Positions 1 to 64,000 of a DNA stretch of 64,000 nt are shown in pieces. The stretch is from the NCBI GenBank assembly GCA_030264375.1, contig JASCQW010000027.1:76141640-76205639 (forward strand), read 5' to 3'. The notes beneath the pieces are model-generated. The model was not told where the DNA came from, did no database searches, and was given only the letters and a program-made list of their open reading frames with translations. The stretch's first letter is position 1, and every line of letters begins with the position of its first letter. The position numbers and the translations under genes are program-made. Source of the DNA: Carcharhinus longimanus (taxonomy: Eukaryota).

Positions 1-35
1 TAAGTAATTGCTTGTTTTTTTTTCCTACTCTGCAG

Positions 36-218
36 TGTAAGCTCATAGTTTGCCAAATGAGTAACACCCGTTGCCAGCCCCTCAGTTGGCTTCTCCTACC
101 CTTGGCTGCTGGCGTGATATTTGTGATCTCGGGTATCCTACAAGACAAAGAATATCATCTCCTTATTGTTTTGACAACAATAATAACCCTTGCCCATATT
201 CACTATGGAGTATGTGTG
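36..218 (+). CDS. SELENOI: SELENOI (ethanolaminephosphotransferase 1 / selenoprotein I), penultimate coding exon
   Basis: Polypyrimidine tract + tgcAG acceptor ending at 35; GTGAGT donor at 219. 183 nt encode CKLIVCQMSNTRCQPLSWLLLPL...TLAHIHYGVCV, matching recalled human EPT1 [23 protein letters not shown]...TLAHIHYGVRV. Confidence 0.95.
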
Positions 219-469
219 GTGAGTAGGTTGTGTATTTTGCCACTTTATAAAATTTCTAGTTATGCAGTAGTTAAATAATTGCCTTTAATTGTAGCTCATA
301 GGACACAGTAGCTTTAAAAGGAAATACTATTGAGAGACAAAGTTTAAAAACCTGTCTACTGACAATGATTTGGTAATTTTCATTTTAATGTTAGAATTAG
401 ATTAGAATTTTAGGTGCTGGATAGCTGTGAATTTGCATACACTTCTGGAGCTTAAAGTGGTGAATCGGC

Positions 470-769
470 GATGCTGGTGTTGGACTGGGGTAAACACAGT
501 CAGAAGTCTCAACACTAGGTTAAAGTCCAACAGGTTTATTTAGTAGAAAAAGCCACTAGCTTTGAGTGCTGCCCCTTATCAGGTGAATGGTTCAATAAGA
601 ACATTTGTTTCTTTTATGGTGTTTTGCACTCTGGGAATTTGTGTTTAATCACCTGCTGTATTTGAATTTAGAATCCCATTCACCTGATGAAGGGGCAGCA
701 CTCCAAAAGCTAGTGGCTTTTACTACCAAATAAACCTGTTGGACTTTAACCTGGTGTTGTGAGACTTCT
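470..769. mobile_element. Palindromic Penelope-like element remnant (inverted terminal copies with degenerate hammerhead core)
   Basis: 502-590 is the near-perfect reverse complement of 676-769. The right arm contains CTGATGA-AGGGGCAGCACTCC-aAAAG followed by AATAAACCTGTTGGACTTTAACCTGGTGTTGTG. The same family recurs at 14594-14690 and 16088-16159. Confidence 0.65.
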
Positions 770-1400
770 TGCTTAGAAAGTGGCCCAGAATGATGGGATA
801 AGCATGGTCTCTTTGCTGCTGTTTTGGTGTTGTTTCTGATTTAACCTCTCCATTACTGAGAAGATTTATGCCAGTTTAATTGGGTATATTTTCACTGCAA
901 TGTTGCTTCGTGTTGGCTGTTTGAGCTTTTTGTCTTTGAGCCAGGCAAATTTTTAAAATGTCTTGAGCATTAAAGTGATTTCTATAGTTGTGCTTTTGTT
1001 CTTGTGCCTGAGTTTTGTCTCTATCTTGATTCTTGTGATTGCAGCAGCCATCTATTCTAATGAATTAGAGAAAACATACACTTATCTCTGGGGAAACATA
1101 CCTTTCAAACTGGTGAACTAACAAACAATGAGGGTGCAGCACTATTGTGACGAAAGGGAGACTGATGAGGGAAACATTCCAGCCATGAGTGACCAAACAT
1201 TGAGTTAATTGCTCAGCATGGATGAATGTGTAAATAGCTCTAGGCAGTTTCAGAACAGTTTGTAATGAAAGCAAAATACTGCAAATATCCTGTCCCCTTT
1301 TCGATTGAAAATGGAAGCAGGAATTAAGTGTCATTTTCTAGGAACTGAAAAATATCATTTTTTAAACTTGAGTGCAGTATTCTCATTTTGTCCTACACAG

Positions 1401-1514
1401 GTGAATCAGCTGAGCAAACATTTTAACATTTACGTCTTCTCACTGAAGAAACTGAATACAGAATGACTAGAGGAGGAACAGAAAATTGGCTTGCAGGCTT
1501 CTGAAGTATTGTAA
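1401..1514 (+). CDS. SELENOI: SELENOI last coding exon with in-frame UGA (Sec) at 1464-1466
   Basis: cctacacAG acceptor ends at 1400, in phase 0 with the previous exon. Reads VNQLSKHFNIYVFSLKKLNTE-U-LEEEQKIGLQASEVL-TAA(1512-1514), matching recalled human [32 protein letters not shown]. Confidence 0.95.
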
Positions 1515-4500
1515 ATGACCACCCCAGCAGCCTGCAAATGCTTCAACCATCACTGCAAACTGTCCACTATCACCATCACCAACAATAGAAAACAGAAGAT
1601 TCAGATGCTCCCTCTAAGTATTAAAATATTGTTTTATAAGAGATTGACTGACTGATAAAGGTTTAATTCAATTAAGTATGTAAATATACATTAACTGTGC
1701 ACAAGCAAAGATTGTGCGCATTTGGCTGGCACTGGATTTTTTTCTTTGGTGTGATACTCCTTTCAGTAAAGTTCTATTATACCATTGGAGTCTTCAATAA
1801 AGTAGACGGTAACTTGTATCCAAGAAGACAGGCGAAGACATATTTCAGCAGGCTTTCATTTTACAGATTCATCACCTAATCCTTGGGCAATGTGATTGTT
1901 TTTGCACTTTACTTATTGGAGTTCTGTCCACATCTTTATTGCAACGTGTTCTGAAAGACAATTCCACCTCACTTTTAACACTGGAGACTGAATGTTCACT
2001 TGCCTTTATAAGCCCAATTGAGCAAAACTGCTGATATTGGAAATTGCAGGTTTTCAAAAAGCTGGAATTATAATGGAGCCTAGAATGTAGGAGTTTGCCA
2101 CAGTCCTTATTAAAAGCATGTATTTAAAAGTTTTTTTAATGAGTAAGTTATAACATTTATGAAGAGAATTGAATGAAAATGTAAAGTAATTTTTAAATAG
2201 TCGATTATCAAACAAATCAAAACCTCAAATTGCTGTTTTCATTTTTTGTTTCAAATATTCAGTTTTGTGGTGGTGAATGCATGCTGATTTTCTACTAGAA
2301 ATAGTTTTCTTCAATGGAGGATTGTGCTTGAATGAAGAGTATACTAAAAGCCTCAGCGCAAGGTATACTTGGAAAGAACAAGCATGACTCGCAGTAATTG
2401 TGTTTAGTTTACAAAACACGGCTCACAAAACCAGAGGTTTTGTGCTTAAACTCTGTTTAGGAAAGGCAATGAATATATTGTGTATTTTCGTATTTTGGCA
2501 ATTACTGTCAGTCGGGGAATGGGGGAAATGTTTGAACAGATGCGCTTCATGGTGTAAGAATTCATATTCTTAATCCAATTTGATGGCTCCTTGTGTGTTT
2601 AAGTACAATTTTGTCAGTGGTCTCTTTTCCATAGAGGTATTGTATCTCTTGGTGAAGCTTGTCATAATAAAACATTGCAATATCCATTTTCTTATTACAT
2701 CATTGTAATTTCTGTTCAAAATGTAATTTGGACCAGTAGAATAGTATCAGTTATAATATTTTGTTTATTGTCTCATACTAATCACTTTAAATTGAAACTG
2801 GAATCAGTTCAAAACAATTCAACTGGCCCAAATTAATTATCATGAAGATAAAAATTTAAATACATTATATCTTATGATGCTTGCAAATCTGCATAGTGCA
2901 TCAATTTAATTCATAATTCAAAGTTGTTGTGTAGTTGCATACCGTAATTATCAATATTTTGTCTCCGAACATGAAACTACTGATTAAACTATTGTGCTAA
3001 CATTGACAACATTAAACCCTTTTTTGTTCAACTATTTTACCTGCATGTGCAAAAATAGGAAAATTTGAACTCCTTTTGTGCATTATCCACCTTTTGCAGG
3101 CTTGGACAAATCATGTTTTTCATATAGTTTAATATTTCACCTTTCGTTCACATGTTTATTTCTGATATTCTATACTAATGTCAGTATTCTTAGGGATGAG
3201 AACTCAAGGTTCAGCTTTGGTGTCATTACATCAGTTTGAAGCTGAACTTCAGATCATAAGTAAATAAGTGTTTAATTTGACCAAACCACGTGTTTCAAAG
3301 CCCACTTACGGTTGTATTCAGTGTTCAAAGGAGTCTATGACAAATAGTTTGACGGTCAACTTGACTTTATCTTTGAAAGGTGTAATTCTATTCAATGATC
3401 ATTTTTCTTAATCTTCAGCTTTGGTCCATTGCATGTAATTTATTCATTGTTGAGCTTGTAGAATGAACTCATAGAAGCAACTATTCAGAGTGCATTGTTT
3501 TAAATTGCAGACAGTGATCTAGCTGTGGTTTGGAAACTGTTTCTTGCCTGTATACATAGATGTGGGATACTGGGATGCAACATCTTTGTAGGAAGCTTTT
3601 GGTATATAATTTGAAGAGAAGCTGTTAGAAATGAACACAGTTGTATAGTACTAAAAACAAACATGTTTTGTACCAGATCCCATAAGGTCTGATTATTTAT
3701 GGCTTCAAGCATCACTGAGTAATTCATACAAAAAGTAACTTAATTGCTACTCTCAGAATTACTATCTCTTTTATTAGAGATGCCATTGTTTGCTATGATA
3801 AGGTTACTATCATCTAGCTGCTTTACAGTCTTTCATTTTCCTCTCTAGCTTCCATCTTCATTGGAGAAGTGAGATTTTGTCCTGTGGAACATAGCTTAAT
3901 TGTTTGATGTGAAGATTGTTGTGTGTGAACAATATCAAATCCCAACTAGCTATTGTTTTGAACAAGAATATGCAGGATACCATTTCTATTCTCTATGTTG
4001 CTTAAAAATGGAATTGAAGGAATCCTTGCTTAAGGAGGTTATTTGAAATTACACTAGGTTCATGCTATTAGAGGAACATTATAAACTGACTTGAAAAATA
4101 CAAAATTACTGGACAATGTGCCTATTCTTTTGTAAATGGGTTCTTCTGTTGGGTACTGTAGTCATGTTAAATTATGAGTGACAGGAGGTGTTCACAGAGC
4201 GTGTGTGTCTCTAGGTATCACAGGATTTTGCTATATTTTTAAGTTGAGTAACTTGCAAAAAGTACATTTTTTTTCCTAAGTTATAAGCTTAAAATGAAAT
4301 TCAATTAACCTGGTATTCTGTGGAGTAAATGGTGAACATCCTTGCACACTCTCTAAGGTAACGTGGAACTGACCTTTTGCTTATTTAAAAAGGTAAATTT
4401 AGTATTGAATGTTCCCCAATGCACTGCAAATTAGTCTATTTTTCTAAGATATTTTGCGGGTGCCAATTTTTTTTCCTCCCAGCACCGCAATGTTCTTTGG

Positions 4501-7500
4501 CCCTTTTTTGTTTTAAGTTATGAAATATATAATGCAAAGATACAGAGCTTATTGACCCTTGTCTTTTTTCAGCAGTAGCATTCTAAATTTTCTAGAAAAC
4601 TTCAAATGTTGGATATGAATGGCTGATGGTCAATTTTTGACTTTGTTTACATCCCCCTCTATTGGCACAATTGGTTCAACTGTTATTTAGCACTGAGGTC
4701 TATGAACATCTTTATATGTAATTATGAAATGCATGCAGTGACTTTTGCCTTTTTGCGGTTTAAGGTGCAAGATTGTTTCCATATCAGTACCAGAGGTCCT
4801 GTACAGCCAGAATGGTAAATTATTTCCATACGATACTTTAGTCTTTCTATAATATTGATCCTTGACATATATACTGGATTCTGAAATGCTTCTTGAGCAT
4901 GACATTCCAGTGTACTATATAAAGTTCAATTTGCGCACTGATTTTGAAGTGTTATTTGAAGAATTTAACTATATATTGAGATCTGCTTTCTATCTTTTGA
5001 AAGCAGATTTTATTCATGTAGGTAATGGAACATTTTGCTGCTCACTTAATACTGACATTTTAAACGTGTGGATAATTGTTTAACTGGTTTAATTATTTAT
5101 GTGAATGCTTTGTAATTCAGATAAGCCTGATTGCAGCTAAAGACTGAGGCTGCTCCATTTTGTCTCTCTTCACTCCCACAATGTTTTAAGTTTACAATTG
5201 TTTAGTCTGAAACACGGGAGTATGAAAAGACAAGATGCACATGCTAATATATAAAACTTGGATGATTAAAAAACAGTTCGACTCATCGACTTGAAATCAT
5301 TATTCCATAACGTCATCACTAACAATTTCTGATTAATGAGGCTGAGATTAATATTTTCCCGAGGTATAATATTAAGGAAAATCCTCAAGGTGCTCAGTTA
5401 TGAATTTCCTGAAAATCCAAAATGCTACAATATTTGAAATCTGCATTTCCCATTTTTTCTGGATAAAATGAGTTTTGTGAAGGGATTTCACAATATAGTG
5501 CATAATTTAAACAATTTTATATTTGACAACCCCTTCTGTTAAAGGTGAAATTTATTAACTGGTTACAACTTGATCTTGATGCTATTTTCCAGTTGTTTAG
5601 TAAGCAGTGAATATCCATTTTGTCTGAATAAATTTAGATTTGTTGATTTGTCAATCTTAGATACTTTAACCCCTTTGTGATTTGTACTATTTTTCACTCA
5701 AAGGCTTTCAATTAGGTTGCATTGATTAGTTTGCCATGCAACCATGAAATTGCTATGGTTTGCAGATCTCTTATTTTTAATGAAGATTAAGATAAATTTG
5801 CTAAACACAAGGTTTAATTTTAAATTTATTGCCAAACTTTACATTCCTAATTGGCATACATATGCTCTGTCAATTATTTGTAATGTTATTGTCACTTTGA
5901 TTCTTAATCTCCAGTTATTAACTGATTTAATTATTTGCATACATATCGGAGAGTTCCAAGTAACCTGAATTTTGCAGGTAGCCTTGATATAAAGAATGTT
6001 TGTTTAAATATAGTTAATTGGCAGGGCATTTTACCTTGCATAGAATGCTAGCTCTAAAGCAAAGAACGTAACTTTGAGAAGAATGGGATTTGGACAGAAA
6101 AAATGCACAGGGATGTCTTAATGCTGTAAAAAAAAAAAAAAAAAATCAGTAATAAAAATTGTCTTAATTTTTTTTAAATTAACTGGTATTTGTTGAGAGT
6201 CTCCATGTTTTACTCCAGTGTAGAGGTCTTATTGATTAGGGAACAATGAGAGGAAAAGCACTATTTGCAAATAAGATCGAGCAAGTATCACTTTGCTGAA
6301 TGAGGGGAAAAAAGGCACAAAGAGGAAAAGGTGGCTAACTGCTACTCTTGTAAATTAGGGGCTCCTGAAGGAGGGATATCTGCTTTTTAAAACTAGTCAG
6401 TTTATTCTTGAGCAAGAAGTTTTTTGTCAATGCAAGGTTTGCTTTCAGAGCCTTGAATCATATTTTCAGTGAGTTCAGCCAATCTTGTTGCAATATTAAT
6501 CCATTTTTAATTGGCTTATCATAGTGCATATTTGTAAACATCATTCATCAGCCTTGAGAATTTTGAAAGAGCCAAGATTGCACTTCCAAAATGATGTGGT
6601 CATGGTGACGATAAATTGGCAGTAGATTAAGTGACTGGTGTTAATTATCTTATTGTAATGGGACCATGTCAAATCGAGATGCAACTGAGGAACTAAATCA
6701 TTGTATTCAATTAATTAAAATTGTTTGAATATGTGCAGTTCATTTGATTCCACTCCTAATTGCCAATTCAAGACTATGCTTGTATAACATCTCACAACCT
6801 GCTTAATTAAATATTGTTTCACAAGAATTGAATGTCTGATTTGCCTTTGTCCCTGACATAATTTTTATGAAGAACAAGTTATTAAGGAAACCCTTGCTGC
6901 CTTTGCTTGAACTACCCATTCTACCTCGTTAGCATTTATTAGCAATAGAATACAACAGAGTGACTAATATAGGTCTAGCTGGTACTATCTTAAGATCATT
7001 ACTATTACAATGTTCTCTTCTGGAGATCATTATTTGTTACAAAAATAATATCTAAACCAGAAAGCATACAGTGTAAACTGCATGCACTTATTTGTAAACA
7101 ATGTATGTAGATAATGAGGAACCTGTACAAATTTGATACTGTAAACTAAGTGTATGCTGACCCAGACATGTATCGCATGACGCGGTACCTTGGTGGTACA
7201 CATTCTATAGCTCATTGAATTCGGTGTTGAGCATTGTCAAGAAATAAGGCATTATTTTGTTACACATTTGTCAAAGTTTTGTATTCTACAATTAGTGCAT
7301 TTGTGCTTAAAATTTGATGTACTTGTAATTCAAAAATCAATAGAGCAAAATAGGATACCAAGTCCATTGATTTTTGCAGATCTTTGGTACATTAATTTCT
7401 TGATAGTTGTCCTTTTTATTTTTGTTTTCAAGTCATTAAAGAAACACGTGATGTTTGGTTTCTCCATGAAGTAATGATCTACCTTGTAATAAGGAATTCA

Positions 7501-7950
7501 CAGTACTGTTGCCTACAGCCAACCTATCATGTTCCCATTGCATAGGTATGGCTTATTTGAAAATGTTTGAGGTCATTCAGCTTTTGTCACATATAGAAAT
7601 ATGACGACGTTCTTCCTGAATATTTTCCATATGCCGTCTCTTCAAAACTGTCTTCAGTTAGTTGCATTTCTTCCACTTTGCTAACCTGCCTCATTTCAAA
7701 CTGATTTTGGCTGAGAACTTCACATTGCAGACAGAATATGTTACATCCAATGGTCATTGTGCACTGCTTTAGCAGAAGTAAAGTTCATCTCTAGAATCCC
7801 ACTCCCCTGTCAGAAAAAAATGTATGTCTGCTGTTGAATAAGGTCTATAGTAGCTTTATTTTAATTTGTAAAATTCTACTATACTATTTATTTATTGTAA
7901 AGACTAATTTTGTGAACGTTTAATAAAGCTGGAAAACAATCGCATTTGAT
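1515..7950 (+). other. SELENOI: Putative long SELENOI 3' UTR with several candidate poly(A) signals
   Basis: About 6.4 kb with no recognisable transposon, unlike the surrounding introns. AATAAA at 1796, 2666, 5627, 6151, 7922 and 8110. Mammalian SELENOI also has a multi-kb 3' UTR. The true end cannot be determined from sequence alone. Confidence 0.5.
2323..2386 (+). promoter_or_regulatory. SECIS element (selenocysteine insertion sequence) of SELENOI
   Basis: Helix I TGCTTG(2325-2330)/CAAGCA(2379-2384). Kink-turn core ATGAA(2332-2336)/GGAA(2371-2374). Helix II GAGTATACT(2337-2345)/GGTATACTT(2362-2370). Unpaired AAAA (2346-2349) at the apical loop. The 5' arm TGTGCTTGAATGAAGAGT resembles the mammalian SELENOI SECIS as recalled. 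Confidence 0.9.
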
Positions 7951-8339
7951 TTGCCTTTTCTCTCATAGGATACTGTAATGTGATTTCCTGAATGTAGCTG
8001 AAGTTATGCCAAGTATATATCACACTTCATTAAAAGTATCTGTCATACAAATCATTGTCCTTGTTCCTTAACTGCGAAATGTATTAAAAGGATAATGTCG
8101 TCGTCTTGGAATAAAATCCTGAAAGCTTATGATTAAACTCAAAACAAAAATAAAATTTGCCAACATGTTAATTGTTACTGTAACTTGAGCTTGGATTTGT
8201 AATATACTAGATCATAGATGAACCCAAAGTTTTTCCTTTTTAATTTATGCAACTGGCCATGATTGTATTGTAAATTCCTACTTTTTCATTATCATCCCTC
8301 TCATGGAAGAACAGACATATCTTCCTGCTGAAATGATTT

Positions 8340-8610
8340 GGTGATGGCTTAGTCAAGTCGAACGGTTTTGTTAAGGGGAAGTCGTGTCTGACAAATTTAC
8401 TGGAGTTCTATGAGGATGTGTCTAGGGCGGTGGATAGANNNNNNNNNNNNNNNNNNNNNNNNNNNNNNNNNNNNNNNNNNNNNNNNNNNNNNNNNNNNNN
8501 NNNNNNNNNNNNNNNNNNNNNNNNNNNNNNNNNNNNNNGATCTTATTGAATGGCGGGGCAGGCTCGAAGGGCTAGATGGCCTACTCCTGCTCCTATTTCT
8601 TATGTTCTTA
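8340..8610 (+). mobile_element. CR1 LINE fragment spanning an assembly gap
   Basis: GFVKGKSCLTNLLEFYEDVSRAVD (CR1 RT motif) before the gap; CR1 3' tail (gatggcctactcctgctcctatttcttatgttcttat) after it. Confidence 0.85.
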
Positions 8611-8979
8611 TAGTGCATCAGTGTCAAGTTAGCATTAATACGAGTCGGGTTTCTTGTAACACAATAGTCATGCTTGCAACCAAAAAAATATACCAGTGGT
8701 ATCCATGGCAAGCTTATGTACCTTTTGTAGTGTAAAAGGTATGAACTGAAATATGTTCCTGTAACACTGGCACTTTAGCTCCTTGAGGTTGTTTTGCCTT
8801 TCAGTGAGATCATGTCTAATCTATGACTTAATTCCAAATGCCCACATTTTTCCCATATACTTTAGCAACTTTGGATAACAAATTACCAAGTCAACAATAA
8901 TTGCCATTTGTGGTAGAATTTCAAACTTCTAGAATCTAGAAATGCAATAATTTATAATAAAGGATGTGATAATGGTAGA

Positions 8980-9425
8980 ATTGAGTAGAGTCAATACAGA
9001 TTTCTGAAAGAAAAATTATTTTTGATAAAGCTAGTTTTTTTGAGGGCATTACTCAAGGAAAGATGAGGGGTAACCAGTCAGTGTGGTTTATTTGGACTTT
9101 CAGGGGGCTTTATGCTTCAAAGCAAGAGGTTAGTAAGCCTTGGAGCATGTGGGATTGGGGCCATAAAGTCGCATCCATTGAGGATTTGTTATCAGACGGA
9201 ATTGGAAGGATAGTTGGATCATTCTCAGACTGTAACAAGTGGGTAAAGCAAAAAAAATCAGTTTCTTCCCCAACTGTTCAATCTATTTCAATGATTTAGA
9301 TGTGGAGACCAAATAAAATATTTCCAAGTTTGATGGCAAAACTTGATGGAGATGTAAATTGCGAAGAGTATGCAAAGAGGTTTTAAGGGCATTTAGACTA
9401 GTTGACTGAGTAGGCAAGAATGTGG
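8980..9425 (+). mobile_element. Old degenerate CR1 RT fragment
   Basis: Frameshifted remnants resembling ...INDLDV...ISKFADDTKL...LxEWAxxW. Confidence 0.6.
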
Positions 9426-9964
9426 CTGATATGACCACAACATAATTGCTGAGCAAACCAACTCTTGGAAGGAAACTTGTCTTATGGGCTTTGTGTGTTA
9501 AGATGAGCATAGTACAGACCTCAACAGAAAAGTCCTGAAATACTTGGGATTTAAAAAATATTAAATGAAAAGGGTTATTTGAAAAAGAAAATGTAAGCGC
9601 ACACAAGATTGCAGATATACAGTTAGTCTTCCAAAACATTCCCCCCAAAAGACTCCCTACTTTGGCAGACTGCACCCCACCCCCCCCTCCAAAGTAAACA
9701 GCCTCCAGGCAACACTCAGATGTTTATAAAAATCCTCTCGTATTACCCAAAGGAGAACTGCAGCTGTTTTAATAAAGGCTTATCACATGACTTTTCAAAC
9801 TCTATTCCACTTTGCTGTGGAAATCTAAGAAACTACACTACTTTTCACAGCCCAAAATGTTTGTCTGACTGGATGTCTAATTCAAACTTCACCTCCCAGC
9901 TCAGAGCTGTTTTCCTCCTAGTTTTCTCTACACAAATAACAAATTGTCTCAACACTTCCTCTTA

Positions 9965-10240
9965 GTAGAGTGGCCAATAACCAGGGAGCATTGACCTTGA
10001 GGTAAGGAGATTGAGGGGATTTGAGGAAAAGTTTCTTGACCCCAAGGATAGCCTAAATTTGGAATTCTCTGCCTGAAAGAGTGATAGTGGTGGGAACCCT
10101 TACAATGTTTAAGAAGCATTTAGATGAGAGCTTACAAGGTTATTGATCAAGTGCTGGAAAATGGGATTAGAATAAATGTTTTAACAGCCAATGCAGATAT
10201 GATGGGCCAAAGGGCCCCTCTCTGTGCTGTAAAGCTCTGA
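9965..10240 (+). mobile_element. CR1 3' end / 3' UTR fragment
   Basis: Typical CR1 end (...tggaattctctgcctgaaagagtg...gatgggccaaagggcccctctctgtgctgtaa). Confidence 0.7.
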
Positions 10241-12479
10241 CATACATCCTTTAATATTTTTCCATTGTCCTCAGCACTTCTTTGAAAATAAAAATCCTTT
10301 GCTTCTATTTTGTTTTTACTTTTAGGTCAACAGAAAGCAAAATACTCTCGTCTGTTTTCCCGTAGAGTTGAGAGAAGATGCTGTAAGATGCAAAATGTTT
10401 CTTATCACTTCTAAACTCCTTTTTGATATTCAATAGTTGGAAATAAAACAAGGTCCATATGTATCTCCTGATGCAAATTTCTAAACCTAGTTTATTGACT
10501 TGTAAATCACTTGACCAGGAAAGTCTTACTATAAATGCATTTATCTCACATCTATACTTTTCTCTGTTTGTCTGGAACAGTTCAGTCTCCATTTAATTTC
10601 TCAATTTAATTAAATTATTTCAAGAAATGCACATCCTCCTTGCCCAAGACTATTTTATAAAAAAAAAACAAATTTTCACACCTGTCTGCGAAAAAAAATT
10701 GCCATAATTTCAAAAAGCTGGTGTCATTCTCTCAACCCATTTCATAACTTAACACATTTACATATATAAACAAAACATTAGACTATAGTGTATGTGTGTC
10801 AACCACAAAAATATACACAAGTCTGTTGTAAAAATGGAATTAATTCCCATTCTTTTCCCAAGGTACAAATTCTTCTGATGTAACTCATGACAATACATCT
10901 GCATTTAAATTCTCTTGTCCAACCACACACACTTTGTAAATTGGTTGCAAAAACAAACACCAAAACAACCTGGCATTTTTCAAAATCTCTCCAGAAATGT
11001 CAAAGCATTGTTGGCAATATATATATAACCCTGAAGAATTGTTTGAAACTTTAAAATGCTGCAAATCTAGCACCAAACTTGGTCCCTTTCTCTAGAATAT
11101 TTCATCTGATGTATGGTCAAACTAAAAATATCCTATTGACTTCTCAATTGGCAGTTCATCTTTTGTAGCCATACAATACCACTAGCGTCAATAGCTAACT
11201 TAAATTGCTTTGTATAATCGGGTCCTGATTGAAAGCTGTACTAACAACTACGCATTCTAACTGTTGAATGCATTCTGATATTCTCGTGTCTGTTGGAATT
11301 TTGTTAACAATCCAGTCAGTGGAGTTACTGCACTGCTGAAATTCAGCACCAGTTTCCAATAAAAGCCATTTTATTTCACAAAACTCCCTTTTTTTTTTGT
11401 GGGTACTGGTAATTCCAGAATAACTGCCTGCTTCTTGTGATGCCACTTGACTATATCTAACACTATGGCCTAAATGGGGAACCTCCCACTTTTGATGAAT
11501 ACTACCAAGCTATCGATTTATAAACAGCATGACTTATCTGTGTGGAAGCAAGTCATCCTTGGCTTCAAGGGATTGCCCAAGAAGTCATTGCTAAATTGTT
11601 ATTGGTTCTCAAAGCTTTCTCAGTGTTGATATCAAATTGATTGGTCTGTACTTGCTGAGTTAACACACTTCTTTACATCTGAATTGAACAAGGGTGTAAC
11701 ATGTAATTCTCCAGTCATCCCTGAAGCTAAAGAGGATTGGAAGCTACCACTGCAAATTCCACCCTTCTCCCTCAGCATCCTTGGACACGTTCATTTGGTC
11801 CTGCTGATTTATTTAATGTCATCAATGTTTAGCCCATGTGGAATCTCAGCTAATTACTTCAATACAGCTACCAGCATCTTTCTTGGTAAAAATAGATTGA
11901 AAGTACTAATTTAGCCTTACCCTCTTTATTCCATGTATCCATTCTTCTCACTTACTATTTATATGAAGACTTTTGGATTTCCTTAGCTGCCAGTTTCTTC
12001 CATACTCACTTTCCTTTTTCATATTCCCCTCTGAACTTTTTCTTTTTAGTTTTTTTTCTTGATATCCTATTGTTTACCTGACATCTGTCACATGCCCCTT
12101 TTCAGCACTATCTTGCTCTTTATTGCTCATTATTCAGGGAGTTTTGGTCATACCCAAACCAACCCCTTTAAAGACCTATTGTTCAGTTAGTTTTACCTGT
12201 CAATCTTTGATTCCAATTTACTTGGCACAGATCTGTTCTCATTCCACTAAAATTAGCTGACCTCCAATCAATTATTTATTTTTTACTCTAGATAGCTGTA
12301 TGTGCTTTCCCTGGCTAACCAAAATTTTATACTTCAATCACTGTTCCCTAAAAGTTCCTAACCAAACCTTGAGCATGGTAGAACTAGAAGGAGAGATGAT
12401 TTGTGATTTCAGAAGGAAATTGGATGGATGTTCAGGGCCATGAGACTGACTAGATTATTCTAGAAAGCTGGCATGGACT

Positions 12480-12915
12480 TGGGCTGAATGGTCTCATTCA
12501 GTGCATTCATCAGCATGGCCTGGGTTTGATTCCTGGTTAAGTAATGGTCCAGAGTAATAAATCTCCATTCAGGATTTACTTCCTGATTGAAAAAAGGAAA
12601 CTGTGGAAAGAGATGGATAGATATAGGTTGCAATGTGCTAACTATAGAGATGGTGATGTAAAGGGCAGAACTTTTAGGGTGATGGATAGGAGATTTAGAG
12701 GTGAGTTGAGGGGAGAAACCTTTTTCACCCAGAATGTGAATACAACCTGGAAATCTGTCTGAAAGGGTGATAGGGCATTTAAGGTGAGCACTTGAAACAC
12801 CTTGGCCTACAAAATTATGGACCATCTGCTGGAAAATTGGATTAGAATAGATAGCCTCTTTATAGTCATTGCAGATATGGACCACTGGGTATCTTTCTTT
12901 ACTGTGAAACTTTGA
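12480..12915 (+). mobile_element. CR1 3' end fragment
   Basis: ORF2 C-terminus remnant RFRGELRGETFFTQNVNTTWKS plus 3' UTR. Confidence 0.65.
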
Positions 12916-13390
12916 CACAATGAGTGAGGGACTTGAATCTAAAACCTTCTGGCTTAGAACCAAGAGTGTGACTTCTAAGGCCATGCCTCATGTAGTACAA
13001 AAGCCACAGTAGCATTAAAGACTCTGATCATGTATTGCTAGTTGTAAAACTTAAGAATTGTGTAATGGTAAAGTTATTGCCTTATACCATTTCACATGAC
13101 TTCTGATGAAAACTACTGTCTGGTATGTATAAAGTAAAACCAAAGTTTCTATTATAGAAGTTTAGGCACCTCTAGTGCTAACTAGAGGCCTTTTGTTCTG
13201 TTTAAAAAATAGGTAAATATTTTAAGTTATAGGTGGCTTTTGTAATTGGATGAATTAAGGGGTTGAGATTATGAGGAAGGGTCAGATCAAACCTGGGATG
13301 GTATATAATGTCTCATCTTGAGAATTCACTGTACTTTCACACACCTGACCAAGGGACAGTGTTCCCGGGACGCGAGCCCGAGCGGCGGCC

Positions 13391-13455
13391 GTCTCCTAGC
13401 AACAGGCGTCGCCTAGCGACGGTGGTTTCTTGGCAACCAGCGGTCTCCAGGCGAC
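13391..13455. promoter_or_regulatory. Four tandem RFX X-box motifs upstream of the DRC1 ATG
   Basis: GTCTCCTAGCAAC (13391), GTCGCCTAGCGAC (13408), GTTTCTTGGCAAC (13425) and GTCTCCAGGCGAC (13443). All fit the approximate GTYNCY-N-RGYRAC X-box palindrome typical of ciliary gene promoters. Confidence 0.8.
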
Positions 13456-13537
13456 GGCAGCTACCACCCGCCCAGGCTGGCCCCCGGTTCAAGGACACGG
13501 TCCCGCTGAGGCCCCCGCTCGCCGCCCACCGCCCACC

Positions 13538-13662
13538 ATGTCTGACCCACTCGTACCCAAGGTCGAGGAGGAGAAAGTCCTCAGCGTGAATTCGGATGTT
13601 CCCGAGGAGAGGATCGCCGCCCGCCGGCTGCGGATCGCCGAGCGGCTGGTGGAGAAGAGACG
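13538..13662 (+). CDS. DRC1: DRC1 (dynein regulatory complex subunit 1, CCDC164) coding exon 1
   Basis: Kozak gcccaccATG. MSDPLVPKVEEEKVLSVNSDVPEERIAARRLRIAERLVEKR matches recalled human [26 protein letters not shown]. Donor CG|GTGAGA, phase 2. Confidence 0.93.
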
Positions 13663-14593
13663 GTGAGAGCGGCGAGGCGAGGCCGGCAGCTCCCTGGGTA
13701 CCGGGACTGAGCTGGCCCGCTCCGATCTGTCCTTCCATCCCCCGCCCCCCCCCCCCCCCCCCCCCGCNNNNNNNNNNNNNNNNNNNNNNNNNNNNNNNNN
13801 NNNNNNNNNNNNNNNNNNNNNNNNNNNNNNNNNNNNNNNNNNNNNNNNNNNNNNNNNNNNNNNNNNNCATCCCCACCCCCTCCCCCCACCTTCGCACTGC
13901 TTAGGAAGTTACTCGCCCCGTTCACTCACTAAAACTTTCACCAGTTCGCACTTTCAGCCTCACAAACAAAATAATAAAAAATCTAAACCCGCGAAGGCAG
14001 CTCCTGCTGGTTTCACTGATATGAATTTCCAGCCCCTTTCAGAGCATTAGGAAACGGGAGAACCACTAACCTTGCACACCCTGTCAGTTTTAACACATTT
14101 TAAAATATAAATAAATTCCAGTTCAGTTAAATTCAACGCAGAAATCCCCCAAACACCAGCAGGCATCGGTAATTAAGGTAAGGGGACTATTGTAAGGACA
14201 AAATCGTTAACGACACCTGGACCAACTGAGATACCAACAAAAATCTCCAAGGACAGGACAATAAATAGACCTGGCTCTGATTAATATTTCAGAAGTCGCA
14301 TGACTGAATAATACAAATATAGTATATGCAATGTGCAAAAAAAAAACAAAGGTGGAACTTCTGATCAGTTGATGTAGTGTATATTCTGCAGGAAATGCTT
14401 AAGAGCATGATACAGTGTGTAATTAAAGCAGCCGGATGCTGAATAGTACAGTACCATTTGTTTAGTAATATTAACTTTTTTTTGGAATTCTTCGTTGATT
14501 AAACAAACAAATTTAGTAGTTTTGACGTTCAGAAGGGATCTTAAAATATTGTAAATACGAAACATTAAACGTATTCTAGATGCAGTAAGTAGC

Positions 14594-14690
14594 CTCACAA
14601 CACCAAGTTAAAATCCAACAGGTTTATTTGTTGTGAGACTATTTACTGTGCCTACCCCAGTCCAACGCTGGCAACTCTACATCATATTCT
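14594..14690. mobile_element. Collapsed palindromic copy of the Penelope-like family seen at 470-769
   Basis: ctcacaacaccaagttaaaatccaacaggtttattt joined to gttgtgagact...actgtgcctaccccagtccaacgctggc. Confidence 0.6.
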
Positions 14691-16087
14691 AGATGAGATA
14701 TGTGCACAATAAGGGCGTATTAATGTAAAACATTTTAAATGATTGATCATTGAAATTTTCCAGTTAATATGATGCTATTTTTAACACGCCATATATTTGA
14801 TTGTAAGGCAAAATAAATTATCCTAACCACCATATAAATCTATGGCCACTCCTGTGCATATATATCCCTGATCATTTAAGGGCATAGAAAGAGGTTAGTT
14901 CCAAGCACTTTTAAATTTAGATGGTTCATAGTTCGTGAGTGGTTTTTTTTGTTAATTTAAGGGATGCGTGTCACTGGCTAAGCCAGCGTTTATTACACCC
15001 CTAATTGCCCTTGAGAATGTGTTGTATTTACAAGATAGAAGTGTGAATGAATAATAATATCCTGTTGGTTTGAATGTTTGTACGTGCTGTAATTTGATTA
15101 CTTTTAGTTTATTTTCATCAATATTTTCTAGTCTATCTAGTGTAGTTATTGCTTTATTATTTTTCGAGGTCTAAATGTACCATTTTAAATGTGATGAAGT
15201 CGACTTTTCACTTTGGGCGCAAATGGAATTATAGCAAAAACATTCAAAATTGTGTTGATCGTTGCAATTCAAGTTTCTGCTTAAATTTACTTACATAATC
15301 TCAAACAACATTTTCCAGTGCAATGAGGCAGTGTAACAGAATTTAGCTGCATAATGCTTCCCATTAAAAAGTATTCATTGGTGCATTTAAAAGAGGATAA
15401 CATATTGCTGTTCAGTTCAGTTTAGCTGAAAATAGGTTTAGCATCAAAAATAAGCATTTTGTGATAAGGATATATTTTTCTGCATCCATAAGCAATCTGA
15501 TTGATTGGTGCATGGTTAATTGCATATTCTGTATTTTGCAATCAATCGTGAAGCAATTGTGCTCAGTGCTGACCTCCAAGAAAGCTGATGATTTCTGCGT
15601 CAGACTTTCCCTTTTATGCTGTTTGTTTCACTGTAAGAATCTTTGAAAAAATAATGAAGTGTAATTGGGTTTTTAATGGCATACTAACTTTATAATGGCC
15701 ACTAACCACCTTCACTGCTCCTGCAAAGTTAATATATTTGTGAAAATGTCTCCACAGTAAGAAATATCCAACATTTTAAAACATTAAAAAATAAAGTTTA
15801 CATTTTAGTTTCTCTCCCAATTTGATCATGATCATCATCTTCACTACCTAGATTGAATTTTTAAATATCAGTCCTTTTAACTTCTTAGTTTGCTAAGAAT
15901 ACTTTAATGTGTTTGGTTACTTGTATCATTGCTGTCCCACACCCAGAGATCCCAATGACTTAATTCCAGATTTAAATTGACATTGGGAAAGGGGAAGTTT
16001 GTCACAGAAATTGCCAGTCCTTATGGGAAGCAGTGATTGCGTTCTGGGACTGCCTCAACAGCTCTGCCTCCTTTGTAGAAGGTGGCT

Positions 16088-16159
16088 ATGATGAAGGAAC
16101 AGCACTACGAAAACTTGTGGTTTTAAATAAATCTGTTGGACTATAACCTGGTGTTGTGT
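16088..16159 (+). mobile_element. Penelope-like terminal fragment with hammerhead-like core
   Basis: TGATGAAGGAACAGCACTACGAAAAC...aataaatctgttggactataacctggtgttgtgt. Confidence 0.6.
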
Positions 16160-17789
16160 CCTTTATAAAAGAGGAGAATCCCTGATGGCAATTTAAGGAT
16201 TTCAGTAGCACACGTACTGACTCCTGAGGTGGCTGTCAGTTTTAGTGGCGTAATGATATAGCACAATTTGAAGAGCCTTCACAATTGATAAAATCTTGCA
16301 ATTTTGACCTGGGGCGATGGCCATTTTACCTAGTGTGTGAATTAAATCTTGAACTGGCACACACATTTGTGGAAAACACGTACAAGCAGCTTTTGATGAA
16401 ACCCATTTAAAATTTCCAACTTTTTGTGTTAGTTTGACTGCATTGATACTAGCATAAACAAGTGAATGTCTGCCCCTGCATAGTTTGGGTTTCTTTCTGG
16501 TGAAATTTTGTGCTCATCTTTGTTCTTTCTTTGAATGTCTGCATTGGTGAACAGGATGCTTGTTTATTTTTGCTGCCTACTGTCGCCATCAAACACTCTA
16601 AGATCAGATATAACATTGGGGAAACACAGAGTGATGGGTGCCTTTATTTCCTGTTTTATTCCCATATTTTAGCATATTCTCTTCCTAGAGCCTGAGAGCA
16701 TGCCTTTCCATTTTCCACATAGCTCATCCTTATTGAATGAGATGAGCAGGATTAGTGCTTTCACTCGTGCATGTTCATTCCAAATCGGACCAGTAAAGCC
16801 AACAGAAACTGAAGTCTTTAATCTCACCAATCTTACTAGGATATAATCCAGGCACCTGAGATGATGGTCTGTGAATGAATGCTTTACTTTTAAGCATGTA
16901 ATGTTTTTCCCTGTGGCTGAGTTAGAAATCTCATTACCAGAGAGACCATCTAGCTGTGTATTACTTTTTACCACAGTTCGTACACAATAATTTTGTTCTG
17001 TCGAGCTTCATGATGCATATATTTGATAATGCAGTCTGTGTTGTAAGTTATCCCAAGTACCAGCTTCGGTCAATGTATTGATCTGCGTATTGGAATTTGT
17101 AATTTTCAATCTAAACAATAATTGGCTGAGATTTCTTAATCAAAAGCACCTTCAGTTTTCAATCAAGATTTGCCAGTATTAAATGCTGGAAGTTTCCCAG
17201 ATATCTTTATTGTTGGAATCCAGTTTCAGTAATCACATAAATTTAATTTCATATTTGGAACCAACTATCCAATGAACTAGAATGAAATATAAAATGTGCT
17301 CTTGAATATGGTTTATATATTGATTGTTATTGTACAGTAGCTTTCAAAGTAACATGCAGTTTTAATGACAAAGCAATGATTTTATTTGTGTAGTCGCTTA
17401 CCTTCTGCAGCATTTGAGATGTGTATATAATATTTCCAATTACACTTCAGGTTCTTTGGAGGTTAATTCCGTCGAGTATTCTCAACTGGCTTCACCTTTA
17501 ATTAAATTTTCTTGTTTCCATTGTTAATTAGTGTAATTGTAATTTTATTACATCAAAATTTCCATTACGTAGAAGAATCAGTTGATTGTTCCTGGTTGGT
17601 TGTGTGGAATAGAGAATGCAGTACCACTTGGATTTTTAATGTCAGCTTTGGGTTCCAAGATGAGAATTTAGCTATGGGATGTTGTTGATTGATAGATTAT
17701 TTTTATATTGCAGTATTTGGAATATTTTCCCAGATTTGCCTTCAGGTGTACTGAATTTCTTCTGCTGCACTTAGATGATCCAGTCATCT

Positions 17790-20520
17790 CTCCAAAAACA
17801 ATAACTTGTATTTAGATGGCAGCTTTAATGGAGTCTCATAATGGTCCACAGGAGTGGTATCAAACACAGTTCGACACCAGATATTACGATAGATGAGCAA
17901 GAGCTTCATCATAATGTTTTAAACAACATGTTAAAGAAGGAAAGAGCACTCGAAGGTGGAGAGATTGAGGGAGGGAAGAAGTCTAGACCTTACAGCCGTG
18001 ACAGCTGAAGACATAGTGCCAATCATGGAATAGATAAAATTGTGTTGTTCACAAGTCCAGAATTGGAGGAACAAGATTTCAAAGGGTTTTGGGGTTGGAG
18101 GAAGTTCTAAGGATAGGGAGATGAAATCCATGAAAGAATTTGAAAACAATGGTAAGAATTCTAAAATTTGCGTGTTGCTTGTCTGAAAGACTGAGTTTAG
18201 GGATGATGGATGAACATAGCTTGTTTCAAATTAGGACACGGACAGAGGAGGTTTGAATGACCTCAAGTTACAGAAGATGGGAAATGGGAGGCTTGCTAGA
18301 GATGTGTTGGAATAGTCAAATTTAGGGTAACAAAGACATGGATGAGAGTTTTAGCAGTGGATGAACTGACCAGGTCTGGAATTGGGCAATATGACACAGG
18401 TAAAATTAGGCAATCTTAGTGATGATATGTGGCTGGAAGCTCTCTTCAGAATCAAATGTGGCGTGAATGATGTGAATCATCTCAGACAAAAGCCAGGGAG
18501 AGCAATACAATTGGCAGGGAACGCTGTTTGTGGCGGAGGGTACAGAGATAATGGAGGAAACTATGTAGGCGGTGTAGGAGGTGTTGTGAATAGTTTGGAG
18601 GGATGTCAGAAGTTGCAGCGTGACATAAATAGGATGCAAGACTGGGCGGAGAAGTGGCAGATGGACTTCAACNNNNNNNNNNNNNNNNNNNNNNNNNNNN
18701 NNNNNNNNNNNNNNNNNNNNNNNNNNNNNNNNNNNNNNNNNNNNNNNNNNNNNNNNNNNNNNNNNNNNNNNNNNNNNNNNNNNNNNNNNNNNNNNNNNNN
18801 NNNNNNNNNNNNNNNNNNNNNNNNNNNNNNNNNNNNNNNNNNNNNNNNNNNNNNNNNNNNNNNNNNNNNNNNNNNNNNNNNNNNNNNNNNNNNNNNNNNN
18901 NNNNNNNNNNNNNNNNNNNNNNNNNNNNNNNNNNNNNNNNNNNNNNNNNNNNNNNNNNNNNNNNNNNNNNNNNNNNNNNNNNNNNNNNNNNNNNNNNNNN
19001 NNNNNNNNNNNNNNNNNNNNNNNNNNNNNNNNNNNNNNNNNNNNNNNNNNNNNNNNNNNNNNNNNNNNNNNNNNNNNNNNNNNNNNNNNNNNNNNNNNNN
19101 NNNNNNNNNNNNNNNNNNNNNNNNNNNNNNNNNNNNNNNNNNNNNNNNNNNNNNNNNNNNNNNNNNNNNNNNNNNNNNNNNNNNNNNNNNNNNNNNNNNN
19201 NNNNNNNNNNNNNNNNNNNNNNNNNNNNNNNNNNNNNNNNNNNNNNNNNNNNNNNNNNNNNNNNNNNNNNNNNNNNNNNNNNNNNNNNNNNNNNNNNNNN
19301 NNNNNNNNNNNNNNNNNNNNNNNNNNNNNNNNNNNNNNNNNNNNNNNNNNNNNNNNNNNAGCCTAGTAGGTAGGGATATGATTGGCGCAACTTGTGGGCT
19401 GAAGGGCCTGTTTGTGCTGTAGTTTTTCTATGTTCTGTCTACTGATTTTGGGTAAGGAATCTGCCAATTTAGAAATGGTGAATGGATTGAAAGAATTGGG
19501 TTGAGATAGAGCTAGATGTCATCAGCATGCATGTGGAAACATACTGCATTTTTAGATGATGTTGCAGAGGGGTAGCATGTAAATGATAAATAAGAGGTTG
19601 CCGTGGATAGATTCTTGAGGGACACCAAGAGGCAACCATGCAGGAGTTGGAAGAGAATCCATTACAGGTAATTTCCTGGCTATTGCAGTACTGGTAGTTA
19701 AGAATGGAAATGGGTGACAGAGAAAAGGTGTTGGTGGATGATGTGGTGATTGCTCGTGTCAAAACTTGCAGACATATCAAGAAAATTGAGGAGGGATAGT
19801 TTACCTTTGTCACAGTTACGTGGAACAATATTCGTGACCTTAAGAAGGGTCATTTCAGTACTGTGGCAGGAGTGGAAACTTGATTGCAGGGTATCAAATA
19901 TAGAGTTTCGGGAAAGATAGTCTTGAATTTAGGAGGCAAGAGCATTTTCAAAGACTTTGGAGAAGAAAGGAAGGTTGAAGTTGGGATGGAAGCTTGCATG
20001 GATGGGTCGATGTTTCTAAGGAGAGGAATAATAAGAGGTTTGCAGGAGAGGAAGTGGTATTTGAAAAGAGAGAGAATTGTTAACAATATTGACTAATATG
20101 ACAATCTGGAAGAGAGGTTGAATGATCAGCAGGCTGGTTGGAATAGGGATGGGGGAACATGAAGATGGCCTCATGAATAAATTGATTTTGGAGAGAGCAT
20201 AAAGGAATATAGGAGAAAAATAAAACATGAGAGTTCAGGGCTCAGGTAGGCTCAATGGGTTGTTGGAAGAGAGGGAAGTGGCAGAGGTAGCTGATCAGAT
20301 GGTTCCATTCTGAGTGACAAAACTCACAATTATGGTTAGTGAGATTGGAGGAGACTGGTTTAAAAAGGATTTGCAAAAGAGAAAAGAAACTAGAGTTACC
20401 TTTGCATTCCAGGATGATCCTAGAATAGTGAACTGATTTGGTAGATGAGAGCAAGATCCAATAATATTTTATGTAGTTGAGCCAGATCTGGCAGTGAATA
20501 GCTGGACCAATTATTAAATC
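17790..20520 (-). mobile_element. Degenerate L2-clade LINE interrupted by a CR1
   Basis: Minus-strand remnants resembling L2 RT motifs (QSxFxxxHSTE; PLxxII...HMxADDxQLYLS). The L2-type 3' tail lies near 17800. Confidence 0.65.
18560..19436 (+). mobile_element. Younger CR1 inserted into the L2, mostly gap
   Basis: VGGVVNSLEGCQKLQRDINRMQDWAEKWQMDFN before the gap; CR1 tail (gggctgaagggcctgtttgtgctgtag...ctatgttct) after it. Confidence 0.85.
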
Positions 20521-21369
20521 CATTCAAGTCTGTGCTTCTTGGAATTGAGGGGGTGCCCTACTTGGGGATTCTGGCTTTACCCGAGCATCCACTAGTAGAA
20601 GAGACTATGTTCCCCAGTCCGTGAAGGTCTAGATCCCTAGGGCCTGAGCATCTATTCCCTAGTAGGTGGCTCGTTTTCGGCAACCATGGGTGGTATCAGC
20701 CAAGAAGTAACGAGCTGCTCATGAAAGGTGCAATGGTGGCAATGAGCTGAATCTGGGGATAGGGTGGAGTAGAAGGAGGGCACGAGTGAGTGGCAGAATT
20801 GTTGAGTGTGTGTGTAATGGTAACTTTCAAAAGCTTTTAATATATCTTCGTTCATGGGATGTAGACTTTTTCTGGCAAGGTCAGACATTGTTCTCTAACC
20901 ATAATTGCCCTTGAGAAGGTGGTGGTGAGTTAATGTGCGGTCAAATTAGAAAATGTTTTCTGACGCACTGCTATAGTCCTTTGCTTCTCTTCATATTACA
21001 TACACTAACTGCACTGAGCGCTGAGGTCATTTTGGTGATATTAAATCAATGTATTTCTCCATAGTTTGATGGTAATGGATAGTAAACAAAGGAAAAAGTA
21101 ATGTTTCTACCCACTTGAAGTCTAATAATTCCATTTGGTGTTGCTGAGAAGTATTTGCATTTCACTACAGATCAAAAAGGGCTATACTTACGTGATTCCT
21201 TGGCACAAAAAAAAAATCAGACTTTGGCCTGAAGAAGTCATTTTGGCAAGGGTAAGAGGGATGTGGGTGGAGGAGTGGTACAAACAAGTGACAAGAGATA
21301 ACCTTACCTACGTTTTTGTCTGTTATATTTAAAAGAACCACACAACAAAGATCAAATCCTTTTTTCCAG

Positions 21370-21457
21370 GGAAGAAATGGAGAGACTTTATGGTGTTGAA
21401 GAGGAGGTCAAAGAGGATCTAGGAAAAGGCTGCAAGCAAGTTCTAGACTCACATCAG
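21370..21457 (+). CDS. DRC1: DRC1 exon 2
   Basis: ttttccAG acceptor; (R)EEMERLYGVEEEVKEDLGKGCKQVLDSHQ; GTCAGT donor; 88 nt keeps the frame. Confidence 0.85.
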
Positions 21458-22702
21458 GTCAGTCATTTAATGTTAACATACATCTGTCTGTGTTCACCCT
21501 CCAGCCTTTAGTTGGCTTTACCTTGATATTTTACATTCATTACTCAACCATAGCACATTGATTCTGCTGTGAGTGACTTTTATGACACAGAAAAAATAAA
21601 ATAACATGTATTCTGTGATGCAATGGATTGCAATTTTACCACCCCATTGACTTTGAATCTGTGGTACTATGTTGTCTCTGATAACACATTACTTTCTTAA
21701 ATAATTCTGCCTTGGCTAATGAAGTGGGTATCAGTTTTTTTTGCTTAGCCCATTCTAAACCTGCGTAGTGTAGGCCTGTGTGAGAAATTGTATTATACTT
21801 GACGGATATCAAGGTGGGGTTGCAGCCAGAATTTTTACTATAATTGCACAGCTACTGAAACCCTCATCCATGCCTTTGTTACTGTAATAGTGTGTGTCTG
21901 TGTGCGACATACCTGCCTAGTCTGGCATTCAGGGGGTACTTCACGTCACATGCCTGCACACTGTCCTGTTAGTACCCTGCAACGTTATCATGGTCTGGCA
22001 ACAAGGTGGGACTGTGCATCCCCTAGCCAAAAAAAAATTTGGGATGGTGAAGCTGCTAGCAAACTAGTAGAGGAACAGCTCAGAGCATGGCTGCTGACTG
22101 GGAGGAAATCAGGTGGCTGACATCTGACTTCCAGTTCACAAGCACCATGTGGAGGTACGACTGTGCTGCTTATATTTCCTCTTTCCCCTGGTGATGGTAC
22201 CTGCTTTTCATTCCAGGTCTGCCTTCAACAAGCATTCACCAATCCAATCTTTTCTCAAAGTTGACATATTTTCTGCCTCAAATACTAAATCTAAAGTGAA
22301 TTCCACATCCTCACAATTTTGTGTAAATAAATTTCTCTCTTTTCTAAATCTTTTATATTAATTTCTCCTTTAGTTGGCCCACAAATTCTCATTCAGTGAA
22401 GTGTTTTAAATTCTAGGGACTCAATATTTTTTCTTAATCTGTTTTAGTTAGCTTTACCTCCATAGAACTTCTTCCTGTTCTCTTCCATATTGCTAATTCC
22501 TTTCCTTGAAAAGACTCACCAAAATTAGCTCTTTAGCTATGTATTGTTTTCCCTCAAAGCTCTTCATGACTGTTTTGAATCTGCATCTCATTTGTAAATC
22601 TCCTTTATAAATCAAAGTTGTTCTCATGTCAGTTGTGGGAGATAGTGTTAGGGACTTTAGTTTGGAACCATAAGTGATTGATGGTTCTTTTAATTTTTGA
22701 AG

Positions 22703-22815
22703 CGATTGGTTACGCTCCAAAGAGATGGGACATCATTGGTCACGAATGTGCAAATTGCTGAAGACTCGAGGGAGATGCAGCGAAGAAACACAGAAAGAGA
22801 AATGCAAAAGCATAG
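22703..22815 (+). CDS. DRC1: DRC1 exon 3
   Basis: RLVTLQRDGTSLVTNVQIAEDSREMQRRNTEREMQKH(R), cf. human [20 protein letters not shown]; AG / GTGAGT boundaries. Confidence 0.92.
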
Positions 22816-23682
22816 GTGAGTTGGTTATATTATCTTTGCACTTTGCCATTTTTGCCAGCAGTAAGCTGATGTTTTGGAGTTGTTGATGAGAAAATAAATT
22901 TCCTCTGGATTTTTACCCTTTGGTGACAGTTGGGATGAAGTTCTAGAAGAAAAAGCGGGTAAGAGATTTTTTGGTGTAGTGGCATTAAACACAAGAGTTC
23001 CAGCACAAGTTCCTTGTTAGCAACCAGTAACACAAACCCAGCTGGTTATTTTCTCCCTTTTTGTTTAACCCTGGATGTTAAGATAAAGCTGCAACCGCTG
23101 CCCTAGTTTTTTGATATTGATTGACACAACAGACCAGTGATTGAATCTTTTATTGTCCAGGACAACACAGTGCTTTGAACCCTGTGACAGTCATTATGTT
23201 TTCTGGTAGTGACAACAAGAGCAGGACCTTTGAAGATTGCTACTCCTCTCTCAGCTTTTACAGTTCTATTGGTCACTTGTTTTGTATTATGTCAAGCTAA
23301 GGAACTGAATGCTTTTAACAAAGAGAATGCTGAATCTTTGTAGAATTGGGTTAAATGGGCAGAGCACCATTTTTTTTCAACAGAGGGTTTGACTTGGGTT
23401 TTCTTCATGATGAAGAAGATAGACCATCACTCAACTCACTATCCAGTCCACTCAGTGTATAATTGTTGTGATTCTATTGTTGCACCTCTTTTAGGTGCAG
23501 CGTTTCTTACTCTACAGAGACAAAAGCATCATTTTTACTGATATTACTAACAAAATGAGAAAGTGATATTTACCAAATGCACTTCTCTAGGAATCCAGAT
23601 TAGCTGTTAGGAAAGGAGACAAATGCCCATTTATCATACTTGATGTTTATGTCCTCTAAATAAATATTCTTCTGATGTACAG

Positions 23683-24102
23683 ATCAACTTCTCAGCCTTT
23701 TGGCTAAGGTCAAGTGTAGTATCGACATGTTGTGCGTGGTTGAAGTCATTAGGGTACATTTTAGCTTCATTTGAAACAATTTTTAAAAGCGGCATCTCCG
23801 CCTTTTGGCTAAGATGCAAATGAGATCAAGCCTTGGAGGAGGAGCAATGCCTACTCCAAGCNNNNNNNNNNNNNNNNNNNNNNNNNNNNNNNNNNNNNNN
23901 NNNNNNNNNNNNNNNNNNNNNNNNNNNNNNNNNNNNNNNNNNNNNNNNNNNNNNNNNNNNNTGCCTACTCCAAGCAGCTGGGATCATGTAGATCAAGCCC
24001 AAGACAAGAGGTGAGAGCCCTGCCTTGTCAGCTTGGATCGGGAATGTCTCAACTTGTTGAGACTCTGAATTGGACTTAATTGGAATAAAAAACAAAAAAA
24101 AA
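23683..24102 (+). mobile_element. U2 snRNA-headed short retroposon candidate, copy 1
   Basis: U2 nt ~1-40 (cttctcagccttttggctaaggtcaagtgtagtatc), then a non-U2 body shared with 63943-64000. A second U2 fragment sits at 23795-23815, a hairpin at 24046-24063, then AATAAA and an A-rich tail. Contains a 100-N gap. Confidence 0.75.
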
Positions 24103-24868
24103 TTAAGGTTTGTAATAATTACAGAATGGAATTAAAGTTTCAAAAAATTAGAAACTATAATGTTTAAATTTTCTTCCTCCATCCACACACAGTATATGGA
24201 ACTGATGCCTGGAAAAAAAAACAGTCAATGCTTAATTAATTTTTTACTCCTCCTTAACTTCTTTACAACATTTTACAATAAATCCAATTCACTGAGGCTA
24301 GCAGGAAATTCAGGAGTGGTAGTGCTGGAGATTCTTGGAAGAAAGCTAGAAGGTTCACCTGTATGACTAAGTAAGGTCTGTCTACCTGAGACTTGAATCT
24401 TTTTGGCCTTCTAAAAACTGTCTGAAACTTTCTCAATATGCTATTCATTAGCCATGTCCTGCTGGAGAAAGCTGAGACTGTTTCCACTTATCCTGGCTAC
24501 ATCATGGATCAATATGTTCATGATTTCTGCTGACAGTATCTGTAAGGTAAAGGCTTATGCCTGTTGGTACAACCTCCTATCCTATAATATTTTTGAAAAG
24601 AGAAAGCAACATATTTGTGATATGAATATACACAGTTATTTATACTGTGTCTGGTAGTGGTTTGAATGTCATGTTGCTGTCAAATTGTTCATGAATTCAC
24701 TTGATAAGATTTTTGTACTTAAAGGGAACTGTCTTGGTTAGGTATGAATAAAGTCATATATTATGGCAGAGAAAATGATAAGGAAACCTCCAAGGTTCAT
24801 GTTGACATTGCCATAATAATGACATAAAAAAACTTTATTTTTACATTGGTTGAATATTGGTATATTTT

Positions 24869-25992
24869 GGGTGAGAATTTTTTTGGGAAAATCGAAGTGT
24901 TGAATTTGCGTGAAAACTGAGTAACCAGCGGGATTTTCAAAATGAATCTCCTACACTTTGTGCACTGGGGAAAGCATTAGTGTGAATCTTGTGAAAAATC
25001 AGGGGCGGGGCCTATTCATAGAATCATAGAATTGTGGACAGTGCACAAGGAGGCCATTCGGCCCATTGAGTCTGCATTGACTAGAATTCCACTCTGGCCC
25101 TATTCCCATAACCCTTCATGTTTACCTTGCTAATCTGCTGACACTAGGGTTAATTTAGCATGGCCTGTCAACCTAAGTGGCACGTCTTTGGACTTTGGGA
25201 GGAAACAGGAGCATCTAGAGGAAACTCGCGCAGACAGGGGGCAAATGTGCACACTCCATACAGACTGTGACCAAAGGCCAGAATTGAACCCGGGTCCCTA
25301 TTGCTGTGAGGCAGCAGTGCCAACCTCTGTGCCACCGTGCTGGCCCTAATCCCGCTGGAAAGATCGGCAGCATAGCGCTAAGCGGGTCACTGCGCATGCA
25401 CTAATCTGTCAATGCTGAGATCGCCCCAACTGCTGGCCTCCCTCCCTTCGTCATTGATCACAGTGCAGAGTGGCAGCAGGACCCCCCCATGACACCAATC
25501 TTCCCACCAGAGGNNNNNNNNNNNNNNNNNNNNNNNNNNNNNNNNNNNNNNNNNNNNNNNNNNNNNNNNNNNNNNNNNNNNNNNNNNNNNNNNNNNNNNN
25601 NNNNNNNNNNNNNNNNNNNNNNNNNNNNNNNNNNNNNNNNNNNNNNNNNNNNNNNNNNNNNNNNNNNNNNNNNNNNNNNNNNNNNNNNNNNNNNNNNNNN
25701 NNNNNNNNNNNNNNNNNNNNNNNNNNNNNNNNNNNNNNNNNNNNNNNNNNNNNNNNNNNNNNNNNNNNNNNNNNNNNNNNNNNNNNNNNNNNCTGAGAAT
25801 TTAGTCCCAGGCTCGCTTATCAGATGCACATACTAATTTAAATAAATTGTACAGCTCTGTGACAATTTCTGGCGCAGAGTTGACGGCGCTGGAAATCTGG
25901 TGCCTGGAGACTCGCCGAGGCTCTAATGGCCAGTGGGAAGTCTGCTAAATGTCCTCCGCTAAAGCGGCAAAGTGGGTTGGGAGAATTGCCCC
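24869..25992. mobile_element. Non-autonomous DNA-transposon-like element (GGG..GAATT termini) hosting a SINE
   Basis: Begins gggtgagaatt and ends gggagaattgcccc (imperfect TIR), with a GC/CpG-richer interior. Similar ends occur at 39898/41051, 49763 and 57448. Confidence 0.45.
25016..25346 (-). mobile_element. tRNA-derived V-SINE (HE1-like) with CR1-type tail
   Basis: Minus strand: gcacggtggcacagaggtt (A box)...gacccgggttcaattc (B box), V-domain gtttcctc...cctcccaaagtccaaagacgtg, then tail gggccgaatggcctcc...ctatgattctatga. Confidence 0.88.
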
Positions 25993-26043
25993 CTTCCAGT
26001 TTTCAAAATGCTGGATTTTAAAAATGTATTTTGTTGTTTGAAG

Positions 26044-26227
26044 GACTGCGAAGCTAGAGAACGAAGCAACAATGAGTGAGGAAAAATTTGAATTCATCAC
26101 AAAGAAATGGCTGACGGCAAAGGCCCTTAAGATTCCACAGGATCTGCGTGACATTCTTATCAAACAGCAGCAGCTCTGTTCTGAGTTAATTGAAGAAAAA
26201 AACACGTTGATTAAAAGTTTGCAGAAG
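26044..26227 (+). CDS. DRC1: DRC1 exon 4
   Basis: TAKLENEATMSEEKFEFITKKW...IPQDLRDILIKQQQLCSELIEEKNTLIKSLQK; AG / GTAACT boundaries. Confidence 0.93.
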
Positions 26228-26359
26228 GTAACTTGTCGCACATTAGGAAGTTATGTGCAAATATGATGTTTAGCTTTAAATTATGCATTTTATTGTTGCA
26301 ATTTGGGAATGCAGCAGTTATCATGCTGTTTGAAACCAGATTATACTTGTGTGATTACT

Positions 26360-26930
26360 ATTAGGAATATAGGACTAGGAGCAGGAGTTATCCATTTGGC
26401 TCTTCAAGCTTGTTCATCATTCAGTATGATCATAACTGATCTGGTTGTGGTTGTAACCCCACTTCCTTGTCTACCCTTCATAACCTTGGACTCTCAAGCC
26501 GATCACATATCTATCCAACTCTGCCTTGAATAAATTCAAGGGCCCAACCTTCACTACTTTCTGAGGAACAGAATTCCACAGATTAGTGAACCTCTGACAA
26601 ACCTCTCCTCATCTGTCTTGAATGGGAGACCTCTTATTTTTATACTATGTTTTCTAGCTTTAGTCTCGTGAGTGGAAATACCCTCATGGTACCCATTCTA
26701 TCAAGTCCCCTCAGGATCTTTCAGTAAGAGCTCATCTTATTCTTCTAAATTCCAATGGGCATAGGCCTAATCTAATCAACCTTTCTTTATAAGATAAGTC
26801 CTTCCTCCCAGGAATGAGTCGGGTAACTCTCTCTGAACTGCTTCTAACAACTTAATCTTTTTTAATAAGGAGACCAAAAATGTACACAGTGCTCCAAATG
26901 TGGTCTTACCAAAGTCCTGTATAGCTGCAG
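26360..26930 (-). mobile_element. CR1 3' fragment
   Basis: Reverse-strand ORF2 end (cacatttggagcactgtgtaca...tggtctcc; LWNSxPQK) plus 3' UTR. Confidence 0.7.
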
Positions 26931-27012
26931 TACAACCTCTTTTATATTTTAATCAAACTGTTTGGACCACAATGTTTTTCTTTGAGTTGTGCATTTTAAG
27001 AACAGCCATTAA

Positions 27013-27489
<477 letters not shown>

Positions 27490-27760
27490 TAAGTTAATTC
27501 GAACTTAGAGTTGGTCAGTCGTCAGGGTTAAGAGGGTGTGACTGTGAGGTCAGGTGTTTATGTGTGCAACATGTAGTGATGGAGCAGCCTTGGCCTTGAC
27601 TTTGACCACTTGGCCTGAGATATTTGCGACCTATGTGGAGGGGCACAAGGACTGTAGAGTGCTTGAGCAAACTGACCATGGCACCACAATGCAGTAAGCC
27701 ATTCTAATAGGGGAGTGTAAGGGATGTCGTAATGATAAGGATATTGTCATAGGATGAATA

Positions 27761-28328
27761 CAGTAAAATTGTTATTATCCAGCATTCACAGAGAAGGGTG
27801 ATGCAGGTTATTCAAAATTTTTACACCAATAATCATATGTTGAGGAAAGAGCAAGGCTGAAGTCAGTCTGTATATTAAGACAGCTTTATTTCCAAGCCAT
27901 CAGAGTAAAAACATTCCCCCAATGCGAAGTGTGAACACCTTTTTATATTGTTGTAATGCAGCCCTAACATTTTTATATTGTTGTAATGCAGCCCTAACAT
28001 ACCAGGGACAACAGCTCTTGATTACCAATTTAGCAGCTCCTGATTACCAGTTTAAAGGATGTACTTTATTGTGACACAATTCCAACATTAAAATGGAATA
28101 CAGCACACTAATATGCAAGTAGTCAGGAATAAAATTATTAATTTTACATCTAATCGTCAACAGTATATTAGAAACATAAATTAAAATACAAAATAATATA
28201 TAGGTATGTTTTGGATAACTTTGTAACTGCTTCTGATTGGTAAAGTGAGGATTCTTATTGCGAGAACATCAGAAATTCTGGTTAGCAGAGAATTGGTGTT
28301 GATAGCTGCTAGGTAACAGAGTTTACTG
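27761..28328. mobile_element. pogo/Tigger-like MITE with TA target-site duplication
   Basis: TA|CAGTAAAATTGTTATTATCCAGCA ... TGCTAGGTAACAGAGTTTACTG|TA; imperfect TIRs starting CAGT. Confidence 0.65.
27941..28000. repeat. Perfect 30-bp tandem duplication
   Basis: ttttatattgttgtaatgcagccctaacat x2. Confidence 0.95.
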
Positions 28329-29245
28329 TACTGTCTTCTGCAGCCATAACCAGGGGTTCCAATGATTGTGTTACTAGATGGTGCCAAAGCTAAAGAACTT
28401 GCTTTGCAGCTGGAGATGATCTTGGAGTGAAACCTTTACATCGGTGCTTTAAGTGATCTTTCATGTGACAGGAAAAGCATTCAGTCTCTTTATATCTGCA
28501 GGGGAGTGATTACCCCTGTACCAGTAACACACTATTTCAATCCTAGGCGATTGATTGACTCTTCTTGCTTTGTTTGTGGCTGCATTTGCTTCCCATTTTA
28601 GAATTACATCTTCATTTTTGGCACCACTGCTGATTTGCAGATGGATCCTTAAAGGGACAATTATCACACCTACTAAGGCTGAAATGCTTCATGGGAAATT
28701 GATGGATCAGTTAGCTGTTCTCAACATAGATAGCAGTAAAAACATCACAATTTGTTTCAGCACCATTGGACCATGGAAGAATTAGAAAATGCGATGGAGC
28801 CTCACTCCAGATCATGTCAGAGTGACCCTGTACTGAAAAGGCATATGTATGAACATTGACTGAACTTTGGACTATGTTGGTTATGATGGATTCTACATTC
28901 TAAAAGTTTATTAAAAGTCACTCAATGAAGAAGACATTTGTGGAAGGTACTGAAGTGCCCTTGATATCTGATTCTGCTATTGTTGCCTCTTCCCCTTCAT
29001 TCAGCATTGACAGGTTTTCCATTTTATTTTTGTTCATGACTTTTTTAAACATTTCTATGATATTCTTCCTGCAGTATTTGTCCTCATCACTGAGAAAAAT
29101 AAATCTTCAGCCATTTTTCATAATTTATTAAAGAGATTGAATTATTTCAAGCACAATGGTGGTGGACCATACACATTTAAGTTTTCATTTAAGATTTGTT
29201 TGACATTAGGTTATTTCTCTCTTTTTATTTTGCTATGTTTTACAG

Positions 29246-29332
29246 AAAGCATTTCAGCTGGAACGTCATGAGCTAATGAAAAATAACCTTTCGTTGTGGG
29301 AAAAAAAAATGCAGATGCGAAGGGACCAAGAG
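29246..29332 (+). CDS. DRC1: DRC1 exon 6
   Basis: KAFQLERHELMKNNLSLWEKKMQMRRDQE; tacAG / GTAAAT. Confidence 0.92.
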
Positions 29333-30623
29333 GTAAATGAATATCACTTTTGGGAGGATTGCATGTTTTAAAGTGTGCTGAAGAAGGCAAGCTAACAAAA
29401 ATATCTTGTTGAAAAATGTAAACTTGAGCAATGTTTTGTTTCCAAAGTTGATGTAGGTTATTTGTTTAACCTGGTTAAGCTCTGTGCACAGTCTGTCCTT
29501 TTAAGCTAAGTACTCCATGCAATTTCAATAGAAATTGACTTCCGTCATCTGACGTGATATTGAAAATATATGCATCTTGTTCCTTGTGCAACCGCTTGTT
29601 ACTACACTCCATTTCAAGTCACAAGCTTAATTCTCCTGATTGGCCTTTAAAGAGTGTGCTTTTGGAACGTGTTTTTTTTTAAATTAATCAGAGATTGATT
29701 TAAGTTTACTAGATGAAATTCAGATCAAAAATGAGAGAATATAGGAGATCAGAAAAACCAATAGTAAGTACAGAAGTGCTGAAAGTCGTCAAGATGACTT
29801 ACTGATGTGGGGACAGCAAAGTCCCATTGCTGTGTTGGCTGGTTGGTGGTAATGTGCCAGATGGTGACCACTTTTGCATGTTTTTCTAAAGGACATAAAG
29901 CGTTGTACAATTTGATTTATGATCAAATACAATGCAAAGGATACTCTAAGAAATTAATAACTTTTTTTATTTATCAAAAGGATGTGGGCTTTGCTGGCTG
30001 GGCCTTATTAACAAAAAAGAAGATACTTTTGATTTTTTTTATAAATTTATCTGAATTTATGTTCATTTAAATCACTTATTTATTTATATTCCACTTCTAT
30101 TTTGCGAAACAGTGCAATTTCAATCATTTTTTGTATACAGTAAGTGGAAGAACATAGAAATTTGCATTTACATACTTCTCCCTTACATCATATCACAACA
30201 AATTGATTTTTAAAGTGTAGTTACTATAACTACATAGGCATAACAGCCACAGTATTCCTGAAAAGCATGAAGTTTTAAAATTTCTGTTTGTTTGACTTAT
30301 TCATATCTTTTCATATTAAGAAATCACTTTAAAATTTCCAATATCCGTGAATTTTTATTGCAGAATTGTCACCATTTAAAGTATAATGTTGAAACACTTT
30401 CTAAATTATAGTTTCACAGAATCCATGTTTTGCAAATGATGAAGATTTAAGATATTGCATTTGTGATAATCAGTTCCCATAATGAGGACCAGTCTCTTGT
30501 CTTATGTTTAAACAAAAAACAGTTAGAAATTGTCAGTCCCCTAAAAAAAAGACAGACTTATGCTTATTTTTACAATTTTGTATTCTGAGAAAACATGTGT
30601 TATAATGAGTTCATTTTTTTCAG

Positions 30624-30746
30624 ATTGAGTATATGATAGTCCGAATGCAGAGAGTAGAGCAATATGAGGATCAACTTCAGCAGTTGAGAGTTCAAGATGC
30701 AGAGGAATACAATATGATCAAAATTAAGTTGGAGACTGATGTAGAG
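30624..30746 (+). CDS. DRC1: DRC1 exon 7
   Basis: IEYMIVRMQRVEQYEDQLQQLRVQDAEEYNMIKIKLETDVE; ttttcAG / GTATTT. Confidence 0.95.
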
Positions 30747-31079
30747 GTATTTTAAAGAAATGTATCATTCTCTTCCTTAAATGCAATTCCCATTATGTTG
30801 CTTCCATTTTGTAATTCTGGTGATTATAAACATAAGATGGCATGGGATGACAACAGGCTTACCAAACCTGCTCCTTCCACAAACCATGATCTAATTTTTT
30901 AGGCTCGACCTGAGGTGGAACTGTGAAGGACAGGACATGAAAATAGCATCACTGGCAAAACCAGTTCCCCACTACCATTCCCACCACTGGTGAATGACAC
31001 CAGGATGAGTGAAGAGCAGCCCCAGGAACCTGCCCAATCCATAAATTGTTGTAATTAAGGAACTAGTTCAAAGCCATAC

Positions 31080-31480
31080 TGAGGTCTTGGTAGTGATTCA
31101 TGGCTGTCAAAGCCACTGTGACCATAAAGGTTTTTTGGTCCTTCTACGAATAAACGGTGACCTTGCTGATGACTCACAAGTGGCTGCACACCAACTTCAT
31201 CTTGCAGGTCATTGATGTCCTGTTTGTGAGAACTTGCCACTGTATTCAATTCCTAATAGATTGGCCTTTCAGAAGCAAAGGGCAATGAAATTTGCTTCCA
31301 GCTCCTGGTTGTCATTGATATGGCCATTAAGGCATAGTGAAGTTCATTATCATGAAAAACTTCCACTCGCTCAATATTCAGCTAGTCTGTAACTACAACA
31401 GAACTTCCTCAAATGTGTGTTCACTGGCTATTGCTCTATATGACTGGAGAGGACTGTCAGACGAGGTACAACTGGAAACT
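31080..31480 (+). mobile_element. PIF/Harbinger transposase remnant
   Basis: VID..AIKA followed by KNFHSLNIQLVCNY, matching the HARBI1/Harbinger DDE motif GxIDxxHVxI...NRKGFHSINVQLVCD; frameshifted. Confidence 0.65.
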
Positions 31481-32912
31481 CCTCTATATGTCCCTGTGCC
31501 ATCAGTGCAACTGAATGCTGTTGCATAAGGTTGGTTACTGTCTGAATGGAGGNNNNNNNNNNAGCCTGAGTCATGGTGGTGCATATAGGCTATATAGGCT
31601 CCATTCTCTGCCTACAATCTTGCAATGTCTCAGGGAATTCTGAGGGGGAACACATTTGTTGTTGCTGATCTAAATACAACTTCCTTTCCTGTGACTATTG
31701 AGCCCTGTATAAGTGCCCAATGGAGAAAGGAGACTGCTCACGGTGCCTCTGCCTCTGGCACCTCTTCCTGCACACTTGTGATGTGTTTATCACTCAACTG
31801 TATCTAATGGCATGCAGGAACCTTCAAAGTGACTTTATCTTGCACTGGTGGAGGTTGTGCTTGTAAGGTGTGATGGTGCTTGCTTTGAAGTCTGTTCTAG
31901 CAGTGCTTGACCTGGTGATGGGACAAGAATCTGTCTGTTACCCGTCATGGCATTCTCAACTTTGGGAGATGCAAGAAGAGGCCATAACGGCTAACCTTGG
32001 AAAGCAGAAGCTTCTGCCATGCTGAGTCTTCCCCATATAATTCAGCCTTCAGCACATGGTTGGATAAGCTAGAGTGTAATGCGTCATGTTAATGTACATG
32101 TACCTATTTCTATTCACTTTCTCCACCAGTGATGGCCATCTCACCTTTCCCAACTGCGTCAGTGACCCTGGCAATCTCCACATAAACCAAATATGTAATT
32201 TTAAATGAGTTAATGTTATTTTGGAGTTCTAGATCATATTGCATATTGATCATTATGTGGTAGCTTTGCATGGTTCAATTTTCTGTTTGTAACCTGGATC
32301 AACAACAACTTGTATATAAATAGTGCCTTTAACAGAGTAAAATGTTCCAGATTCTTCATACAAGCATAATCATACAAAAGTCATGCATGAGCCGAAAAGG
32401 AGACCTGAATACAGGTGACTAAAAACTATAAATGGGTGGCTTGGAAGGAGGATCTTAAAAGAGTAGAGAGAGGTAGAACAGTGCAGTGGTTTAAATAATG
32501 TAATGGAGAGCATGGCTGCCAATAGTTGAGCGAAGGTAGTGGGGAATGCACAAAAAATCAGAATTGGAATAATACAGTGTTTTGGGGGTTGTTCAGCTGC
32601 AGTTAGTAATTGTTACAGGGTTGCAAGTGTAATAGACATTGGACCAGGCAAACCAAGTCATAAGTTGGGAAAAACCACACAGGTGGTTGCACCTTACACA
32701 AAACAATCAATTTAATTTTTGCATAATTTGAAGGGGAGGCAAGATATAATCCACTAAATAATTACAGTATATTCATTTATTGTCCTGTAACCTCTGAGAT
32801 GTGCAGTTATCGATTCCCCTCTTCTAACCTTGGCTTGGTCCCGGAATGAAATGTGCAAGGTTTTCTCCCACTGGGTACTGGTAGTAAACATTATGAGTAA
32901 TAAATAACATGA

Positions 32913-33146
<234 letters not shown>

Positions 33147-33779
33147 TAAAATTTTACAGCACAGAAAGATTTCATTTGGTCCAACAGGTGTTTAATCTCC
33201 ACACAAACCTTACTTCGTCTCAGCCCATCAATATGTTCTATTTCTTTCTCCTTTGTGTACTTATCTAGCTTTCCCTTACATGCATCTATGCTATTCACCT
33301 CAGTTGCTTCAATATGGTAACACATTTTGCATTGCCACCCTACTGTGAAGATGCTTCTCTTGAATTGTATTGGATTTACGATCTTGGTTTTCAGGAACAT
33401 AGGAAAAATGGCTTCACGAAAGAGAGAATAACAAAAATCAAAGCAAAACAAATTTTAAATCACTTTGCTGTTGTCCATCACTTTGCAGTAAACAATGTCA
33501 GGTGGCTGTTATCTTAATTCAGGAATTTGGTGCCTTAGAATAAAAGGATATGTTATGAATGTAAGATGTTGTTTTCCTTATTTAAGCAGAATAATTTAAA
33601 ATGTCCAAAATGTTGTGTAAGATTGCACTAAGATCTAGAAAAGTTAAATATTTCACCAAAGTATTGAGATAACTGATATTTTCCATCAGTTTGAAGCTTC
33701 ATACGTGATTGATGTCAGCTGCTTATTATTTCAGTGGAATAAAGAGAGAATAGAGCCAACATTTTGAGCCAGGATGACC

Positions 33780-34050
33780 GTCACAATGTTTTGGCCTCAA
33801 TTGCTTTTTATAATGGTGAATTCCATATGTTCACCATTCTGTGGGAAGAAATTTCTCCTCCCCTCAATCCTAAATGGTTTATCCATGTCCTGAGACTGTG
33901 GTGCCTGGTTCTGGACTCCCCTGCTCTCAGGAACACCCTTCCTGCATTTGCCCTATCTAGTCATGTTAGAATGTTATAGTTTTCTATGAGACCCCCCATC
34001 ATTCTTCTAGACTCCAGCAAATATAATCCTAACCGATTCAATTTGTCCTC
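33780..34050 (-). mobile_element. CR1 3' fragment
   Basis: Similar to 35440-35700. Confidence 0.7.
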
Positions 34051-34277
34051 GGATATTAGAGTACTGGTTTAATGGAAAACTGTATTACCTCCCCTAGAAT
34101 TACTAACATATTGCAAATGAAGTGAAACAATGTGACAATGAAATTAGTTTAATTATTAAAAAAGGGCTGCAAATAATTGCTGGTCTGTTCTGTTGAGTCT
34201 TAGGGATGCCAAGGACTCTGAGATAGAAAGAGTTATTGGTGTGTGGTAGATGATCCAACAGTCATGCAAAGGTGTAA

Positions 34278-34433
<156 letters not shown>

Positions 34434-34529
34434 TGAATCCTATTTGAAAACATATCTGGTGTACAGGTCATCAATAACTCTAATGCGAAGTTCTTCTTCA
34501 TATTATTCATCAGCCAAATTCACCTCCTT

Positions 34530-35305
34530 CAAAATCCTTCAGTCTCACTTCCTAACACATGTCTGTGAAGATAAAAACAAATCTCCAAGTCTTTTACAAA
34601 TATATTCTGAACTTCTGCACTGCCTGGCATTTGGCCTTCTATTCATTACAGTTCCTCTGTAATAGCTGATATGTTCAACCACTCTCTTGTACTTTGATGC
34701 CCTTTCCCCATCACAATACAGTATTTTTTCCCATTTTTTCTCTGGGATAATCTATGTCTTTGCTTTCTCAATTCCAAGGTGTGCATATACATGGCACACA
34801 CTGCCTTCGCCATCCCATGTCAGGTCTGGTTAACCATGTCATGCTTAACCAGGCCTTGCCTCTTTTGGCAAAACGTCCACTATGTTGGACTCATCTTGAA
34901 GGACAATGATTTCTCCGATTCTTTTTCTATCAATCCTTTCCTTTCTATCAATCCTCCCCAGCCTCGTATCTAATGACAAGTTAAAGAGGCAGAACTTTTC
35001 ATCTGCCACAAAAGAGGTCATCTATTCAACTGCATTTGTTACTTTCTCTTTTTCTTTTGCTCAAAAGATTCTATCCCCACCAGAGCCCTAAATATTTGCC
35101 TGTCTCTTTCTCTAGTTTCTCCTCCATATTTCTCTAGCCATCTCCAAATCTGTATCCCAGTTTCTGGTCCCCAAGCCTATTTTCACTGAATCTTTGGTCA
35201 CCCAGTGCCCTTCCTGGTTTTCATTTTAGCTGACATCATAAATATTTTCCTCTCCTCAGGTGGTGTCCTTACTTTGAAAAATGTTATCATATTGCCTTCC
35301 TCTAA
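34530..35305 (+). mobile_element. Degenerate L2-like fragments
   Basis: Pyrimidine-rich L2-type ORF2 remnants (...LADIINIxLSSGxVP..K..II.P). Confidence 0.4.
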
Positions 35306-35321
35306 ATAAGCACAGATAAAA

Positions 35322-35432
35322 TCAAGATACTGTGGATGCTGGAATCTGAAACAAATGCTGGAAAACATCAGCAGGTCTGACAGCATCTGTGGAGAGAGAA
35401 TAGAGCTAACTTTTTGAGTCAGAATGACTTTC
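35322..35432 (-). mobile_element. Second Penelope-like terminal family (ctccacagatgctg..cagacctgctga)
   Basis: gatgctggaatctgaaacaaatgctggaaaacatcagcaggtctgacagcatctgtggagag; related copies at 37268-37395 and 59655-59835. Confidence 0.55.
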
Positions 35433-35439
35433 ACAATGT

Positions 35440-36630
35440 TTTAAGCTCAACTGCTTTCTGTGGTAGAGAATTCCACAGGCTCACCACTCTAGGTGAAGAA
35501 ATTTCTCCTCATCTCAATCCTAAGTGGTTTATCCATACCCTAAGACTGTGGTGACTGGTTCTGGACCCCCACTGTCACCCTTCTTGCATCTACCCTGTTT
35601 AGTCTTGTTAGAATTTTATGGTTTCGATAAGAACCGCCCAATTCCTCTAAATTCCAGCAAACGTAATCCTAACTGACTCAATCTCTCCTCAGACATTAAT
35701 CCTGCTAACCTAGGAATCAGTCTGGTAATTTTTCACTGCACTCCCTCCATAGCAAGAATATCTTTCCTCAGGTAAGGTTAGCAGAACTGCACACACTTTT
35801 CTAGGTGTGCTCTCACTAAGACTCTATACGATGGCAACTAGACATCCCTACTCCTGTACTTGAATCCTCATGCTATGAAGGCCAACATACCATTTGCCTT
35901 CTTCACTGACTGCTGCATCTGCTTATTTACTTACAGTGACTGGTGTACAAGGATACCCATTTCTTGTTGCACGTTCCCTTCTCCCAGTTATAGTCATTCA
36001 GATAATCTCCCTTCCTATTTTTGCTACGAAGTGAATAACCTCACATATGCTCACAGTATACTGCATCGGCTTTGCACTTGCCCACTTTCTCAACTTGTTC
36101 AAATCATACTGAAGCATCTCTGTGTCGTCCTCCTCAGCTTTGTGTCACCTGCAGATTTGGTGATATTACATTTAGTCCCCTCATCTAAGTCATTAATATA
36201 CATTGTGACCAGCTGGAGTTCTAGCACTGAACCCTGCAGCATCCTACAAGTCATTGACCATCACTTGGAAAAAGACCCATTTATTCTTTGTTTCCTGTCT
36301 GCCAACCAGTTTTCTACTCATCTTAATACACTGCCCCCAGTCCCATGCAACTTAATATTATGGGCTAATCTCTTATGTAGTAACTTGTCAAAAGCCTCCT
36401 GTAAGTGACATCCACTGGCTTCCCCTCATCAATTCAACTAGTTACATACTTGAAAAATTCCAGTAGATTTATCAAGAATGATTTTTTTTTTGTAAATGCA
36501 TGTTGTCTCTGTCCAATTGTGCCACTGTTTATCATGTGCTTTGCTATAAAATCTTTTATAATGGGGTGTAGCATTTTCCCCACTACCGCTGCCGGGCTGA
36601 CTGGTCTATAATTCCCTGCTTTCTTTTTAC
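35440..36630 (-). mobile_element. CR1 ORF2 (RT) fragment
   Basis: Minus strand YRPVSxAAVVGKML, FDKL, QGSVLE, IYINDLDE, KSAGDTKL motifs. Confidence 0.85.
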
Positions 36631-37834
36631 CTCACTTTTTGTACTGTCCATTCATCTTACTTTGGCCTCTTGTGCTTGTAAATACAATCATATTTTTTCA
36701 TTCTTTGCTTCCTTCTTTCACCTCATCATGGGCATCTATATTTTTAGCCATTCTTTGGAATTTTCTACCCAAGCTCTTCTGCCTCAATACCACCACTTCA
36801 TAAAACACTGAAATTGAAGCACATTCATCATACATGCAGTATACATTATGTTTATATGCATTCCATACACTTTATGGTAAATTAGATATATTGGCGTCCC
36901 AATTGATAAATATGTTTTGATTTGCATGCCAGAATTGCCACATNNNNNNNNNNNNNNNNNNNNNNNNNNNNNNNNNNNNNNNNNNNNNNNNNNNNNNNNN
37001 NNNNNNNNNNNNNNNNNNNNNNNCCATCAGACTGAAAGTAGTAGTTTTAACTAGATGAAGGTTTGCATTTTATGTTAATGGAACAATCTATGTTTCCTAA
37101 AATATTTACCACCATGTATACTAGTCATAAATTCTGCTACTGTACCAATCACCTGGAGTGCATAGTACTCATTGGTTTAATTCTGGAATCAGTTAATAAT
37201 GTGTTTCCTTCTAATTTTTCAAGCTGTAAATGGTGGAAAGAGATAGGGAGCAGGCAGAAGCAAATTAGTGCGGATGCTGGAATCTGAAACCAAAAGAGAA
37301 AATGCTGGAAAATCTCAACAGGTCTAACAGCAACTGTAAGGAAAGGAAAGAAAAGAGCTGATGTTTCAAGTCCAGATGACCCTTTGTCAAAGCTGGATAG
37401 GTCAATCATGAGACCATTTTTGACATCCAAATTTCATGAAGTATCCAAGGGTCATTTACTTGAGAGAAGAGTGGCATGGATGATTTTATGATTTTGGCAT
37501 CTAGGTTATAAAGAGCGACTTACAGAGCTGAATTGGTATTACTGGAGAAAAGAACATTGCCAACAGAGTGATCCATTTCTGTAAATTGCTGACAAGTGTA
37601 GATATGGTGAAACAAACAGAGCCTATTTTTTTTTTATATGAACACAAATATGCAAGTTTAAAATGAACAGATCTTAAATAATACTCGAGATTTGAAGTTT
37701 TTTTTATTTGTAAGTCTCCTCGACCACTAACAAAAACAGTCCTTGCTGTTTTAACTCATTTTTCTTTAAAAAAAACTTGATAAATTTTTGATTAGAATGT
37801 TGGAAAACTAAGTATTTTACCTTTCTTCTATTAG

Positions 37835-38070
37835 ACGTTTTGCTGCAACTGATGCAAAGAAATTTGAAGGTATTTGGTTAATGAATGAGAAAGAAGCAAA
37901 GGATCTAGCCAGAAAGGCCCTCGATGCTGATCGAATAATTCATGAGCAACAGCTGGGCTTGAGTTGGACGTGTCCAGATCTGTGTTTTATGAAGAATGTT
38001 GGACCTATAGTATGTAAAGCCAAGAAGAAAAAGTCAGCTGCCCAGCTGGCAGAGGAAGTTATTCTAGGAG
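37835..38070 (+). CDS. DRC1: DRC1 exon 10
   Basis: RFAATDAKKFEGIWLMNEKEAKDLARKALDADRIIHEQQLGLSWTCPDLCFMKNVGPI...SAAQLAEEVILG; ttAG / GTAGGG. Confidence 0.95.
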
Positions 38071-38482
38071 GTAGGGATTCTTTAATGTGTGTAAGTGTTC
38101 TGTAGGAAAATAAAAGTGGACATGGGATTAGTAGCAACTTTAAGTGATAACTAGTCAATTGTAAATGGTCAAGATAATTTTCAAGTTTATCAGTCAATAA
38201 TCTAAAAAGAAATTACTTAATTGGGTGCATTTTATATCACATTGTATTATGGGTTATCAGTTGAGTTATGATTTAGTGTGTTCTAATATTTGCAAATTGA
38301 TGATGGTGATAAATAATTTTTTATTCATTCTTGGGAAGTAACCATCGCTGGTAAGGCCATCATTTATTGCCCATTTTTAATTGCCCTCTGAGTGGCTTTC
38401 TGCGCTATTTAAGAAAGCATTTAAGGGGCATATATATTGCTGGGTGTCTGGAATTATGTATAGGGCAGACAGAGTAAGAATA

Positions 38483-38819
38483 ATAGAATCCCAATAATGC
38501 AGAAGGAGGCCATTCCTCCCACCGAATCTGCACCAACAACAATCCCACCTAGGCCCTATCCCTGTCACCTCACGTATTTACCGTGCTAATCCCTCCAACC
38601 AATGCATCCTGGGACACTAAAGGGCAATTTAGCATGGCCAGTGCACCGAACCCACACATCTTTGGACAGTGAGAAGAAACTGGAACACCTCGAGGAAACT
38701 CATGCAGACCCTGGGAGAATGTCCAAACTCCACACAGACAGTACCCAAGCCAGGAATCGAATCCAGGTCCCTGGAGCTCTGAGGCAGCAGTGCTAACCAC
38801 TGCGGCACTGTGCTGTCCC
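38483..38819 (-). mobile_element. tRNA-derived V-SINE (HE1-like)
   Basis: Same architecture as 25016-25346: A/B boxes, V-domain and CR1-like tail. Confidence 0.88.
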
Positions 38820-39458
38820 TCATAAGGACAACATATTTCATCTCCAAAAGAGCCTTAATATTTTTATGACAATCTGGTGGTTTCATGATCATTATTAATG
38901 GACTAGTTTTTTTGTTCCCAATTAATTAGGATTTGAACCAATTTCTCCAGAAAATAAGTTCAAATCTCAGGATTGCTCATCCAGTAACATTGCCACTATG
39001 CAATTGTTTCCCTTAGTAATGAAAAAGAACATTCTCTAGACTGGCAGCTGGCTTAAGGTGTTTAGGTCTGGGATGCTGTGAGGAAATCAAGCCCATTTTC
39101 AGCCCATCTCAGTGAAGAATTGTAATTGTGCCTAGTCAGCAATGACTGAGATGTTATGTTCTGACATTTCTGTCCTTTCCCATGTGCCTCTTTCACATCA
39201 GAGGGTGAAGTTGCCTGCCTGCTCTCAAATGTTTGCATCATTATTGCCCTGTCTGGTTTATCCTCTTCTTTCCTGGTGGCTTCTGGTTAGGGATGATATC
39301 CCAGCATTCCTGTAATCAGGAAGTCAACATACTGGGGAGTATCAACCCTGCATGTTATATTTTATTACCTTGGTTGTCCAATGCACTTTACACCAAATGA
39401 ATAGATTTTGAAATTCGTAAAATGTGGACTTTAACAGAATTCAAACTTGTTTTGACAG

Positions 39459-39646
39459 AAAGCAGGGAAAGGGATTCAGAGGAGGGATCACAAACAGGAC
39501 AGGATCCATCCCTGTGGAATGCTGTTTTCCAAAACGTTTGTTATTCAGCTAGTGAGGAGAAGGCATTGGAATTATGTGGTGGAGAACCTGGAAATATCTC
39601 ATTGTCAACAGTCAAAACATTGTTAGAAGTTTTGTGCGATGAATCT
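39459..39646 (+). CDS. DRC1: DRC1 exon 11
   Basis: (E)SRERDSEEGSQTGQD...NISLSTVKTLLEVLCDES, with the conserved LCDES end; GTGAGT donor. An in-frame alternative acceptor 21 nt upstream (exon start 39438) is possible. Confidence 0.88.
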
Positions 39647-39897
39647 GTGAGTCTTTTCGTTGTTCCGTGAATGCAGAATTTCATTTAATAAGACATAATT
39701 GTTTCACCTGTTGAATAAGAATGGCTTCTGCCTCAATTCTTTACTCACAATGGAATGATGTTAGCGGTCGCATGACTACAAGCCACAGTACGCAGCAGAC
39801 AACCATGCATGAAGGAATTCCTCTAAACATCCCCCTTTTCACAAAAAGGAAAAAACTAATTGCATGCACTATCATTTGCTGGTTACCCACATAGATG

Positions 39898-41051
39898 GGA
39901 TGGAATTTTACATTCTGTACACAGCGTGCTGGCTGGGATGAGAAAACTGGTCTACAGCTGTCCAGTTTCTCTGGCACTTTGTGCACAGAAAACCTGAGTG
40001 CATGGTTTTTGGGTGGGGCCTGATAGAGCTGGTGATGCCAGCTCTACAGAAATTGGGCCGACCTTCTGAAAGGGTGCCCTGATCTGCGTTAAAACAAAAC
40101 TCCCTCTGCACTCCTACAGATGTGGGATTCCTGCACACACTGCCACCGCCCCCGCCTCCCCCACCCCCACCAGATTGGTGTTTCCAGAGTCTTGCCTGGG
40201 CATGTTCCTACCCTATACTTACTGTGAGGGCAAAGTCTCTGCTTGTCCTCCACCTTGTCTTGGCTTGCTCACATTTGTTGTGTGCCAGCTTGGCCTGTAT
40301 TAAAACAAAAGAAAGACCTGTGATCAGAGAAGATGGAGCGGAGTTTGCATGAAATGCATGTCCCCTGTGTGTGATGAGCCCTCCTCAGAAAGGCCAGAGA
40401 ATAGAGTGGAGCAACACAACAGATGGGATGGTGGTGATATGAAAGTGGCTGTCAGAGAATGAGTATTGACATGTGACCCTGCTAATGGATGTGTGAGATT
40501 CGTGAAGAAAGTAAATGCTTGAGTACATGATTCTGTATTGAGAGTTTGAAACTGCAGGGAGTAGGGATGGGGCATACTCTGGCACAGCAGTTGAGACCAT
40601 CAGTATGCTTCCTGCATTGTGTAATGCTTCTGCCAGATGTGCTCAGCTCCTGGGCAATGACCTCCCAGGCTGGGAAGATGAGATTGTTGTGCTTCCTTGA
40701 GCCATCTTTGGACAAGCCTTTGCACTCCCATTCCTCAAGTTAAGGCCTCAAGGATATGGTGGTTTAAACAGGGTGCAAACTTCTTCTTGGGCCTCCAGCC
40801 TTTTGCCTCTGGGTTGCTGACATCCTGCATGGTCTTGTGAAGACAAATGAGGTGGAAAGAGTGGTGGCGAGACCTTCAAACCTGCCAGTTGACAATGGAC
40901 AAACAGATCAGCTCCTGACCCACGAAGTGATTTGGAAATGCTTGCTCATGCATAAATAGTGAGGCCCCAAGCTCATGTCATTCCAGGCAGTGGAAGTGGC
41001 TGCTGGAACCGCCCATCACCATACTTAAGAAAAAAATGGAGAATTCTGTCC
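39898..41051 (-). mobile_element. Harbinger-derived element with Myb/SANT-like ORF remnant
   Basis: Termini ggatggaattt / agaattctgtcc. Minus-strand KKFAP...LEAL.EE...DGSRKH...AWEVIAQELSTSGRSITQCRK resembles the Myb/SANT-like DNA-binding protein of PIF/Harbinger. Confidence 0.6.
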
Positions 41052-41059
41052 ACGGTGTC

Positions 41060-43939
41060 TGCTGGGTTGATAACTGCCAAAACTTGATGTGCTGTTGCTT
41101 TTCATTGAATTTGGAAAATTTCACACGCTACACTCATGTCATCATTTTCCTCTTGGCAGTATGTTGGTGCTAAACATCTGCTTTCCTTGCTTGTACTTCA
41201 CTTCAAAATGATATCTCTGCAAACAAAGTAACATTTTTCGCAGACACCTTGGAACAGAGAAGCTTTGAAGTGGCTTGTGGTCAGTCTCTACTGTCACTTT
41301 GTCTCAAATCGGTACTGATTAAAATACTCACAGCAAAGAGAATAGCCTAGCATTCTTTCTCAATCTGTGTGTAGCATTGTTCAATTTGCTCTAGCACTCT
41401 GGATATAAATATGACTGGTTGTCCTTGCTGCACGAGGCTTGCTCCAAGTCCAGTTTCACTGGCAAATGACTGCAGAGTGACTTTATCTTTGACATTGTCA
41501 TAGCTCAGATTGGTGTTGTCGTCACTACTTGTTAGATGTGAATGAAAGCTGCTGCTTATTCTGTAACCCAATGCCATCTTGCATGTGGGTTCCCATTCAG
41601 ATGACAAACTAGGCAACAACTTTGCTAGGTAGTTCTCAAATCCTACAAATCATTGCACCACCTTCACATCTGTTGGCTGCTGCATCTCTGCTACAGCTCA
41701 CACCCTTACCAGGATCTTGAAAAACTCCTTTTGCTAGTACATAACCTATGTGCTTTACTTCAGTCATTGTCATTTGCTGATTTTTCTCATTCAGTTTCAG
41801 GTTCATCTGGTGAACTCTCTCTGTCTCACAAAATTCTAACCATGGTCTGCAATGGCTTCTTCCATCATATCTTCACATCTTTTGAATAGCAAATCATCCA
41901 CGACTACTTCCACTCTTAGAAGATCATTACCTATGTTTTGCTGTTGACATTGATATTCTACTGGAGCACTAGAAATGCCAAACAACATATGCGACCATCT
42001 GCCCATCCAGAATATAGTCTTAAAACTGCTGCTTTCATCCACCTTCACTTAACCAGTATCTACCCTTTGCATCTTTGCCTTGGAATTTTCTTCCAATGGT
42101 TGGCATGAGGTACTGAGATCTCGCCAAAGCTTTATTGAATTCCTATGGATCAGTACACACTCTCTGCAGTCCAGGTTTTTTCACTGCTGCCATGCTGCTT
42201 ATTGAATCGGGTTTTGAGTACTCCCACCTTTTTAAACTTTTTATTTTGCCTTTCAGGCTGGACTTGAGGGCAGTTTTAACTCTCCTTGGTCTCGCATCCC
42301 GATTCCTTCAAAATAATATTCAACAGGAAGACATTAAAGCTCAAGAAAACATATTTGTAATTTGTCAGGATCTGTTTAGCAGTCAATGTCTTGATGCCAT
42401 GCAAAACACTCTAAATCTTTTCTGGTACATGGAGAGTCATCAGTCCAAGCTTGTGACTTACTTCAGCTGAGATGAGGGGACATTGCTCAGAGTCCACTCT
42501 TTGAAACTGCAGACCTTTTTCTTCTTCATTGCATTGAGCCCTCAACCTAGTTTTTCCTCTTGGATTGAGAATCGGTTCATCATATAACCTCGACTTTATC
42601 TTTAACTGCTTCATTTTCAGATCTTCAGCTAGAGTAACTTCACAAACATCTGTGAAGCTCATGGTGTGTGTTACACCAGTGTCACCTTAAACTTCACATT
42701 AATCAATACACTTTTTTTGCNNNNNNNNNNCAAATCATTTTTACCTTGAAACTTGGTAGTGCCAACCTGTTCTAGGGTGTAGAGTAATCAGTCAGAATCA
42801 TTGTCTGATATCTCTCCAGCAACTATCTTTATAGGCTTGCTTTTCTTCTTTCCAGTAAAATACTTGCGTGCAAAGTGATTCAGCATTGTTCTCCCCATGC
42901 TAGGTGTGCTTCCTTTTCTTTTTTGTGGTGTCCTCCATGATATTTACGTCCACTATCCAGTTATGATTTTTCTGCTGGCCTTTCTGTAAAAGTTTTTCCT
43001 TTTTTCCATTTCTTGTCCTTGGAAGTCCTGAACTGTCTTTCAGCATACTGCAAAGCCTAGTCAGGTCTCCCATCAATACTTTTCAGCTGATGATTGACCA
43101 CTTCAGAGCTTCTGCATGTGTCAGTAGCTTTCTTGTTTCTGTTCTCTCAAGTTTATTTGTTCTTGCAGCAGGATATTTTGATTGTAATCTGATCAGATTA
43201 GCCTTCAGTTGCTCAAACTCACAAGATTAAGTTAGATGTCTCAATACAGTCACACACTGATCAATAATATCCCTATCTTTCTGAGCTCTGATGTTGAGTA
43301 CATAGCCTTCGTGAATAGCATTAATAGAGTGATCAAACTGGGTCTTTAAGGCCTCCAAAATTTCACCAGATTATTTTTTTTCTGCTCCTCAGTGAGATTT
43401 GCACCCTTTGCCCAGCACTAATAACATGATTTCTATTCTTATCTGTTCAGTTTTCTTGTTNNNNNNNNNNNNNNNNNNNNNNNNNNNNNNNNNNNNNNNN
43501 NNNNNNNNNNNNNNNNNNNTGAACTCTCCTTTCATCTCCACTGAAGCTGGTATTGATGCCATACTGACTCACCCGGCAGTCAAAGTTGAAAACTGACGTT
43601 TTAATTATTCTCTGCTCATTCTTACAGCAGCTGGTTCTTGCTGCTATCAAAATCCACTCAAATTCAGCTGTACATTGCTGACACCATGTTTCACATGTTG
43701 ATTAAAAATGGTTTTTGCTTTAATCCTTTACTCATAAAGGAATGACATCAGGGCTCACTGCAAGAATTTTACTGCCTCGCCTGCCAGAGGCACGTAAGAT
43801 CCCACCCAAGGCCAACGGAGAATGCTGTTCTGCGAGCATTGCCCACCCTGATTCCAGGGCATGCTATAAAGTTCTGGCACACATGATTCAGATCACACAA
43901 CTATGACAAGCCATAGTGCAGAACAACCAACCATGAACA
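41060..43939 (-). mobile_element. Ty3/Gypsy LTR retrotransposon remnant (5' LTR?-PBS-gag-PR-RT-RNase H; integrase and 3' LTR absent)
   Basis: Minus strand: ...gaaaCA|TGGTGTCAG PBS-like junction (43678-43690); decayed knuckle ...NHFARK; protease GDTGV; RT FGISSAPVEYQ and VVVDDLL; RNase H ASETGLGASLVQQGQPV...YTQIEKEC and VETDHKPL. Many stops and frameshifts. Confidence 0.85.
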
Positions 43940-45037
43940 AAGCCATTTCTTCAAATAATAATTGTGCTATAGAATCTCACTTCTCAGTGCAGTGTGCTCC
44001 CAGTGTCCTGTACTGGGTAATTAATAAAGCTCTTATATGCATTGAACTGTTTCCACCAGATAATTCATACAAGTGTTATGTATACAACATAATAAGGTAG
44101 AGTTCCAGCAAGGGTGTGTTGATATTTCCAGTGCAATTCACCAAAAATCAATTGAGAAATTTTAAGTGCAAGTGACGTTGAACTCATTATATTTCTGCTA
44201 TAGTTGACACTAGGTTAAAAGATATCATATACCTTTGATATCATAAAAGATATCATATACCTGTCCGCAAAACTTCCAAACCCCAAGTCAAATTAATTAT
44301 CATGCCTTGTTTCGATTGTGGATCTTTCAGGAATTTGATAAAATTGTGCCTTTAGGTACAAGAGCACAGACAGACACTTATTTAAAAAAAAATTGGATTT
44401 ATGATTAAGAAAAATTAATTGACTACTGTATATCAAGAAATTAGTAAATTATTTTGTGTGGTTTTTTTAAAAGGCAGTTGCAATTATTTAAAATTCAGTT
44501 TCTCAGATGATGAACTAAAATTAAAAATGCTGATTTTCTACCATATTAATAAAATTGGATCAGACTACCGCTCTTACATTTATCAAAGAATATTTTTCAA
44601 TGAAAAAAATTAAATTCTATAACGCTGCCTAATTTTGCTGTTTCTCAAACGATTTTATGTTTGTTACTATACTAATGATTTTGAACAGAAATTTGAACCA
44701 GCAAACAAATTTGGAAAATGGTGCAATTTGGAGTGTTATTTGCCCCCAAAGTGGAAACTATCCCAAATATTCTAAGTTGAATATGAAATGCATGTGACAA
44801 GTCAATGCCAGGTTATGAAGAACTTTGATCAAGGGTCGGATAAAGTTTGGATTTTTGAATTATAAGCACCATTCTGTTGGTACAATATTTCAGCAAGAAA
44901 ATAAGGAAATGAAATGCAGATTTATACCAGTTACAAGACAGTTGTGTTAATTCCATGTGTAATATATTAATTTGCATTGAATTCCCTTCTGCACTGCTAC
45001 AGTTAGAACATAAAACAACATTTTCTTATTTTGACAG

Positions 45038-45127
45038 GGTTTCCTGATTGAAAGCAAGCTGCTTAAAATTATTGCTCCCCTCAAGAAAGATGAACGATAT
45101 CTAATAAAACTGGATGCCATATTTGCA
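45038..45127 (+). CDS. DRC1: DRC1 exon 12
   Basis: GFLIESKLLKIIAPLKKDERYLIKLDAIFA; gacAG / GTAAGA. Confidence 0.95.
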
Positions 45128-45479
45128 GTAAGAGTTACAGATCTTCATGGGGACATTTCCATGCAGCCTTTAGATGTTCTGTCTGATTTTGATTCTTTCA
45201 CATTGCTAAGATTGGCTAGTGCATCATGAAACTGATAGTGGAAATACAATGGGTACCTTAACCCTCCTAGTTTATCTAATTACTGAGTTGTTACTCTGCA
45301 AAATATGTACTTAAAGGAAGAAAATTGCATGGCTAGATACCATTGCTGACAGGTTCAATATTCATACAGTTCTTTAAAGCTGTTAATATTTTTCCTTTTA
45401 TACTTCAATAAAGTCCATTTGTGACCACCTAACCATCTGCTGCCCATGCTTGACTGTTGTCATCAGTCATTTATTTTGG

Positions 45480-47055
45480 TAGAAAAAGTGAGGAGAGGCA
45501 AAATTAATGAAATTGTATAATTCTAAAAGGGTTGCAGAGACAGAGGGACCTGGGGTGTATTTATACAAATCTTTGAAGGCAATAGGACAGGGTGAAAAAG
45601 CTGTTACAAAAAATATGTGGGGATCCTTTCCTTTATAAATAGAAGTATAAAGTAAAAAAGGAAATTGTACTGACCCTGGTTTGGTTCCAGTGGAGTATTG
45701 TGGCCAATTCTGGGCATCATACTTTAGGAAACATGTCAAGGCCTTAGAAAGGTTATAGAGGATATTTATTAGAATGACACGAGAATGAATGACCAATTAC
45801 TTTGTGAGACTGAAGAAACTGGGGTCATTCTTCTTAGAGCAGAAAGGCTGAAGGGAAATATGTACAAAACCACAAAGGGTTTTAATAGAACAAATAAGGA
45901 GAAAACTGAATAAACTGGGCTTGTACTCGTTAGAGTTTAGAAGAATGAGGGGAGATCTCANNNNNNNNNNNNNNNNNNNNNNNNNNNNNNNNNNNNNNNN
46001 NNNNNNNNNNNNNNNNNNNNNNNNNNNNNNNNNNNNNNNNNNNNNNNNNNNNNNNNNNNNNNNNNNNNNNNNNNNNNNNNNNNNNNNNNNNNNNNNNNNN
46101 NNNNNNNNNNNNNNNNNNNNNNNNNNNNNNNNNNNNNNNNNNNNNNNNNNNNNNNNNNNNNNNNNNNNNNNNNNNNNNNNNNNNNNNNNNNNNNNNNNNN
46201 NNNNNNNNNNNNNNNNNNNNNNNNNNNNNNNNNNNNNNNNNNNNNNNNNNNNNNNNNNNNNNNNNNNNNNNNNNNNNNNNNNNNNNNNNNNNNNNNNNNN
46301 NNNNNNNNNNNNNNNNNNNNNNNNNNNNNNNNNNNNNNNNNNNNNNNNNNNNNNNNNNNNNNNNNNNNNNNNNNNNNNNNNNNNNNNNNNNNNNNNGAGG
46401 GAGCTGGGGCTTTTCTCTTTAGAGTGGAGGAGGATGAGAGGCGACTTAATAGAGGTTTATAAGATGATGAGGGAGATGGAGTGGATGTGCAGAGACTATT
46501 TCCTCGTGGATGTAGCTGTTACTAGGGGGCATAACTGTAATGTTCATTGTGGGACATATAGGAGGGATGTCCGAGGTAGGTTCTTTATTCAGAGAGTGGT
46601 TGGGGTTTGGAATGCACTGCCTGCTGTGATAGCAGTGTCAGACACTTTAGGAATTTTCAAGCAGTTATTGGATAGGCACATGGAACATTCCACAATGATA
46701 GGGAAAGGAATAGCTTGATCTTGGGTTTGGGCATAGCTTGGCGCAACATCGAGGGCTGAAGGGCCTGTACTGTGCTGTACTGTTCTGTGTTCTATTAAGG
46801 GCATTTAAATGGCCATTGGATAAACGTATGGATGATATTGTAAAAATGTAGGTTAGATGGGCTTTACATTGGTTTCACAGATCGGTGCAACATCGAAGGC
46901 CGAAGGGCCTGTACTGTGCTGTTATGTTCTTAAAAAAAAACAAATATTTTGTAAAGCAATGAAGAAGGAACAGGGGAATTGGGCTAGCTGTATAGCCTTT
47001 CAAATAATCCAGAAAGGCCTGATGGGCCAAATCACTACCATCTGTGCTCTGTGAT
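45480..47055 (+). mobile_element. Nested CR1 cluster (old copy with at least two younger 3' ends inserted)
   Basis: QRDLGVY / EYCxQFWA remnant; LGLYSLEFRRMRGDL; gap; ELGLFSLEWRRMRGDLIEVYK...FFIQRVVGVWNALP; two consecutive tails at ~46743-46790 and ~46887-46930. Confidence 0.85.
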
Positions 47056-48294
47056 TTTCTTGAATACCAAAATAGACAAATTCAATTTTCCTTCTCGTGC
47101 CTCATTAATTAACCAAAACTGGGGCAGCTTGCAGTATTTGTTGTGAGATTACTGATTAGTGCAATTCGAGCAATGTTAAGCAATTTAATTGTTTAATTCC
47201 TAGACTGCTAAAGCTCTGTGATGTGTATCAATTCTCAAGCAGCCTTGGTAAGGGCATAATCTCAAATTCAACAAATATTGATGGAAGATTTCTAGAATAC
47301 AGTTGGTCAGACCAATGTAGACATTAAGATTTGGAAATGGATAGGGCATATATTATTATATCCTAATGCAGACAAGAAAGACTAGACTTGTAGGAAGATA
47401 ATAACACTGGGGTAGATTGCAAACACATTTAATTAGAAACGGCATTCTTTTACAGTGCAGTACATTGAATAAAATTCCAAAAGAAAGAGAAAATCAGTAA
47501 GTTCCATTTAGGTAGAAGAGATATCACTTATTTATATGATTGAATGTTTGCCACCTTCCTTTGGAAAAGATTAATAATGGTTAATAATATATGTTGTGTA
47601 AGGTTATGATGTTTGGTCAAAGGGGGAAGGTCAAGTAAATTTAATTTATAATTGGTAATTTTGAGAATTGCCAAGTCAAAAAATTTCTTTTCCATTCTCA
47701 GGTATACTGCCTGACAGATGTCTGATGGCAAATGTTTGATCATAAGTCTATGATTTACTCAGTAAGAGATTCCCAAGCATATGTACTTTGGAGTTATTAA
47801 ATTATATTTATTGTGAGTGCTGCAAAGAATCAATTAAATCTGATATAAAAAGCAAAAATGAGCAAGTACATTATCATGAGAAATAGTGTGTAAACAGTGA
47901 AAAGCATATACGATGACCATGGGCCAAAAACAAAAAGAAATTCCAAATTTATAAACATGGTTTTCATAGTACATTTTCTGTGCTTTTAAATATCATTTGG
48001 TTACATCTGAGATGTGATTTACAACACTTGAATATTCCGTGAATATTACAAATCATTTTAGCATCCTGGAAATATTTAGCCAAGTAATGAGGTCTTAATT
48101 TTGATCTAAAAACTACCCTCGATTTCTTCAAGCCCTGATGAAATCCTATGACAGATTTTAAATCATGTTTGAAAATATGGAACTACACTATTTTGTCATT
48201 TTCTATCTGTTCCAAAAAGGTTTTTCAAATATTGAAACTTTGTTAGGTCAAAGAGCAGTACAAAAATAAGTTCCAATACACTACAGGAATTCAC

Positions 48295-48590
48295 CAAGTT
48301 TCCTTAGGCAGTAATTTCCAACTCAAGACTATTGCCATCTAGAAGGACAAGAGCAGCAGATACCTGGGAACACCACCACCTGGGGGTTCCCCTCCAAGTC
48401 ACTTACTATCCTGACTTGGAAATATATCACCATTCTTTCACTGTCGTTGGGTCAAATCATGAAATTCCCCCCCTAACGACACTGTGTGTGTACTTGCATT
48501 TCAGAGACTGCAGCAGTTCAAGAAGGCATCTCACTGCCACCACCACCTGAACAGCAACTAGGGATGGGTAATAAATGCTGGCAATGCCCA
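48295..48590 (+). mobile_element. 3' end of an abundant non-LTR retrotransposon family (clade unresolved)
   Basis: Ends gggatgggtaataaatgctggc; reverse-oriented ends of the same family at ~14960-15020, ~20850-20930 and ~38325-38400. Confidence 0.55.
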
Positions 48591-48933
48591 CTTTTCTTTC
48601 GATATCTCATCAAATTGTCTAATTGAAAACTGACACAATTTCCAGCTAGCCCATATAAAGGAAGAGAGAATGAATCAGTTCATGGAATGTTATGGTTTTG
48701 GTTTTCAAAGGTATCATCACATGTAAATAACGTGATTTGGAGGAAGTGGAAGCCTGACAGACTCCACTGTTACTAAATTTAAATAATACTTTCTTAAGGC
48801 TATCAAATATTCTAACTGAAGGTGCACTAAACCTGAGAGAATGAAATTCGGTGCATATCTAACTGAAAGTTAACTGACATATCTAACTGAAAGTTTGTAA
48901 AGGAAATTCTGATTAATTTCTCACTTTATGTAG

Positions 48934-49023
48934 GCTTTGGGATTAGAAAATGAAGATGATATCATCAAATTGACAGAGTTCTTCATAAAGCATTGTAAAA
49001 TGTCTAAAGTTGAAGTAGATAAG
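48934..49023 (+). CDS. DRC1: DRC1 exon 13
   Basis: ALGLENEDDIIKLTEFFIKHCKMSKVEVDK; gtAG / GTAAGA. Confidence 0.93.
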
Positions 49024-49464
49024 GTAAGACATCAGCAACTTCAGAATCAAATTTAAGTGCACATTCGATTTATGGTTGTAATTGTTCTCTGAAAGGAATG
49101 CATGGGATTCCATTGTTGAGGATTTTAAAAAATAATATTTTGAATAAACAATTCTTTTTAATTCAGGTTTTATGTTAATGTGTGGGGTGTACTTTTATGG
49201 AAAATTAAAATTCATGTGGAAAAGCATAAATATTTTGCTTGATCAGATGGATGGTGTGATCTCCTGCAGATTTGTTGACAACTGGTATACTATATACATA
49301 GGTTTAAGATAGATTAACATTACTATTTAAATTGTAAAATTGGCAGTCGTCCACTTGAATATGGGTGAATATTGCTCAAGTCTTTCTGCCCTGCCCAGCA
49401 CCAGTGGGGCAGAGAGGTCCCTGTCTCTGCCTATATTTCACACTCTGGGATTATTTAAAAATGT

Positions 49465-50510
49465 GGGGCAGGTATCCTTGGGTCAGTGGTAACACTCTTG
49501 CCTCTGAATCAGAAAGTCTTGAATTTGCACCCCACTCCAGAGAGTTTGTTATGTATGCTGTGCAGTCCTGAGAAATTGCTATACTGATAGAAGTATCATC
49601 TCCAGAATAAGATGTTAAACCAAGATATCTGCTCTCTCAGAGGGATCTGAGATCTTGGTTAAAATTCAAAGAGTGGAGGAGTTCTCTCAATGTTCTGGCC
49701 TGGCTAATATTTATCCCTCAACAGATAACCTAATTTTCACATCATTGTTGTTTATAAGACCTTGGACAGAATTTAACACGTGGTAGCATCTCCCCAACCC
49801 ACCACTGTAGGGTTATGGGGAATGCATGCAAGATGATACTGGCTGCCCCTTCTGTCAAATAATGCTCAGTAGAGTATTAATTGACTTGATGCAAGACACT
49901 GCCTCTCATTTAGGCCAAGTCAGACCACCATGGTTGGGTCTACCAGCAAACCTCAGATTCTACATTGAGTCCAGGATGAGTTAATGGTCTCATGGCTGAG
50001 ATGGGAGGTGAGGCTCAGAACGGGTAGGGAGCAATGGAGCTCTTGATGGAGAAGTATTGGACGGAAAGAGCAGTTGACGGGGGCGGGGGTAGCGGGATGG
50101 GGGCAGACCTTGCAGGGGAAGACTGATGAGGAAATGGGGCTCTTGAGGGAAGTGCCTCTCACTCTAGCCACCCAAAGCTTGAGCAGAGTGACCTACTGGG
50201 CTTCCTCTCCTTGCCTGTAATCTCTCTCCAGCCTAAACAATAATGCTAGGCAGAAAGTTGACCTTTTAAGGAACTATTAATTTGGATGATGGCAGGCAGG
50301 CTGCTCTTGGCCTTGCTGCTTTGTATAAAATGGAGGATAGATTGGGATTGGGTGGGAGGGTAGCAGTAAATCCATCTGGATAATTTAACTGATGGGTGCC
50401 ATATGTTGCCTCTTGATCTGCCCAAATTAGCTGCTGTATTTCCTATGCTTCAGTGTTTACTACATTTCAAAAGCACTTCATTAGTTGTAAAGTTGTGAAA
50501 GGTGCGAGTT
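49465..50510 (+). mobile_element. SacSINE1/Deu-domain-like tRNA SINE interrupted by a GC-rich insertion (~49763-50390)
   Basis: tRNA-like head (gggtcagtggtaacactcttgcctctgaatcagaa), Deu-like core (gatgttaaaccaaga...gttctctcaatgttctggcc...aatatttatccctcaac), and an L2-type tail after the insertion. A related minus-strand remnant lies at ~63590-63810. Confidence 0.6.
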
Positions 50511-52469
50511 TTTTTTCTACATTAATAATGAGCTGAATTAGCTGCAAAGCACTTGGTTCATCCATGACCTCAGGTATCACAATGTAAGTGAAAATCTTTT
50601 CTTTGTTTCTTTCTAAAGCCTTTGCTGGGAGTTGTACCAGTCTGGGTTGAAAATTTGTTCCTGTTTGAGCTACTTATTGAGACAGAACTGTTTCTCGAGG
50701 CTATGAGAGGATTTACTTAAGGCTCCCTCTGTTGACAGAGTATCCATATTTTCAGCATTGAAAAGGTGTTAATATAAGATTCATGGCATAAAATTTGGTT
50801 TTATAATGCTACTGATGACAGTGCTGTGGAAGCAGATTACCTTCTTAAAAGTACATGCTAACTGTTAGCCATTTCTGATGCACCATCTTGAGGATGGCAC
50901 TTGTGCAGTTGTCCTCTGTGTGTATCGGATGTTTCTGAACAATTCCTATGATGGTATTACACAGCCTTACTGGTTGCTATGATGCCCAAATGCCAAATTC
51001 AGAGCCCAAGCAGGCCATTGGATGAATTTGCTTTGTTACTTACCAAAGATCGCTACTTAAAGAGCCAGATACCTAAATTGTAGGTGAGATAATGTTGAAT
51101 AACTTCTACTACTGTGACATGTCTGGTGTGTTTTTGAAGATGTTATGGTCAATTTTTGCATTTAGAAAAGGAAGATTTTCTGCATCTGCTCAGTGAGAGC
51201 AGAGAAGCAAGTGTCTTCCACACAAAGGCATCAACAGGTATGGGAGCTACAGTTGCAGTGCCTTTGGGCTCACAGGGCAACAAGAAGATGGAGCAAAGGC
51301 TCCAAACAAGGCAAACTGTGCACAGTGCTCTGTGTCAAGTCAGAGTTGCATTCTTCCACATTCCATGACAGTGGACCTCTGTCTGGCAGGTCAGCTAATT
51401 CTGTGAGCAACTGAGTGCATGCCCAACAGCATTTTCCTGTATGCCATTCCCATCAGGGTCTTTACCTAAGTGTCCTGCTGCAGAACTTATCTGCCACCTT
51501 TCCCGCTATAAACTGGCACGAGAACCATTCTTTATCTCTAGTATAGCTGCACCTTACCTGTGTCAGGTGATTTACTACATTCTGAACCAAATTCTTACTA
51601 TCCTTTAAAGTATGCACAGTGTCAGTATCTGAATTAGTGACTGTGAATGTCTGATGTTGCTCTCTGTCTTCCTGGTGGGCTTCTGTGGCTGGAGAGGTGG
51701 CAGGTTATTTTTGGGTGAGAAAAAGCTGAAAATCAGAAAGGAGAAGATTGAGTTGAAGGAAAGGGGATAGGGTGGAAAGTAAGAGCCATAGTGATGTTTG
51801 CCATGCCAGATAGCAGGATAAGAGTGAGCTAGGAGTTGAGAAGACAGAAAAGGTAGGGAAACACTGTAGTTCTGAATATGTTGAACAGCAGTGGACTGGA
51901 TACCATGGGCTTTTGTTGCAGTCAGCCCAATGTGGGGAAAACCATCTCCTATGTAGGGTTTAGGGCATGCAGGAATCCTTTCCCTATTTGTGCCACCTTG
52001 CCCTGCAAGAAAGGAAACTTTGTTTGTGCCTACCATATCTGTGTAACTGGAGGTCTGCAGAGGCAGTGAAAGGTGGCTGTGAGGTTGGCAGCATTGGTAG
52101 ATGTTTAAGGATGAGGTATCTAGATGTTGTGCTCAAGTCTTGAGTGTGAGGATGCTGCTGGGTGAGTGAGAAGGGTGTGGCGCATTGAACAGTATGAGAG
52201 ACTGCTCTTGAATAACAATTCAAAAACCCCCTAAAGCATTTTACAGAGGAGTTGGGGATGTCAGGTAGTGATGAGAGAGTTAGCATAGATGATTAAGCAG
52301 GCCTTTAAATGCAAGTAAGAAAGCATTGAGACAGGAGGCTTCAATGGAGATTCCTAGAAAGTAGAGTTGAAGCAGCTGATGGGATACAATAATGCACAGA
52401 GCTATAGTGGGAAGACTAAATACTATGGAAGTATTTTTTAGGTTAAAAGTAGTAAGTTGGGACAAACGT

Positions 52470-55400
52470 AAAAAATCGGAGCAGGAGTAAGCTCTTCAGT
52501 CAATTGAGTCTGCTCCACCATTCATTATGCTCTTGGCTGATCCTCTATCTCAACACCATACTCTCACACCCTCCCCTAACCCCTGACACATTAAGTGTCT
52601 AGAAATCTATCTATTTCTTTCAGTAACTTGGCATCCAAACCCTTACGTGGGACAAAATTCCATAGGTTCACCGCCCTCNNNNNNNNNNNNNNNNNNNATG
52701 TCTCCTTTCTAAATGGCCTACCTTCTATCCTGAGACTGTGATTCCTTCTTCTATATCTGTCCAGCCCACTCCAAATTTTATACGTTTCAGTGTGATGCCG
52801 TTTCATTCTTCTAAACTCCAGTAAATAATCCTAGTTGACCTAATATCTCCTTATATGACAATCCTGCCATTCCATGAACGAGTTTGGTGAACCTTTTTTC
52901 TGCTCCCTCTCTGGCAAGTATACATTTTATTAGGTAAAGATTCTAAAACTGCATACAATACTTCAGATGCGGTCTCACCAAGGCCCTGTACAACTACAGT
53001 AAGACATCCTTGCTCCTGTACTCAAATCGTCTTGCGCTGTAGACGAACAAACAATTCGCCTTCCTAATTGTTTGCTGTACTTGCATGTTTGCTTTCAGCG
53101 ACTGGTGTACAAGGACACCAAGATACCTTTGTATATCAACATTTCCCAATCTATTACCATTTAAATAATACTCTGCCATTCTATTTTTCCCACTAAATAA
53201 CTTCACATGTTTTACTTCATCTGTCAGTATTAGCCCACTCACTCAACTTGTCTAAATCACCTTGTGGCCTCTTTACTTCCTCCTCACCACTTACCATTCC
53301 TCTTAGTTTAGTGTTGACAGCAAGCTGGGAAATATTACATTGATTTCCTTATCCAAATCATTAATATATATTGTGAATAGCTGGAGCTTAAACATTAATC
53401 CCTATGGCATTGCCCAGTCACCACTTTCCACTCCGAGAAAGATCCATTTATTCCTACTGTTTCCTGTCTGTTAATCAATTCTCAATACATGCTAATATAT
53501 TACTGCCAATTCCATGCACTTTAATTTGCACAGTAATCTCTTATTATTGTTAAAAACTTCTGAAGAACAAAATACACCATATCCAGTAGCCCTTCATTAT
53601 CTGTTCTGCTAGTTATGTCCTCAAAAAACTCTAGTAGATTTGTCAAACATGATTTCCCTTTCATAGACTTGTCTAATCCTATTGATAATTTCTAAATGCC
53701 CTATTATCACATCCTTTATAATATACTCTCTTCTCCCTACTACTGATATTAGGCTAATCAATCTGTAATTCCCTGTTTTCTCCCTCCTTTTTTAAATTTG
53801 CCACTCCTCAGATTGCTGGGACTGTTCCAGAATCTACAGAATTGTGGAAGATGACAGCCAACAAATCTACCACTTCCATGGCCACCTCCTTTATGCTTCC
53901 CTAGCAATTCTGGGAAGTTATTTGTGCCTTCTTCTACGAAGACAGAAATAAAGTAATTGTTTGATTGCTCTGACATTTCCTTGTTCTTCATTATCAATAC
54001 TCCTATTTCGGGGGTAAGGGATTGATGTTTGTCTTCACTAATCTTTCTCTTTATACATACTTATAGAAACTTTTACAAGCCAATAGAAACTTCTACAGTC
54101 CGCTTTTATGTTCCTTGCAAGTTTACTCTCATACACTATTTTTCCCCACTTGATCAATCTCTTGGTCCTCTGTTGCTGAATTCTAAACTGCTCCCAATCC
54201 CCAGGCTTGCTGTTTTTTCTAGCAACTCTATATGACCCCATTTGGATCAAATACTATCCTTAGTTTATTTTGTTAGCCATGGTCGTGCTCCTCTTTTTAT
54301 TTTGTTGTGACTTTGCACCAGAAAGGAATGTACAACTGTTATAATGCATGCATTTTGATTTGATTTATTATTGTCACATGTATTAGTATACAGTGAAAGT
54401 TATTGTTTCTTGCGCACTACACAGACAAAGCATACTGTACATAGAGAAGGAAAGGAGAGGGCACAGAATGTAATGTTACATCATAGCTAGGGTGAAGAGA
54501 AAGATCAAACTTGTTCCTTAAATATTAGCCATAGCATGTCCACTGTCATGCCTTTCAATGAAGTTACTCATTCTATCGCAACGAATTCAGCCTCATACCT
54601 TTTTGTTTCCTTCGTTTAANNNNNNNNNNNNNNNNNNNNNNNNNNNNNNNNNNNNNNNNNNNNNNNNNNNNNNNNNNNNNNNNNNNNNNNNNNNNNNNNN
54701 NNNNNNNNNNNNNNNNNNNNNNTTATTAATTAACCTCTTCTCATTGTACAATATCAAATCTTGGATTGCTTGTTCCCTACTTAGTTCCTCAACAAACTGG
54801 TCCAAAACTGGTACACATTCCAGTATTATTGCTATTGTGGTTTGCCTGGTCTATATGTAGACTAAAGTTACCTATGATTACTGCAGCACCCTTATATACC
54901 TCTCTAATTTCCTGTTTAATGCCCTAGTCCCCTACCTTACCACCACTGTTTGGAGGCCCATAGACAACTTCCACTAATGTTTTCCGCCCCTTATTACTTC
55001 TTAACAACTGATTCTGCATCTACATGTTCTGAGCCAATATCCTTCCTCACTACTGTACTGATTTCACCTATTAACAATGTCACCCCGCCTCATTTTCCTT
55101 TTTGCCTGTCTTCCCTAAATATTGAATATTCTTGGATATTTATTTCCAGCCTTGGAAACTCACCATTTATTCCTTCAGAAGTCAATCTTATAGTACCCAT
55201 CCTACTACCTATGCTATTAATTCATCTACCTTTTGACAAGTGTTCTGTGCATTTAGATACACCACCTTTAGATTTTTCTTCTTATTTTGTACTATGGTCC
55301 TGTTTGCTAATAACCCTAATATCCTCTGTCTTTCACTTTTGTATTTCACTTTTGTCTTCCACTTTTATATCTTTGTTTCCCGCTCTTATGTCTTACTCAA

Positions 55401-56340
55401 GTTCCCATTCCCCTGCTACTCTAGTTGAAACCTTTACCTCATAATATTGACAAATGCCCCTGCAAGAATATTGGCTCTGATCCTCTGGGGGCGGGGGGCC
55501 ACCTGTCCAGTTTGTACATGTCCAATCTCCCCCAGAATTGCTCCAAATTCCTCTAAAATTTAAATACTTCCTACCTACACCATCTTTCCAGCCACACACT
55601 CATCCAGTCTGTTCTCCAATTCATGATGCTGTTAGTGTGTAGTACTAAGATTGTGACCTTTGAGGTCCTACATTTTAATTTATTTTCTATCCCCCTTACC
55701 CTGCATGCAGGACCTCATGCCTCTTTTTACCCGCGTTGCTGGTACAGACATGGACCACAACCTTTGGCTGTTCACCCTCTCCCTTCAGAATGTTTTGCAG
55801 CCACTCAATGACACCCTTGACCCTCACACCAGGACATCATCCTGACGTCATGTCTGCAGCCCAGAAACATTGATCTGTTCCCTTTATGATAGAATCTCCT
55901 ATCACTTTGGCTTTCCCACTGTTTTTTCACTGCCCATATGCAGCTGAGTCATTTGCGGTGCCACAGACTTGGCTTTTGCTGCATTCCCCTGAGCGACCAT
56001 ATCCCCCAGCAGTTTCCAAAGTGGAAGATCTGTTAGAGAGGGGAATCCAAAGAGCCCCTGCAGTACCTGCCTGGTGCTTTTACTCTGGCGGTCACCCATT
56101 CCCTTTCTACATGTACACTCTTTACCTGTGATATGACCACCTCACTGTATGCACTTTCCACGAAGATCTCAGCCTTGTGGATGATCAGTGATTCCGGCTG
56201 CTGCTCCAGGTCCAAAACGTGGATTTCAAGTAGCTGTAGACTGCACACACAGTCACCCTGGACATTGGAAGTGTTCTTGATTTCCCATATAGCACAGGAG
56301 GAGCATTCCATTTGGTCGAGTTGCCCTGCCATGGCTTAAA
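52470..56340 (-). mobile_element. Near full-length degenerate CR1 LINE (ORF1 + internally deleted ORF2 + 3' UTR)
   Basis: ORF1 start MAGQLDQMECSSCAIWE...LQLLEIHVLDLEQQ (56332); esterase region; endonuclease remnant DQFVEELSREQAIQDLIL; RT/C-terminal QRYLGVLVHQSLK...FEYRSKDVLL; tail near 52480. A short unrelated LINE tail is inserted at ~54355-54510. Confidence 0.88.
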
Positions 56341-57068
56341 TTATTCCCTTTCCATTTACGTCTTCTGGTTTAAAAGAGTATCAGATTTTCTGGGGATCTT
56401 ACCTTCTTAGACATTATGTAATCCAAACAAAGGACCGATTTTTACTTTAAGGACTGTAGAGTAGAAATATTCAACCAGTCCTACTCACCAAGGCTGCTGT
56501 TCCTCTACGCTGGCTTCCACTCCCATTTATGTTTGCCCCGTGATTCACTCTTGGATGAATTCAAAAATGCCATTCTCATAGAAACATGGAAAATAGGGGA
56601 GGCCATTCAGAATTTCGAGCCTGCTCTATTAATCAACATGATCATCTCAGTTCCCTTATCTCAAATCTGCACTCCAATGCTCTCCCCATACCCCTTGACA
56701 TCTTTGATGTCTAAGCTCTTGTGCAGTTTTTTTAAATCAACCTACTTCTCTAGGTTCTACTATTAGGTGCTAGTGACTCCATGACTTGGAGTCATTCTCT
56801 TGCACTCTCCATAGGACAAAGAAGTAGAGTAATTTGAAGGTGAGTATGGTGGATGATGGGCAAGTCTGACACTTTGTGGAATCAGTGAGTTACTGAATTA
56901 TGATTAAAGATTTCTACAGCAGTGGGACTGAAATGGAGATGGGCAGGGATGGACAATAATGTGGAAGTAGAAGCAAGCAATGATGAGATAACATGTAAAT
57001 GTGACATTTTTGTGATACAACATTAACAGAATTTACAGGCTTCAAACCTGTGTGAAGTGTCATACCTT

Positions 57069-57090
57069 TATATATATATATATATATATA
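57069..57090. repeat. (TA)n microsatellite
   Basis: tatatatatatatatatatata. Confidence 0.95.
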
Positions 57091-57639
57091 GATCTGTTCA
57101 ATATATTCCCATATTAATACATTATATAGTCAACACTACTGTGCAAATGAGCTTTATGCAGCTATGGCCAGGTCTTGGTGGTATCACTACTGAACAACAG
57201 CCTGCATCGTATTAGATTTTTCAGGCAACACCCACTTGGTTAATCTTTCGACTATAACTACTGGCCAAGAAAAATATTTTACATTATTTACCTTGTCAAT
57301 GTTATCTGAGTTTTGAATTTAAACTGGTTTATGATTTTTCTAAACATTATGTTGCTAATTTGATATCTAATTTTATGATTCATATGTTGTAGGAGTATAA
57401 CTTTTACTTTGGAAATTTTAAAAAATGTGTTTCAATGAAAAAACCTGGGGCAGAATTTTCCTGTCCTGCCCGTGACAGGAAAGGTAGCAGGCAGGACGGG
57501 AAAGGTCCGTTGACCTTTGGTGGGAATTTCTGGCCTTGGGTTGAGCACAGCCAGGAATTCCCGCTCCTGATTTGAGAAGCTGGTAAACAAACCTAAACTA
57601 ATTGCAAATCAAAGGGTGGCCTATGTTTACTTAATAAGG

Positions 57640-59070
57640 TCAAAGTTGGAAGTGGGAAAAAAAGAGGCTGGATCTGACAGGATGTAACTAGTGGTGTACC
57701 ACAAGGATCTCTGTTGGGCTTCAATTGTTCACATAATTTACTAACGACTTGGATAATGACATAGAAAGTCACATATCTAAATTTGCTGATGTCACAAAGT
57801 TAGGCATTGCACACAGTATGGATGATAGCACAAAATTATAAAGGGATATTGATAGACTAGGTAAATGGGCATGATTGTGGCAAATAGACTTCAATCTAAG
57901 CAAGTGTGAGGATATTAATTTTGGACTGAAAAAGGAAAGATCAGAGTACTTTCTAGATGGTATGAAGTTAAATACAGTTAATGCCTAAAGATACTTGGGG
58001 GTTCAGGTGCACAGACCTTTAAAATACTACGAAATAGTGCAGAGAATAATCAAGAAGACTAATGGAATGCTGGCCTTTATATCTAGAGGACTGGAGTATA
58101 AGGGCACAGAAGATATGCTGCAGCTATATAAAACCCTGGTTAGACTCCACTTGGAATACTGTGAGCAAATCCCAGCACAACATCTGAGGAAAGATACATT
58201 GGCCTTGGAAGGAGTGCAGCATAAGTTTACAAGAACGATACTTGGACTTTGAGCCTTTAATTATGAGGCTAGATTATACAAATCAGATCTGTTTTATCTA
58301 GAATTTAGAAGATAAAGGGGTGATCAGATTGAAGTCTTCAAGGTATTAACAGGAAAAGACAGGGTAAATAAAGATAAACTGTTTCCATTTGATGGAGATT
58401 CCAGAACTGAGGGCAGAGTCCAACTTAGGGCCAGATCATTGAGGAGAGATGTTAGAAAGCACTTCTACACACAGAGGGTGGTAGTGGTTTGGAACTCTCT
58501 TCCACAAATGTCAGATGATGCTAGATCAGTTGCTATCTTTAAATCTGAGATAGATAAATTTTTGTTAAGCAAAGGTATTAAAGGATATGAGCCAAAGGCT
58601 GGTATATGAAGTTAGGCCACAGATCAGCCAAGATCTCATTAAATGGCAGAACAGACTCAAGGGACTCAATGGTCTACTCCTGTTCCAATGTTGTTTATCT
58701 TCGAGCAGAGAACTCTGAGGGGGAACCTCATTGAGGTGAGCAAAATTATGAGGGACACAGGCTAGATAGGAAGAAGGTTTTTTTTAGTACGGGGTCAATA
58801 AGTGGGGGACATAGAGTTAAGATAAGGAGCAGGAAATTTAGGTGGGATTTGAGGAAAAACCTTTTCACACAGAAGGTAGTTGGAGTCTGGAACTCACTGC
58901 CCGAAAAGTTGGTAAAGGTGAGAACTCTCCCAACATTTAAGAAAAATTGAGATGAGCATTTGAAACACCATGGTATACAAGGCTACAGATTAAGTGCTGG
59001 AGAATAGGTAGGCATTTGAGGGCCAGCACAGATACAATGGGCCAAATGGTCTCTTTCTTTACTGTGAAAC
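57640..59070 (+). mobile_element. Two head-to-tail 5'-truncated CR1 copies
   Basis: VTSGVPQGS, NDLD, SKFADVTKL, NGMLAFISRGLEYK...LYKTLVRLHLEYC, with a tail at ~58690; a second 3' end spans 58700-59070. Confidence 0.88.
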
Positions 59071-60029
59071 TATAAAACTTGAAGGTCTCTTGAGCGACAA
59101 AGAATGAAATAATTCCATATGCAGATGGCTGGATAACAGAAATTGTTATACATTCAGTAATACATAGCTCCTTAGCTCATGCACGTACACCAGTAGCACA
59201 ATATATACTTGGATTCAGAATATATATAGCTAAAAGCATAATGTAAGCAAAGGGGATTTTTTTAGCCTTATCTAATGTGATGAAAATGCTTATAGGAAAT
59301 TAGGACAGGGCAATTGAAAGATATTTACACTCGATTCCTGCCTGTCAATATGTAATCTCCAGTGACTCGATGGGCAAAATAGCTTCCTGCTGCATTGTAG
59401 GGGTTCAATGTCTGAAGCTTTAACACTAGAATTTTCAATTGTCTACTCCAGGCCAGCCATTTATTGTTCAGACTTAAGTAATTTCATTAAAAAAAATTCT
59501 AATAACTTGCATAATCACCTTTGTCTGCTTTCTAACCACAAAGGAGTGAAAATCTTGGTGTGTAATAGAATACTTTTATTTTTGATACAATGTTATATCT
59601 ACTATCAAGCACACAGTATCTTTAATAAACAGAAGATGATCTAAGAGCAAATCACTGTGATTACTGGAAATTTGAAATTAAAGAAATTAAATTTTGGAAA
59701 CATCAGCAGGCCTGGTAGCAGTCGTGGAGAGAGGAACAGAGATGAAGGGTCATCACTCAAGAAATGTTAACTTTGTTTCCTTCTCCATAAGTACTGCTAG
59801 ACATGATCAGTATTCCCAGCATTTTCTGTTTTTACTGAAAATAATTTAGTATCACAAGATATAAGTATTTTTGGATCCACANNNNNNNNNNNNNNNNNNN
59901 NNNNNNNNNNNNNNNNNNNNNNNNNNNNNNNNNNNNNNNNNNNNNNNNNNNNNNNNNNNNNNNNNNNNNNNNNNNNNNNNNAACAATGACTTTCTCCATT
60001 CTGTAAGTATGTGTACTGGTTGCTTTTAG

Positions 60030-60271
60030 GAGACTGAAAGCTTGTTGCATAGACTTGACAGAGAGATACAGAAAGAATTTGACGATAGTGCAGAGAAGCG
60101 AAAAGACAGTATGGAACCAGCAGAAGAGGTTGAAGTTTGTTTAACTGACACTGATGTACAAGAGGCTACTGCTTGTGCAGAACTGCTAGCGAAGCAGCAT
60201 GTGGAACTTGTTCATCCTAATGATATTCTCAAAACTTTAAAACTTTTCCTTGAAGGCAACCAGGAATCAAG
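60030..60271 (+). CDS. DRC1: DRC1 exon 14
   Basis: ETESLLHRLDREIQKEF...VELVHPNDILKTLKLFLEGNQES(R), cf. human VIHPNDVLKILEAF; ttttAG / GTGTGT. Confidence 0.88.
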
Positions 60272-61369
60272 GTGTGTAATTTTTTTGAAGCCTTTGCAAC
60301 TCATAACTTTATCCAATTCTTTGTTCCTAAAGATACTTTCCCACTTTTTCTACACTCGTGCCTTCTGGCAGCAGTAACCTATATTGGGCTTCAGTTTCAT
60401 GGACTTTGGCAGCCCTTTGAAACTTTATTCAACTGTCCATTCTTTCTTTATTATCCAATATGGTAGTAGTGGGGGAGCAAAGATAGCCGTAGCCAAGACC
60501 AGTGCAGTTTTCACATTCACATGGACTTTTCGGATTGACTCACAACACAGTGATGAGGAGTCAAACACTTATACCCTTTGTGCTACTACTGCTGCTCGAA
60601 TTAAGGTCACTTAACATCATAGCCTGTATGGCTTTCTACTGCAGTAATATATCATTCGCCTAGATAAGCTACAAAGGGTTGTATTTTTAAAAATGGTGAT
60701 CACATTAACTTTCAATAATGTTGTCTGATGACACCAATTTGAGGAGAGAATTAAGCCTTGGTTAATTTCTACTTGCTATTTGAAAGCTAGTGGCCAGGAA
60801 TGTCACTTATTTCTGTGAGATCAGTATTGGAAAAAAGTAAAGTATATAAAGACAATGCCAATAGAAGCCAAAAGAAGAGATGTGAGCTAACAAAAAATCA
60901 GAACAAATGCTCAGAAGCATCGCTGCAGCTTAATTTGTGAAGAAATAAGACAAATAGGATGCAATATATTTGTATTTTATTGTGAGCTTTATGAAGTAAT
61001 TTGCAGCAAAATTTGGATACATGTTAAGTTTGAATAGCCAAAAATTTTGACCATTTCAACATATTTTGCCATGCAGCATAAATAACAGTCCCTCTTCCTG
61101 AATGTTCTTACCATGCTAGAAGCAATTATAACAATCTGAAAGAATTAAAGCAAAAAGAAAATCATAATGTGGGGAAGAATACTGAAAATGTGTTGTTTCA
61201 AAAAAGCTGCAAGAACCATCAGTTGGCGCTTGTAAGGGGAAGGCCCTTAAGATCGTAGGAATATGAACAGGACTAGGTCTTTCGGCCCAGCAAGCTGCAA
61301 GAACATCAAGCCTCTTGGACAATTGCAAGGGCTAAGACTCCTTCTGGATCCTCATACTTGCCTTTCTTA

Positions 61370-61616
61370 CAGTCACAGCCTTCAGTCCTTGACCACAGAT
61401 TAAATATGAAGCATCTTGCTTCAGGGGTGTGACTGCCTCCTGGAACAAGTTGTTCAGGTAACTTCCCAAACCTGATGCATTGCAGTGTCCGAAGCGCAGA
61501 CTCCAGCTCATTAATTTTGAGCCAATGCTCCTTGAGCTGCAGACTGAGTAAATGATCACACAAGTGTCCACTAGCACCCACGTGGTACAGCTGCAACACG
61601 TCACCTGCCCTGCCAT
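61370..61616 (-). mobile_element. CR1 ORF1 5' fragment
   Basis: MAGQVTCCSCTTW... / LQLKEHWLKINELESALRTLQCIR, the same ORF1 zf-leucine zipper as at 56033-56332. Confidence 0.7.
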
Positions 61617-62265
61617 TTTTGTTTTACTCTCCGAAGTTTCATATGAATTAGTTTTAAAATGCTAATATTTTAAATCCTTTTATAAGCATTTTTGTTTGTC
61701 TTTTCTGTAAGCACTTTTCTCAAATTCATATGATCTAGTCACAGTTTCCAATAGAGCCTTTGATCTAATGTTTCTCTTCCCTACTCTTATATACATTTAT
61801 TCTGTTTCCAAATATTAATCTCACACAAACATTGTACACAAGATATTCCTGGTCACTAAAAAGGAAATAAACAAAGCATTTTTTTCCCCTAAAATTGGTA
61901 TATCAACCAATGGCATTGAAAGTTAATACAGTGTCCAATTCTCTCACTTATAGCCATTCATAAATAATCATTTTTTTCTGATTACTGTGTATTGTTATTA
62001 AGGGAAAATTTCAGACTTGGTTTTATATTTTCTGGAGTACCATCATCATTTTAATAAGAACAAGCTAATTTTGATTAGTTTTAAATGTTTTTCCTAAGCA
62101 TGTCAGAATAATCAGAAAAAAAGCAATCATTTTGCAAACTGCAAAATATCATGTCAGTTCTTTTTTGTCAGTAATTATGCAATTTGATCATGACCAATGG
62201 TAAAAGACATGAACACAATATAGCATAATTTCCCAACAAGACTTTATTAGGTTTGTTTTCTCCAG

Positions 62266-62409
62266 GACAAAATCACGGCCTAAAGTGGCTATTGTGAAAG
62301 AGAGGGATAGCTCTGAGGATAGTGTTTATTGGAACACCATGGCAAATATCATACCGGAACACAAATTGAAGATTTGGAATTGTTTAGAAGGTGCACTGGA
62401 AAAATATTA
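62266..62409 (+). CDS. DRC1: DRC1 exon 15 (gene continues past window end)
   Basis: TKSRPKVAIVKERDSSEDSVYWNTMANIIPEHKLKIWNCLEGALEKY, cf. human RDNSKDSEYWQALTTVIP...LWDALYTALEKY; ccAG / GTAAGT. Confidence 0.93.
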
Positions 62410-63903
62410 GTAAGTATGTCACATGCTGAATGGTAATTTTGTTCTGTATCCATGTTGCTGTTTATGTATGCAACCTGATAGGGCTTAGATCAGTTGGCAA
62501 GATGTGATAATGGTGTGAGAGCAGTGTAACAGAAATTAGGCACCTTTCTCTAGTTTTGGCTTGGTTGTTTCTCTAAGGCCAGCCACAAATTTAAGCAGCT
62601 CAAATCCATCTGCTGTTTAGATTCCCATTCCAATCTTATTTAATTCAATGCTGAAAATTTTACCTGTTATGGACTAGAAAGAAAAATAACTCGAATGCTG
62701 TGTGGTTGAGGATTAGTTTCCACATGACCAACAGTTCCATTTTATATTTAAGTGATGGGATATTCAGAATTGAGGAAGTCTTGACAATTCCTCTGGGATG
62801 CAAAAGGCTGATTATCTGATGAATGTGAGAAGCCAATTGGAAACTTCTGAAAGAGAAAAATCCAATTTGAATTTATGATAATGTCTTGATTAACATGACT
62901 CCAAAAATGGTGAGAACTTCAAGAAAAAGGAGAATGTATATCAAAACGCCAGCCAGATAGACCAACTTGTTCATCCAGTCATTTGCACAAGTCTGAGTTT
63001 AGTTCTTGGAATTCATTTATTATTTGCCACTCCTGAGCAAGGTGAAAGGATGTCTGTTGTAAGTATTGAACTACATTGTAGACTTTATTGATTTGGGTGT
63101 TCATTTTTTAAATCAATAAATTCTCTAACATTTGATTATCCATGATTTGTGAAGATGAAACAAGAGTTTCAGGAGGGATAGACTAAGTTCAACAGCTGAA
63201 AGAAATTATCGGATAGTTTGCTGCTTGTTTCTCATGCATGCTACCAAATGATTATTTAGATTTCAAAATAAGGATAAATATTCCTGGAGTTCTGCTGAGC
63301 TGCGATGCACCTAAGTATGATCTAAGACAAGGGAGCTAAAATAATTGAATATAAAAGTAAGCAAAAGTCCACAAATGTAGCCAGCAGTATTGACTGTTCA
63401 TAAGAGTTCTTAAGTGCTATAGTGTTGTTGACTCTGTTATAGTTTCATAATGAGACAGAATTTACAACTAAAAACAAATTATATATCAGTGTTGCTCAAC
63501 TGAATATTTTATTTCCTTACATTAAGAAAGAAATTATCTAATGTGGCATCTTAACATATCTTAAAGACTCCCAAACCCTTTCATAGTTAATGAAGTACCT
63601 TTGAAGTGTCACTGTTATTGTGTAGACAAATGTAACAGTTGATTTATGCAAGGAAATTTTCTGCAAATGAGAAATGAAATAAATAACCACTGAAATTCTT
63701 TTGATATTATTGGCTGCGTTCAAAAATTTGCCTAGGATACCACATTGAAGACGTCAACGTATTCTTTTATGTTCACCGAATATGCAGAAAGGACCTGTTA
63801 ACTTCTCTCATAAAGTGACTCATGGAAGTACCAACCTAAGTACTGTGTGGCAGCATTCTGCTTGATGTGTTATCCTTTCCCTAATAAGCTTTTTTATAGA
63901 GGA

Positions 63904-64000
63904 TTCGCTTCTCGGCCTCTTGGCTAAGATCAAGTGTAGTATGGACATGCTGCACTTGGTTGAAGTCATTAGGTTACATTTCAGCTTCATTTGAAGCAAT
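63904..64000 (+). mobile_element. U2 snRNA-headed short retroposon candidate, copy 2 (cut by window end)
   Basis: tcgcttctcggcctcttggctaagatcaagtgtagtat = U2 nt 2-39 with one mismatch. The rest aligns without gaps to copy 1 (14 differences in 98 nt by manual count). Confidence 0.75.

What the first reader, a model, noticed from the sequence alone, without database searches (positions are those of the whole stretch)
23683..24102. Candidate new SINE-like family with a U2 snRNA head (two dispersed copies in DRC1 introns)
SEEN: 23683-23722 and 63904-63942 both reproduce the 5' ~39-40 nt of U2 snRNA (stem-loop I plus the GTAGTA branch-point recognition sequence). Both then switch at the same point to the same non-U2 sequence (gacatg...ggttgaagtcattagg.tacatt..agcttcatttgaa.caat). 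The copies are 40 kb apart, align without gaps (14 differences over 98 nt by hand) and have unrelated upstream flanks. Copy 1 ends in a hairpin, AATAAA and an A-rich tail, and neither copy has a recognisable snRNA PSE upstream. KNOWN: independent 3'-truncated U2 pseudogenes do not share downstream sequence. snRNA-headed SINEs (SINEU) are described from crocodilians. The U2-specific non-LTR elements Keno (Tx1/L1 group) and Utopia insert at about nt 37-38 of U2. INFERENCE: this is a multicopy chimeric retroposon transcribed from a U2 promoter at a master locus. It is either an independently evolved shark SINEU or a non-autonomous Keno/Utopia derivative that escaped its target site. I do not know whether it is already catalogued.
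Basis: partly seen in the sequence, partly recalled or inferred. Interest (0 to 1): 0.85.

Follow-up and report, generated by a model that had tools for sequence, protein, structure and literature searches.

The report
Shark SINE homing into U2 genes
This is a short jumping element of about 310 bases, with thousands of copies in a shark genome, built largely from pieces of the U2 splicing RNA; some copies sit at one exact position inside U2 sequence, which suggests that it likely borrows the U2 gene's own promoter in order to be copied.

Summary
Confirmed, and richer than reported. The two copies belong to a dispersed family of about 310 nt with at least ~2,600-3,000 copies, 5.5-7% diverged. 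Layout: U2 nt 1-40, a 65-nt segment of unknown origin, a second decayed U2 5' end, two hairpins and an A tail. The 3' half descends from an older family (10.7% diverged) whose body aligns to U2, so most of the 'non-U2 body' is remodelled U2. Ten loci continue straight into U2 from nt 38/39, the published Keno/Utopia site, and four of them run into the U2 gene's 3' flank. One copy carries 17 nt of U2 gene upstream flank. LINE tails occur at the same site. Best model (0.65): the element inserted into a U2 gene, gained the head and the external promoter, and was spread by a Tx1-type LINE with loose targeting. No intact master was found, and there is no transcript evidence. It is SINEU-like and probably independent of the crocodilian families. 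Ten paper searches found no shark report; Repbase and Dfam could not be checked.

The parts
23683..24102 (+). Copy 1 of the U2-headed element (family 1); true length about 306 nt once the gap and the 14-nt overlap are removed
23683..23723 (+). U2 snRNA head, U2 nt 1-40
   Evidence: other copies match U2 1-40 at 100% (L219, L230)
23724..23791 (+). Segment A, about 65 nt, origin unknown; no significant match to U2 or to family 2
   Evidence: tested on natural copy L002
23792..23819 (+). Second, decayed U2 5' motif (about U2 nt 4-30); start of the part derived from family 2
23823..23985 (+). First hairpin unit, interrupted by the assembly gap; a duplicate of the family 2 hairpin
   Evidence: family 2 profile, E 4e-06; fold
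23862..23961 (.). 100-N assembly gap; 23848-23861 is repeated at 23962-23975
23990..24039 (+). Second hairpin unit, homologous to family 2
   Evidence: E 3e-14 for this unit plus the tail
24046..24063 (+). Terminal hairpin; aligns through family 2 to U2 nt ~68-85 (the name stem-loop IIb is recalled)
24084..24102 (+). AATAAA and short A-rich tail; no TSD visible at this copy
63903..64000 (+). Copy 2, 5' part; the element continues about 220 nt beyond the window to an A-rich tail
27124..27261 (+). Context: DRC1 coding exon, same strand as both copies; best matches are shark proteins

Best explanation
This is a non-coding retroposon of about 310 nt with thousands of dispersed copies and a U2 snRNA head, which likely arose when a derivative of an older U2-derived element inserted into a U2 gene at nt 38/39, was likely transcribed from that gene's upstream promoter, and was likely spread by a Tx1-type LINE. 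SHOWN: copy number, shared structure, A tail, TSDs in a minority, descent of the 3' half from an older U2-derived family, ten loci joined to U2 from nt 38/39, LINE tails at the same site, one copy with U2 gene upstream flank, and repeated 5' additions of U2 pieces. INFERRED: RNA polymerase II starts at U2 +1 and reads U2 1-40, the insert, the A tract and the rest of U2. Reverse transcription primed at the A tract gives the common 310-nt copies. Priming further 3' gives the rare copies that carry the rest of U2 and its flank. A copy that lands in a U2 gene again would become a new master and could gain a new head.
For: (1) The head ends at U2 nt 40 and U2 resumes at nt 38/39 after the A tail in 10 of 10 joined loci (L052, L099-L107). 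This is the layout of an insertion into U2 with a 2-3 nt duplication. PMC4640811 section 6 puts the 3' flank of Utopia at U2 nt 39 and says Keno's is identical. Two of the ten were found without asking for that junction (L052, L098). (2) Four of ten run about 40 nt past mature U2 into the 3' flank of gene L069. L101 and L105, on different contigs, both end at nt 149 plus an A run and share a change at nt 119 that none of the other 20 rows has. L105 is 5'-truncated inside the body with no U2 5' piece in 7 kb. (3) 29 of 125 copies reach U2 nt 1 and share no upstream bases. L219 carries 17 nt of the L069 upstream flank with two mismatches, both at CpG. (4) The U2 part of L052 groups with a variant U2 class, apart from L069 (support 95/92), and a family 2 copy (L120) has the same junction, so the site was hit more than once. 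(5) Of 7 exact 'A run + U2 38 onward' matches, 2 are family 1, 4 are LINE-like tails and 1 is a bare A run. A LINE ORF1 fragment carries two U2 5' pieces (L225/L235; PF23057, E 5.9e-11). (6) Four runs of at least 4 T argue against polymerase III.
Against: No copy with an intact U2 promoter region upstream was found (40 of 626 candidates scored, 6 of 6; upstream regions read). The joined loci can also be explained as separate insertions into dispersed U2 retrocopies, which end at the same nt ~230. 3 of 13 such plain retrocopies start at nt 37-39 with no element upstream, and loss of the U2 5' piece on insertion is published for Utopia, which weakens L105. The tree does not group the joined loci. 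Template switching to U2 RNA is common here: 8 of 17 selected loci have longer or doubled U2 heads. It could by itself explain 5' ends at nt 1 and L219. None of the 62 hits in the positional sample showed U2 downstream, though many are cut by gaps. No intact ORF2 was examined, so the partner is inferred; the LINE fragments matched the family 1 profile only at U2 heads.
Confidence: 0.65

Rival explanations
1. The head was added by template switching to U2 RNA during reverse transcription, the master lies outside U2 genes and uses a flanking promoter (the model proposed for crocodilian SINEU), and the joined loci are dead-end insertions into U2 retrocopies.
For: Extra U2 5' pieces are frequent (L014, L041, L163 in unselected sets; 8 of 17 selected loci). 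Plain U2 retrocopies of similar age and with the same 3' end exist (6.1% against 6.6% divergence). No master was found.
Against: Most added pieces end at nt 44-55, whereas the fixed head ends at nt 40, overlapping the resumption point. There is no shared non-U2 5' extension in 29 copies that reach nt 1. L101 and L105 share a 3' end and a private change.
Confidence: 0.25
2. An internally deleted, non-autonomous copy of a Keno or Utopia LINE that lost strict targeting.
For: Use of the nt 38/39 site; LINE tails at the same site.
Against: The 3' half is U2-derived through family 2. The family 1 profile matched the LINE-bearing loci only at U2 heads (7 loci, fragments only). Segment A could still be LINE-derived.
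Confidence: 0.06
3. A classical polymerase III SINE that uses A-box-like and B-box-like words in the head and segment A.
For: By eye there are loose A-box-like and B-box-like words about 38 nt apart (consensus recalled; no call tested this).
Against: Four runs of at least 4 T, the first at U2 nt 15-18. The B-box-like word lacks the invariant C (recalled consensus). Rfam finds no tRNA, 5S or 7SL match in the window copies.
Confidence: 0.03
4. Local duplication or independent U2 pseudogenes.
For: None found.
Against: 1,397 exact 18-mer hits against 0 in the control; 0 similar pairs among 93 adjacent 3' flanks.
Confidence: 0.01

Closest known systems
SINEU-1 of crocodilians (PMC4494074; read parts 1-4 of 5, the whole main text; supplements not available)
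   Same: U2-derived head, short and non-coding, A tail, thousands of copies, repeated 5' addition of snRNA pieces, partial duplications, TSDs only in part, internal T runs, LINEs with snRNA heads in the same genome.
   Different: Shark genome. The 3' half is traceably U2-derived. No preferred transposon target was seen. Copies are found inside U2 sequence at nt 38/39, which that paper does not report; it leaves transcription as an open question. Sequence homology to SINEU-1 could not be tested.
SINEU-3 of crocodilians (PMC4494074)
   Same: The older family 2 found here is, like SINEU-3, a remodelled near-whole U2 gene turned retroposon.
   Different: Family 2 has insertions rather than the ~50-nt internal deletion, and no Mariner target was seen (its flanks were read by eye only).
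Keno and Utopia non-LTR retrotransposons (PMC4640811; section 6 and passages; the original Keno paper was not read)
   Same: Same 3' junction at U2 nt 38/39.
   Different: They encode proteins and most families are flanked by U2. This element encodes nothing, and nearly all copies lie elsewhere.
R2 co-transcription with 28S rRNA (as cited in PMC4494074; details recalled)
   Same: An element without its own promoter that is transcribed from the gene it targets.
   Different: R2 is autonomous and stays at its site; here the target's 5' end travels with thousands of dispersed copies.

Membership tests
SINEU | 5' head derived from U1 or U2 snRNA | tested here: met
   59 of 60 sampled loci begin inside the head; 26 of 29 loci chosen by the 3' half have a head remnant, 1 lacks it, 2 are hidden by gaps
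SINEU | Short (under 500 nt) with 3' A tail | tested here: met
   309 alignment columns; tails
SINEU | One structure shared by many copies, not independent chimeras | tested here: met
   1,397 exact 18-mer hits; 91 aligned copies, variable columns mostly CpG
SINEU | Retrotransposition marks (TSDs in part of the copies, 5' truncation) | tested here: met
   10 of 53 with a TSD score of at least 10 against 0 of 53 in each of six controls
SINEU | Recurrent 5' addition of snRNA pieces | tested here: met
SINEU | Internal T runs against polymerase III transcription | tested here: met
   four runs
SINEU | Mobilised by a Tx1-clade LINE with a shared target | tested here: inconclusive
   shared U2 site with LINE tails; ORF1 fragment with U2 pieces; no ORF2 tree; the Tx1 label is recalled
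Crocodilian SINEU-1/2/3 as families | Preference for Mariner-N4_AMi | tested here: not met
   0 similar pairs among 93 adjacent 3' flanks, 4 pairs among 125 5' flanks
Crocodilian SINEU-1/2/3 as families | Sequence homology of the body | not testable with these tools
   consensus sequences not available
Non-autonomous Keno/Utopia derivative | 3' junction at U2 nt 38/39 | tested here: met
   10 loci, a small minority of copies
Non-autonomous Keno/Utopia derivative | Ends shared with the autonomous element | tested here: inconclusive
   no match beyond U2 heads in 7 LINE-bearing or related loci, but only fragments were held
Non-autonomous Keno/Utopia derivative | Most copies flanked by U2 | tested here: not met
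Classical SINE (tRNA, 5S, 7SL head) | Polymerase III RNA head | tested here: not met
   Rfam finds only U2

The most novel reading that the evidence does not exclude
Sharks evolved their own lineage of U2-derived SINEs that renews itself by homing: a copy re-enters a U2 gene at the Keno site, takes over the external snRNA promoter and a fresh U2 head, and founds the next family. This would answer how snRNA-headed SINEs are transcribed and why they keep gaining new heads, and it predicts the same junctions for crocodilian SINEU.
Probability: 0.45. Interest if true: 0.82.

Novelty: new variant of a known kind. Interest (0 to 1): 0.68.

Why it matters
snRNA-headed SINEs were described from crocodilians only (PMC4494074), and that paper names their transcription as an open question because U1 and U2 have no internal promoter. 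A second, probably independent lineage in sharks, with an older and a younger family and copies caught inside U2 sequence, makes that question testable: look for the element inside promoter-bearing U2 genes in long-read assemblies, and for the nt 38/39 junction in crocodilian SINEU. It also shows a non-coding passenger and LINE tails using the same U2 site while being mostly dispersed, and it supplies thousands of insertion markers shared among related species.

Tried and rejected
Search for a master with promoter: the L069 upstream region plus head (40 of 626 candidates scored, 17 of 20 loci read) gave one 17-nt extension, one U2 fragment with 80 nt of flank and no element, and no master. The upstream region of a second U2 type (6 of 6) gave no element. 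Upstream regions of the L070 and L072 types were not searched. Direct alignment of the family 1 3' half to U2 is not significant (z 1.2, 27 of 200 shuffles reach it); the link runs through family 2. Segment A matched neither U2 nor 8 of 8 family 2 copies. No subfamilies could be defined. No target consensus after the A tail in 89 copies. The tree of U2 3' parts left the L069-type rows unresolved; 32 of 38 rows were used, and those under 100 nt were dropped. The 125-aa LINE piece upstream of the L063 junction had no Pfam hit; the zf-RVT hit is on a different piece downstream. No full-length LINE was found in three 10-kb stretches or L235. No read-level data on empty sites or transcript ends were obtained. 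Earlier scan notes: none. Paper searches with no report of a shark or non-crocodilian snRNA-headed SINE in the listings.

Full report
OBSERVATION. Both window copies match U2 snRNA over the first ~40 nt and then share one non-U2 sequence. They differ at 14 of 98 positions (by eye). Copy 1 contains a 100-N gap with a 14-nt overlap, so it is about 306 nt long. Copy 2 is complete beyond the window end. A 46-aa exon at 27124-27261 is DRC1, and its best matches are shark proteins at 91-93%. The genome is therefore a shark's, not a crocodilian's.

FAMILY. A search of the own genome gave 3,107 first-look candidates, and the 40 scored were the window copy itself and dispersed copies at 92-94%. An 18-mer of segment A occurs 1,397 times exactly, against 0 in the control. 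It is exact in 13 of 25 and 15 of 26 top-hit copies, which gives at least ~2,600 copies; top hits are the least diverged, so this is a floor. Mean divergence from the column majority is 5.5% (54 top hits), 7.0% (27 positional copies) and 4.8% (10 joined loci), with variation mostly at CpG and no clear subfamilies. For a sample not chosen by similarity I fetched 60 stretches covering 62 of the first ~75 motif hits on contig C1. By BLAST start, 38 begin at U2 nt 8 or earlier, 14 at nt 9-20, 7 at nt 21-33 and 1 later; this sample cannot contain copies truncated past the motif. Among 29 loci chosen by the 3' half, 26 keep a head remnant, 1 is truncated in the body and 2 are hidden by gaps. TSDs scoring at least 10 were found in 10 of 53 copies against 0 of 53 in each of six mismatched pairings. 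Adjacent flanks are unrelated (0 pairs among 93 3' flanks, 4 among 125 5' flanks). The head-less body is held by 24 runs from 14 studies. Seven coded organisms have shares of 0.32-0.76, one of which may be the source; none was laid.

ANCESTRY. Locus L120 led to an older family 2: U2 nt 1-34, a hairpin, and a body that aligns to U2 41-191 in 15 of 15 copies (z 5.2-12.8, 0 of 200 shuffles each; profile E 2.2e-08). It is 10.7% diverged. A 19-mer occurs 468 times and is exact in 8 of 25 sampled loci, so there are at least ~1,400 copies. The family 2 profile matches the 3' half of family 1 twice (E 3e-14 and 4e-06), so family 1 holds a family 2-like unit with a duplicated hairpin, cut short and given an A tail. 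Direct alignment of that half to U2 is not significant, and segment A matches neither.

COPIES JOINED TO U2. L052, found by its tail alone, continues after the A tail into U2 38-188. A junction pattern gave 7 exact matches: 2 family 1, 4 LINE-like tails and 1 bare A run inside U2. The Rfam search added L098. A search with its junction returned 30 loci, of which I read 20 plus L052; nine span the junction. In all 10 distinct family 1 loci U2 resumes at nt 38/39 (L107 has a small deletion just after). PMC4640811 section 6 states that U2 downstream of Utopia starts at nt 39 and that Keno's 3' flank is identical. Since the head ends at nt 40, head, insert and downstream U2 form one interrupted U2 gene with a 2-3 nt duplication. 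Four loci run to nt ~230, into the 3' flank of gene L069. Two end at nt 149 plus an A run and share a private change; the others end at nt 112, 114, 126 and 188. L105 begins inside the body with no U2 5' piece in 7 kb. Nine are of the L069 type (90-99%); L052 groups with a variant class, which implies a separate event. Only 27 exact intact 24-nt targets remain in the assembly, so ten hits at one base are far beyond chance. Against a simple reading: plain U2 retrocopies have the same 3' end and a similar age (6.1% against 6.6%), 3 of 13 start at nt 37-39, and the tree does not group the joined loci.

5' END. 29 of 125 copies reach U2 nt 1 and share no upstream bases. A search with the L069 upstream region found L219, a full copy preceded by 17 nt of that flank (two CpG changes) and by another U2 piece ending at nt 38. 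Eight of the 17 loci read have longer or doubled U2 heads, mostly ending at nt 45-54 (selected by the query); L014, L041 and L163 show the same in unselected sets. Template switching to U2 RNA is thus common and is the main rival. No master with a promoter was found. U2 gene arrays are poorly assembled here (L069 lies on a 3.5-kb contig), and a 6%-old master may have been lost.

PARTNER. The LINE-like tails at the U2 site resemble one another. Their 21-nt motif occurs 633 times, so this LINE too is mostly dispersed. L225 has two U2 5' pieces followed by an ORF1 fragment (PF23057, E 5.9e-11). Two of 125 copies lie within 90 nt downstream of such a tail, against 1 motif in 175 kb of flank. The label Tx1/Keno rests on recall and on the site; no intact ORF2 was placed in a tree.

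MECHANISM. Most likely (0.65), a family 2 derivative entered a U2 gene at nt 38/39, polymerase II transcribed it from U2 +1, and a loosely targeted Tx1-type LINE copied the RNA, mostly from the A tract and rarely from further 3'. The rival (0.25) is a switched-on head with a flanking promoter and dead-end insertions into U2 retrocopies. An internal deletion derivative of Keno/Utopia (0.06) and a polymerase III SINE (0.03; four T runs) fit poorly.

KNOWN WORK AND NOVELTY. PMC4494074 (parts 1-4 of 5 read; supplements unavailable) found SINEU only in crocodilians, ascribed new heads to template switching and left transcription open. Passages of PMC5381603, PMC5753468 and PMC5786205 mention SINEU with no shark example. 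Ten searches (listings only for other papers) showed no shark report. Repbase, Dfam and subscription journals were not searchable, so the family may be catalogued. It meets the class features of SINEU, is not shown to be homologous to the crocodilian families, and is not a Keno/Utopia member. Verdict: new variant of a known kind, interest 0.68.

Noticed in passing
L132-L156 (G000, e.g. C142:24992930-24993340): Older family 2: a remodelled near-whole U2 turned retroposon, at least ~1,400 copies; a subset carries a palindromic insert of about 120 nt at U2 nt ~31.
   Followed up: partly
L052:1950-2070 (minus strand): A whole 5S rRNA-like sequence (recognised by eye) lies directly upstream of the U2 head of this joined locus; another repeat is inserted just after the head.
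   Followed up: no
L063:1090-1520 (minus strand): Two variant U2 copies in tandem: one follows a LINE tail at nt 38/39, the next has only an A run inserted at nt 38/39.
   Followed up: partly
L074-L082, L089, L095, L115: Plain U2 retrocopies mostly end about 40 nt past the mature 3' end, at the same point in the gene's flank; 3 of 13 start at nt 37-39.
   Followed up: partly
L069, L070, L071, L072, L084-L086: Several U2 gene types with unrelated upstream regions and 77-95% identity; L072 is a tandem pair about 1 kb apart.
   Followed up: partly
L225/L235:8440-9115 (minus strand): LINE 5' fragment with two U2 5' pieces in front of ORF1.
   Followed up: partly
L157, L193, L158, L172: Copies sitting just downstream of the A-rich tail of another retroelement.
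   Followed up: partly
L157-L216 and window 23862-23961: Assembly gaps fall inside a large share of the copies, often with overlapping ends, so lengths and counts from this assembly need care.
   Followed up: no
L218 (G000:C112:522839-522932): About 80 nt of U2 gene upstream flank plus U2 1-18 at a dispersed site, without the element.
   Followed up: no
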